Assembly (NCBI GenBank): GCA_000146045.2
Contig: BK006936.2
Coordinates: 749,185-813,184 of the forward strand
DNA from: TPA_inf: Saccharomyces
Lineage: Eukaryota
DNA: 64,000 nucleotides
Direction of reading: 5' to 3'
This document shows positions 1 to 64,000 of this stretch, one piece after another. Under the pieces are notes generated by a model. It was not told the origin of the DNA and did not search any database. It saw nothing but the letters and a program-made list of their open reading frames with translations. The first letter of the stretch is position 1. Each line of letters begins with the position of its first letter. The position numbers and the translations under genes were made by a program.

Positions 1-187
1 TGTCTTTGACCAACCTCAACCAAATACTATGTTCCGCTAAAGTATCTAATGAGACATCATCTCCTTTAAACCAACTTTTCAGCCACTGGTCATCCCGTGC
101 AGTGTTGTAAACGGCCAGCACAACGCCTTCCTTGATGGAATCGTTTATTGCTTCTTCCACAGAATCTCTAAACAGTGCTTCTAACAT
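1..187 (-). CDS. UBX7: 5' end (N-terminal ~62 codons) of a UBX-domain protein gene. The gene continues beyond the window start. ATG is the reverse complement of 185-187.
   Basis: Reverse-complement translation reads MLEALFRDSVEEAINDSIKEGVVLAVYNTARDDQWLKSWFKGDDVSLDTLAEHSIWLRLVKD, open to the window edge. Its position upstream of CHK1 matches YBR273C. Confidence 0.6.
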   Translation of the reverse strand, partial: MLEALFRDSVEEAINDSIKEGVVLAVYNTARDDQWLKSWFKGDDVSLDTLAEHSIWLRLVKD

Positions 188-409
188 TTGGTTACGGCTG
201 TTTGGTTTAGCTATCCTTGCTTCTTTGTAAGTGCTTTCAACCTCAACCCAGCTCCCTTTTAAATTTTCAACATTACTACGAGGCCTGCCGAAGTTAATAA
301 AGAGCGGCTTTAAATGTCATTTTAATAATTGAATGGCAAATAAAAACAACTACAGCTTCAAACATAAGAGTATATCATAAGTTGCTGTATATGGGCAGCA
401 CGTATTACT

Positions 410-1993
410 ATGAGTCTCTCGCAGGTGTCACCTTTACCCCATATCAAGGATGTTGTTTTAGGAGATACAGTAGGCCAAGGCGCATTCGCCTGCGTTAAAA
501 ATGCTCATCTTCAAATGGATCCCTCCATTATTCTAGCTGTTAAATTCATTCATGTTCCCACTTGCAAAAAAATGGGACTCAGTGACAAGGATATCACAAA
601 AGAGGTTGTTTTGCAATCGAAGTGTTCTAAGCATCCTAATGTTTTGAGACTTATCGATTGTAATGTCTCTAAAGAATATATGTGGATAATTCTGGAGATG
701 GCAGATGGTGGTGATCTATTTGATAAGATTGAGCCTGACGTTGGAGTTGATTCCGACGTGGCCCAATTTTACTTTCAACAGCTCGTTAGTGCTATTAATT
801 ATCTGCATGTAGAATGTGGAGTTGCTCACAGAGACATCAAGCCTGAAAACATCTTACTCGATAAGAACGGAAATCTGAAGCTAGCTGATTTTGGGCTCGC
901 CTCTCAATTTAGGAGGAAAGATGGTACATTACGTGTATCCATGGATCAAAGGGGTTCTCCACCCTACATGGCTCCTGAAGTATTATATTCTGAAGAGGGT
1001 TATTACGCAGATCGAACAGATATATGGTCTATTGGCATCCTCTTGTTCGTATTGTTGACTGGTCAAACGCCTTGGGAATTACCTTCATTAGAGAACGAAG
1101 ATTTCGTCTTTTTTATTGAAAATGATGGAAATTTAAACTGGGGACCCTGGTCAAAGATAGAATTTACTCACTTGAACCTACTCCGAAAAATTTTACAACC
1201 TGACCCAAATAAGAGGGTGACATTGAAGGCTTTAAAGTTACATCCTTGGGTATTACGTCGAGCTTCATTTTCTGGGGATGATGGTCTCTGTAATGACCCT
1301 GAACTCTTGGCTAAGAAACTGTTTTCTCACTTAAAAGTCTCACTGAGTAACGAAAATTATTTGAAATTCACTCAAGATACAAACTCTAATAATAGGTACA
1401 TTTCTACTCAGCCAATTGGTAACGAATTGGCTGAGCTTGAACACGACTCAATGCATTTCCAGACAGTTTCGAATACACAACGTGCATTTACCTCGTATGA
1501 TTCAAATACGAACTATAATAGCGGAACAGGTATGACACAAGAGGCTAAGTGGACGCAATTCATAAGCTATGATATCGCTGCCTTACAGTTTCATTCTGAT
1601 GAAAATGATTGTAATGAATTAGTAAAACGACATTTACAATTTAATCCGAATAAACTTACCAAGTTCTACACGTTGCAACCTATGGATGTTTTGTTACCGA
1701 TTTTGGAGAAAGCCTTGAATTTATCACAAATTAGAGTAAAACCCGACCTTTTTGCGAATTTTGAAAGATTGTGCGAATTATTGGGTTATGATAACGTTTT
1801 CCCACTTATTATAAATATTAAAACCAAAAGTAATGGGGGTTATCAATTATGCGGTAGCATTTCCATCATAAAGATTGAAGAAGAGTTGAAAAGTGTCGGA
1901 TTTGAAAGAAAAACTGGTGATCCTTTAGAATGGAGAAGATTGTTCAAGAAAATTTCAACTATCTGTAGGGATATTATCCTAATTCCCAACTGA
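410..1993 (+). CDS. CHK1: Checkpoint serine/threonine protein kinase, 527 aa
   Basis: ATG at 410. Kinase motifs HRDIKPEN and DFG are visible in the translation. Length and sequence fit yeast Chk1 (YBR274W). Confidence 0.9.
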   Translation: MSLSQVSPLPHIKDVVLGDTVGQGAFACVKNAHLQMDPSIILAVKFIHVPTCKKMGLSDKDITKEVVLQSKCSKHPNVLRLIDCNVSKEYMWIILEMADGGDLFDKIEPDVGVDSDVAQFYFQQLVSAINYLHVECGVAHRDIKPENILLDKNGNLKLADFGLASQFRRKDGTLRVSMDQRGSPPYMAPEVLYSEEGYYADRTDIWSIGILLFVLLTGQTPWELPSLENEDFVFFIENDGNLNWGPWSKIEFTHLNLLRKILQPDPNKRVTLKALKLHPWVLRRASFSGDDGLCNDPELLAKKLFSHLKVSLSNENYLKFTQDTNSNNRYISTQPIGNELAELEHDSMHFQTVSNTQRAFTSYDSNTNYNSGTGMTQEAKWTQFISYDIAALQFHSDENDCNELVKRHLQFNPNKLTKFYTLQPMDVLLPILEKALNLSQIRVKPDLFANFERLCELLGYDNVFPLIINIKTKSNGGYQLCGSISIIKIEEELKSVGFERKTGDPLEWRRLFKKISTICRDIILIPN

Positions 1994-2171
1994 AAAAAAT
2001 GGAGACAAAAGAAGGGTTAAGATGCACTGATCAAAAAAAAAAAAAAATTCTTTCTACTTATTATATATCTCTCTCGATTTCTAGTGTGTCATCGTAACTA
2101 TATATTGTTTCGAGAGATTTTATTATTGTAATTAATTTATTGCCATTTTGATCTATTCTACATACTAACAA

Positions 2172-5100
2172 TCAATTCATATCATTATCCCTGTTTGAGT
2201 AATATTCGAGCCTCATCATAAAATCTAATAATTCAATTCTCAAGTTTCTTCTTTCTTCCACAGATATTCCGTTCAAGTCGCCCGGTGTGAACCCTCTCAA
2301 TCTGGCCACTAACCTTCTCGACTTTTTTGAAAAAAAGTGCACTTTTAATGAAGGTGTGGCTTCCCTAGATGTAGCATCTTCGTTACCATCTCCCCCCAAC
2401 AAAGGTTCGCCATCTGCTTCTGTGTGGGCTTGGCCTAATTGAATTTCATGGTGTTTTTCTTTTCCACCAATTGTTTTTGGTACGGTGTCTAAGCCATTCT
2501 GCGCGTTGATATTTGTATTTTCTGTCATTCGAGGAGGTGAATCTGGTGGCATTAACTCATTCCTTTGCAATCTCTTTTTCAATTTCTCTTTTATTTGGCT
2601 CTTTGACCCTTGCATTTTCAAAGAATTGAAAATGGGTATACGAATTTCTGGTAACACTGAAATATCAGCAACTTCGGGTTGTTCTTCTAGACCTGTCTCT
2701 TTAGATACCGCATGTTCCATTGATTTTAAAAAGCCCTCATCTCTGACATTTTCTTCAACAGGTACAAAATCGTCATTAATATTGGCATCCTTATCTCCTT
2801 TAAGCGGTCCCTTCAAATTTTTATTAAGTTCGCATGTTCCACTATCTTCTAAGCGTACATTGATACCTTCTTCGGTCATAACAACTTCCCTAGATTCTTC
2901 TTCAGTGCCTTGAATGGGTGTGCTGTCCATCCTGTCATTATTTTTGTTTCTACTGTTTATTGCACCCACTTGATGTTTCTCTTGCGCAACCGTTCCATGT
3001 TCATCTTCATCACTACGCAAGTCATCAACTTTTGATTTTTCTGTCTGCTTTGAACTATTGAGAAGTATAGTCCCACTCGGGATCTGAATGCCGTCTCCTG
3101 GCACCTCATTCCTTACTGGAGAGGCTTGTTCAACATTACAAGCATAATCGTTGTTTTCACCCTCATTATTAGGACGGGCTTTCTTCACGCTCTTGTACTG
3201 TGCAATATTGTCTTGCGTAAAACTTTTACTGTTGATTTTATTCATACTTTCCTGGTTCTCCTGTCTTTGAACATGTTCAACTTGCCCTTTTCCATCTTCC
3301 TTTGTTATGGTTTGCTGGTCAAGATCTAAAGTGACATTCAAGGAATTTTCATTACAGTTTGTTTCCACTTTTATGCTATTCCTTAAAGCTAACGAAGATT
3401 CTTCGTTGGCTATACTCTTGATGTTAGTACATATAACGTCACTGCTAGGCGACACCGCTTGTTCCTCAGAAACTAAAACGTCCACCATCGTTTCATGACC
3501 TTTCGATCTTTTATTTTCAGAGGTAGGCGTCTCTTTGGAAGGTCGTTTTAGAGGATTATCACTGTTAACAACGTTATGATCAGGATTCGTTTTGATAGAT
3601 CTATTTGTTACCGCCTTCAGTTCGCTAGTGAGAACTTCTATCGGTTGGTATGCGTTCACTTCCGAGGATTGTGTATCAATACTTTCATGCAGCTCAGTAA
3701 CATCCACCTCATCGCTTTTAGTAGAACAAATGTTGCTATGATTGGCCACGTTTTTATCTAACTGCGTACTCTTCATCTGCTGATCTATTTCTCTAATGCT
3801 TTCATTATCCACTTCCTCTAGTGTTTCATCATCAATTGATCTGCTTCGGTTAGCATGTGATTCTTGCTGTGAAGAATTCATTATTGCAGTATTTTTAAGC
3901 GATATTGAATCTGAATCTTTCGCACTAATCTGGGAAGATATTTGAATTGAGGAGGGAGGCTCTTTCATTCCCTGCGTAGCCGGAACCTGGATATCTTGAG
4001 AATCCACTTTTCTCTGTAAGTTTGAAAGTTTATTTTCACTCCCTTCGCATGGAATATACATCGACTTAGTGTCAGGTATAGCTTCAATTTCCTTACTTGA
4101 GTCCCCTTGATGAACCACGCCCGATTCCTGTATCCACTTTCCTATTGTCTTTAATGTTGCATTATAGGTTCTCTTATCTTTAAACTTACGATTATGTGAT
4201 TTGATGAGGTCAATCAACAGATTAACCATATCAATAGTTTGATAGTTAGGGTTTGGCGGTAATATACTAATTAACATGGAAAAAAATTTTTTGGCGGCAC
4301 TTCTAGAAAGCGGTTTAGTGAGATATAATAAGACTAATTCACGGAGCATATTTGTACTCTTTTTGTGTTTTTGCATATTAGAGCTAACTGGATTTAAGAA
4401 GAAAACTAAAAGTGGCTCCTTTAATTTTTCCAAAATTTGGATCTCTTTTTGTATAATAATCTTTTCAAGCAACTCCAATATATAATCATCATCTCCATTT
4501 TCAATTTTTTCAATAACTGCTGCCAGTAACTTCCCATTAGGCTTCTCCTTATACGTCAGTAATTTTAACAGTAGCTCTGGACTTATTTTGAAAAGAACTT
4601 CGCTGGTCATATTTCCGCAAAATTCATCCAAATGATCCGCCATATTATTCTTTATGCAAAAATTCAATAGGCCACTGAATAATGGTTCAATGGGATTTGC
4701 CATCGCCAGATGAAGGAGTTCTCTGATTATTTCTGATTTTTCTAACTCGCTATCAGACGCATTTTGTAAAACGTTCTCGATTTCTGAAAAATTTTGATTT
4801 AGCTGTTCAAGTTGTTGACCCTTCAACAGCCAACGAACTAATGTAAGCTGTTCGGAGCACTTGAATAGTTTTATGTTTGCTGCAAAATATGAAGCTCTGC
4901 TACGTGGTAACAGCTTCAATAGGAGATCTGAATTTAGATCAGGGATGGAATTTAGTAAATTTGGATTGGAATGAATACAGTACTCCAAAATATCCATAAA
5001 TTTGTTACGCCTTAAAAATGGGAGCAGACCGGAAAACAGTTCAGGATTCCCTGGTAAAGAAGTTTTTAACAGCGTGATCAGATCCACGTTTAATTTGTTT

Positions 5101-7922
5101 TCATTTTTTGAAACATAGCTTTGAATGAAATAAATAAAATTATTGTTCGACCACATAGACACATGAAGTAGTGTAAACAAATTAACTGGAAAGCTGAGCT
5201 TCAAACATAGGTCCAAGAAATTTTCAATGGAATTTTCATTCGGAACTTTGTTCACAATATTCGCCAAACTCTGAAATTCTCTGAAAGATATATTTGGTGG
5301 TAATAACGTTGATCCAACCCAATTTTGGGCATATACTTCTGTTTTCTTATCATCCAATTCTAGAAACTTTTCTATTATCAGAAATTCAGATGTTTCGTTT
5401 CGAGCTTTCCTGATAACATCTTTTAAAAGATCAAGGGTCATGTTTCCTTGCGAAATACCAACTTTGGAAATTTGGATATTGAAATTTACTAATGATGAAT
5501 CATTCTTTCTTAAAAACAGGTCCAAAAATGTATAAACAAACGATGAAGTAACAGCACCAAAAAAGTCACGAAAAATGGGTGTATCTTTGTTGTTTTGCGT
5601 GACTTTTAATATAAGACTGCTAAAGGATTCTAAATGAGTTTGGTCCTTTCTATCCTCTGGAAGATGCTTCAAAGATGTAAGGATCAGATCATGAGCCAAA
5701 TTAACGTTAGAAATGGCTACTTCAACAGCCTGGAACACAACTTTCATGATTTTATCGTATTCACGCTTGATGATCTGCGGGGGCAGGCTTGAAATGTCTT
5801 TTAACTTTACACCTTCTGAGGCTATAACACTCATTGGGTGAATATGCTTTTTATATTTTCTTTCCAATGCAACATCTGCATTCTTTCCCCCAATTAACAA
5901 ATGCAAAACTGTGAAGAGTACATTTTGCAAGTGAATCGAATCATATTTGAAAACATAATCTTCATAAATCGGGGTTATTAGGTGGTCCCAAAATAGTTCA
6001 AACATATCTGTTGACAAATTCTTATTACTTGTAAATGCAGTGTAAACAACACCTAAAAGGTGGTAGATGATCCCTTCTCTAGCGCTTGGATCATTCACAT
6101 AAGGAAGCGTCATTTGAAAAGGGGTTCGTAAAAGTGACAGTAAACTTTTGTTTCCTTCCTGATTTTTCTGTGATATTTTCGTGCATATGCAGTAGGTAAT
6201 AATTCTCCAAACTTTGATGGACATTAAGCGAGTCTTGGGGTGATTATTGATAAAGCACAGGTTATTTAAATCAAACCAAACTTTGTTAGATTCTGATGTC
6301 AAATCATAAACTCTCTTTCCGCTATCGTATAGTAATCCGGTCATTGAAAGCCACAAATCCATTGCTATTTTATTGTCATTTTTGACCACAATATAGTTTT
6401 TTATCTGCTGTGTAAGAAGATGACCAATTGTCACTTTATCTAAATTAGCGCTGTCATATGAATTTAACGGTAGTTTAGATAAAAATTTTTCCGGGATTGT
6501 TTCGCATACTGGAGATAGCATGATACACTGGTAAATCCTTTCATGTTCATCAACAAAATCTAAGCATTTTTTTAGTAGTTCCAGTAAAACAACTATTGAA
6601 GTTATGAGAATTTTCATGGAGTAAATTTCATCTCCGATAATAATCCTAGGTAGTACCTCACCTGGTAACCAAGAAGTTACCGTCTCAATCATTAATTTTG
6701 GATACTTGCTCAAAAATCCCCTTATAAGTAGCAATTTTTCATATATTAGGTTGTGACTATTGATTTCCATTATTTCAGTGAAAGTGCTAATGATAGGTTT
6801 AATTTCTTCGTTGCTCAAGAAAAAAGTACCAAATTTTTCGTCTCTCAAGAAAGAGACTTGTGCTGTTATGATTATCTTGTTTGAATTTTCATTTCTTAGC
6901 GCACCGGTGGTCCACCTGTAAATAACTTTTAACTTATTAACCAAATCTGGCCTTTTCGTTAGCCACTTAACGATTTTGAAATTAGACATAATAGCACTGA
7001 AGAATCGAACTATTTGAACATATAGTCTGATTACAAATGGATTTTTTTTTTCACTACTACTTAATAATGTGTCCTGTGCTATTTGTAGATGCGGTATGCA
7101 TATTTCAATGATACTTTCTATATTCACAATTAGAATATTGAATTTCTGATCAACCTCGTTAACATTTTTAGTGGTTAGAATGGGTATAATATTATTAAAG
7201 GTTGCGTATACCTCAAACCTCCTCGCGACGTAATCTTCAGATTCTTGTCGCAAGATGCCCAATCCGCCCTCAATAATTTCTTTAAACTCCGAAACACTTT
7301 CATTATCAACTAAACCATGGATCTCACCACTCACCCAATACTCTAAGGCGCGAGGATTTACCCTTGTTTCCTTATAAGGTGATGTGAAAATATTACCGTT
7401 GTGTAATTTGTGTTGGGTATATTGGAGTTTATTGTAACTCAAGTCGCTTACAGTCCTCACTGAAGGCAACCTATTCCTCAAAATTGATTTTCCTGGTTTG
7501 CTTGATGGAGAGGGTTTAGGTGAGGAACCTGGTATGCGGTAAATCGGTGATGATTCTATCCTATCAGAAAAAGCTACACTTTTTGTAACCGGTGATACAT
7601 TATCACTATTAGAGGCAGACAACTCTGGAAGACTTTGCATTAGCCTGCTTCCTGTATCTTCTGGATATAAATTCTTGTTAATAGCTGATAAATCAAATTG
7701 TTTATTCTCGCAATCACTTGAAGACGCTAGCTTTCGCCTCTTTGGCGTTGGCGATAGATCGCTTTGTATATGCATATGAGCTTGTGGAGATGGAGGTGGC
7801 AAGTTAGTTTTCATCCACGGAGAGCTTCCATTGGAATAATTATCGTGTTGAGACCTACGGAGGATATGCTGATCAATTCGATCTATCGTATGTTTCTTTT
7901 TATCTGAAAAATCTTTCGACAT
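2172..7922 (-). CDS. RIF1: Rap1-interacting factor 1, telomere-length and replication-timing regulator, 1916 aa
   Basis: Very long minus-strand ORF. The track start at 7958 is a TTG. The first ATG (complement 7920-7922) gives MSKDFSDKKK and 1916 aa, matching RIF1 (YBR275C). Confidence 0.9.
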   Translation of the reverse strand: MSKDFSDKKKHTIDRIDQHILRRSQHDNYSNGSSPWMKTNLPPPSPQAHMHIQSDLSPTPKRRKLASSSDCENKQFDLSAINKNLYPEDTGSRLMQSLPELSASNSDNVSPVTKSVAFSDRIESSPIYRIPGSSPKPSPSSKPGKSILRNRLPSVRTVSDLSYNKLQYTQHKLHNGNIFTSPYKETRVNPRALEYWVSGEIHGLVDNESVSEFKEIIEGGLGILRQESEDYVARRFEVYATFNNIIPILTTKNVNEVDQKFNILIVNIESIIEICIPHLQIAQDTLLSSSEKKNPFVIRLYVQIVRFFSAIMSNFKIVKWLTKRPDLVNKLKVIYRWTTGALRNENSNKIIITAQVSFLRDEKFGTFFLSNEEIKPIISTFTEIMEINSHNLIYEKLLLIRGFLSKYPKLMIETVTSWLPGEVLPRIIIGDEIYSMKILITSIVVLLELLKKCLDFVDEHERIYQCIMLSPVCETIPEKFLSKLPLNSYDSANLDKVTIGHLLTQQIKNYIVVKNDNKIAMDLWLSMTGLLYDSGKRVYDLTSESNKVWFDLNNLCFINNHPKTRLMSIKVWRIITYCICTKISQKNQEGNKSLLSLLRTPFQMTLPYVNDPSAREGIIYHLLGVVYTAFTSNKNLSTDMFELFWDHLITPIYEDYVFKYDSIHLQNVLFTVLHLLIGGKNADVALERKYKKHIHPMSVIASEGVKLKDISSLPPQIIKREYDKIMKVVFQAVEVAISNVNLAHDLILTSLKHLPEDRKDQTHLESFSSLILKVTQNNKDTPIFRDFFGAVTSSFVYTFLDLFLRKNDSSLVNFNIQISKVGISQGNMTLDLLKDVIRKARNETSEFLIIEKFLELDDKKTEVYAQNWVGSTLLPPNISFREFQSLANIVNKVPNENSIENFLDLCLKLSFPVNLFTLLHVSMWSNNNFIYFIQSYVSKNENKLNVDLITLLKTSLPGNPELFSGLLPFLRRNKFMDILEYCIHSNPNLLNSIPDLNSDLLLKLLPRSRASYFAANIKLFKCSEQLTLVRWLLKGQQLEQLNQNFSEIENVLQNASDSELEKSEIIRELLHLAMANPIEPLFSGLLNFCIKNNMADHLDEFCGNMTSEVLFKISPELLLKLLTYKEKPNGKLLAAVIEKIENGDDDYILELLEKIIIQKEIQILEKLKEPLLVFFLNPVSSNMQKHKKSTNMLRELVLLYLTKPLSRSAAKKFFSMLISILPPNPNYQTIDMVNLLIDLIKSHNRKFKDKRTYNATLKTIGKWIQESGVVHQGDSSKEIEAIPDTKSMYIPCEGSENKLSNLQRKVDSQDIQVPATQGMKEPPSSIQISSQISAKDSDSISLKNTAIMNSSQQESHANRSRSIDDETLEEVDNESIREIDQQMKSTQLDKNVANHSNICSTKSDEVDVTELHESIDTQSSEVNAYQPIEVLTSELKAVTNRSIKTNPDHNVVNSDNPLKRPSKETPTSENKRSKGHETMVDVLVSEEQAVSPSSDVICTNIKSIANEESSLALRNSIKVETNCNENSLNVTLDLDQQTITKEDGKGQVEHVQRQENQESMNKINSKSFTQDNIAQYKSVKKARPNNEGENNDYACNVEQASPVRNEVPGDGIQIPSGTILLNSSKQTEKSKVDDLRSDEDEHGTVAQEKHQVGAINSRNKNNDRMDSTPIQGTEEESREVVMTEEGINVRLEDSGTCELNKNLKGPLKGDKDANINDDFVPVEENVRDEGFLKSMEHAVSKETGLEEQPEVADISVLPEIRIPIFNSLKMQGSKSQIKEKLKKRLQRNELMPPDSPPRMTENTNINAQNGLDTVPKTIGGKEKHHEIQLGQAHTEADGEPLLGGDGNEDATSREATPSLKVHFFSKKSRRLVARLRGFTPGDLNGISVEERRNLRIELLDFMMRLEYYSNRDNDMN

Positions 7923-8108
7923 TGCAAATTGACCACAAAAACGATTTTGCAATGGCAATCCTGTAATAACGTTGACGAATATATATATATATATTCACTT
8001 TTATCTCCTTAGGTACTGATGCCGACGAATTGCCTCAAATCGCTCTAAGACTGCGTTATTACTTTCGATCTTCTTGCTAACGATGAGTCGCCAATAAATA
8101 AAAAATCG

Positions 8109-8114
8109 ACGCGT
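8109..8114. promoter_or_regulatory. ACGCGT (MluI cell-cycle box, MCB) inside a 10-bp palindrome CGACGCGTCG, about 190 bp upstream of the RIF1 ATG
   Basis: Exact hexamer read in the sequence. The MBF-binding consensus is ACGCGT. Confidence 0.3.
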
Positions 8115-8435
8115 CGGTCAATTATAGTAACTTCTATTATTGTAGTAAATATGACATAAGAGGAAAAACACAAAGAACTGAAAATCAAAATGGCACTAAT
8201 CACCTGCCTTCTGTTGACTTCTTGTTTCTTATCAAAAGTAGAGTATATTCACGATGTAAATCTAAGATAGCTGTCCTTACTATATAAATATTTGCTGCGG
8301 CCCTTTTTTAACGATTTGTAAAGGATTACAGCAGTTCGTTATACTTGGCTGATAGCGTTAATTTTGCATACTTTTCTTATAATTGGTAATTTTCCTACGT
8401 ATTATACAGTTGTACGTATACTTATATAACAAAGT

Positions 8436-10859
8436 TCATGTGTACTTCATATTAACCTCAGCGATACCCCTACAGATGATGTGCCAATCCATAGTTTTGT
8501 CTTTTTCGCGATTATAATGCTTTTTCCACCATTTGAAGAGCTCATATACGAAGAACAAGTTTGGTTGAATGATAACATTAAGCCTCCGTACCCTCACAAA
8601 CAAATACGCACTTGCCAGGTCACACTGGAGATATCTCATACATTCAGCTATACAAACTGTTGCAGATCTGGAGACTCCGACCATACAATGCACCAGAACT
8701 TTCCCTCCTGTTGCTTCGGAATTGCTAATAAAATCCAAAACTTTGTCTATTTGGTGGAAAAGCGGATCTTTGCCGTTGTCATCTAGATTTTCGATCTGGC
8801 AAATTTGAAATCCAGAATTTTCACTTATTACTACGTTGCTGCCATTTTCTTGCTTATCGCTGACCACAGTATCAGCTCTATTTCTGCTTTTATTACATGT
8901 AGTATTACCTGCAACTTCATTGGTATTCGTCATAGTTATTGCACGATGTGGCCTTACAGGATGAGCAATTTTATCCTTATTCAATGTCCATGAAACAACT
9001 TCACCGACAGAAACTATATGCGTAATTCCTAGAGACTTAAGTAAGGCAGGATTTTGTGCATGATCCAGGGATCCCAAATACAAGTGACGTAGAATCCGGG
9101 ATGGCAGTGGGCCCTTCAAATTAACGAAATTAGACTCAAGAGGAATCTTCATAAAAAATATGCTACTAAAAAGCTCTGAAGAAATGTGTAATTGAAAGCT
9201 TTTATCCCTAAATTTCAATGCATTGGCATATAATTTTAGATTACTTCCATTCTGCGGACTAAACTCCCGCAGGACAGGTTGTAAATGGCCTAAAATTTGC
9301 AAGTCTGATGGAAAAAGGAAAAATGGTCTTGGATGGATCCTCAAAAGAGCGTCTTGTAACGGAATATTAAAGTGGAATATAATATAAGCTGTTAATAATA
9401 ATGACGTTTCTGTATATCCGTCTTCGCAATACATGAACGTCAATAATTCTTGAACTTGGGATACTTGAAATATTAAATAACAAACATTCAAAAGAATTTC
9501 CACAGACTGAATGTTTAAGTTCCCCAAACCTATACTACCTGAGGCAGGGAAAGTCAAATGCAAATGCTCTTGTGATTTTGACGCATCATCGTCTAATAAA
9601 AGATCTAGATATGTTCGGATTTTCGTTAACGACGGCATTTGCGAGTTTGACGTACATTTTATGATCAATTTCCACACCTCTTTTGTATTCGGTATGTTAT
9701 ACAGTTGAGAAATGGAGGTTGTCGGATTGTCCGTATCATAATTTAGAGACTTTAAATTTACTATGCTTGTATTCTCTTCGAAACGGTGGGTCAGAGATAT
9801 ATTGTTTTTTTTAATTATTTGATAATTATGCCAATCAGTGGTGTTACCGCAAATCAACCCTGTTTCCTCCAATCGTGTAGCTGAAGTCAGCTTATTCAAC
9901 TCTAACTTCTCGCACAAAACCATATTCTTATCAACGTTATTGAAACACACTATTTCACTAGGTGACGAACATAAATTCAAGGGAGTATTATTCTTGAAAA
10001 ATTCGTTGTCTAATAAAGGTGTACCAATCAAAGTTTGAGGTATATCTGTATTGAAATTCTGATAAGTGCAAATAAAAAGATTCGTCTTGTAAAGCGATCC
10101 TCCACTCCCTACATAACCCTTTTGAACAAACATTAAACAGATCTGTAAAAGTAGTGCAAGGGTTGTACAATTGGGGCAATTTCCCTCGTGTGAGCACGCT
10201 GGCGCTGATTCTGTTTGCATATCAGTGCTGCCACCAGTCCGCGAACAATAAATTACTATATTATCAACCATTTCTATCATCTTGGCACATTGCAGGTCGA
10301 ACCTTCGGAATAGACCTCTCCTTCCCCAGACGTCCTGCCCACTCCGTTTTAGCGTGGTATTAGACCCAACCTTGTTTCTAGAATACCTTTTAAGTTCTAA
10401 TGATAGTCCACGAGGATCTACTTTCAGAAATGGTAAAATGCTATGATTGTGACAATAAGTAGCAGCGTTTTCCAAAGCAACATCATCCACTTGCAATTCC
10501 AATTGTCGTATCTGAAACTTTAGCAAGTTCAAAAGTTCCTTTGTGTTATTGGGATATTGAAAACCATTAGAATCATTTCCAGTTTCACAGGTATCGCCCT
10601 CTCTATGAAAGGAAGTGCGAACTTTCCAGGACTGGAAGATATCATTCACTTCGAGAGAATTACGCAAAAGCGCAGAATTGTTAGCATCTGATTGCGATTT
10701 GACTATTGCAAGAGAATGAGGAAAATCGGGTGGTTGACCAAAGGAAATATCATGAGCCCAGGGGAACATTTTTTTACATTCAGGCCATTCTGCATCCTGA
10801 TGTAGTCGCATAAGATCATGCAGTTCACCAGGTGTGATTGAGGGCACTTCCAAAACCAT
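8436..10859 (-). CDS. PPS1: Dual-specificity protein phosphatase, 807 aa
   Basis: ATG (complement 10857-10859). The catalytic CX5R motif VHCMVGVSRS is present near the C-terminus. Length matches YBR276C. Confidence 0.85.
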   Translation of the reverse strand: MVLEVPSITPGELHDLMRLHQDAEWPECKKMFPWAHDISFGQPPDFPHSLAIVKSQSDANNSALLRNSLEVNDIFQSWKVRTSFHREGDTCETGNDSNGFQYPNNTKELLNLLKFQIRQLELQVDDVALENAATYCHNHSILPFLKVDPRGLSLELKRYSRNKVGSNTTLKRSGQDVWGRRGLFRRFDLQCAKMIEMVDNIVIYCSRTGGSTDMQTESAPACSHEGNCPNCTTLALLLQICLMFVQKGYVGSGGSLYKTNLFICTYQNFNTDIPQTLIGTPLLDNEFFKNNTPLNLCSSPSEIVCFNNVDKNMVLCEKLELNKLTSATRLEETGLICGNTTDWHNYQIIKKNNISLTHRFEENTSIVNLKSLNYDTDNPTTSISQLYNIPNTKEVWKLIIKCTSNSQMPSLTKIRTYLDLLLDDDASKSQEHLHLTFPASGSIGLGNLNIQSVEILLNVCYLIFQVSQVQELLTFMYCEDGYTETSLLLTAYIIFHFNIPLQDALLRIHPRPFFLFPSDLQILGHLQPVLREFSPQNGSNLKLYANALKFRDKSFQLHISSELFSSIFFMKIPLESNFVNLKGPLPSRILRHLYLGSLDHAQNPALLKSLGITHIVSVGEVVSWTLNKDKIAHPVRPHRAITMTNTNEVAGNTTCNKSRNRADTVVSDKQENGSNVVISENSGFQICQIENLDDNGKDPLFHQIDKVLDFISNSEATGGKVLVHCMVGVSRSATVCIAECMRYLQCDLASAYLFVRVRRLNVIIQPNLFFVYELFKWWKKHYNREKDKTMDWHIICRGIAEVNMKYT

Positions 10860-11032
10860 GGTTGTTGCTCTAGTTTTCTATACCCGCCCCTTCTACCTCA
10901 ATGACAATCTCTCTTTTATGGTTGGTGTTTCTTTTCACTTTTTTACTTCTTCTTGTACTTTTCTTTTTGAACCTTAAAAACTCTTGCAATTATGTTTCCA
11001 TGATGCTTTTGAAGTAATAATTTATTTTTATT

Positions 11033-11040
11033 ACGCGAAA
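11033..11040. promoter_or_regulatory. ACGCGAAA (SCB/MCB-like CGCGAAA element) about 70 bp upstream of DPB3
   Basis: Read directly. Fits the Swi4/Mbp1-type consensus CRCGAAA / ACGCGN. DPB3 is a replication gene. Confidence 0.3.
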
Positions 11041-11109
11041 TTAATGGCCTTAACAACTGCCTGCCCCAACAGATAAAAACAAGCAAGGGTCAACCGTGTT
11101 GCAAAAAAA

Positions 11110-11715
11110 ATGTCCAACTTAGTTAAAGAAAAAGCACCTGTCTTTCCTATATCTAAAGTAAAGAAGATTGCCAAATGCGACCCCGAATACGTAATTACAT
11201 CTAATGTAGCTATATCAGCGACCGCATTCGCTGCTGAGTTATTTGTACAGAATCTCGTCGAAGAATCGCTGGTCTTAGCACAACTGAATTCGAAAGGAAA
11301 GACAAGCCTACGATTAAGCCTAAATTCTATAGAAGAATGTGTCGAAAAAAGAGATAATTTCAGGTTTCTAGAGGATGCCATTAAACAACTGAAGAAGAAT
11401 AGCGCACTCGACAAGAAGAGAGAACTAAACATGCAACCGGGTCGGAGCGATCAAGAGGTTGTTATAGAAGAGCCTGAATTGCATGAGGATGATGGTGTAG
11501 AGGAAGAAGAAGAAGAAGACGAGGTATCCGAAGAAGAAGAGCCCGTACACAATGAAGAACTTCTTGATGATAGTAAAGATCAACAAAATGATAAATCCAC
11601 GCGCAGTGTGGCAAGCTTGCTGTCGAGATTCCAGTATAAATCCGCACTAGACGTAGGAGAACACTCCGACTCTTCTGATATCGAAGTTGACCATACGAAA
11701 AGCACCGATCCTTAG
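11110..11715 (+). CDS. DPB3: DNA polymerase epsilon third subunit (histone-fold protein with acidic tail), 201 aa
   Basis: ATG at 11110. Histone-fold N-terminal region plus a D/E-rich C-terminal tail. Length matches YBR278W. Confidence 0.85.
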   Translation: MSNLVKEKAPVFPISKVKKIAKCDPEYVITSNVAISATAFAAELFVQNLVEESLVLAQLNSKGKTSLRLSLNSIEECVEKRDNFRFLEDAIKQLKKNSALDKKRELNMQPGRSDQEVVIEEPELHEDDGVEEEEEEDEVSEEEEPVHNEELLDDSKDQQNDKSTRSVASLLSRFQYKSALDVGEHSDSSDIEVDHTKSTDP

Positions 11716-12072
11716 TGTTGTTGCTATTATTGCTATGTAATTACTATTCGATGCAATATGTTATACATATACATACACGCAATGAGAACCCTAACCTTGA
11801 ACTTACTATTTTAAAAGGACATCTCGAAAAAGCTTAGGGATAATTAATATTTTGTAGGTTAGAGCTGTTATGTAGGGAAGAAAAACAAGGGCTTTAAAAT
11901 AATAATCACATTACACGAATAACTTAATTTGTCTTTCTGAAATGGAAAAAGAAAAAAATGACGACTGTAACATTGGATGAATTAATACTGTCATTATTGA
12001 TACGTTGTTAATTATAGACAGAAATGTATTCAGTACAATAGAACAGTGCTCATAATAGTATAAAGGGTCACA

Positions 12073-13410
12073 ATGTCCAAAAAACAGGAATATATTGCAC
12101 CAATAAAATACCAAAACAGCTTGCCTGTGCCACAATTACCTCCTAAACTTCTGGTTTACCCCGAGTCTCCGGAGACGAATGCAGACTCCTCCCAACTAAT
12201 CAATTCACTATACATCAAAACAAACGTCACTAATCTAATTCAACAGGATGAAGATTTAGGTATGCCGGTTGATTTGATGAAATTCCCAGGCCTATTGAAC
12301 AAATTAGATTCTAAACTGCTTTACGGCTTTGATAATGTGAAATTGGACAAAGATGATCGAATTTTACTGAGGGACCCTAGAATAGATAGACTGACCAAGA
12401 CTGATATATCAAAGGTTACCTTCTTGAGACGCACCGAATATGTCTCCAATACAATTGCAGCCCATGATAACACATCGTTGAAAAGGAAAAGGCGCTTGGA
12501 TGATGGAGATTCGGATGATGAAAACCTTGATGTTAATCATATAATTAGTAGGGTCGAAGGAACATTCAATAAGACGGACAAATGGCAACATCCGGTGAAG
12601 AAGGGTGTCAAGATGGTTAAAAAATGGGACCTATTGCCCGACACAGCTTCAATGGACCAGGTGTATTTTATCCTAAAATTCATGGGCAGTGCATCATTGG
12701 ATACTAAAGAAAAAAAATCTTTAAATACAGGAATTTTCAGGCCAGTGGAACTGGAAGAAGACGAATGGATTTCCATGTATGCCACAGATCATAAGGACTC
12801 TGCCATTCTGGAAAACGAATTGGAAAAGGGTATGGATGAAATGGATGATGACTCTCATGAAGGTAAAATATACAAGTTTAAAAGGATAAGAGACTACGAC
12901 ATGAAACAAGTGGCTGAAAAGCCAATGACAGAGTTAGCTATACGTTTGAATGATAAGGACGGCATAGCTTACTACAAACCCCTACGTTCAAAGATCGAAT
13001 TAAGACGTAGGAGAGTAAACGACATCATTAAACCTTTGGTGAAGGAGCACGATATAGACCAACTTAATGTTACTTTGAGAAACCCTAGCACTAAGGAAGC
13101 TAACATAAGGGACAAGTTAAGAATGAAGTTTGACCCCATAAATTTCGCCACTGTAGATGAAGAAGACGATGAAGACGAGGAGCAACCAGAAGACGTTAAG
13201 AAAGAATCGGAAGGCGATTCAAAAACAGAAGGTTCTGAGCAAGAAGGAGAAAATGAGAAGGATGAAGAAATCAAACAGGAAAAAGAGAATGAACAAGATG
13301 AAGAAAATAAACAAGATGAAAACCGTGCAGCTGATACGCCCGAAACTTCAGATGCTGTTCATACTGAACAAAAACCAGAGGAAGAAAAGGAAACTTTACA
13401 AGAAGAATAG
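12073..13410 (+). CDS. PAF1: RNA polymerase II-associated Paf1 complex subunit, 445 aa
   Basis: ATG at 12073. 445 aa with a strongly acidic/lysine-rich C-terminus. Matches YBR279W. Confidence 0.85.
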   Translation: MSKKQEYIAPIKYQNSLPVPQLPPKLLVYPESPETNADSSQLINSLYIKTNVTNLIQQDEDLGMPVDLMKFPGLLNKLDSKLLYGFDNVKLDKDDRILLRDPRIDRLTKTDISKVTFLRRTEYVSNTIAAHDNTSLKRKRRLDDGDSDDENLDVNHIISRVEGTFNKTDKWQHPVKKGVKMVKKWDLLPDTASMDQVYFILKFMGSASLDTKEKKSLNTGIFRPVELEEDEWISMYATDHKDSAILENELEKGMDEMDDDSHEGKIYKFKRIRDYDMKQVAEKPMTELAIRLNDKDGIAYYKPLRSKIELRRRRVNDIIKPLVKEHDIDQLNVTLRNPSTKEANIRDKLRMKFDPINFATVDEEDDEDEEQPEDVKKESEGDSKTEGSEQEGENEKDEEIKQEKENEQDEENKQDENRAADTPETSDAVHTEQKPEEEKETLQEE

Positions 13411-13599
13411 AATATTGAGAAGTGAAGGGAGATTGATTTTAAACCTGTAGTTCTTTTTACATTTGTTTGGAAATAAAAAAACCAAAGTAAATATTATAAA
13501 TATGTATTAATAAAATATGCATTACCTCAATGTAGAAGAAAAAGATAGTGAGCACCCAAACGGAATCCAAAATGCAAAATCGAAATGACACCTAAAAAT

Positions 13600-15513
13600 T
13601 CAATGCTTCTTGATGATTAATGCACCGGTTTGCCAGCCACCAGCAGTTACACTGACACAAATATAATCTTCAGGTAGTTCTATTTTCGTGGGCTTAACGA
13701 CCCTAATGTTTCTTTGCCCTTCCCAATTGCCAATATGTAGCTCGTTAACTATTTTTTCAGAAGGGCCCAATCCTAAGCACCCACAATCCTGACTTTCAAT
13801 ACCCCATGAATACAAATGACCGCGTTCGGTTAGTGCCACCGTGTGATAGTCACCACTTGCAACGGAGATAACATTTTCATTGATGTCTAGCTCCGTTAAA
13901 CTATCTTTATCGACATCTCCATTTGTTACTTTCAAAGTATAACAGTGAGTATCGGTGAAGAGGACTAATGAAGCAAAACAGGCGTTAATTTTGCACAGTT
14001 TTCCGACAATATTTAAATCTACTATCTGGTTCAGTCCATTGTGGTACTTCCATAGTTTATCGCCGTTGTTATTAATGAAGAAAACGCAGTTATCTTGTAA
14101 ACATGCAAAGTCGACAATCCTGGAGTCTCCATTAACATCATTCGTATTCGGGACAATCTCGTATTTTGCAAAAGCAAAGCTCTCGCCCTTTTGAATAGCA
14201 TCTCTTTCTTTCCATGCAACCAACCCGACCTTATATATATAGCAACAATTGAAATTCCAACCACTAGCAATTTTCAAAATAGGATTCGTAGCACGACTAG
14301 GTAGGTTAGCAAACTCAATTTTGACACCTTGGTCAGATTCCGTTGAGTCCCAAGAATAAATATTGTTATCTGTATCCATTGCTAGGAAATGACTTCTCCC
14401 AGAGCTTACCGCGACAAATTGAATATCATTAAATGATCCTAAATTTTCATCCCTACCACTATATAATGGGAAAGAATTTCTTGCGAACATTCTCCTGATA
14501 TGATTATTTCCTGGTACAGCCTTGTTAGCACTTCGTTCCAGCATTTCTATCTGGCTGTAAATATTCTCATGCGGCCCCATTGAAGGCATTGTAGTTCTAG
14601 GGACACCACTATGGCTCCCTCCGGGAGAGGCTGCAGGCGCACCTCCGCTATCTATGGTAATATGCTGAGCTGTAGTTGCATTTCCTGGTTCATAAGCAGT
14701 AGATGGATGGCTACCGCTCATTCTCCTTCCAGAAAATGTACCCGTGGTATTGACAGTACTCCCATTACTGCGGCTAGTGATCCGCGGATACGATCTTTCC
14801 ATATTGTGAATCATTTCTCTGAAGGGATTATAATCATGCTGTGAACCACTGGGACCTGGTCCTTTTAACCCTCCAGAAAAAGTGGATCCGCTGCTGTAAA
14901 GGTTACCTGACTCAGTCAATATTTGGAAAGAAAAACCACCACTAGATACTTGAGCTATGATTTCGTCTCCATCCTTCTTGATGGCGCTTAACGGGTCCTC
15001 TGAAGGAGTGAAGTTACTAGTTCTAGATGTTGTCCTACTGTTAAACCAAGGAACTTCAGTGGGGGTATTGACACCATATTTGAACCGCGGACTTGGCCCG
15101 TTTAGTGAAGTGGCGACAAGTTCATTATTGGAACTCGCGGTATAGCCCAACCTTCCATGCTTTAAATAACCCCAACTATAAAACTTTGCATCATATGCCC
15201 GTAATTGGTATACTTCCTGCCATGACAAGGTGGGGAATGCTTCTCTTAAAATCGTCTCTGTGCAGGTCTTAAATTCCGCCGAATTTCGACCCTGGAAAGG
15301 CTCGTCATTTGTCTTTAATGTCCCAAATGCCTTATGAAATAGTTCATGCCACAAAATTTTAGAGTGGTCAAAATCTAGTAATGTATTATAATACTTATTT
15401 GTCTGCGAGAGGTTCTTAATATCATCACTGCTTAAAAATGGTAGCGTAGCTTGAACGATATCTGGGGACAATCCTGCGTCAGGCTCCTTTTCTCTGCTCT
15501 CAACTTCACTCAT
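13600..15513 (-). CDS. SAF1: F-box protein with RCC1-like repeats (SCF substrate adaptor), 637 aa
   Basis: Track ORF is 642 aa. The second ATG (complement 15511-15513, MSEVESRE) gives 637 aa, matching YBR280C. Confidence 0.8.
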   Translation of the reverse strand: MSEVESREKEPDAGLSPDIVQATLPFLSSDDIKNLSQTNKYYNTLLDFDHSKILWHELFHKAFGTLKTNDEPFQGRNSAEFKTCTETILREAFPTLSWQEVYQLRAYDAKFYSWGYLKHGRLGYTASSNNELVATSLNGPSPRFKYGVNTPTEVPWFNSRTTSRTSNFTPSEDPLSAIKKDGDEIIAQVSSGGFSFQILTESGNLYSSGSTFSGGLKGPGPSGSQHDYNPFREMIHNMERSYPRITSRSNGSTVNTTGTFSGRRMSGSHPSTAYEPGNATTAQHITIDSGGAPAASPGGSHSGVPRTTMPSMGPHENIYSQIEMLERSANKAVPGNNHIRRMFARNSFPLYSGRDENLGSFNDIQFVAVSSGRSHFLAMDTDNNIYSWDSTESDQGVKIEFANLPSRATNPILKIASGWNFNCCYIYKVGLVAWKERDAIQKGESFAFAKYEIVPNTNDVNGDSRIVDFACLQDNCVFFINNNGDKLWKYHNGLNQIVDLNIVGKLCKINACFASLVLFTDTHCYTLKVTNGDVDKDSLTELDINENVISVASGDYHTVALTERGHLYSWGIESQDCGCLGLGPSEKIVNELHIGNWEGQRNIRVVKPTKIELPEDYICVSVTAGGWQTGALIIKKH

Positions 15514-15785
15514 GATGTGCTTTTCCATTTATAATTGAGAGTATATCCTTTGGACAATAAAACTATACTCCAAAAAAGGGGTTGGAGCTTTTATACGCCT
15601 TTATCCATTAATCATCCGTTTGCTCAATAAAAGGGTCTCGGCGAGGCGCCCGGAAGAATCATCTAGCAATACCTTCAAAATAATACGGACATTAAATACA
15701 AATTAACTAATTATCATTAGGTAGAGGCCTACATATGCAAATTGGGTATATATTAAGCACTTTAAAATCAATTGTTTGTAGTTGT

Positions 15786-18422
15786 TTATAACCTATTGAA
15801 TACTTTAGACAAAATCTCAGTCAAATTAGACCAATTTTTGATTCTGAGATTTTCGTTGGCTAAATGGCCATTGTCAGTGGATTGGCCACATGGTATTTGA
15901 ACAGCTGGCGCGTCGAATATTCTTTCCAACATTCTCAAACATGAAATAGAACCTCCTTCTCTTACTAGCAATGGTTCTACGTCCCATGCAGTAGTAATTT
16001 CGTCCTTTAATATTTGGTATGCATGATTTGTTGGGTCACCCAACCAACCTTCTGCTTCGTTTAAAACTTTAATTTCTAGATGATTTTGAGATTTCAATTG
16101 CTTGAAACTTTCTTCTAAATACGCTTTGAGATCTCTCTTGACTTGTTCTACACTTTGCTCAGGTACTAACCTGATGGAGATACCCATGGTGACACTTTTT
16201 GGAATAACTGTTATGTTACCAGGACCGCTAAACTTGACTGTTGTCATAGACAAGGAAGGCTTAGTCCAGTTGGTAATTAAATCTTGAACAGTAGTATTTT
16301 CGTCGATATTTGCAAGCTCGGTAATTTTCTGAAACCTTTGATATTCTTCTTCAGTCAGATCTTTCAATGGTGAATAAAAATTTGGAATCATAATTTCATT
16401 TTGTTCGTTTTGTAGTTTGGACACGATTTTCACTAAATTAACCATAGGTTCATCATAAACACCACCGTTAAGACCAGAATGTCCGTCAGGCTTATCGCTC
16501 CAGACTTTTATTTGGGCATTAATAACACCTCTCAATCCATAATTCAAGCATGGATGTTCTTGATCAACCCAAGTAGAATTACTTAATAAAATCCAGTCAA
16601 TATCTTTTCCAATAATATCATGGTACTTTTCACAAACTTGCTTCAAACTAGCAGATCCGATTTCTTCACTTCCTTCCACCAAAAATACGACATCGTTCAC
16701 CAATTCTCCCTGTTGAAACAAATACGCCACACTATGAATAGCGCTCACCAATGGCCCTTTATTATCTGATACTCCTCGACCTTTTAAGTATCCGTTTTCA
16801 CAAGTTAAAGTAAATGGGTCGGTATTCCAGTTGAAAGTATTTCCAGACGATATAACGTCATAATGCCCATACCATAGAATACGCTTTTTCTTGGCACCCT
16901 TCACCTGTGAAACTTTCCCATTCCCTTGAAAATATGCGAATACAACAGGATTACCACCATCAGGCAATGGAAATAATTGGGAGTTTGTAGCTCCAAACTT
17001 CAAGAATAATTGTTGCAGGTAGATTGCACAACGCCTTAATGACAAAGTATTAGTAGTGTCTTTGCTTTGAGACACTGTCTGGAAAGAAATAAGTTCTCTC
17101 AGTGTGTTTAACATCTCCTCGTTATTTAGAGAGGCAGATTGATAGGCGGCCCATAAATTGGTGGTTTGTAATGTAGATGATGCATTGATGGGTGAGTTGC
17201 TTGACAGAGGCACCGCAGATAATAATGAGGTTATATCCCAGAGAGTCAATGACCCATCGCTACCACCCGTTAATAAACTAACAGATCCAGCATTTGATTT
17301 ACTGAAAATCTCTGAGCTTAATATTTTTCCTTGTTGAGGGTTCCAATGGTTAACTTGGTTCTGGTAAAAATGCGTGATGCCTGATTCATCAATGGCAAAT
17401 ACATGGTCCATATAAACTGATATTGAAATGACGTCCGATTCATGCTTTGTTTTCAGAGTTGAGATTATTTGCTGAGTATTTAAGTCCCAGATTTTTATAA
17501 TCCCGTCAGTCAACCCGCAATATAAAAATGGGAACTCAATAGTTTGGGATATGACGCTATCTTCATTGTCGATTTTATCGTTTATCAAGGAGATTTTAAC
17601 AGTGTTTTGCCCTTTATCTTTAGAGAACTCCCAAAGCTTGCTTATTCCATCACCAGCGGATGAAATTATGTGCTCTGCACCAGAAGTTCGTGAGCTTTTT
17701 TCCAATAACTGATTAAACCTGGGACACAATTTATTAATAGAATAAATAAACCCATAATGTGCATATTTAATAATGTTTTCGGAGGGAACCTCTATGATGG
17801 CAGCGCCACAGTTTTCTTGTAGAGAGGTCAATGAAGTTTGAGATAATGAATTTGAACTATATCCAGTCGGACCTAACGAATCAAAGAACTTATCATATCT
17901 TCTATGCGGTAATTTATTGATATTTTCTACTCCATCAGAGGATTTTTTTTCAATCTTCTGAATCAAGTTCTCAACATATAGTAAGCTTGCATTTTGACAG
18001 CCAAAGACAATAGTTTCCAACGAATCCAAATATGCCAATGAGAAAATATCACCAATATCGGTCACTGAGTAAACAGTGGCTATTTCAGTAACAGGTAGAA
18101 AGTCATCTCTAATGGTCTTTTCGCCAATGGACCAAATTCTCACCAAAGAATCTGCGCCGCCTGAAAATAAAAAGTTTTCATCTTCTGATCCTGTCAAGCA
18201 CAAAACCGAAGATCTGGTATGCGTTTCCTCTTGTGATTCGCCTAGTCTAATCGTATGTATTAGATTATATGTGGGAAGATCAAAAACCAATATCTTGGAG
18301 TCTTGGCTACCAGCAAACAACAATCTTTTTTTTGGAAATGCAACAATGGATAAGATGGAAAAAGCGTGATTCCACCTATGAATTAGTTCAGAGTGCAATG
18401 CGACACCCCTGCTATCGTACAT
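15786..18422 (-). CDS. DUG2: Glutathione-degradation (Dug) complex subunit with WD40 N-terminal half and M20-family metallopeptidase C-terminal half, 878 aa
   Basis: Track start 18455 is a GTG. The first ATG (complement 18420-18422, MYDSRG) gives 878 aa. WD-repeat and peptidase-M20-like regions are visible. Confidence 0.85.
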   Translation of the reverse strand: MYDSRGVALHSELIHRWNHAFSILSIVAFPKKRLLFAGSQDSKILVFDLPTYNLIHTIRLGESQEETHTRSSVLCLTGSEDENFLFSGGADSLVRIWSIGEKTIRDDFLPVTEIATVYSVTDIGDIFSLAYLDSLETIVFGCQNASLLYVENLIQKIEKKSSDGVENINKLPHRRYDKFFDSLGPTGYSSNSLSQTSLTSLQENCGAAIIEVPSENIIKYAHYGFIYSINKLCPRFNQLLEKSSRTSGAEHIISSAGDGISKLWEFSKDKGQNTVKISLINDKIDNEDSVISQTIEFPFLYCGLTDGIIKIWDLNTQQIISTLKTKHESDVISISVYMDHVFAIDESGITHFYQNQVNHWNPQQGKILSSEIFSKSNAGSVSLLTGGSDGSLTLWDITSLLSAVPLSSNSPINASSTLQTTNLWAAYQSASLNNEEMLNTLRELISFQTVSQSKDTTNTLSLRRCAIYLQQLFLKFGATNSQLFPLPDGGNPVVFAYFQGNGKVSQVKGAKKKRILWYGHYDVISSGNTFNWNTDPFTLTCENGYLKGRGVSDNKGPLVSAIHSVAYLFQQGELVNDVVFLVEGSEEIGSASLKQVCEKYHDIIGKDIDWILLSNSTWVDQEHPCLNYGLRGVINAQIKVWSDKPDGHSGLNGGVYDEPMVNLVKIVSKLQNEQNEIMIPNFYSPLKDLTEEEYQRFQKITELANIDENTTVQDLITNWTKPSLSMTTVKFSGPGNITVIPKSVTMGISIRLVPEQSVEQVKRDLKAYLEESFKQLKSQNHLEIKVLNEAEGWLGDPTNHAYQILKDEITTAWDVEPLLVREGGSISCLRMLERIFDAPAVQIPCGQSTDNGHLANENLRIKNWSNLTEILSKVFNRL

Positions 18423-19037
18423 GATTTCACAATTACTTCTGCCCTCGTTTTTCACTTTTCCTTACAGGGTTGTTCGGTTTCTCGAAATAGTTTTTCACTT
18501 AAATAATTCAGTTACACACATTTTATTGATATTGGTGCCACAGCTTTTCGCGGCGCACAATGCGATTATCACTCAAGTTTATGGTAAAGTCGGTATTCCC
18601 TCTCATGAGAAAAAAAAAAAAAGATACCATCTTCATTGAACTTCTAATTGCAGCAGTAATTGTGAGCAATGCTCAAGAGCTTCCTTACCATATAACAAAA
18701 CATCGAAATCAGAGGATCATTCTAGATCAAAGTGAAATGCCCTTAACTATGAAAAGGAATACGAAAATAGCTGTGAAGTGTTATTATAATTATTAACAAG
18801 GTTAGTAATCTTTAAACAGAGCCTAATACTTGCGGGAAGGACTTTCAATGTTGCTTCACTGCAGCTTGTTGGCGGCTATTTGATGATGATTTTCTTGAGA
18901 TACATAATTATTATTATCACGTTTCACGGATTATTTTTGAAAAGCTAGAATTAATACAAAAGATAGGACTATTGAAGTAGTATACACCAATTTTTGCTTA
19001 AAAAAACTACGGGAATCAAAGATTACCTTGAAAGTGA

Positions 19038-19496
<459 letters not shown>

Positions 19497-19758
19497 GTTA
19501 TTTATAATCTTTCTTCAATATGCGTGTAAATACTAGTTTTCGACTTTATAGGTAGATAAAAAATAAAACTTAAGATTGTAAAACAAAATCAAATAAAACA
19601 TGGCTTAGACATTGCACCATATGTCATCTTTCTTTGAGTTAAATATAGATACATATAAATCTAAAAGAAGAGCAAAAAGTTCGTACGTATATAAATGCGC
19701 GTAGCAGAGAGAATTTGATCTTCTTTTTTGTTTTCCTTCTTTTTTTTCTTTTCTTTGT

Positions 19759-21231
19759 TTACATAGCACCTGGAACACCCAAGACTTGATTCAAAGCACT
19801 TTGACCGCCACTTTGTTGGTATTCAATGGTAATGACTTCTAGCAAAGAAAACCCACCAGCAATGCCAACAACTATACCAGCAGCTTTACCTTTCAAACCC
19901 AAAGATTCACCGATAACGGTGATCAAACTTAAGACGGATGCACCCGTAACAGCTGCGATTGGAATGACTTTGTTCAATTCTTTAGCGACATTCTGTTCTC
20001 TGCGTCCCATCAAAGTGATACCTTGGTCTTTGAATTCCAAGGCTACATCACGAGCAGAGGAACCTGAAATAGCCTGCCACTTATCAGCAAACCAAATACC
20101 AGTAACCAATATAAAGGCGGAATAGGTGATGAAGGTTAAAGGTTGTTGAGTGACACCTTTGAAGAAAGATGTTGGTGGAGCCAAAAGAGATAATGGGAAG
20201 GTTGGGACTGCTAAAAGATTATTAGCATTCTCATAGTGGCCCATTATTTTGCAGATGATGTGAGTTGGTTCATTCTTGGCAACCAATTGAATTAAAACGA
20301 AAGCAAAAATGTGGATGTAGAACAAGATGGTGTAAGAAAACAAAACAGATAAACAGCCAGTGTATAGTAGCTTAATTGGGTAAACATTGTTTGTACCACG
20401 GGCTCTTGTTGATCTGATTGGCAATTCTACACGGACACTTTGCAAATAGCACACAATAATGGCAATTGCCAAAACTATAATAGTAGTTGTCAAGTTTGGT
20501 AGATAGTCTCTGTTGAATGCAGAGATGATGCCGCCAATAAATGTCTTGTGCTTAGATCTTAAACCTTGAATCAAATTGATTAGGGCACCTTGGGCTTCGG
20601 TTTGGTCGTCCTCGCCAACTTTAATTTGAGAAACACCAAAAGTATCAGCCACCAAGTTAGTGGCGATTACCACAGTGTTGATTATCATAGCTCCAGAAGA
20701 AAATCCAAATCCTTTATCGATGACTTCAGCTAACAAAGTGGTGAATATGCCAGCACCGACCAATTGAAAGTTGATCAACCCGATCTGTACCACAGATAAA
20801 TCATCACCAAAATAACCTGCAAATATGAAAATGTTGGTCAAAATCACATACTGAACAATGGCAAAAACTTTTGTTAAGCTTTGAAATAATTCTCTATCAC
20901 TTTGGATCTTGAAATTAACTTTAATTACTTTCAAACCGGCTAATAATTGTAAGATTAACCCACTAGAAATGTTGGGAAAAAGGCCAAATTCTAGCAAGGT
21001 TCTTGGTTCACACCCAAATACACCTCTTAGAAAATAAATGGGGTCATTAACATTAGGTGTGGTAGCTTTGGGCAAACCAACAAGTGGGAATTGTGCAAAA
21101 AGGTAAATTAACCCTGCAAAAATAGTATAGACAATCTTGTCATCAAATGGTAATTTTTCAAAAGGTAACTCAACTTCCGGTAAAATCGGTAGGATAGGCT
21201 TAACGATATCAATTAGACGAAAACCAGACAT
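19759..21231 (-). CDS. SSH1: Sec61-homologous translocon subunit (Ssh1 complex), 490 aa
   Basis: ATG (complement 21229-21231). Ten-TM SecY/Sec61-like protein. Length matches YBR283C. Confidence 0.9.
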   Translation of the reverse strand: MSGFRLIDIVKPILPILPEVELPFEKLPFDDKIVYTIFAGLIYLFAQFPLVGLPKATTPNVNDPIYFLRGVFGCEPRTLLEFGLFPNISSGLILQLLAGLKVIKVNFKIQSDRELFQSLTKVFAIVQYVILTNIFIFAGYFGDDLSVVQIGLINFQLVGAGIFTTLLAEVIDKGFGFSSGAMIINTVVIATNLVADTFGVSQIKVGEDDQTEAQGALINLIQGLRSKHKTFIGGIISAFNRDYLPNLTTTIIVLAIAIIVCYLQSVRVELPIRSTRARGTNNVYPIKLLYTGCLSVLFSYTILFYIHIFAFVLIQLVAKNEPTHIICKIMGHYENANNLLAVPTFPLSLLAPPTSFFKGVTQQPLTFITYSAFILVTGIWFADKWQAISGSSARDVALEFKDQGITLMGRREQNVAKELNKVIPIAAVTGASVLSLITVIGESLGLKGKAAGIVVGIAGGFSLLEVITIEYQQSGGQSALNQVLGVPGAM

Positions 21232-22054
21232 ACTAAAACAATGGAGAGTGGCGGGGGCAAATGTGCTAAAAAATGCGTACGAGTAATGGATTCAATTCAA
21301 TAAAGCTATGAAAAACCACCCAACCCAAGCAAAGAAAAAAAAAAGAGCAAGCTTTTCTGCAGTGTATTCGATCTTACTTTTATTAACTTTTACTAATTCA
21401 ATGAAGGACCAAATGACATCTATCAAGACTGTGGTAGCTAGCGAACAAAGGATAACTATTTTGTCGGTGTAAAACAAACCCTGCTTCCGCTTTGCTCTCT
21501 ACCCGACATTTTTTTTTTCACTTTTTCAGCTCTTTTCTTTGCCACGAAAGCGTGTAAAGTGATACAGATCCTACCGTGTCTAATGATATCGTTAGCGCCC
21601 CTCTACATGGTTGCATTAAGTACAGACAGAGGAATGATTAAACCTAAGACGAGGATAGTCCTTATGCATTATGAAAAGCAATTCAGGGCAGTTGAAGTCA
21701 CATATATGGCTGCAAATCGAATATAACTTGTAATGTAGTTCAAAGTGGCCGGTAGCAATAAAAAGAAAGGTATCTCAACAACTTTATGTTTCACGTTATG
21801 AAAGAATATCGTTAACAGTCTCAACAGTGTCTGTTCTTATAATTTGGCATGAGTGTATGATGGTTGTTCTCTGTTGTTTCGGTACTATCAACGGTTATTA
21901 TCATTGGACGCAAAAATATCGTTGGCGGCTAAATACGGGGGTGGCAAAGAGTTTGCGCCCGCGTTCAGTGGATACAAACAGTATAAGTAGGACAGGCGAC
22001 ATCTTTAGTAAATAGTACAGGAAAAGGAGGACTTATCAGGGTATCACACAAACA

Positions 22055-24448
22055 ATGGTACAGAACAATGAATCGGTTTTTTTCGTTGAATGCGACTCTT
22101 ATAAGGAGAGCCCTTCCACTTCACCAATACGCTTGGACGACCTGGATGGAAATGACGCTGTGTCGGATCAGGGTTTAGCTTTCGACGGGGACGTAGGAAT
22201 TACATCACAAGCTCGAGTAAGAAATCCTCGAGCTCAAATCTTCGAGGATAGTAATACTGACGTAGTATTGCATTTGGATGATCTTGATATGGTCCCACTA
22301 AATACGAAGTTCGATATGCAGATGGAGATGGGTTCACCCATGGCGATGCCGGCAGAAACGCCACCTCCTGTCGAACCTTTAAAAACAAAAGATCTAGCAT
22401 ATTCATCCTTGGCTCACCTTCCTAGCTATTTCTTTGAGCAAACACATTTCCGCATAGACCGCAAATGCCTGTTGGAAATGTCTAAGTTAAGGCGAAATTA
22501 TCTAACTATAAGTAAACAAGATGCTTTGTCATGTCCGCAGCTTCATTCAAGAGTGGCTGGGGGTTATCTTAAACCTGTAAAAGAAAAATTATTTGGAATA
22601 CGTCACTTTCTTGATCTAGAGGAAAGTAATACTGTAAACCTCCTCCAGGATGGTAATTATATGACGGAATTGTTCAACAGTCAGATTAATATCCCCACTT
22701 TTAAAGAATTTAGGGAAGATTTTGAATGGTGCTTGAAAATTATAAGAGATAGAAGCCTATCAAGGTTTAGCGAAAAAAGATTACAATATCTTGTAAATAA
22801 GTTTCCAGTTTTTCAACACCTACATTCCAAGGAAGAAATGAGACAGAGCAAAAAGGTGCCACACAAGGATTTTTACAACTGTAGAAAGATTGATCTGAAT
22901 CTTCTGTTAAGCGGCTGTTTCTCACAGTGGCAATTGACTGAGTTTATTTGGACCAAGTTGAGAAAAGAACCGGACAGGGTTATCCATCAAGCTTTTAATG
23001 GTAGTCATATAACCTTGAGCCAATTATTCAAAGTGAATTTCGAGGAGACCGGTCAGTTCTTCAATGGGTTGAAAATTATTGACGATTCATTTTTGGAGTG
23101 GTATAAAGTTATTTATCTCGCAAAATATCATTTGGTTAACGATGAAATGGAAATACACACAGGCTCACACGGTAAGCAGCTTCGATACTATTTGATTGCG
23201 AAAACATTTTTGGAGTTTGATAACTATATTAATGGTGAATACTTAGCGGAACTACTGAAAACGTTTTTAATAAAACCGCAAGAGGAGTCGAAATATCAGT
23301 TATGTCAACTCTCCGTGGACTTCCAATTTTATCTGCATTACGATAATTCCGATGTGGACAATTGGTGGATGGTCTTTGCCAATTGGCTGAACCACTATAA
23401 TATATTTTCTAACAATATTCGCTGGAATATTCGCATTTCTAGAATTTATCCAGAACTGTATCATACTGGCAAGGTGAAGAATTTTCAGGAGTATTTAAAT
23501 CTAATCTTCAAACCACTTTTCAATGCCGAAAATTATCTACACAAGTCATTAGGACCTATTCTTTTGAAATTTCTTTCTCAAGTATCTTCGATTGATCTAT
23601 GTATTCAAGATACGGACAACTATATTTGGAAAAACTTCACAGCAGTTAGTTGCTTGCCAAAAGATTGGACATCTGGCGGTGATAATCCAACCATTTCACA
23701 ATATATGTATTACGTCTACGTCAACCTAACAAAATTGAACCATATCCGCCAAGCCCTTCATCAAAATACCTTCACTTTGAGAAGTTCATGTTCTCCCACC
23801 TCAATGAATCGAACTTCACAGTTTAGTAATACACTGAACTTCACAGAACATACGGAAGCTATTTTAAACAATTTCTTGCTCGCCTGTGGAGGGTTTCTAA
23901 ATGCAGAAAATCTCTGGAATGCACCACCATCACTGGTGTATCTTTTCTATCTAAGTCAAATTCCCATGGTTGTGGCGCCTTTGAATTCCATAGTAGATTC
24001 AAAGCCTACAATGCTGCAAGAACAAGCCCCGACGGGGCTTGTCCTAGAGCCCTCAAAGCCTTATAAGAAGAACCCTTTCATGAAGTTTTTTGAAATGGGG
24101 TTCAAGATATCGCTGAGCTCAGAATCTATCCTCTACAACAATTCGTATACGAAAGAACCCATTATAGAAGAGTATAGTGTAGCGGCTAGTATATACCGTT
24201 TACATTCAGCAGATTTATGCGAACTTCTAAGAAACAGTGTCATAACCAGTGGATTTTCAAGTACCCTAAAGAACAAATGGCTCGGCGTTTCCTTAGCCAG
24301 CCATGACTACTTCGTGGAAAACACTGGGTTTGTAGACAAGTGGTATGATTGTAAACCAAATACAAGTTTAGAGCATAACGTTCCGATCATCAGACGTCAA
24401 TATCGCAGTAGCACTCTCGCAGGGGAGTGGCGACTCATAATTGCGTGA
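22055..24448 (+). CDS. AMP-deaminase-like metallo-dependent hydrolase paralog, probably catalytically inactive, 797 aa
   Basis: ATG at 22055. AMP deaminase fold. The signature region reads SLSSESI (24109-24129) instead of S-L-[NGS]-[STA]-D-D-P. Corresponds to YBR284W. Confidence 0.85.
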   Translation: MVQNNESVFFVECDSYKESPSTSPIRLDDLDGNDAVSDQGLAFDGDVGITSQARVRNPRAQIFEDSNTDVVLHLDDLDMVPLNTKFDMQMEMGSPMAMPAETPPPVEPLKTKDLAYSSLAHLPSYFFEQTHFRIDRKCLLEMSKLRRNYLTISKQDALSCPQLHSRVAGGYLKPVKEKLFGIRHFLDLEESNTVNLLQDGNYMTELFNSQINIPTFKEFREDFEWCLKIIRDRSLSRFSEKRLQYLVNKFPVFQHLHSKEEMRQSKKVPHKDFYNCRKIDLNLLLSGCFSQWQLTEFIWTKLRKEPDRVIHQAFNGSHITLSQLFKVNFEETGQFFNGLKIIDDSFLEWYKVIYLAKYHLVNDEMEIHTGSHGKQLRYYLIAKTFLEFDNYINGEYLAELLKTFLIKPQEESKYQLCQLSVDFQFYLHYDNSDVDNWWMVFANWLNHYNIFSNNIRWNIRISRIYPELYHTGKVKNFQEYLNLIFKPLFNAENYLHKSLGPILLKFLSQVSSIDLCIQDTDNYIWKNFTAVSCLPKDWTSGGDNPTISQYMYYVYVNLTKLNHIRQALHQNTFTLRSSCSPTSMNRTSQFSNTLNFTEHTEAILNNFLLACGGFLNAENLWNAPPSLVYLFYLSQIPMVVAPLNSIVDSKPTMLQEQAPTGLVLEPSKPYKKNPFMKFFEMGFKISLSSESILYNNSYTKEPIIEEYSVAASIYRLHSADLCELLRNSVITSGFSSTLKNKWLGVSLASHDYFVENTGFVDKWYDCKPNTSLEHNVPIIRRQYRSSTLAGEWRLIIA

Positions 24449-24737
24449 ATTCGCTCATGTTTCTTCGAGGGGCGCATATTGTGACGCTAATATTATGTAC
24501 CGCCCTTCCCCACACACACAAAAAAAAAAGGTTAAGGATAAAGATAAGTAAACTAATGGAATATATAAACAAATAAGTAAGTAGATACTGTAAATAGAAC
24601 ACACGTTTTTTAATTTATTTTTTTTTTTACATATCTTAATTTAATATAAATCAAAAAGCCCAAGCCTCAAACAAGAGTCTTATCACTCCATTTATAACAT
24701 AACAATTCGAAATCTCTAAGCTCGCTTATAGTTGACA

Positions 24738-25172
24738 ATGACCATATTTTCTAGGTTCTCATATTTTGATAGTCTATTCTCCTTTAAAAAGCAAGAGCCT
24801 TCCCCCATTGAAATAATCTATTGCAATGAAAACAATGGTTTCATAAACATAAAATCCTTAGAAAGCCCCACTGACGATAGCATGGAGGCGGACATTTCAG
24901 ATAGAGAAATGGCTACAATCCTGACTAGAAACAGAAACAATTTGGGTAAGGTTGCCATTGATAAGAAAGGCGTTAATAATCATTGCATAGATTTGAATGA
25001 GCTGAAAAAGGGCCTTGTCGCCAATGAACACAAATTGGATAACGATAACTCAACACGGCACCAGAACACATATTCACCAGAGGATTCCGTGGAATTTGAT
25101 AGGTTCGATGATAAACAAAGCAGAATACTAAAGTGTAGCACTAGAAGGAGCTACTTGAGATACAAGAAATAA
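24738..25172 (+). CDS. Small protein of unknown function, 144 aa (YBR285W)
   Basis: Track ORF starts at a TTG (24732). The first ATG at 24738 gives 144 aa. No recognisable domain. Confidence 0.55.
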   Translation: MTIFSRFSYFDSLFSFKKQEPSPIEIIYCNENNGFINIKSLESPTDDSMEADISDREMATILTRNRNNLGKVAIDKKGVNNHCIDLNELKKGLVANEHKLDNDNSTRHQNTYSPEDSVEFDRFDDKQSRILKCSTRRSYLRYKK

Positions 25173-25515
25173 GACAATTGAGCTGCTTCATTATATATCT
25201 TGATATAATCACCTTTCTTATCGTCAGAAAGAGTGTTCTCTATGTTTTTGTGCTTCCATAAATATATAGTTCAAAAAGTAATATCATATACTATTAATAA
25301 TAAAAGTTATACTGAATATATTGATTAGTTCTATTAATTACTATTGACACACTTTGAATTCCCTTAAATTAACCCTCAGGAAGAAGGGGTCCTTAGGAAA
25401 ATTTTTCTTTTTTCAATATAAAAGCGAGGAACAATGGATGGGAACAAAACCATGTTCAGCCTTTCAACAATTGGTAGAAGAAGCCAAAAAAAAAAAAAAA
25501 ACAGAAACGCCAACC

Positions 25516-27129
25516 ATGCACTTTTCTTTGAAGCAATTGGCTGTCGCTGCGTTTTACGCTACCAATTTAGGCTCTGCCTATGTCATTCCTCAATTCTTCC
25601 AGGAAGCCTTTCAACAAGAAGAGCCAATTGAGAATTATCTTCCGCAATTAAACGACGATGATAGCTCTGCCGTTGCTGCCAACATTCCGAAGCCACATAT
25701 TCCTTACTTCATGAAACCACATGTAGAAAGTGAAAAATTGCAAGATAAAATCAAAGTTGACGATTTGAATGCTACTGCTTGGGACCTCTACCGTTTAGCT
25801 AACTATTCTACTCCTGACTACGGTCACCCTACCCGTGTGATCGGGTCCAAGGGTCATAACAAGACTATGGAATACATATTGAATGTTTTCGATGACATGC
25901 AGGACTACTATGATGTTTCTTTGCAAGAGTTCGAAGCTTTATCCGGTAAGATCATCTCTTTCAACCTCTCTGACGCCGAAACCGGTAAAAGCTTTGCTAA
26001 CACTACAGCTTTCGCACTTTCTCCACCTGTGGACGGGTTCGTAGGTAAGCTAGTCGAAATTCCTAACTTGGGATGTGAAGAGAAGGATTACGCCTCTGTA
26101 GTCCCACCAAGACACAACGAAAAGCAAATTGCCCTTATCGAAAGAGGTAAGTGTCCTTTTGGCGATAAGAGTAATTTGGCCGGTAAGTTCGGTTTCACCG
26201 CTGTGGTCATTTACGACAACGAACCTAAATCTAAAGAAGGACTACACGGTACATTAGGCGAACCTACCAAGCACACTGTCGCCACCGTCGGTGTTCCATA
26301 TAAAGTTGGTAAAAAATTGATTGCCAATATTGCATTGAACATCGATTATTCATTATATTTTGCCATGGACTCTTATGTAGAATTTATCAAGACCCAGAAC
26401 ATCATTGCCGACACAAAACACGGTGATCCTGATAATATTGTTGCCCTTGGTGCTCATTCAGACTCTGTTGAGGAGGGCCCAGGTATCAACGACGATGGTT
26501 CCGGTACTATTTCCCTATTGAACGTCGCTAAGCAATTGACCCATTTCAAGATCAATAACAAGGTCCGTTTTGCATGGTGGGCTGCTGAAGAAGAAGGTTT
26601 GCTAGGCTCTAACTTCTACGCTTATAACTTGACCAAAGAAGAAAACTCCAAGATCAGAGTATTTATGGACTATGACATGATGGCTTCTCCAAACTATGAA
26701 TACGAAATTTATGATGCGAACAACAAGGAGAACCCTAAGGGGTCTGAAGAGTTGAAAAACCTGTACGTAGACTACTACAAGGCTCATCACTTGAACTACA
26801 CTTTGGTCCCATTTGACGGTAGATCCGATTATGTCGGGTTTATCAACAACGGAATTCCAGCCGGTGGTATTGCCACTGGTGCCGAAAAGAATAACGTCAA
26901 CAACGGAAAGGTCTTAGACAGATGCTACCATCAATTATGTGATGATGTCTCTAACTTATCCTGGGACGCATTCATTACCAACACCAAGTTGATTGCTCAC
27001 TCTGTGGCCACCTATGCTGACTCTTTCGAGGGTTTCCCAAAAAGAGAAACCCAAAAGCACAAAGAGGTGGACATATTGAATGCTCAACAACCACAATTTA
27101 AGTACAGGGCCGACTTCTTGATTATTTAA
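25516..27129 (+). CDS. APE3: Vacuolar aminopeptidase Y precursor (M28 family), 537 aa
   Basis: ATG at 25516 begins a signal peptide (MHFSLKQLAVAAFYATNLGSA). PA domain and M28 zinc-peptidase motifs present. Length 537 aa matches YBR286W. The track ORF extends 54 codons further upstream through an A16 tract. Confidence 0.85.
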   Translation: MHFSLKQLAVAAFYATNLGSAYVIPQFFQEAFQQEEPIENYLPQLNDDDSSAVAANIPKPHIPYFMKPHVESEKLQDKIKVDDLNATAWDLYRLANYSTPDYGHPTRVIGSKGHNKTMEYILNVFDDMQDYYDVSLQEFEALSGKIISFNLSDAETGKSFANTTAFALSPPVDGFVGKLVEIPNLGCEEKDYASVVPPRHNEKQIALIERGKCPFGDKSNLAGKFGFTAVVIYDNEPKSKEGLHGTLGEPTKHTVATVGVPYKVGKKLIANIALNIDYSLYFAMDSYVEFIKTQNIIADTKHGDPDNIVALGAHSDSVEEGPGINDDGSGTISLLNVAKQLTHFKINNKVRFAWWAAEEEGLLGSNFYAYNLTKEENSKIRVFMDYDMMASPNYEYEIYDANNKENPKGSEELKNLYVDYYKAHHLNYTLVPFDGRSDYVGFINNGIPAGGIATGAEKNNVNNGKVLDRCYHQLCDDVSNLSWDAFITNTKLIAHSVATYADSFEGFPKRETQKHKEVDILNAQQPQFKYRADFLII

Positions 27130-27386
27130 GTGTACTGTTCACATCAAGTATTTCTGTATAATTATCTAAAAGAAAATAAAAACCCTCTTTTTTTTAACTG
27201 CACGTGCATCAAGGGGATCACAGCCTCCTTATCAAAGTGAAAAAAAGGTAGAAAAAAAAACTGAAATTGTGATATAAAAGTTTAAACAGGAAATTATTGT
27301 AAATTGAACAATATGTGTGAAGCCCGTTTTTGGTTTGTTATTCCCAACTAACCATACCCTCATAGATTACTCTGCATTTCTACTAT

Positions 27387-28670
27387 ATGGTTGAAACATT
27401 TAGTTTTGCTCATTTGGCTTATTTGGTCTTTGAGTCCGTTTTACAGGTAGTCATTATCGCACTCGCTGGTTTTTGGAGCGCTAGTTCTGGTCTGCTGCCC
27501 AAACAAAGTCAAAAAATCATTTCTCTGTTGAACGTGGACCTTTTTACACCATGTCTTATTTTTAGTAAGTTGGCCAAATCCCTGTCCATGGCCAAAATCT
27601 TTGAAATAGCCATCATTCCTATTTTTTTTGGTTTGACTACTGGTATTTCATTTATTTCCGGAAAGATAATGAGCCGTATCCTAGACTTGGATAAAGATGA
27701 AACTAATTTTGTGGTGGCAAACTCTGTCTTTGGTAACAGTAACTCTCTACCTGTGTCCTTGACATTATCTTTGGCTTACACTCTGCCCAACTTAACTTGG
27801 GACCAAATTCCTAATGATAACAGAGATAACGTTGCATCAAGGGGTATTTTATACTTGCTGATCTTTCAACAAATCGGACAAATGCTGAGGTGGAGCTGGG
27901 GTTACAATAAGCTAATGAAGTGGTCTGGAGAGAACACTCAGCATATGCCACCTTCTCAAGTGCAATCTTTGTTGGAAAGGACGCCCAACATTGATAACGA
28001 GGAACTTGTCAATGAGGAACAAGAGGAACAAGAATTGCTTGAAGAAGAAAATAACAGAATGAACTCATCTTTTTTGAGTTCGAGTTCCATCGGTGATAAG
28101 ATTTGGCAAAAATCATGCACTGTATTTGAGAGAATCAGAGCGAACCTTAATCCTCCGTTATATTCCATGATTTTTGCTGTTGTTGTGGCAGCAATTGGTC
28201 CGTTGCAGAGAGAGCTATTTATGGAAGATGGGTTTATCAATAACACATTTGCCGAGGCTGTTACGCAGCTGGGTTCAGTTTCTATCCCACTGATCCTGGT
28301 TGTCCTCGGTTCTAACTTATATCCTTCTGCGGAAGTCTTCCCTAAGACGGTTCACCATAGCAAGTTATTGATCGGCTCCATCATCGGAAGAATGATTTTA
28401 CCTTCTTGCTTCCTTTTGCCTATTATTGCTATTGCTGTTAAGTACATAAACGTGAGTATTTTGGACGATCCAATTTTCCTTGTTGTCGGTTTTCTTTTGA
28501 CTGTTTCCCCTCCTGCCATTCAATTAACTCAAATCACTCAACTGAATGAATTTTTCGAGGCAGAAATGGCCGATATTCTATTTTGGGGGTACGCTGTCTT
28601 AAGTTTGCCTGTAAGTATTATTGTTGTCTCAGGTGCAATTTACGTTTTACAGTGGGCTAACCCAACTTAA
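27387..28670 (+). CDS. Multi-pass membrane protein of the auxin-efflux-carrier-like family, unknown function, 427 aa (YBR287W)
   Basis: ATG at 27387. Hydrophobic halves separated by an acidic loop. Length matches. Confidence 0.8.
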   Translation: MVETFSFAHLAYLVFESVLQVVIIALAGFWSASSGLLPKQSQKIISLLNVDLFTPCLIFSKLAKSLSMAKIFEIAIIPIFFGLTTGISFISGKIMSRILDLDKDETNFVVANSVFGNSNSLPVSLTLSLAYTLPNLTWDQIPNDNRDNVASRGILYLLIFQQIGQMLRWSWGYNKLMKWSGENTQHMPPSQVQSLLERTPNIDNEELVNEEQEEQELLEEENNRMNSSFLSSSSIGDKIWQKSCTVFERIRANLNPPLYSMIFAVVVAAIGPLQRELFMEDGFINNTFAEAVTQLGSVSIPLILVVLGSNLYPSAEVFPKTVHHSKLLIGSIIGRMILPSCFLLPIIAIAVKYINVSILDDPIFLVVGFLLTVSPPAIQLTQITQLNEFFEAEMADILFWGYAVLSLPVSIIVVSGAIYVLQWANPT

Positions 28671-28827
28671 TACAACTTTTCATTCCTTTGTATAGAGTCT
28701 TCATGAATGAAAGTCTTATTCATTTTTTTTTTTTTTTAGCATAGTTTTATATTCCTTTTTTATTCCAAGACTTATATTCTCATTATATTCTATTTAGTTT
28801 CGCATGGAATTTCAAGTACACATATAA

Positions 28828-30279
28828 CTACAGCCTTACTTGAAAATTGCCTGTCTGGGTCTTATACTTTGCACCCTTGTACAGCTTTGTATTTTTGCCA
28901 ATTGTTAATCCAGATACAATATCGATGGCTTCTACATAGATTCCACTGGCCGATTGTCCTATGTAAGAATATTCTAAGGAGACTGTTTGTAAATCAACTT
29001 TTTTTGTAAAATTTGGCCCAGTATTTTCATACTCAATACAGCCACGTAGTACAGGTACCGTTCCAGTGGCAGTTGATTTATCAAAAATCCATTGTCCTTG
29101 ACCCATGATAATGCTATTTTCAAAACGGCCATGAGTATTGCGCAATATTTTTATCTTATATGCTATTTCATTTGGATCAGCATTCTCAACATTGAACTGT
29201 AAATCTATTTTTAGGTCATCAACTTGTGAAACTTTTTTGAAATTTTCAATATTTAAGGATAACTCAAATTCATCAGAATCTTTACCCAATCCATTTTGGA
29301 AGTGTAAAGACATCAAGCCAATAGAATTCATCCTTACTCCGGATTGCTTTACTTGAGAACTTAAATCGACGGAATACTCCAGCAATCTGAACTTCCCATC
29401 TGGTGGTATAAACGTTATATTAGAGGGAGAAAACACACCATCATTGATTTCAACACAGTCATGCAAACTGGGTATACCTATATCATTTCCCATAGTGTTT
29501 AATTTTACTGCAACTAGAGGATTATCATTCAAATAAGATCTCACGTCCACTATTCCATGGATACTTCCAGTGAGCAACCTTAGATGTGATTTTTTCTTTT
29601 CAAATACAACATGGAATGTTTCTAACAAATCCACATAAAGCTCATTATTCTCATGTTTGCTAGCCCTTGAAGTTCTCCAGGGAACAATCTCTTCATTTTC
29701 GATTAGTGAATTACTACCACGAGAAATCTGATTTTGTTGTAGCTGCTGTTGCCTTTGTTGTGGGAGTTGCACAGCCTGCTGTAAATTATGGGCTGTAGAA
29801 CTTATGAACTTCGATAAATCCGATCTTTCAGGAACAGCTTCTTTAATTTTATTAACATAGAGCATATCACTCACATTTGGTTCACCCGCTTCGACGCAAC
29901 AGTTAAAAATCAAACTGATTCTATCATAATTATTAACAATTTTCTTGATACTTAATTTATCCTTGTCAAAATATTCTAACAGGATACGATCTATAGTCTC
30001 TAAAAAGGTAAAACAATCAAGCGGGCCTTTTGACTTCGAAGTGGAGGCTAAGCACCAATAATTGAGCTTATTTATAACTGAGAAATACTTATAGACCTCT
30101 AAATCTCTTCCAACCATTGAATGGTCTAAATAATCATCACTACTGCTATCTTCGAGCAATTGAGGACATGTGGACTGAACGCGGGTCCACAGGTGCTTGA
30201 AGGAGGGAGCTGTTGCACCTAAAAGATACTGGAAAATAAGTTTGTTCTTTGTATCAGTGATATAGAATGACAAATACAT
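28828..30279 (-). CDS. APM3: AP-3 adaptor complex mu3 subunit, 483 aa
   Basis: ATG (complement 30277-30279). Adaptin mu-subunit-like protein at the YBR288C position. Confidence 0.8.
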   Translation of the reverse strand: MYLSFYITDTKNKLIFQYLLGATAPSFKHLWTRVQSTCPQLLEDSSSDDYLDHSMVGRDLEVYKYFSVINKLNYWCLASTSKSKGPLDCFTFLETIDRILLEYFDKDKLSIKKIVNNYDRISLIFNCCVEAGEPNVSDMLYVNKIKEAVPERSDLSKFISSTAHNLQQAVQLPQQRQQQLQQNQISRGSNSLIENEEIVPWRTSRASKHENNELYVDLLETFHVVFEKKKSHLRLLTGSIHGIVDVRSYLNDNPLVAVKLNTMGNDIGIPSLHDCVEINDGVFSPSNITFIPPDGKFRLLEYSVDLSSQVKQSGVRMNSIGLMSLHFQNGLGKDSDEFELSLNIENFKKVSQVDDLKIDLQFNVENADPNEIAYKIKILRNTHGRFENSIIMGQGQWIFDKSTATGTVPVLRGCIEYENTGPNFTKKVDLQTVSLEYSYIGQSASGIYVEAIDIVSGLTIGKNTKLYKGAKYKTQTGNFQVRL

Positions 30280-30482
30280 CTATTTTGGTTGGGTTGGTAA
30301 GGTTTACAGCCTCTGTTGTTGCCCAAGTCCTGTTATCGCCAACTTTAAATAAATCTCTTCTTGTTCTTTGACCAAAAATTTCATTTTTCGTCGCATTTAA
30401 AAGAAACTGAAATTTCAAACATAAACACCAAAACAAAGCATCATCAAGGGAACATATAGTAAAGAACTACACAAAAGCAACA

Positions 30483-31193
30483 ATGAATAATCAGCCGCAG
30501 GGTACCAACAGCGTTCCAAATAGTATTGGAAATATATTTAGCAACATTGGAACTCCATCTTTTAACATGGCGCAAATTCCGCAACAGCTGTATCAGAGCC
30601 TCACACCACAACAATTGCAGATGATTCAGCAACGACACCAACAGTTACTGAGGAGTCGTCTACAACAACAACAACAACAACAACAACAAACTTCACCGCC
30701 ACCGCAAACGCATCAATCTCCACCCCCTCCTCCGCAACAATCTCAACCCATTGCTAATCAATCAGCGACTTCTACCCCTCCTCCTCCTCCAGCACCACAC
30801 AACTTACATCCCCAAATTGGTCAAGTGCCCTTAGCTCCAGCGCCTATTAATTTGCCTCCACAAATTGCTCAGTTACCTTTGGCTACACAGCAACAAGTTT
30901 TGAACAAGTTGAGGCAGCAGGCCATAGCAAAAAATAATCCACAGGTTGTGAATGCAATTACTGTTGCACAACAACAAGTGCAACGCCAAATTGAGCAGCA
31001 AAAGGGACAGCAAACGGCACAAACTCAGCTAGAACAGCAGAGGCAATTGCTGGTTCAGCAGCAACAGCAGCAGCAACTTAGAAACCAAATACAGCGACAA
31101 CAGCAACAACAGTTTAGGCATCATGTGCAAATACAACAGCAGCAACAAAAGCAACAACAACAGCAGCAGCAGCATCAGCAACAACAACAACAA

Positions 31194-31246
<53 letters not shown>

Positions 31247-33200
31247 ACAACAACAACAACAGCAGCAGCAGCAGCAGCAGCAGCAAGGACAAATACCGCA
31301 ATCTCAGCAAGTTCCTCAAGTTAGATCCATGAGTGGACAACCTCCCACCAATGTTCAGCCAACTATTGGCCAACTTCCTCAACTTCCAAAATTAAACTTA
31401 CCCAAGTACCAAACTATTCAATACGATCCACCAGAAACCAAGCTACCATATCCAACCTATTGGTCAGACAAAAAAGCAGATACGGATACTTTGTTGTACG
31501 AACAAATTATCCAGCGTGATAAAATTAACAAATATTCGCTAATAAGAGAAACCAATGGTTACGATCCGTTTAGCATTTATGGATTTAGTAATAAAGAGTA
31601 TATTAGTAGACTGTGGCATACACTGAAGTATTATCAAGATTTGAAGAACACTAGAATGAAATCTATCACAAGCACTTCTCAGAAGATTCCTTCGGCAAGT
31701 ATTTGGGGAAATGGTTACTCAGGGTATGGTAATGGGATTACGAATACAACTACCAGAGTTATTCCACAAGTAGAAGTTGGAAATAGGAAGCATTACCTAG
31801 AGGATAAATTAAAAGTCTATAAACAGGCCATGAATGAGACATCGGAACAGTTAGTTCCCATAAGATTGGAGTTCGATCAAGATCGTGACAGATTCTTCCT
31901 CAGGGACACTTTGTTATGGAACAAAAATGACAAGCTTATTAAAATTGAAGACTTTGTGGACGACATGTTGCGAGATTACCGATTTGAGGACGCTACGAGA
32001 GAGCAACACATTGATACTATTTGTCAATCTATACAAGAGCAGATTCAGGAGTTTCAAGGAAATCCATATATAGAGTTGAATCAGGACCGTCTAGGCGGTG
32101 ATGACTTGAGAATTAGAATCAAGCTGGATATTGTCGTGGGACAAAACCAGTTAATCGATCAATTTGAGTGGGACATCTCTAATAGTGATAACTGTCCAGA
32201 AGAGTTTGCAGAGTCCATGTGTCAAGAATTAGAACTACCAGGTGAGTTTGTGACTGCCATTGCTCACTCCATAAGAGAGCAAGTTCATATGTATCATAAA
32301 TCACTGGCACTGTTAGGTTACAATTTTGATGGATCAGCGATAGAAGATGATGACATTAGAAGCAGAATGCTCCCAACGATTACTCTTGATGATGTTTATA
32401 GGCCTGCAGCGGAAAGCAAAATTTTTACTCCAAACCTATTACAGATTTCAGCTGCAGAGTTAGAGAGATTGGATAAAGATAAGGACAGAGACACAAGAAG
32501 GAAAAGAAGACAAGGTAGATCTAATAGACGTGGTATGCTCGCATTGTCCGGCACATCTGCAAGTAATACATCTATGAACGGCGTTCACAACACAGTAGCA
32601 GCAGGAAATGCTTCATCGTTGCCACCAGGAGAGATTTTACTGCCAGATATTGCAGATATTCCAAGAACTTTCAGGACTCCAGTACCTAGCACTTTAATGC
32701 CTGGTGGTGTTGACGTAGGCCCTTCTGTGGAATCGTACGAATTGAGAAACACAACCACTTATAAAAGCAGGCCAGATAGACCTAAGCCAGTTTCACCTCC
32801 TTGTTATATTATTGACCATATTCCGGGTCATTCGCTACTACTTTCTATTAAACTGCCTGGGAAAGTTAATACAAAAGAAGAGTTCGCAGCAGCGCCCAAT
32901 GACACAAGTAGTGGCACCAATGCAATGCTTCCGAGTCCAGAATCGCTGAAAACTAAGCTGAATAGTAACATTCGCGCTGGTGTGACGATACCTTCAATCC
33001 CAAACCCGATTGCCAATCACACTGTTACTAATTCACCCAATCCCACACTGCAGCCAGTAATCCCAGGTGGGGCAGCTAGTAAATCGGTACCTACACCTAG
33101 TCTTCCTATAGCACCTCCAGTAGCACCACATGATAGCGAAGCGACATTGTTGACTAATAGCAATAATGGTAGCAGTAACAATAACACACAGAATACATAG
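30483..33200 (+). CDS. SNF5: SWI/SNF chromatin-remodelling complex subunit (SNF5/INI1 family), 905 aa with long poly-glutamine tracts
   Basis: ATG at 30483. Gln/Pro-rich N-terminal region, conserved SNF5 repeat domain (residues ~450-700). Length matches YBR289W. Confidence 0.9.
31134..31286 (+). repeat. SNF5: CAG/CAA trinucleotide tract encoding poly-Gln, with an uninterrupted 37-Gln run at 31176-31286. A second (CAA)8 run lies at ~30661-30690.
   Basis: Read directly. Mixed CAG and CAA codons, interrupted by single AAG and CAT codons upstream of the long run. Confidence 0.9.
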
Positions 33201-33406
33201 AAAATATATACACATATATAAAATATACCGGAGATGTAAATAACCGTGGAAGAATTTGTATTATCATCGTGTTATACGATGCGGAGTCCCTTTGCGCCTA
33301 CTTTTTTTAGAAGAATAGTACATAACCTTTATAAAAATCTTCCAATTTAGATACATAAAAAGAGCATGAGAATAACAAGAACACGTAGTCTAGGAAACTA
33401 AGCGCT

Positions 33407-34372
33407 ATGCCAGAGCAAGAACTACTTATAGGGCAAGAAATGAATACACTTCATGCAGGTTCATCTACTGATGGCATAAATGTCGGAAACGCAGGACGAA
33501 CTAGAGACACACAAACTGGCGTAGAAGGGGAAACGGAAATAGGGTCTGACGAGGAAGATAGCATAGAGGACGAGGGAAGCAGCAGTGGAGGAAATAGTAC
33601 GACAGAAAGACTAGTACCACACCAGCTGAGGGAACAAGCAGCCAGACATATAGGAAAAATAGGAAGACATTTTAATATTCTTGATAGACTTTTTAAGAAA
33701 CGTACACAACAGTCTTCGGATATACAACAAGGTGCCATGTTTGATGGTGTCTTTAGCAATTTAAGCGCAAAACCAGATACCACAGAGACTGAAGGTAATA
33801 ACGAACAAGACATACCACCTACATACGACGAAGCTGCTGCTGATATGGCCCCCTCGTATTATGGAATGGATTTGAACAATTCAGATATCTACTACGACGA
33901 AATATGCATTGAGGGGCTTCCTGTAGGAAATATAGCAAATTTATTATGGAATATCATCGTAAGCACGAGTTTTCAGTTCATTGGATTTTTAATAACCTAC
34001 ATTTTACACACATCTCACGCAGCAAAGCAAGGTTCAAGGTTTGGATTAGGGTTAACGTTCATTGGATATGGTTATTCAATGATTCCCAATGATGTTACTT
34101 CAAAAGTCGGCAAAAATAAAAGCTTAAATAGAATGGAATTAGAGGATCCAAATGAATTCGATGATGTTCGTCTAAATTCACAATCAACGACACAAGATAA
34201 ATTTGAATCACATTTGAATCACGGTCTGGATGAAGAAAAACAAAACATACCATGGTTGGCTGTTTTTGTGGCATTTCTTGGGCTATTTATCACCCTGAAG
34301 AGTATATACGACTACATTCAAGTCAAAAAATTGGAAAAGAAATACCTCAACCAAAGTCAAAATCAAGCATAA
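33407..34372 (+). CDS. BSD2: ER/vacuolar membrane adaptor for metal-transporter downregulation, 321 aa
   Basis: ATG at 33407. Acidic N-terminal part, PPxY-like PPTY motif, C-terminal TM segments. Matches YBR290W. Confidence 0.85.
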   Translation: MPEQELLIGQEMNTLHAGSSTDGINVGNAGRTRDTQTGVEGETEIGSDEEDSIEDEGSSSGGNSTTERLVPHQLREQAARHIGKIGRHFNILDRLFKKRTQQSSDIQQGAMFDGVFSNLSAKPDTTETEGNNEQDIPPTYDEAAADMAPSYYGMDLNNSDIYYDEICIEGLPVGNIANLLWNIIVSTSFQFIGFLITYILHTSHAAKQGSRFGLGLTFIGYGYSMIPNDVTSKVGKNKSLNRMELEDPNEFDDVRLNSQSTTQDKFESHLNHGLDEEKQNIPWLAVFVAFLGLFITLKSIYDYIQVKKLEKKYLNQSQNQA

Positions 34373-34488
34373 GCCATCTTCTTCATTATGATAAAAAGAG
34401 ATATATAACTTTTTTAAGTGATCGGCTGGTAAATAGACTTATAACGAGTAGAAAACATTAGATGATATATTGTACACAATAATACATT

Positions 34489-35388
34489 TCAGGCTAGCAT
34501 AACTAAGACCTTTTCATAGATAGTGAAAACAATACCACCACTCAAGACCAATCTCCCAAGTCTAGGCGTAGCACCTTTCCAAAACGTCTTTAACCCTTCT
34601 TCTTTGAAAATGGTTGCAAAACAATTCATTGTAGAGGAGTATTTGGTGGAATCCAAACTTTGCATTCTTGTTTTCACAGTATCAAGGGGCATGGTGGAAT
34701 AGACCGTCACAATACCACTAAATGCACCCACTAAGAAGGTTAACCCGGATGATAAAGGTTTGTCTTTTGGCGAATCCGTATAATCTTGGATCAAGGTCTT
34801 AATCTTATTGTAACAACCCAATCTAACGGCTTGGTTTGCGGCCTGTCTCATGGAAACTGGCAAAACACCACGATAAAGACCAGAAAATCCTTTATCACGG
34901 ACTAATGATGAATAGTTTCGTACTACACCGCGCCCATTATTATGGTATTTTGGTGTAGCAGATTGTTTATCATCGATCAAAGCAGTTTTGATTGCTTCAA
35001 AAGGAGTCACTGCGGCAACACTTTCTAATAGTCCCGCACCTAACCCAGCTATCACCCCTCTTGTACCACTTAGTTCTCCAGTTTCACTATCTCTTAGCAT
35101 GTCTTTAATGGTATCAAAGCCAAGAAATCTAATACCCGCCTTAGCGGTGTTTCCAATAATAAATGCGGGACATCCGACATAAATGGAACCAATGCCCTGA
35201 GTTTTTGCAGTTTTATATATCAATACCAGAGGATTTCTTGATGCCTTGGAGGCCTTATCAATCAGCTGCAGCCTTGTTTTGGCAAACTCAAAAGGATATG
35301 TTATACATGCTTCAGCAGCACCGGCTAGGGACCCTGCCAGAAACGAGTGCAATGGATCTACGTCACTTTTGGTAGCTTTACTGGACAT
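34489..35388 (-). CDS. CTP1: Mitochondrial citrate/tricarboxylate carrier (mitochondrial carrier family), 299 aa
   Basis: ATG (complement 35386-35388). Three mitochondrial-carrier repeats with PxD/ExxK/R signatures. Matches YBR291C. Confidence 0.9.
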   Translation of the reverse strand: MSSKATKSDVDPLHSFLAGSLAGAAEACITYPFEFAKTRLQLIDKASKASRNPLVLIYKTAKTQGIGSIYVGCPAFIIGNTAKAGIRFLGFDTIKDMLRDSETGELSGTRGVIAGLGAGLLESVAAVTPFEAIKTALIDDKQSATPKYHNNGRGVVRNYSSLVRDKGFSGLYRGVLPVSMRQAANQAVRLGCYNKIKTLIQDYTDSPKDKPLSSGLTFLVGAFSGIVTVYSTMPLDTVKTRMQSLDSTKYSSTMNCFATIFKEEGLKTFWKGATPRLGRLVLSGGIVFTIYEKVLVMLA

Positions 35389-35517
35389 CGGTAAAATGCT
35401 AATTTATAATTCAAGCTCTACTTTGGAGTTCTTTCATTGTGACATCAAAATGTTTTTAATTTTACGTTGGCTTCGACATTTTACGTTTTATATATCACGC
35501 TAAAGTGAGACTAAATT

Positions 35518-35889
35518 TCATTGTTCTTCTTTTTTTTTTTTTTCACTTCTAATAATTGAAAATTCCGCAGGAATTCTTCCATATTCTTGACTCTTCAGTA
35601 AGACTAACTTAATGGAAATAGAGAAAATAGTACATATTTGAAAAAAAAAAAAGAGGTGTTGAAATGATTTGAGAATATTAAATAGCTTACAAGCGTTAGC
35701 CGAGTTCCCAGACAGCAGAGTTTCTACCCTGTGCTCTTTGTTGGCGGCTTTATTGATGAGGAATATAAAAATGTAATTAGGCAAACCTACGCGCGAAAAT
35801 ATAAGAAGCAAAGATATAAAGTGTAGTATATTTGAATATTTACATGAACGAAACGGCGACGTATAATGGTAATCGGCTGGGAACTTCAT
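35518..35889 (-). CDS. Dubious 123-aa ORF in the long CTP1-VBA2 intergenic region (probably YBR292C). Unlikely to encode a protein.
   Basis: Low-complexity translation with no domain. Lies in an AT-rich promoter region containing long poly-T runs. Confidence 0.15.
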
Positions 35890-37821
35890 TAAAAAGTCAA
35901 GATGTAAGTTACCTCTTAGTAAGAAGAGTTATTGCAGCAAGCTTAGTATCAATAGGGAGACTCTGTCATGTAAAAAAATAAATGAACACAATCATAACCT
36001 CTTCGACTGGGCTATTCGTTGTATAGTATATGTGGTGGAGTGTAATGAATGAAGTTCTCAGAAGCTTGAAAGCATATCAAAATCACGTATTGACTATGAC
36101 AGATTCTTGTTTCTTGCTCCATTACTCCATTCGAGTTTTTCACAACTTTTGTCGTTCGTCTATAACATCTCTTTTTTTTCCCACTCTTCTAAAATATTGG
36201 CATAGCTGACATGTTTGGAACCGAATAAGCAATTACAATACGACAGTAAAATAAAAGCATGTTATTGCTGCTTGTAGAGAATTCCTGCATATGTAACTTT
36301 CTCATTCCGACGGGATAAGTTCATAAACTAATCAGCGATGAGTTGCGGAAAATTCGTCAATAGAATATTTTCCAGTCAGTGGTGGTCCCAGTGGCCTGCA
36401 ACCTAATGGCTATAGTTCTGGATAATAAATTGGGCAAAGGTCAGTATAAAGAATGAATGTATCAGGCCGTAATTGAAGCTTTCAAGTCCAGGTGAAAGGC
36501 CAAATCGACAATTAGCGAAAACAGGATTTTTTTACCAACTTGAAATAGTGACTGCTGTCTTTTTGCCTGATTAAGTGGTTATATATTTCAACTAATATCA
36601 CAACAAAAGGCCTCTCAAAATTTGTGGCGAAGTGTACATCCTGGGTGCTCAGGTAAGCGTCGTCTTCGTATTTTTTTTTTTTCAACAGTAGTTTGGAAAT
36701 AATGCTCTTCGAGGAATGCGAGCGGAAATGTTATCCACTGTATAAGTCGATATTTTAAGGGACGCTAAATATATCATCATAGCTCGTCTATTGGTGGCTT
36801 CTCCAATTGCACTTTCAATGCATTATGGTAAAGTGTGGTGATAAGGCATAGTGATGTTTACAGAGGTCTGTTGGTTTCTCTGGGCTCGCTCATCATCCGA
36901 CCAGTAACCTTGTGGGGTTTCACATATTGTTCTATGCATTATTATCACGGATTTGTGCCTGCAAATGCTGTTTCTTTGGCTTTTCTTTCTAAAAAAATTA
37001 TGATATATATATTGTTCCTCCTTGTTTAACAGGCTTTACGGTATTGTGGATCCTAGTAATAGGCGTACTTTTCTTCATTTACATATTTGAACAATATATG
37101 TCTCACAAGTAGTTGACCGAATAGCGTTACGTAAGGGTCAAAAACCTTTTCAGAATTGTATATATGACATTTTTAGAACATGATATAATAAACAGAATAT
37201 AAAAGAAAATAGAGACGACGTACCATGGCATGAAGAATTGTACTGATATCACATTGTGTTGAGCACTGATAGATTAATACTATATTTCTGCTAGGTGCGG
37301 GGGGTAACATGTCCTAATGTGTGGCAACCACATTCTAAGGCTCGGTAAGTGATGCGATATATGTGCATGTGTGGCTTTCTTCCTAATTTGCTATTAGATG
37401 ATTGTGTGCAAATCCACAGAAATATACAATTTCGAGAATATATATACTAGTTATCGTTATAAGAACACACAGTATTGGCCAATTCTTGCCTCTGAATGGT
37501 ACAAAATGCTTTAAAATGTAGTAAATGAAACATTAATTCCAAATCAGATTTTTTTTCGCAATGCTTAAATCTAGTAAACACAAAGTACTACCGAAAAGCA
37601 AGGATGGAAACTATGGCAGTATTGAAGAGACTGAAATTCCTTCTGTCGACTACAGTGAAGACTTAGATGAGGACTTGGACAAAGGCGAAGATATAGCGCT
37701 TTCAAGAATCCCAAATTGATGGATTATTGAAGCTACTCTTTTTTCTAATGTCTTTTTGTCCGGTTTTGACGGAACCGTTACAGCTTCGACGTACCAAACG
37801 ATTGGTAACGAATTTAATCAG

Positions 37822-39246
37822 ATGAGTATTTCAAATTGGATCACCACTGCGTATTTAATTACATCAACATCTTTTCAACCTCTTTATGGGTCATTTTCTG
37901 ATGCACTTGGTCGAAGAAACTGCCTTTTCTTTGCTAATGGGGCTTTTACCATTGGATGTCTAGCCTGTGGTTTCTCGAAAAACATCTACATGCTTAGTTT
38001 TATGAGAGCATTGACAGGCATAGGAGGTGGTGGCTTGATCACACTTTCTACAATCGTAAATTCAGACGTTATTCCAAGTTCGAAAAGAGGAATTTTTCAA
38101 GCGTTTCAGAATTTACTTTTGGGATTTGGTGCCATATGTGGAGCGTCTTTCGGTGGCACAATAGCGTCGAGCATTGGTTGGAGGTGGTGTTTTCTCATCC
38201 AAGTACCCATATCTGTGATTAGTTCCATATTAATGAATTATTATGTACCTAATCAGAAAGAATATAATCGTCAAAATTCTAGCATATTCCAAAATCCCGG
38301 AAAAATACTCAGGGACATAGATGTTATGGGCTCAATTCTTATTATAACTGGTCTCACACTACAGCTTCTTTACCTGAGCCTGGGGTGTTCTACTTCTAAA
38401 TTATCATGGACCAGCCCTTCTGTGCTACTGCTATTAGTTGGGAGTGTAATAATCCTCTTACTGTTCATATTGCACGAAAGGAAAACAAGTGCTAGAGCGA
38501 TTATTCCTATGGAGCTGGTCAATTCCTCCTACAGTGTCGTTGTACTTTCGATAAGTATACTTGTTGGTTTTGCCAGCTACGCGTATCTTTTTACTTTACC
38601 ATTATTCTTTCAGATTGTACTTGGAGATTCCACTGCAAAAGCAGGATTACGTCTTACGATTCCTTCCCTATTTACTCCGGTAGGCAGTCTCATAACAGGA
38701 TTTTCCATGAGCAAGTACAACTGTCTAAGATTATTACTCTACATTGGTATTTCTTTGATGTTTTTGGGTAACTTTTTATTCCTGTTTATTGAAAAAACTT
38801 CTCCGAACTGGTTGATTGGTCTATTTTTGATACCTGCAAATCTAGGACAAGGTATCACTTTTCCTACGACCTTGTTTACTTTCATATTTATGTTCTCTAA
38901 GAGTGACCAAGCTACTGCGACATCAACTTTATATTTATTCCGTAGTATTGGATCTGTATGGGGTGTTGCAATTTCAGCTGGCGTCATTCAATTATCTTTC
39001 GCAGGTTTATTGCGTAGTAATTTGAAAGGTCTACTGGATGAAAACAAGATAAAGAAACTTATTGTTCAGCTTAGTGCAAACTCCTCATATATTGGATCTT
39101 TACATGGCGAAGTTAAAAACACAGTCATAAAGAGTTTTGATGAGGCAACAAAGAGGGCTCATCTAATGTCTACATTACTCTCTTCATTGGCCCTGATACT
39201 CTGCATCCTTAAAGACAATCTGGCGAAACCTAAAACAAGAAGATAA
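37822..39246 (+). CDS. VBA2: Vacuolar basic amino acid transporter (MFS, DHA2-like), annotated form 474 aa. An in-frame upstream ATG ORF (37561-37719) and TM1-like segment (37720-37821) are separated from it only by a TGA.
   Basis: Track ORF begins at a TTG (37756). The first ATG (37822, MSISNW) gives 474 aa = YBR293W. It carries the MFS motif-A-like GSFSDALGRRN. See findings for the N-terminal anomaly. Confidence 0.8.
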   Translation: MSISNWITTAYLITSTSFQPLYGSFSDALGRRNCLFFANGAFTIGCLACGFSKNIYMLSFMRALTGIGGGGLITLSTIVNSDVIPSSKRGIFQAFQNLLLGFGAICGASFGGTIASSIGWRWCFLIQVPISVISSILMNYYVPNQKEYNRQNSSIFQNPGKILRDIDVMGSILIITGLTLQLLYLSLGCSTSKLSWTSPSVLLLLVGSVIILLLFILHERKTSARAIIPMELVNSSYSVVVLSISILVGFASYAYLFTLPLFFQIVLGDSTAKAGLRLTIPSLFTPVGSLITGFSMSKYNCLRLLLYIGISLMFLGNFLFLFIEKTSPNWLIGLFLIPANLGQGITFPTTLFTFIFMFSKSDQATATSTLYLFRSIGSVWGVAISAGVIQLSFAGLLRSNLKGLLDENKIKKLIVQLSANSSYIGSLHGEVKNTVIKSFDEATKRAHLMSTLLSSLALILCILKDNLAKPKTRR

Positions 39247-40050
39247 ACAATATATACCTATGCCCTTGACCGACTCAATTGATACATTAACAGTATTGAA
39301 ACTAGATATTCTACTTGACACTAAACTTTTTTTGTATTTCGTGGAATTGCAACGTTTCTAATTGACCGACAGTGCTGAACTGTGAGCGAATGCAACTATC
39401 TCTATAGTTTTTTTATCCTCTGTAAACTTTAACTAAATACATACTACTTTCATAATCTGTGAATAAGATGTGGCTGTGATAACCTAAAATAGTCACAAAC
39501 CAATGAAAAAAGGCTTCAGAAAACTTGCTGTAAAGTCCCCCCACTTTTTTGTGTTACCGCCACCTCGAGTGCACTTTTTTTAATAAAGATCTCGTGTAAT
39601 TGTCCAAATCTGACTTTTTCTTATAGTCTCGCTGGAACCACAGTGCGGCTTTGCAATTTTGCAAATCGGAATTTGAGTCACAGATCCCAGAAAAACTCCA
39701 CACCTTCCCCACGCAGCAAGCGATAACGAACAAGTTGTCAAATTAGACCCATAATAATTTTGAACACTTCTACCTGTTCATGTCTTTTCTCGAACACTGT
39801 CATTTGAAATTATGCACTGTGAAAAAAAGAAACAAAGACCAAAAGAATAATATAAATAGTGAAGTAAAATGTGTTGTAATGCACATGGATCTTGTACTGC
39901 TCAAACTTAATATTTCTATTGTAGAAAAATTTTCGATTTAAAATTGTGAAACCGATTATATAAAAGTATATTAGCTGACATTAACGTCTCAAAACCAGGT
40001 CAATAGCTTTAAAAATAAAAATAAATCCCTGCAGAATACTCGGAAAGAAT

Positions 40051-42630
40051 ATGTCACGTAAGAGCTCGACTGAATATGTGCATAATCAGGAGGATGCTGA
40101 TATCGAAGTATTTGAATCAGAATACCGCACATATAGGGAATCTGAGGCGGCAGAAAACAGAGACGGACTTCACAATGGTGATGAGGAAAATTGGAAGGTT
40201 AATAGTAGTAAGCAGAAATTTGGGGTAACGAAAAATGAGCTATCAGATGTCCTGTACGATTCCATTCCAGCGTATGAAGAGAGCACAGTCACTTTGAAGG
40301 AGTACTATGATCATTCTATCAAAAACAATCTAACTGCGAAATCGGCAGGAAGTTACCTCGTATCTCTTTTTCCTATTATAAAATGGTTTCCTCATTATAA
40401 CTTTACGTGGGGCTATGCTGATTTAGTGGCAGGAATTACAGTTGGCTGCGTACTCGTGCCCCAATCTATGTCATACGCACAAATCGCTAGTTTATCTCCT
40501 GAATATGGTTTGTATTCCTCCTTTATTGGTGCGTTTATATATTCTTTGTTTGCCACATCGAAAGATGTTTGTATTGGTCCGGTCGCTGTAATGTCACTAC
40601 AAACTGCCAAAGTCATTGCTGAAGTTCTAAAAAAATATCCCGAAGACCAGACAGAAGTTACAGCTCCTATCATTGCAACTACCCTTTGTTTGCTTTGTGG
40701 GATTGTCGCCACTGGGTTGGGTATACTGCGTTTAGGCTTTTTAGTGGAACTTATTTCTCTAAATGCTGTTGCTGGCTTCATGACCGGTTCCGCATTTAAC
40801 ATCATCTGGGGTCAAATTCCGGCTCTCATGGGATACAACTCATTAGTGAATACCAGAGAAGCAACGTATAAGGTTGTAATTAACACTCTGAAACATTTAC
40901 CAAACACAAAGTTAGACGCCGTTTTTGGCTTGATTCCGTTGGTAATCCTCTATGTATGGAAATGGTGGTGTGGTACATTTGGTATAACTTTGGCAGATAG
41001 ATATTATCGAAATCAACCAAAGGTAGCAAATAGACTGAAATCCTTCTATTTCTATGCACAAGCTATGAGAAATGCCGTCGTCATAGTAGTTTTTACTGCC
41101 ATATCGTGGAGCATAACAAGAAACAAATCTTCAAAAGACCGTCCAATCAGTATTCTGGGTACAGTTCCCTCGGGCTTAAATGAGGTGGGAGTTATGAAAA
41201 TCCCAGACGGTCTGCTATCTAATATGAGTTCAGAAATACCTGCTTCAATTATCGTTCTGGTGTTAGAACACATCGCTATTTCAAAATCCTTTGGTAGAAT
41301 TAACGACTACAAGGTTGTCCCTGACCAAGAACTTATTGCGATTGGTGTGACAAATTTGATAGGGACATTTTTTCACTCATATCCAGCAACTGGGTCATTT
41401 TCCAGATCTGCTTTGAAAGCAAAATGTAACGTGCGCACTCCGTTTTCTGGGGTATTCACTGGCGGTTGCGTTCTATTAGCACTTTATTGTTTAACTGACG
41501 CCTTCTTTTTCATTCCTAAAGCGACACTATCGGCGGTTATTATTCATGCTGTTTCTGATTTGCTGACTTCTTACAAAACCACCTGGACCTTCTGGAAGAC
41601 CAACCCGTTAGATTGTATCTCATTTATCGTTACAGTGTTCATCACAGTATTTTCATCCATTGAAAATGGTATATATTTTGCAATGTGTTGGTCATGTGCA
41701 ATGTTACTATTGAAACAGGCTTTCCCTGCTGGTAAATTCCTTGGTCGTGTTGAGGTGGCAGAAGTATTGAACCCAACAGTACAAGAGGATATTGATGCTG
41801 TGATATCATCTAATGAATTACCTAATGAACTGAATAAACAGGTTAAGTCTACTGTTGAGGTTTTACCAGCCCCAGAGTATAAGTTTAGCGTAAAGTGGGT
41901 TCCGTTCGATCATGGATACTCAAGAGAATTGAATATCAATACCACAGTTCGGCCTCCTCCACCAGGTGTCATAGTCTATCGTTTGGGTGATAGCTTTACT
42001 TACGTGAACTGCTCAAGGCATTATGACATTATATTTGATCGTATTAAGGAAGAAACAAGGCGAGGCCAACTTATAACCTTAAGGAAAAAGTCAGACCGTC
42101 CATGGAATGATCCTGGTGAATGGAAAATGCCAGATTCTTTGAAATCACTATTTAAATTTAAACGTCATTCAGCAACAACGAATAGTGACCTACCGATATC
42201 GAATGGAAGCAGTAACGGAGAAACATATGAAAAGCCGCTACTGAAAGTCGTCTGCCTGGATTTTTCCCAAGTTGCTCAAGTGGATTCAACCGCTGTTCAA
42301 AGCCTGGTTGATCTGAGAAAAGCTGTGAATAGGTATGCGGATAGACAAGTCGAATTCCATTTTGCCGGAATTATATCTCCATGGATCAAAAGAAGTCTTT
42401 TGAGTGTTAAATTCGGAACTACAAATGAGGAATATAGTGACGACTCTATTATCGCTGGCCATTCTAGTTTTCACGTTGCAAAAGTTTTGAAGGATGATGT
42501 GGATTATACTGATGAAGACAGCCGTATAAGCACATCTTACAGTAACTATGAAACATTATGTGCTGCAACTGGGACAAATTTACCGTTTTTTCATATCGAT
42601 ATACCCGATTTTTCTAAATGGGACGTTTAG
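40051..42630 (+). CDS. SUL1: High-affinity sulfate permease (SulP/SLC26 family with C-terminal STAS domain), 859 aa
   Basis: ATG at 40051. Sulfate-transporter signature region and STAS-like C-terminus. Matches YBR294W. Confidence 0.9.
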   Translation: MSRKSSTEYVHNQEDADIEVFESEYRTYRESEAAENRDGLHNGDEENWKVNSSKQKFGVTKNELSDVLYDSIPAYEESTVTLKEYYDHSIKNNLTAKSAGSYLVSLFPIIKWFPHYNFTWGYADLVAGITVGCVLVPQSMSYAQIASLSPEYGLYSSFIGAFIYSLFATSKDVCIGPVAVMSLQTAKVIAEVLKKYPEDQTEVTAPIIATTLCLLCGIVATGLGILRLGFLVELISLNAVAGFMTGSAFNIIWGQIPALMGYNSLVNTREATYKVVINTLKHLPNTKLDAVFGLIPLVILYVWKWWCGTFGITLADRYYRNQPKVANRLKSFYFYAQAMRNAVVIVVFTAISWSITRNKSSKDRPISILGTVPSGLNEVGVMKIPDGLLSNMSSEIPASIIVLVLEHIAISKSFGRINDYKVVPDQELIAIGVTNLIGTFFHSYPATGSFSRSALKAKCNVRTPFSGVFTGGCVLLALYCLTDAFFFIPKATLSAVIIHAVSDLLTSYKTTWTFWKTNPLDCISFIVTVFITVFSSIENGIYFAMCWSCAMLLLKQAFPAGKFLGRVEVAEVLNPTVQEDIDAVISSNELPNELNKQVKSTVEVLPAPEYKFSVKWVPFDHGYSRELNINTTVRPPPPGVIVYRLGDSFTYVNCSRHYDIIFDRIKEETRRGQLITLRKKSDRPWNDPGEWKMPDSLKSLFKFKRHSATTNSDLPISNGSSNGETYEKPLLKVVCLDFSQVAQVDSTAVQSLVDLRKAVNRYADRQVEFHFAGIISPWIKRSLLSVKFGTTNEEYSDDSIIAGHSSFHVAKVLKDDVDYTDEDSRISTSYSNYETLCAATGTNLPFFHIDIPDFSKWDV

Positions 42631-43664
42631 TGTAGTAGATAGTAAGTACTTTAATTACCCCCCCTGTTTTTAGTTATACATGAAAAGATAATTGTGTTAT
42701 TAATGTAGATTACCATCAAATAGCTGGAATATTTATTATTTTGAGTATGTTGAATGGCGAAAGTAAAAATAAATTTTATAATTTCCTGAAAGCATTAGTA
42801 CACGAAAAGGGCCGTTTTCAGTAGTTTAAGGCGCTGAAAAGACATGGTCTAGAAGTTAACTTGAGCTTGAGCCTATTTTCTACAAATGTCCTTTGAAAAT
42901 ACAAAAATAAAAATAAAAATGCATTTAAGTATTAAGCTTATGCTAGATAGAGCAACATTTTCCTAATTTTTTTTGAATTTATTTCATGGTTTTTAGGCGG
43001 AAAGAGTTTGGACGGCTTGTCTCTCCTAATGTGGAAGAAATTATGTTTTGTTATGAATCTGAAAAGAAAAATACTATTTTAGCAATACAATGAATTTTAA
43101 AAAGTTACCCTGTACTTTAATCCTTCAATTAAAACACTTCTTAAAATAGTATATTTTGAAGATCATCGATATATATACAGAGGCAGTTTTGCAAGGCAGA
43201 TAACGTTATTGAGTTGTATGTAGGCTGTGTGATTTTAATCTCATAAATCAATAATGGAATAATTTTCTTATTGTTAATATCGATTTATATTTTCCAACAA
43301 TACAATGAAGTAAGTACTATTTCTATTTGGAAGGAATTCATTCCCCATTTTAGCTCCTCGAGCGGATGAATCCATCACTGTTTTGAAGAAAACCAACAAA
43401 GTGTCAAATAGTTGTCTTTTTGAAATTGGTTCTGAAGAGTTTTCGGAAAATGATCTGATAACAGGCCTTTCTAAAAATATAAGGTTGAACGAATGTATGG
43501 GTTAGGTAATCAAAATTTAGGCGCCAACAAGGAATTTTTCTTTAAAATCGCATGAAAAGCCTACACTTGGCATAAATAAGGTGCAATTATAAATATAAAA
43601 GCAAGATATTTTCGAGATGCTTCCAGGATTTATACAATGAAAGAGCCCAAAGCTGCTGATAACG

Positions 43665-55869: not shown

Positions 55870-56072
55870 GACCCCACACAATTAAGAATTGGCTCGAAGA
55901 GTGATAACGCATACTTTTCTTTTCTTTTTTCAGTTCCTAGCGTACCTAACGTAGGTAACATGATTTGGATCGTGGGATGATACAAACAACGTAAGATGAG
56001 TAGTTCCTTCCTCAATTCTTCTTTCAGCATCATTTTCTTGAGGCGCTCTGGGCAAGGTATAAAAAGTTCCAT
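55851..56072 (-). CDS. 73-aa small ORF inside the MAL31-MAL32 intergenic promoter (possibly YBR298C-A). Coding status doubtful.
   Basis: ORF-track ORF with no domain. Overlaps the UAS_MAL repeats. Confidence 0.15.
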   Translation of the reverse strand: MELFIPCPERLKKMMLKEELRKELLILRCLYHPTIQIMLPTLGTLGTEKRKEKYALSLFEPILNCVGSAKTSG

Positions 56073-56166
56073 TAATACGTCTCTAAAAAATTAAACCATC
56101 TATCTCTTAAGCAGTTTTTTTGATAATCTCAAATGTACATCAGTCAAGCGTAACTAAAATACATAA

Positions 56167-57921
56167 ATGACTATTTCTGATCATCCAGAAACAGAACCAA
56201 AGTGGTGGAAAGAGGCCACAATCTATCAAATTTACCCAGCAAGTTTTAAAGACTCCAATAACGATGGCTGGGGTGATTTAAAAGGTATCACTTCCAAGTT
56301 GCAGTATATTAAAGATCTTGGCGTTGATGCTATTTGGGTTTGTCCGTTTTATGACTCTCCTCAACAAGATATGGGGTATGATATATCTAACTACGAAAAG
56401 GTCTGGCCCACATACGGTACCAACGAGGACTGTTTTGAGCTAATTGACAAGACTCATAAGCTGGGTATGAAATTCATCACCGATTTGGTTATCAACCACT
56501 GTTCTACAGAACACGAATGGTTCAAAGAGAGCAGATCCTCGAAGACCAATCCGAAGCGTGACTGGTTCTTCTGGAGACCTCCTAAAGGTTATGACGCCGA
56601 AGGCAAGCCAATTCCTCCAAACAATTGGAAATCTTTCTTTGGTGGTTCAGCTTGGACTTTTGATGAAACTACAAATGAATTTTACCTCCGTTTGTTTGCG
56701 AGTCGTCAAGTTGACTTGAATTGGGAGAATGAAGACTGCAGAAGGGCAATCTTTGAAAGTGCTGTTGGATTTTGGCTGGACCATGGTGTAGATGGTTTTA
56801 GAATCGATACCGCTGGTTTGTATTCGAAACGTCCTGGTTTACCAGATTCCCCAATTTTTGACAAAACCTCGAAATTACAACATCCAAATTGGGGGTCTCA
56901 CAATGGTCCTAGGATTCATGAATATCATCAAGAACTACACAGATTTATGAAAAACAGGGTGAAAGATGGTAGAGAAATAATGACAGTCGGTGAAGTTGCC
57001 CATGGAAGTGATAATGCTTTATACACCAGTGCAGCTAGATACGAAGTCAGCGAAGTTTTCTCCTTCACGCACGTTGAACTTGGTACCTCGCCATTTTTCC
57101 GTTATAACATAGTGCCCTTCACCTTGAAACAATGGAAAGAAGCCATTGCATCGAACTTTTTGTTCATTAACGGTACTGATAGTTGGGCTACCACCTACAT
57201 CGAGAATCACGATCAAGCCCGGTCAATTACGAGATTTGCTGACGATTCGCCAAAGTACCGTAAAATATCTGGTAAGCTGTTAACATTGCTAGAATGTTCA
57301 TTGACAGGTACGTTGTATGTCTATCAAGGTCAGGAGATAGGCCAGATCAATTTCAAGGAATGGCCTATTGAAAAGTATGAGGACGTTGATGTGAAAAACA
57401 ACTACGAGATTATCAAAAAAAGTTTTGGTAAAAACTCGAAGGAAATGAAGGATTTTTTTAAAGGAATCGCCCTACTTTCTAGAGATCATTCGAGAACTCC
57501 CATGCCATGGACGAAAGATAAGCCCAATGCTGGATTTACTGGCCCAGATGTTAAACCTTGGTTTTTCTTGAATGAATCTTTTGAGCAAGGAATCAATGTT
57601 GAGCAGGAATCCAGAGATGATGACTCAGTTCTCAATTTTTGGAAAAGGGCCTTGCAAGCCAGAAAGAAATATAAGGAACTTATGATTTATGGTTACGATT
57701 TCCAATTCATTGATTTAGACAGTGACCAGATCTTTAGCTTCACTAAAGAGTACGAAGACAAGACGCTGTTTGCTGCTTTGAATTTCAGTGGCGAAGAAAT
57801 TGAATTCAGCCTCCCAAGAGAAGGTGCTTCTTTATCTTTTATTCTTGGAAATTATGATGATACTGACGTTTCCTCCAGAGTTTTGAAACCATGGGAAGGT
57901 AGAATCTACCTCGTCAAATAA
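56167..57921 (+). CDS. MAL32: Maltase (alpha-glucosidase, GH13), 584 aa
   Basis: ATG at 56167. GH13 motifs ([30 protein letters not shown]). Thr rather than Val in RIDTAG is the maltase rather than isomaltase type. Confidence 0.9.
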
Positions 57922-59415
57922 AATTAGTGCCGACTTTTTTTTAGCGCGTACTTTAACGAAATAACAGATGATTTTTCACATGATTTTTGTTAGATAAATT
58001 TTTTATATGTAAATGATGATAACGTAAAAGCACTGTTGATAATTTGTTTCACCATTATGGGTAAATGTGTTTTTCTACATGATCCTCGTTCATTATGATA
58101 TTTAGCGTGTATATAAATGTGAATTCCAAATTATTAATGAAGCATAAGAAGCACTATCCTTTCTCTTCGGATGAAAACAAGGGAGAAGAAACCTGTGCTG
58201 GTATTAATGCTGGAATGTCTTGCTAAGAATCATACAAGGTGGTAGTTTTATTTAATAAAGAAAAGAAAAGGACTAGATATAAAAAGTGAAATGAATATAA
58301 GATAGCGTTAAGAGATGCCCACAGTACTTGACACATAATTTAGCGTTTTCTCGGGAAGCTCTGTGATTTTATGATTCAATAACACAGCGTAATTGATTTC
58401 GTGATGGTTCGATCCTATATGTAATCTCATGTAACACTCAGGCGAGTTACAAAATCGATTCAACATTGCCGGCTTATGCGTTTACGTCAAGTCTGAGCAT
58501 GCCTACCCCCTTCCGAACCCGCCTTTTATTGTCTAGCCTTCAGATGAACTAAACCAATCATCTGTCCATAATCCATATGCTTTAGACAGTGTGATTAAGC
58601 AAAAGAAAATAAGCGCATAAGAATCTTGCTACTTCGGTAACTCTACAACATTAACACCCCACAATCAATATATAAAAGCCAACGAAGTGAAGAGAAGAGG
58701 TGGAATGACGCTCTTATCCTTTGAGAAATTTGACTACGAAAATCTGTGTCCCCTATGCCATTAGTTATTGAGCTATAACTATATATCAGAGAAGTGTAGT
58801 TATTCTTCAGCAACGGGCCTATAATCTGGATACGTATGATTACTTATCGCTGTAATAATTGTAAATTCCTGGAAGAAAAACACATGACCAGAATGATAGA
58901 CATATTGAAACGGTGAATAAAAGGGAGAAAAAGGCTTAAAGGCTTTCTGTATTAGTAACACTAAGCCCTCTATCAATTTCATCCAAACAGAAAGACTGCA
59001 GGTACATCCATAGGATAGAAGTTCTGTATGTAAGCCGCCACTTTTTGTCTCCTTCACTTACCATATAATGAATAGAGAAACGTAGACCTAGGCGGCAACC
59101 GTTGCCTAACATACGAAGCGCTGGTGCTGTTCTCCGATTATTAGTATTACAAAAAAAATTATATAATACTTATTAAGATGTTGATTTATCAATTTCCGGT
59201 ATAGTTTCCGGTATGGCCAGCTTGATCCAGTGGAAGTTCCGCTGTTTCAGAACTAGGGCTTCGTAGCACCTCGAATGCTCATTTATTCTTGTCAACATTT
59301 TTGCTGGCAGTGTATAAGACTGTAGGCACCTACAATATACGACTCCGGTATTCGATAAGTCTTTCACTTTCTATTTTAAGAAAAACAGAATCGACAATTT
59401 TCCCGTAGCAACCGT

Positions 59416-59940
59416 TTAGAGCACAAAGATTAGGTGGCCTCTTAACGAGGGTTCAAAGCAAATTTGGTTTTGGCTTTTTCTTGGCCAAAAGCTGCAGCTG
59501 CATCTCTGAAGGCACCCTAAAGGGATTCTTCGGAAGTATGTACACTGTGAGAAAACATTCTTGTGCCTTGGAAATGCAATAAAAGGTATAGGCACTATGA
59601 AGCGTGCGCCTCGTATACGGGACCTATGAAAGACGCATCGTTCAAGTACAGAAGCACCGTAATAATATGAATAATGAATGTGGGATGAAAATTGTACACT
59701 GAGGCATTTTAGGTGAGAGATGGGTGCCAGATGATAACTCGTTTGTGCCAGGGAAGTTGGCAAGACATTCATATAAATAGAGCTGCTGTAGCTATCCATC
59801 TTTGAGGTATGCGCTTTCATTTCACTATTTCTTGTTAAGCTTACATCAGCACTAAAAAACAAAACAAATACAATGGTCAAACTAACTTCAATCGCTGCTG
59901 GTGTTGCCGCCATCGCTGCTACTGCTTCCGCAACCACCAC
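59416..59940 (-). CDS. Dubious 174-aa ORF overlapping the PAU24 promoter and start (probably YBR300C)
   Basis: Antisense overlap with the PAU gene 5' end. No domain. Confidence 0.1.
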
Positions 59941-60235
59941 TCTAGCTCAATCTGACGAAAGAGTCAACTTGGTTGAATTGGGTGTCTACGTCTCTGATAT
60001 CAGAGCTCACTTGGCCCAATACTACTCTTTCCAAGTCGCTCATCCAACTGAAACCTACCCAGTTGAAATCGCTGAAGCCGTTTTCAACTACGGTGACTTC
60101 ACCACCATGTTGACCGGTATTGCCCCAGACCAAGTGACCAGAATGATCACCGGTGTCCCATGGTACTCCAGCAGATTAAAGCCAGCCATCTCTAGTGCTC
60201 TATCCAAGGACGGTATCTACACTATCGCAAACTAG
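59873..60235 (+). CDS. PAU24: Seripauperin (PAU/DAN family cell-wall mannoprotein), 120 aa
   Basis: ATG at 59873. [20 protein letters not shown] signal peptide and the highly conserved PAU body. Subtelomeric position matches YBR301W (DAN3/PAU24). Confidence 0.85.
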
Positions 60236-61155
60236 AGACTGATGCCTTTACGAATGAAATTCCATAAACCTTAAGAAATAACGGAAAAAAAAAAAAAAGC
60301 TTTTTTTTTTTTTGATAGTATAAATAGTTGATTATATGTAAGTGTATATTAATATTGTTACTACTGGTCAATCGTGATATTTATGAACAACTTGGCGGAG
60401 CAAGGACAAGAATCCTCTCTTCCTTTTGTGGTATTCTTCGATGTGTGTCCACTTCAACGACATGGGTCATCAATATCTATGTTAAAAAATCATATTTTAG
60501 ACTCACTTGCTAGTAAACCGGTTGATGCTATTGTTAATATATAACGACAAATGTTCAAGCAATTATATAACCATTTTCTTCCATATTCACCTTAAACGAG
60601 GTCGCCTTTATTTTTTTTTTTTTTTTTTTCAGGGCATCGATCGGCCCGGAGTCGTCGCCTTCAAATGTGTCAAATTTTTAAGATTAAAGTTATCGATCTT
60701 GAAGTTTTTCGTGGCAGGAGGGTTTCTATTTAGTGTTCAATAAAGGCTTTCATGAGCTTTTGTATATTCCTTGATTAACAATAAATGTGGAAAACAAGAA
60801 GGGTAATTGTGAAAGAGTCCGATTGTAGTTGATGAACAGTAAAATCACTTATTATTTAAGGATTCCGCTGCGGTATGCGTTTTCTACTGATGTGTGGAGC
60901 AAGCCACGCCATGTGATTAACCTTGCTTGATAAAAACACAAACCATCGTTCAGAATATGCATGGAATATAGCATCACTGGGAGGAGAAAGACAATAAGTT
61001 TTGCGCATATGGTAGGATGGTGGCACATCGAGTTCTCTCAACCAGTGAGAAATAGGGAAAAAGAAAATGGTTGTAATGGTAAAAAGTAGTCTCGTTTTGG
61101 TAATTCGCAGCTGACAAACTACAAAATATATAAATTGAAAAAGTTGTATTTATCT

Positions 61156-62295
61156 CTACACTAAGAGCACCTCACTGCGGGATAATTGCGCTTCTTTAAT
61201 GTATGGCCATAGTTCCACATTCAATGGTAAAGGCCACATAGATTTCTTCGCAGATAGAACGCGGTAGAAGAAGTGGTTAAAAAACCATTCACAGTCAATC
61301 CCGTCGAAGAAAAACTCTTCATTCTTCCAGGCTTTTTTCTCAAACAAGTACCTATTCATTTTCCTTGCAATTTCGTCCCATCCATTCGCACCACTTTCTT
61401 GCTCATTTATAATAGTCGACAAGAACTGCATCTTGTGTTCCATGCTCATAATCAAAACCCTTATATTTTGGAAACCTTGTACCAACATGAAAAGAATCCA
61501 CCCGAGATACAAGGTGCGTAATAGAAGGCACATTCCCCGTGACACATATATGCAGCACAAAAAATTAAGGAATGGTATCAACATAAAAATATTGGAAATC
61601 CTCTTTAAAAACCAAGTAAGCTTAAATCGGTAAGCTTCCTTGGGAAGTTTAGCATCTTCCAGGCCAACAGGGCTCCATGATTTTTCAGTATTAAACAATT
61701 TCCATTGTTTTTCAACTTCTGTAAAATAAACTCCCAATGCTTCTTCAATGTAAGGGACGGAATCCTTAAATGACTTAACCTTGGCAGCTTTATCTTTTTT
61801 CAAAGAAAATGGTTCGAGAAGGGTTGTTCTGAACGCTTCTTGACAGACCATGGCATTGAAAAAAAAGTACTTAGTATTCCAAACGTTATTTTCATATAAG
61901 TACGAATTTAGATTTGCTGCAACAACTTCCCAATCATGAGGATCAGAACTTGGTGTGTTTTCAGTAATCTCTTTGCAAAACTGAATGAGTTGTTTCGATA
62001 AGGAACGCTTACGAGAAAGTCCACAAATAACAAGGACAAATATTGGTCCCAGAAACAGGACCAGAAGTGAAACTATAAGTGGGTAAATACAATTGTTGGA
62101 AAGTTTCCACCAGACGCTAAGTGGTAGCCATAATAGCATCCAGATGCGAAACGCTAAGGACTTGTAAATTTCATAACAAAACCAGGTAAAGCTGCTTCTG
62201 AAAAGATCTTGAGGTAGAACAATCTTTTGGGATTCGAGCTGTTTGAAGGATAATACATCTACACTCTTCTCATTTTTAAGTTCATTCTCTTTCAT
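61156..62295 (-). CDS. COS2: COS-family subtelomeric membrane protein, 379 aa
   Basis: ATG (complement 62293-62295). MKENELKNEKSVDVLSFKQLESQ N-terminus typical of the COS family. Matches YBR302C. Confidence 0.85.
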   Translation of the reverse strand: MKENELKNEKSVDVLSFKQLESQKIVLPQDLFRSSFTWFCYEIYKSLAFRIWMLLWLPLSVWWKLSNNCIYPLIVSLLVLFLGPIFVLVICGLSRKRSLSKQLIQFCKEITENTPSSDPHDWEVVAANLNSYLYENNVWNTKYFFFNAMVCQEAFRTTLLEPFSLKKDKAAKVKSFKDSVPYIEEALGVYFTEVEKQWKLFNTEKSWSPVGLEDAKLPKEAYRFKLTWFLKRISNIFMLIPFLNFLCCIYVSRGMCLLLRTLYLGWILFMLVQGFQNIRVLIMSMEHKMQFLSTIINEQESGANGWDEIARKMNRYLFEKKAWKNEEFFFDGIDCEWFFNHFFYRVLSAKKSMWPLPLNVELWPYIKEAQLSRSEVLLV

Positions 62296-63189
62296 TTTCG
62301 GTAGTGAGATGGCAGTTCGAGGGGTTTTTTATTCGAGATAGTAACTTCTGGCTTTTCGCTTTTATACAGCACAGCAGAAAAAAAAAGCCGCCGAGGCGCG
62401 CGCGTTCATGCAATGGCTCAGTAACCTCGTGATAGAAAAAGGGCAACAATATTGGGCTATTTTAGGCAAAGAAACTCAGCTATTCGAAAAGGGCATCCAT
62501 TACATTTCCGGTTTTCTATCTAGCCAACTCGATAATCGTAATAACGAATTTACAAAACTTTAATGCGGGTACATCACGGTGTGCCGTAACGTTGGTTCAC
62601 ATTTAGGGTGCGACCAGCAATGTCACTGCTCGTACAGCGGTTACCGCTTGAATGAAATACATATTTTAAGCGTAGATTTCCTGTGACAAAACTGTGTAAA
62701 CATCTAGTAGAAAATAGACGTAGCTGTCACAAATATTTACACAGGAAAGAGTCTGTCCTACGTATCTGACATGAAGATTCATAGAACCAAGTTACTTCCC
62801 AATGTGGACAACCTTTCGATACCATGTCAATAGCTTCCCCTTATGTTCGGTGTCACTGTAAAACGGATCAAAGCAAAACCTAGAGGTACGGTGGTACTCA
62901 GATCATGCATGACCTCTGGGTAATTAGCACTTCTCCCGCTTGTTTTGAGATTCTGTATATAAATATTGCAAACAAAAGGATAGAGCGCGGATGGCAGCCC
63001 TTACAGTAAAAATTATTCGTTTTAATCATGCGTCAGTGTGAGATTCTATGACAATAGTATAAGATGGGGTGAAGTAAAAGCGTCTGTATGACTATAGAGT
63101 ACAGTTATATTACAATATATGGAATAGAGCATAGTGGTATGACGATATTAAGGAACTTTAAGTTAATGATACCATGATAGTATTAAGAC

Positions 63190-63943
63190 GCAATTAAGTG
63201 TGTTTATGTATTATGGTTGAAGGATAGAATATTTTTATGTTTAGGTGATTTTAGTGGTGATTTTTTTGTAATATTGGCATAAGTGTATATAAATTGAGTG
63301 GTTAGTATACGGTGTAAAAGTGGTATAACGTATGTATTAAGAGCTGTTATACAATACTTGGGGCCGCCGAATGAGATATAGATATTAAAATGTGGATAAT
63401 CGTGGGAGTTATGCGTAAATGGCACAGGGTATAGACCGCTGAGGCAAGTGCCGTGAATAATGATGTGAGTGCATTTGGTACTGATTTAGTGAGAATGGGG
63501 CCATGGTGTGGAATATGAAAGTAGGGTAAGTTTGAGATGGTATATACTGTAGCATCCGTGTGCGTATGACATATCAGTAGAAGTGAAGGTGAGTGTGGCA
63601 AGTGGCGGTGGTGGTAGTGGTGGTATAGAGTGGTAGGGTAAGTATGTATGTATTATTTACGATCATTTGTTAACGTTTCAATATGGAGGGTAGAACAACA
63701 GTACAGTGAGTAGGACATGGTGGATGGTAGGGTAATAGTAGGGTAAGTGGTAGTGGAGTTGGATATGGGTAATTGGAGGGTAACGGTTATGGTGGACGGT
63801 GGTTAGTGGTAAGTAGAGAGATGATGGATGGTGGTTGGGAGTGGTATGGTTGAATGAGACAGGGTAACGAGTGGGGAGGTAGGGTAATGGAGGGTAGGTT
63901 TGGAGACAGGTTCATCAGGGTTAGAATAGGGTACTGTTAGGAT
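63190..63943. repeat. Subtelomeric X element: core X (~63190-63660, containing an ARS consensus) followed by X combinatorial/STR repeats rich in TTAGGG/TAGGGT Tbf1-type motifs (~63660-63943). Boundaries approximate.
   Basis: Perfect ACS TTTTATGTTTA plus downstream TAGGGTAA/TTAGGG motifs in a G-rich degenerate repeat immediately before the TG1-3 tract. No Y' helicase ORF is present. Confidence 0.6.
63233..63243 (+). promoter_or_regulatory. ARS consensus sequence TTTTATGTTTA (11/11 match to WTTTAYRTTTW) of the X-element core
   Basis: Exact match read in the sequence. Confidence 0.5.
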
Positions 63944-64000
63944 TGTGTTAGGGTGTGTGGGTGTGGGTGTGGTGTGTGTGGGTGTGGTGTGTGGGTGTGT
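63944..64000 (+). repeat. Terminal telomeric TG(1-3) repeats (chromosome end)
   Basis: Irregular GTGTGGGTGTGG... tract running to the last base of the window. Confidence 0.9.

What the first reader, a model, noticed from the sequence alone, without database searches (positions are those of the whole stretch)
37561..37824. VBA2 N-terminus: an ATG-initiated 52-codon ORF and a transmembrane-helix segment lie in frame upstream of the annotated start, separated only by one TGA
An ORF starting at ATG 37561 reads MLKSSKHKVLPKSKDGNYGSIEETEIPSVDYSEDLDEDLDKGEDIALSRIPN. It ends at TGA 37717-37719 in exactly the same reading frame as VBA2. Directly after the TGA the frame stays open (WIIEATLFSNVFLSGFDGTVTASTYQTIGNEFNQ) up to the first ATG of the 474-aa annotated VBA2 at 37822. 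The intervening 34 codons are a hydrophobic helix with a D-G-T-V motif resembling the conserved TM1 of DHA2-type MFS/VBA transporters. The annotated protein instead begins around TM2 and motif A (GSFSDALGRRN). This suggests the ancestral VBA2 was about 561 aa with a hydrophilic N-terminal tail plus TM1. In this strain it is either truncated by a nonsense (TGG to TGA?) mutation or it depends on stop-codon readthrough or reinitiation. An MFS transporter missing TM1 would be unusual.
Basis: partly seen in the sequence, partly recalled or inferred. Interest (0 to 1): 0.6.

Follow-up and report, generated by a model that had tools for sequence, protein, structure and literature searches.

The report
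Premature stop truncating yeast VBA2
In this reference-type yeast strain a single T-to-G change turned leucine codon 53 of the vacuolar amino-acid transporter gene VBA2 into a stop, so the annotated 474-residue protein lacks its first membrane helix; this is real but was already reported in 2016.

Summary
ATG 37561 opens 52 codons, TGA lies at 37717-37719, and 34 further open codons lead in frame to the annotated ATG at 37822. The 474-aa product is identical to S288C Vba2p.

The ancestral gene encodes 561 aa. Other S. cerevisiae strains carry TTA (Leu) at codon 53, S. paradoxus and S. eubayanus CTA, and S. kudriavzevii CTG.

Codons 46-87 show dN = 0 among three Saccharomyces species. They hold eight family-invariant residues. 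An AlphaFold model places TM1 at residues 53-84 and TM2 from residue 88, so the annotated protein starts at TM2 and has 13 of 14 helices.

The stop is a common segregating polymorphism, not a programmed recoding site. UGA-U is the tightest UGA context in yeast, there is no CAR-NBA motif, and five out-of-frame ATGs lie before the annotated start.

Bianchi et al. 2016 (PMC4993999, Supplementary Note S1) already described this. They replaced the stop with Leu ('Vba2ext'). The short form aggregated and the extended form reached the vacuolar membrane.

Verdict: a real, ordinary and already known loss-of-function or hypomorphic allele. The truncated annotation has been copied to other genomes.

The parts
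37439..37446 (+). TATA-like element (TATATATA), 122 nt upstream of ATG 37561 and 383 nt upstream of the annotated ATG
   Evidence: Pattern scan. Its position fits ATG 37561 as the native start. This is an inference from typical yeast TATA-to-TSS spacing and was not tested.
37561..37716 (+). Codons 1-52 of ancestral VBA2: the hydrophilic, acidic N-terminal tail. In this strain it stands alone as a 52-codon ORF.
   Evidence: It is collinear with the N-termini of the S. paradoxus, S. kudriavzevii and S. eubayanus orthologs. Residues 1-42 are disordered in the model, pLDDT < 50. dN/dS for codons 1-45 is 0.13-0.46.
37717..37719 (+). Premature stop TGA, derived from TTA (Leu53) by T->G at 37718. It segregates as a polymorphism in S. 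cerevisiae.
   Evidence: Alignments. Codon census: TGA in 18 loci, TTA in 12 S. cerevisiae loci, CTA in S. paradoxus and S. eubayanus, CTG in S. kudriavzevii.
37720..37821 (+). Codons 54-87: transmembrane helix 1 of the 14-helix transporter, including the F-D-G-T-V motif (Asp70 codon at 37768-37770). This stretch is not part of any ATG-initiated in-frame ORF in this strain.
   Evidence: AlphaFold helix 53-84. It aligns with TM1 of EmrB, EfpA and QacA, where LDSTI/MDSTV match FDGTV. N63, V64, L66, D70, T72, A75, Y78 and I81 are invariant in 35 homologs. dN = 0 with dS 0.6-1.6 among S. cerevisiae, S. paradoxus and S. kudriavzevii.
37822..39246 (+). Annotated VBA2 (YBR293W) ORF: 474 codons plus TAA, corresponding to TM2-TM14 of the ancestral protein.
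   Evidence: Exact match to NP_009852.3. Pfam MFS_1 is matched from profile position 34. Model helix 88-116 (TM2) begins at Met88.
37561..39246 (+). Full ancestral VBA2 reading frame, 561 codons, interrupted only by the TGA at codon 53.
   Evidence: 99% identical over its full length to the 561-aa S. cerevisiae proteins (P0001). Pfam MFS_1 profile positions 1-346 are matched.

Best explanation
VBA2 in this strain (S288C type) carries a derived nonsense polymorphism, Leu53->stop (TTA->TGA, T->G at 37718). It cuts the ancestral 561-aa, 14-helix DHA2-type MFS transporter just before TM1.

Ribosomes starting at the native ATG 37561 make only a 52-residue soluble peptide and terminate. This step is inferred. 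The reference annotation then took the next in-frame ATG, Met88 at 37822, which sits exactly at the start of TM2. The '474-aa Vba2p' is therefore a TM1-less fragment.

It lacks the conserved TM1 motif with Asp70, and it is poorly reachable by scanning ribosomes. The allele is best read as a loss-of-function or strong hypomorph: a young pseudogene-like variant segregating in the species. It is not a recoding site and not a regulatory uORF.

Shown here: the ancestral state, the polymorphism, selection on the lost segment, and the structural role of that segment.

Shown by others: the short form aggregates, and the repaired form reaches the vacuolar membrane.

Inferred: how little protein the chromosomal TGA allele makes.
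For: (1): the only difference near the site between TGA strains and a 561-aa strain (L005) is TGA versus TTA.

(2): S. paradoxus (CTA), S. eubayanus (CTA) and S. kudriavzevii IFO1802 and ZP591 (CTG) have an uninterrupted frame from an orthologous ATG.

(3): codons 46-87 have dN = 0 at dS 0.6-1.6. Codons 88-561 have dN/dS of about 0.06.

(4): the lost segment supplies MFS_1 profile positions 1-33 and eight family-invariant residues.

(5): the model (pLDDT 82.9, pTM 0.82) has 14 TM helices, with TM1 at 53-84 and TM2 from 88. The top structural neighbours are all 14-TM DHA2 pumps: EmrB, QacA, EfpA and NorC.

(6): both alleles occur in S. cerevisiae. The same downstream protein haplotype (P0122) occurs with TGA and with TTA, and the S288C downstream haplotype also exists with Leu53 (P0152). 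The mutation is therefore young.

(7): five out-of-frame ATGs (37604, 37613, 37667, 37719, 37748) lie between the native and annotated starts. The annotated ATG has C at -3.

(8) (PMC4446449): UGA-N readthrough ranks C>A>G>U. This site is UGA-U, and the following UGG-AUU does not fit the CAR-NBA motif.

(9) (PMC4993999, Supplementary Note S1): short Vba2-YPet formed aggregates. Vba2ext (stop->Leu) localised exclusively to the vacuolar membrane. 86 S. cerevisiae genomes coded for Vba2ext.

(10): a second, independent nonsense allele (S472*, TCA->TAA) occurs in two other assemblies. This is consistent with weak constraint on VBA2 in this species.

(11): in the Sigma1278b background, the vba1 vba2 vba3 triple deletion had no effect on arginine or lysine pools.
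Against: - Deletion of VBA2 was reported to lower basic amino-acid uptake by vacuolar vesicles (Shimazu et al. 2005, as summarised; that paper is not held and I do not know the strain).
[quoted passage not shown] This would imply some residual function of the TGA allele.
- A reporter with the VBA2 promoter, 5' leader and first 30 nt of the annotated ORF fused to GFP gave detectable protein in yeast transformants; the VBA2 segment was amplified from BY4741 DNA. Some ribosomes therefore start at or read through to ATG 37822.
- The amount of protein made from the chromosomal allele, and any NMD effect, were not measured here.
- The downstream ORF shows no decay, but the mutation is too young for that to be informative.
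Confidence: 0.88

Rival explanations
1. Leaky expression. The TGA allele is not null. Low-level UGA readthrough inserts Trp, Cys or Arg at position 53, or initiation just after the stop yields a small amount of TM1-containing, functional 14-helix transporter. That would be enough to explain the published vba2-deletion phenotypes in S288C-derived strains.
For: UGA is the leakiest of the three stops and is decoded mainly by Trp-tRNA (82%), then Cys and Arg (PMC4150775). The VBA2 leader-GFP reporter is expressed. 'Minor additional activity from Vba2' was reported in BY4742. Position 53 lies at the cytosolic start of TM1 and is not among the family-invariant columns.
Against: UGA-U is the most efficient UGA terminator, with readthrough several-fold below UGA-C. 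No CAR-NBA motif follows. The stop is a recent SNP, so nothing has been selected to promote readthrough. No product was observed here.
Confidence: 0.15
2. The 474-aa protein starting at Met88 is the real functional product in this strain: a 13-helix or re-folded transporter. The 52-codon ORF would then act as an upstream regulatory ORF.
For: It is the reference annotation. The reporter fused after codon 10 of the annotated ORF is expressed. Deletion phenotypes are reported in the literature.
Against: It lacks TM1, including invariant Asp70 and seven other invariant residues. An odd helix count would invert the topology. Six ATGs must be bypassed to reach the start. The upstream ORF is not a separate ORF in any sister species. 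The short form fused to YPet aggregates without membrane localisation.
Confidence: 0.05
3. Sequencing or assembly error in the reference. The stop is not real.
For: Single-base differences near ORF starts have historically been corrected in S288C.
Against: TGA is seen in 17 distinct independent loci, including long-read assemblies, metagenome contigs and the S. pastorianus S. cerevisiae subgenome. The 52-aa ORF is on 599 contigs. Bianchi et al. also read it in S288C/BY4742.
Confidence: 0.01

Closest known systems
'Vba2ext' of Bianchi et al. 2016 (Sci Rep 6:31443, PMC4993999, Supplementary Note S1 and Fig. S2)
   Same: This is the same locus and the same observation. A single TGA separates a 261-bp upstream extension from annotated VBA2. 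The extended product is a 14-TM protein and many S. cerevisiae genomes encode it. Replacing the stop with Leu gives a vacuolar-membrane protein, whereas the short form aggregates.
   Different: That note gives no cross-species polarisation and no selection analysis for VBA2, and it does not state the ancestral VBA2 codon. This work adds those, together with the readthrough and scanning context, a structural model, the copied mis-annotations and a second nonsense allele.
VBA3 (YCL069W) versus VBA5 in S288C
   Same: It is a paralogous DHA2 transporter whose N-terminal region is cut off in S288C by the same type of change, TTA (Leu)->TGA. The annotation likewise starts at a downstream ATG (PMC3890622; PMC4993999 supplement).
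   Different: It is a different, subtelomeric gene outside this window. The extension is 372 bp and removes more helices. The repaired Vba3ext goes to the cell periphery rather than the vacuole.
Bacterial 14-TMS DHA2 efflux pumps with solved structures (EmrB 8zal, QacA 7y58, EfpA 8ufe, NorC 7d5p)
   Same: They share the fold and helix count with the 561-aa form: Foldseek E 1e-16 to 1e-10 and target-normalised TM-score about 0.8. The TM1 D-x-T motif aligns.
   Different: Sequence identity is only 15-20%. They are drug exporters at the plasma membrane, not vacuolar amino-acid importers. None is known as a TM1-less natural variant.
Programmed stop-codon readthrough genes of yeast (CAR-NBA or UGA-C contexts)
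   Same: Both have an in-frame stop with a conserved coding sequence on either side.
   Different: Here the stop is absent from orthologs and from many conspecific strains. The context is UGA-U with no CAR-NBA motif. The conservation downstream reflects recent ancestry, not recoding.

Membership tests
[quoted passage not shown] | Full-length match to the MFS_1 profile | tested here: met
   The 561-aa conceptual protein matches PF07690 positions 1-346 of 347 (E 3e-46). The annotated 474-aa form matches only from position 34.
[quoted passage not shown] | Fourteen transmembrane helices | tested here: met
   The AlphaFold model of the Leu53 allele has 14 long helices, with TM1 at 53-84 and TM14 at 516-551. 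The annotated 474-aa product retains 13, so the feature is not met for the annotated form.
[quoted passage not shown] | Conserved acidic D-x-T motif in TM1 (motif D1 of the 14-TMS drug antiporters; the motif definition is recalled from Paulsen et al. 1996, not checked here) | tested here: met
   FDGTV at residues 69-73 aligns with LDSTI of EmrB and MDSTV of EfpA. D70 and T72 are invariant in 35 homologs. The motif lies in the segment cut off by the stop.
[quoted passage not shown] | Motif A (G-x-L-a-D-r-x-G-r-k/r) in the TM2-TM3 loop | tested here: met
   GSFSDALGRRN at residues 110-120, read directly. It lies between model helices 88-116 and 118-137. G110, S113, D114, G117, R118 and R119 are invariant.
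[quoted passage not shown] | Structural similarity to solved DHA2 transporters | tested here: met
   The top hits are EmrB, QacA, EfpA, MHAS2168 and NorC, all with probability 1.00.
Programmed stop-codon readthrough site | Stop codon conserved in orthologs | tested here: not met
   There is a Leu codon in three sister species and in 12 S. cerevisiae loci.
Programmed stop-codon readthrough site | Leaky termination context (UGA-C and/or CAR-NBA after the stop) | tested here: not met
   The sequence is UGA-UGG-AUU. UGA-U is the tightest UGA context according to PMC4446449.
Programmed stop-codon readthrough site | Detectable readthrough product | not testable with these tools
   This needs proteomics or a dual-tag experiment.
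Regulatory upstream ORF | The uORF exists as a separate ORF in related species or strains | tested here: not met
   In S. paradoxus, S. kudriavzevii, S. eubayanus and Leu53 S. cerevisiae strains the same codons form the N-terminus of the main ORF.
Strain-polymorphic nonsense allele (young pseudogene or hypomorph, as in VBA3) | Sense codon in outgroups, with both alleles segregating within the species | tested here: met
Strain-polymorphic nonsense allele (young pseudogene or hypomorph, as in VBA3) | The truncated product is non-functional | not testable with these tools
   Reported by others: short Vba2-YPet aggregates and the repaired form localises correctly (PMC4993999 supplement). Transport by the isogenic allele pair has not been measured.

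The most novel reading that the evidence does not exclude
The S288C-type TGA allele is a conditional hypomorph rather than a null. Rare UGA decoding, mostly as Trp53, gives a trickle of full-length 14-helix Vba2. This would account for the vba2-deletion phenotypes reported in laboratory strains. Its level would rise whenever termination fidelity drops, for example in [PSI+] cells, with aminoglycosides, or with eRF or eIF3 variants. Vacuolar basic amino-acid import would then depend on termination efficiency.
Probability: 0.12. Interest if true: 0.35.

Novelty: already known. Interest (0 to 1): 0.15.

Why it matters
The main value is a caution for users of the reference genome.

- 'Vba2p' of S288C, BY and related strains, as annotated and as cloned from the annotated ATG, is a TM1-less fragment. 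Functional statements about Vba2 based on that ORF, or on deletions in TGA-carrying backgrounds, may understate what the intact 561-aa transporter does in wild strains.
- The truncated model has been copied by annotation transfer into genomes that actually encode the full-length protein. These include two S. kudriavzevii reference assemblies and at least nine YJM S. cerevisiae assemblies.
- No new biology is implied. The case was published in a supplementary note in 2016 and is a standard example of a segregating nonsense variant in a dispensable transporter gene.

Tried and rejected
- I looked for a parallel N-terminal lesion in S. kudriavzevii, because three S. kudriavzevii-type proteins are annotated at 474 aa. 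The IFO1802 and ZP591 DNA has an open frame from the upstream ATG, so the 474-aa length is an annotation artefact. Only the VIN7 contig has a 1-bp shorter T-run, which may be a homopolymer read error.
- I considered the S288C-specific L542S change as a sign of decay after the stop. I rejected this because the S288C downstream haplotype also exists with Leu53 (P0152).
- I read the 418-aa gene call in L016 as a possible extra lesion. The DNA shows no disruption in the part held, so it is a gene-caller choice.
- A simple Kyte-Doolittle scan did not flag TM1. MFS TM1 helices are amphipathic, so the structural model and the alignments were used instead.
- Allele frequency could not be estimated without bias.
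- Shimazu et al. 2005 is not in the held library, so its strain background could not be checked.
- The DHA2 family paper (PMC3890622) and its supplements mention the VBA3 stop but nothing on VBA2. A broader literature search on S288C nonsense variants gave nothing specific.
Full report
**Observation**

- ATG 37561 opens 52 codons (MLKSS...SRIPN).
- TGA occupies 37717-37719.
- The same frame then stays open for 34 codons (WIIEATLFSNVFLSGFDGTVTASTYQTIGNEFNQ).
- ATG 37822 opens the 474-codon ORF that ends at TAA 39244-39246.

The 474-aa product is identical to S288C Vba2p, NP_009852.3, so the window is reference-type S. cerevisiae chromosome II. SUL1 lies downstream, seen as a PF00916 neighbour in the related loci. 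With the local non-coding base composition, 86 open codons around a single stop have a chance probability of about 0.001. No competing long ORF lies on the other strand.

**What the upstream codons are**

Pfam MFS_1 is matched from profile position 1 only if the upstream segment is included. The annotated protein starts at profile position 34.

A database search with the conceptual 561-aa protein returned S. cerevisiae proteins of exactly 561 aa, 99% identical over the full length, with Leu at position 53 (P0001 and cluster members). It also returned full-length orthologs of 549-586 aa across Saccharomycetaceae and beyond, including S. pombe Vba2.

In a 35-sequence alignment, N63, V64, L66, D70, T72, A75, Y78 and I81 are invariant. 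All eight are encoded between the TGA and the annotated ATG. The FDGTV stretch aligns with LDSTI of EmrB and MDSTV of EfpA in TM1 of solved 14-helix DHA2 pumps.

An AlphaFold model of the Leu53 allele has mean pLDDT 82.9 and pTM 0.82.
- Residues 1-42 are disordered.
- The first helix spans 53-84 and the second begins at 88.
- There are 14 transmembrane helices in all.

The stop therefore sits at the first residue of TM1, and the annotated Met88 sits at the first residue of TM2. The closest solved folds are all 14-helix DHA2 transporters: EmrB, QacA, EfpA, MHAS2168 and NorC.

**Direction and nature of the mutation**

DNA alignments show AAT TGA TGG in the window and in other TGA strains, and AAT TTA TGG in a 561-aa strain. 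S. paradoxus and S. eubayanus have CTA, and S. kudriavzevii has CTG. The ancestral residue is Leu, and the lesion is a single T->G transversion at 37718.

Selection on the region is clear.
- Among S. cerevisiae, S. paradoxus and S. kudriavzevii, codons 46-87 have dN = 0 at dS 0.6-1.6.
- Codons 88-561 have dN/dS of about 0.06.
- The tail, codons 1-45, evolves faster (0.13-0.46) but keeps its frame.

**Population status**

Among the loci fetched, 18 carry TGA and 12 S. cerevisiae loci carry TTA. L031 and L014 are the same contig, so there are 17 distinct TGA loci. The TGA set includes metagenome contigs and the S. cerevisiae subgenome of S. pastorianus.

The 52-aa ORF is recorded on 599 contigs. 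That number is inflated by laboratory strains.

One downstream protein haplotype (P0122) occurs with both alleles. The S288C downstream haplotype also exists with Leu53 (P0152). The mutation is therefore young, and the intact downstream ORF says nothing about function.

A second, independent nonsense allele, S472* (TCA->TAA), occurs in two other assemblies that keep Leu53. This suggests weak constraint on VBA2 in this species.

**How the allele is expected to behave**

Scanning ribosomes that start at ATG 37561 terminate after 52 codons. Reaching ATG 37822 by leaky scanning would require bypassing that ATG and five out-of-frame ATGs (37604, 37613, 37667, 37719, 37748). The annotated ATG also has C at -3.

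Readthrough is disfavoured. In yeast, UGA-N readthrough ranks C>A>G>U. This site is UGA-U, followed by UGG-AUU, which does not fit the CAR-NBA readthrough motif (PMC4446449). Any readthrough would insert mainly Trp, then Cys or Arg (PMC4150775).

A TM1-less, 13-helix MFS protein would lack the conserved Asp70 motif and would have inverted topology.

Some translation does reach the annotated start region. A reporter with the VBA2 promoter, leader and first 30 nt fused to GFP is detectable in yeast transformants; the VBA2 segment was amplified from BY4741 DNA (PMC8762332). I therefore treat the allele as a strong hypomorph or null, not a proven null.

**Comparison with what is known**

The DHA2 family study of Dias and Sa-Correia noted the stop that truncates VBA3 but not the one in VBA2 (PMC3890622).

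Bianchi et al. 2016 describe this case explicitly (PMC4993999, Supplementary Note S1 and Fig. S2).
[quoted passage not shown] - 86 S. cerevisiae genomes encoded Vba2ext in September 2015.
- The short forms fused to YPet gave intracellular aggregates.
- Vba2ext-YPet, with the stop replaced by Leu, localised exclusively to the vacuolar membrane.
- VBA3 carries the same kind of change, TTA->TGA.

In the Sigma1278b background, the vba1 vba2 vba3 triple deletion has no effect on arginine or lysine pools (PMC7440668 and PMC13160679). I could not determine the VBA2 allele of that strain.

**Verdict**

The feature is a derived, segregating nonsense polymorphism that removes TM1 from a 14-helix vacuolar transporter. 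It is neither a recoding signal nor a regulatory uORF.

It is already in the literature, so novelty is nil and interest is low. The points added here are:
- polarisation of the mutation with three outgroup species;
- a selection analysis of the lost segment;
- a structural model placing the stop at the first residue of TM1;
- the unfavourable termination and scanning context;
- evidence that the truncated gene model has been copied into genomes that encode the full-length protein.

Noticed in passing
L007 and L009 (S. kudriavzevii IFO1802 and ZP591), upstream ATG at about 1243, annotated start 1501; L018, L019, L021, L022, L025, L027-L030 (YJM S. cerevisiae assemblies), upstream ATG 340, annotated start 601: All of these are annotated with a 474-aa Vba2, yet they carry a Leu codon at position 53 and an open frame from the upstream ATG. 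The truncated S288C gene model appears to have been copied by annotation transfer into genomes that encode the full-length protein of about 560 aa.
   Followed up: yes
L034 and L035, codon 472 of the 561-codon frame (locus positions 2014-2016): This is a second, independent nonsense allele of VBA2: S472* (TCA->TAA). It occurs in two ScRAP assemblies (CHS_3a / BHH type) that keep Leu53, and it removes roughly the last 90 residues.
   Followed up: partly
L006 (S. cerevisiae x S. kudriavzevii VIN7 contig), around 1409-1425: The T-run inside TM1 has five T where IFO1802 and ZP591 have six, which shifts the frame. This may be a homopolymer sequencing error rather than a real frameshift.
   Followed up: partly
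L027-L030 (YJM450 / YJM320 type alleles), whole VBA2 CDS: The allele is chimeric. The first ~300 nt are 99% identical to S288C. From about nt 450 onward the allele is closer to S. paradoxus (93-98%) than to S288C (85-94%), with a transition between nt 300 and 450. This suggests an introgressed segment with a breakpoint inside VBA2.
   Followed up: partly
window 37748-37825: An out-of-frame 25-codon ORF starts at ATG 37748 and ends at a TGA that overlaps the annotated VBA2 start (ATGA, 37822-37825). This is probably incidental, since the stretch is ancestral coding sequence.
   Followed up: no
L016 (GCA_011022315.1, S. pastorianus), 601-759: The lager-yeast S. cerevisiae subgenome carries the TGA allele. 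The 52-codon ORF is annotated there as a separate hypothetical protein (QID78278.1).
   Followed up: no
Proteins P0002 (ANL), P0003 (BBT), P0009, P0015 (CIH), P0025: These S. cerevisiae VBA2 gene models have internal gaps or short out-of-frame stretches, for example GLFFDTCKSRDK in P0002. They look like predicted introns skipping frameshifts or stops. The cause could be further disrupted alleles or long-read homopolymer errors.
   Followed up: no
Outside the window (VBA3, chromosome III), from PMC4993999 supplement and PMC3890622: The paralog VBA3 is truncated in S288C by the same kind of mutation, TTA (Leu)->TGA, upstream of its annotated start. Two related transporter genes in one strain therefore carry the same kind of N-terminal nonsense lesion.
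   Followed up: no
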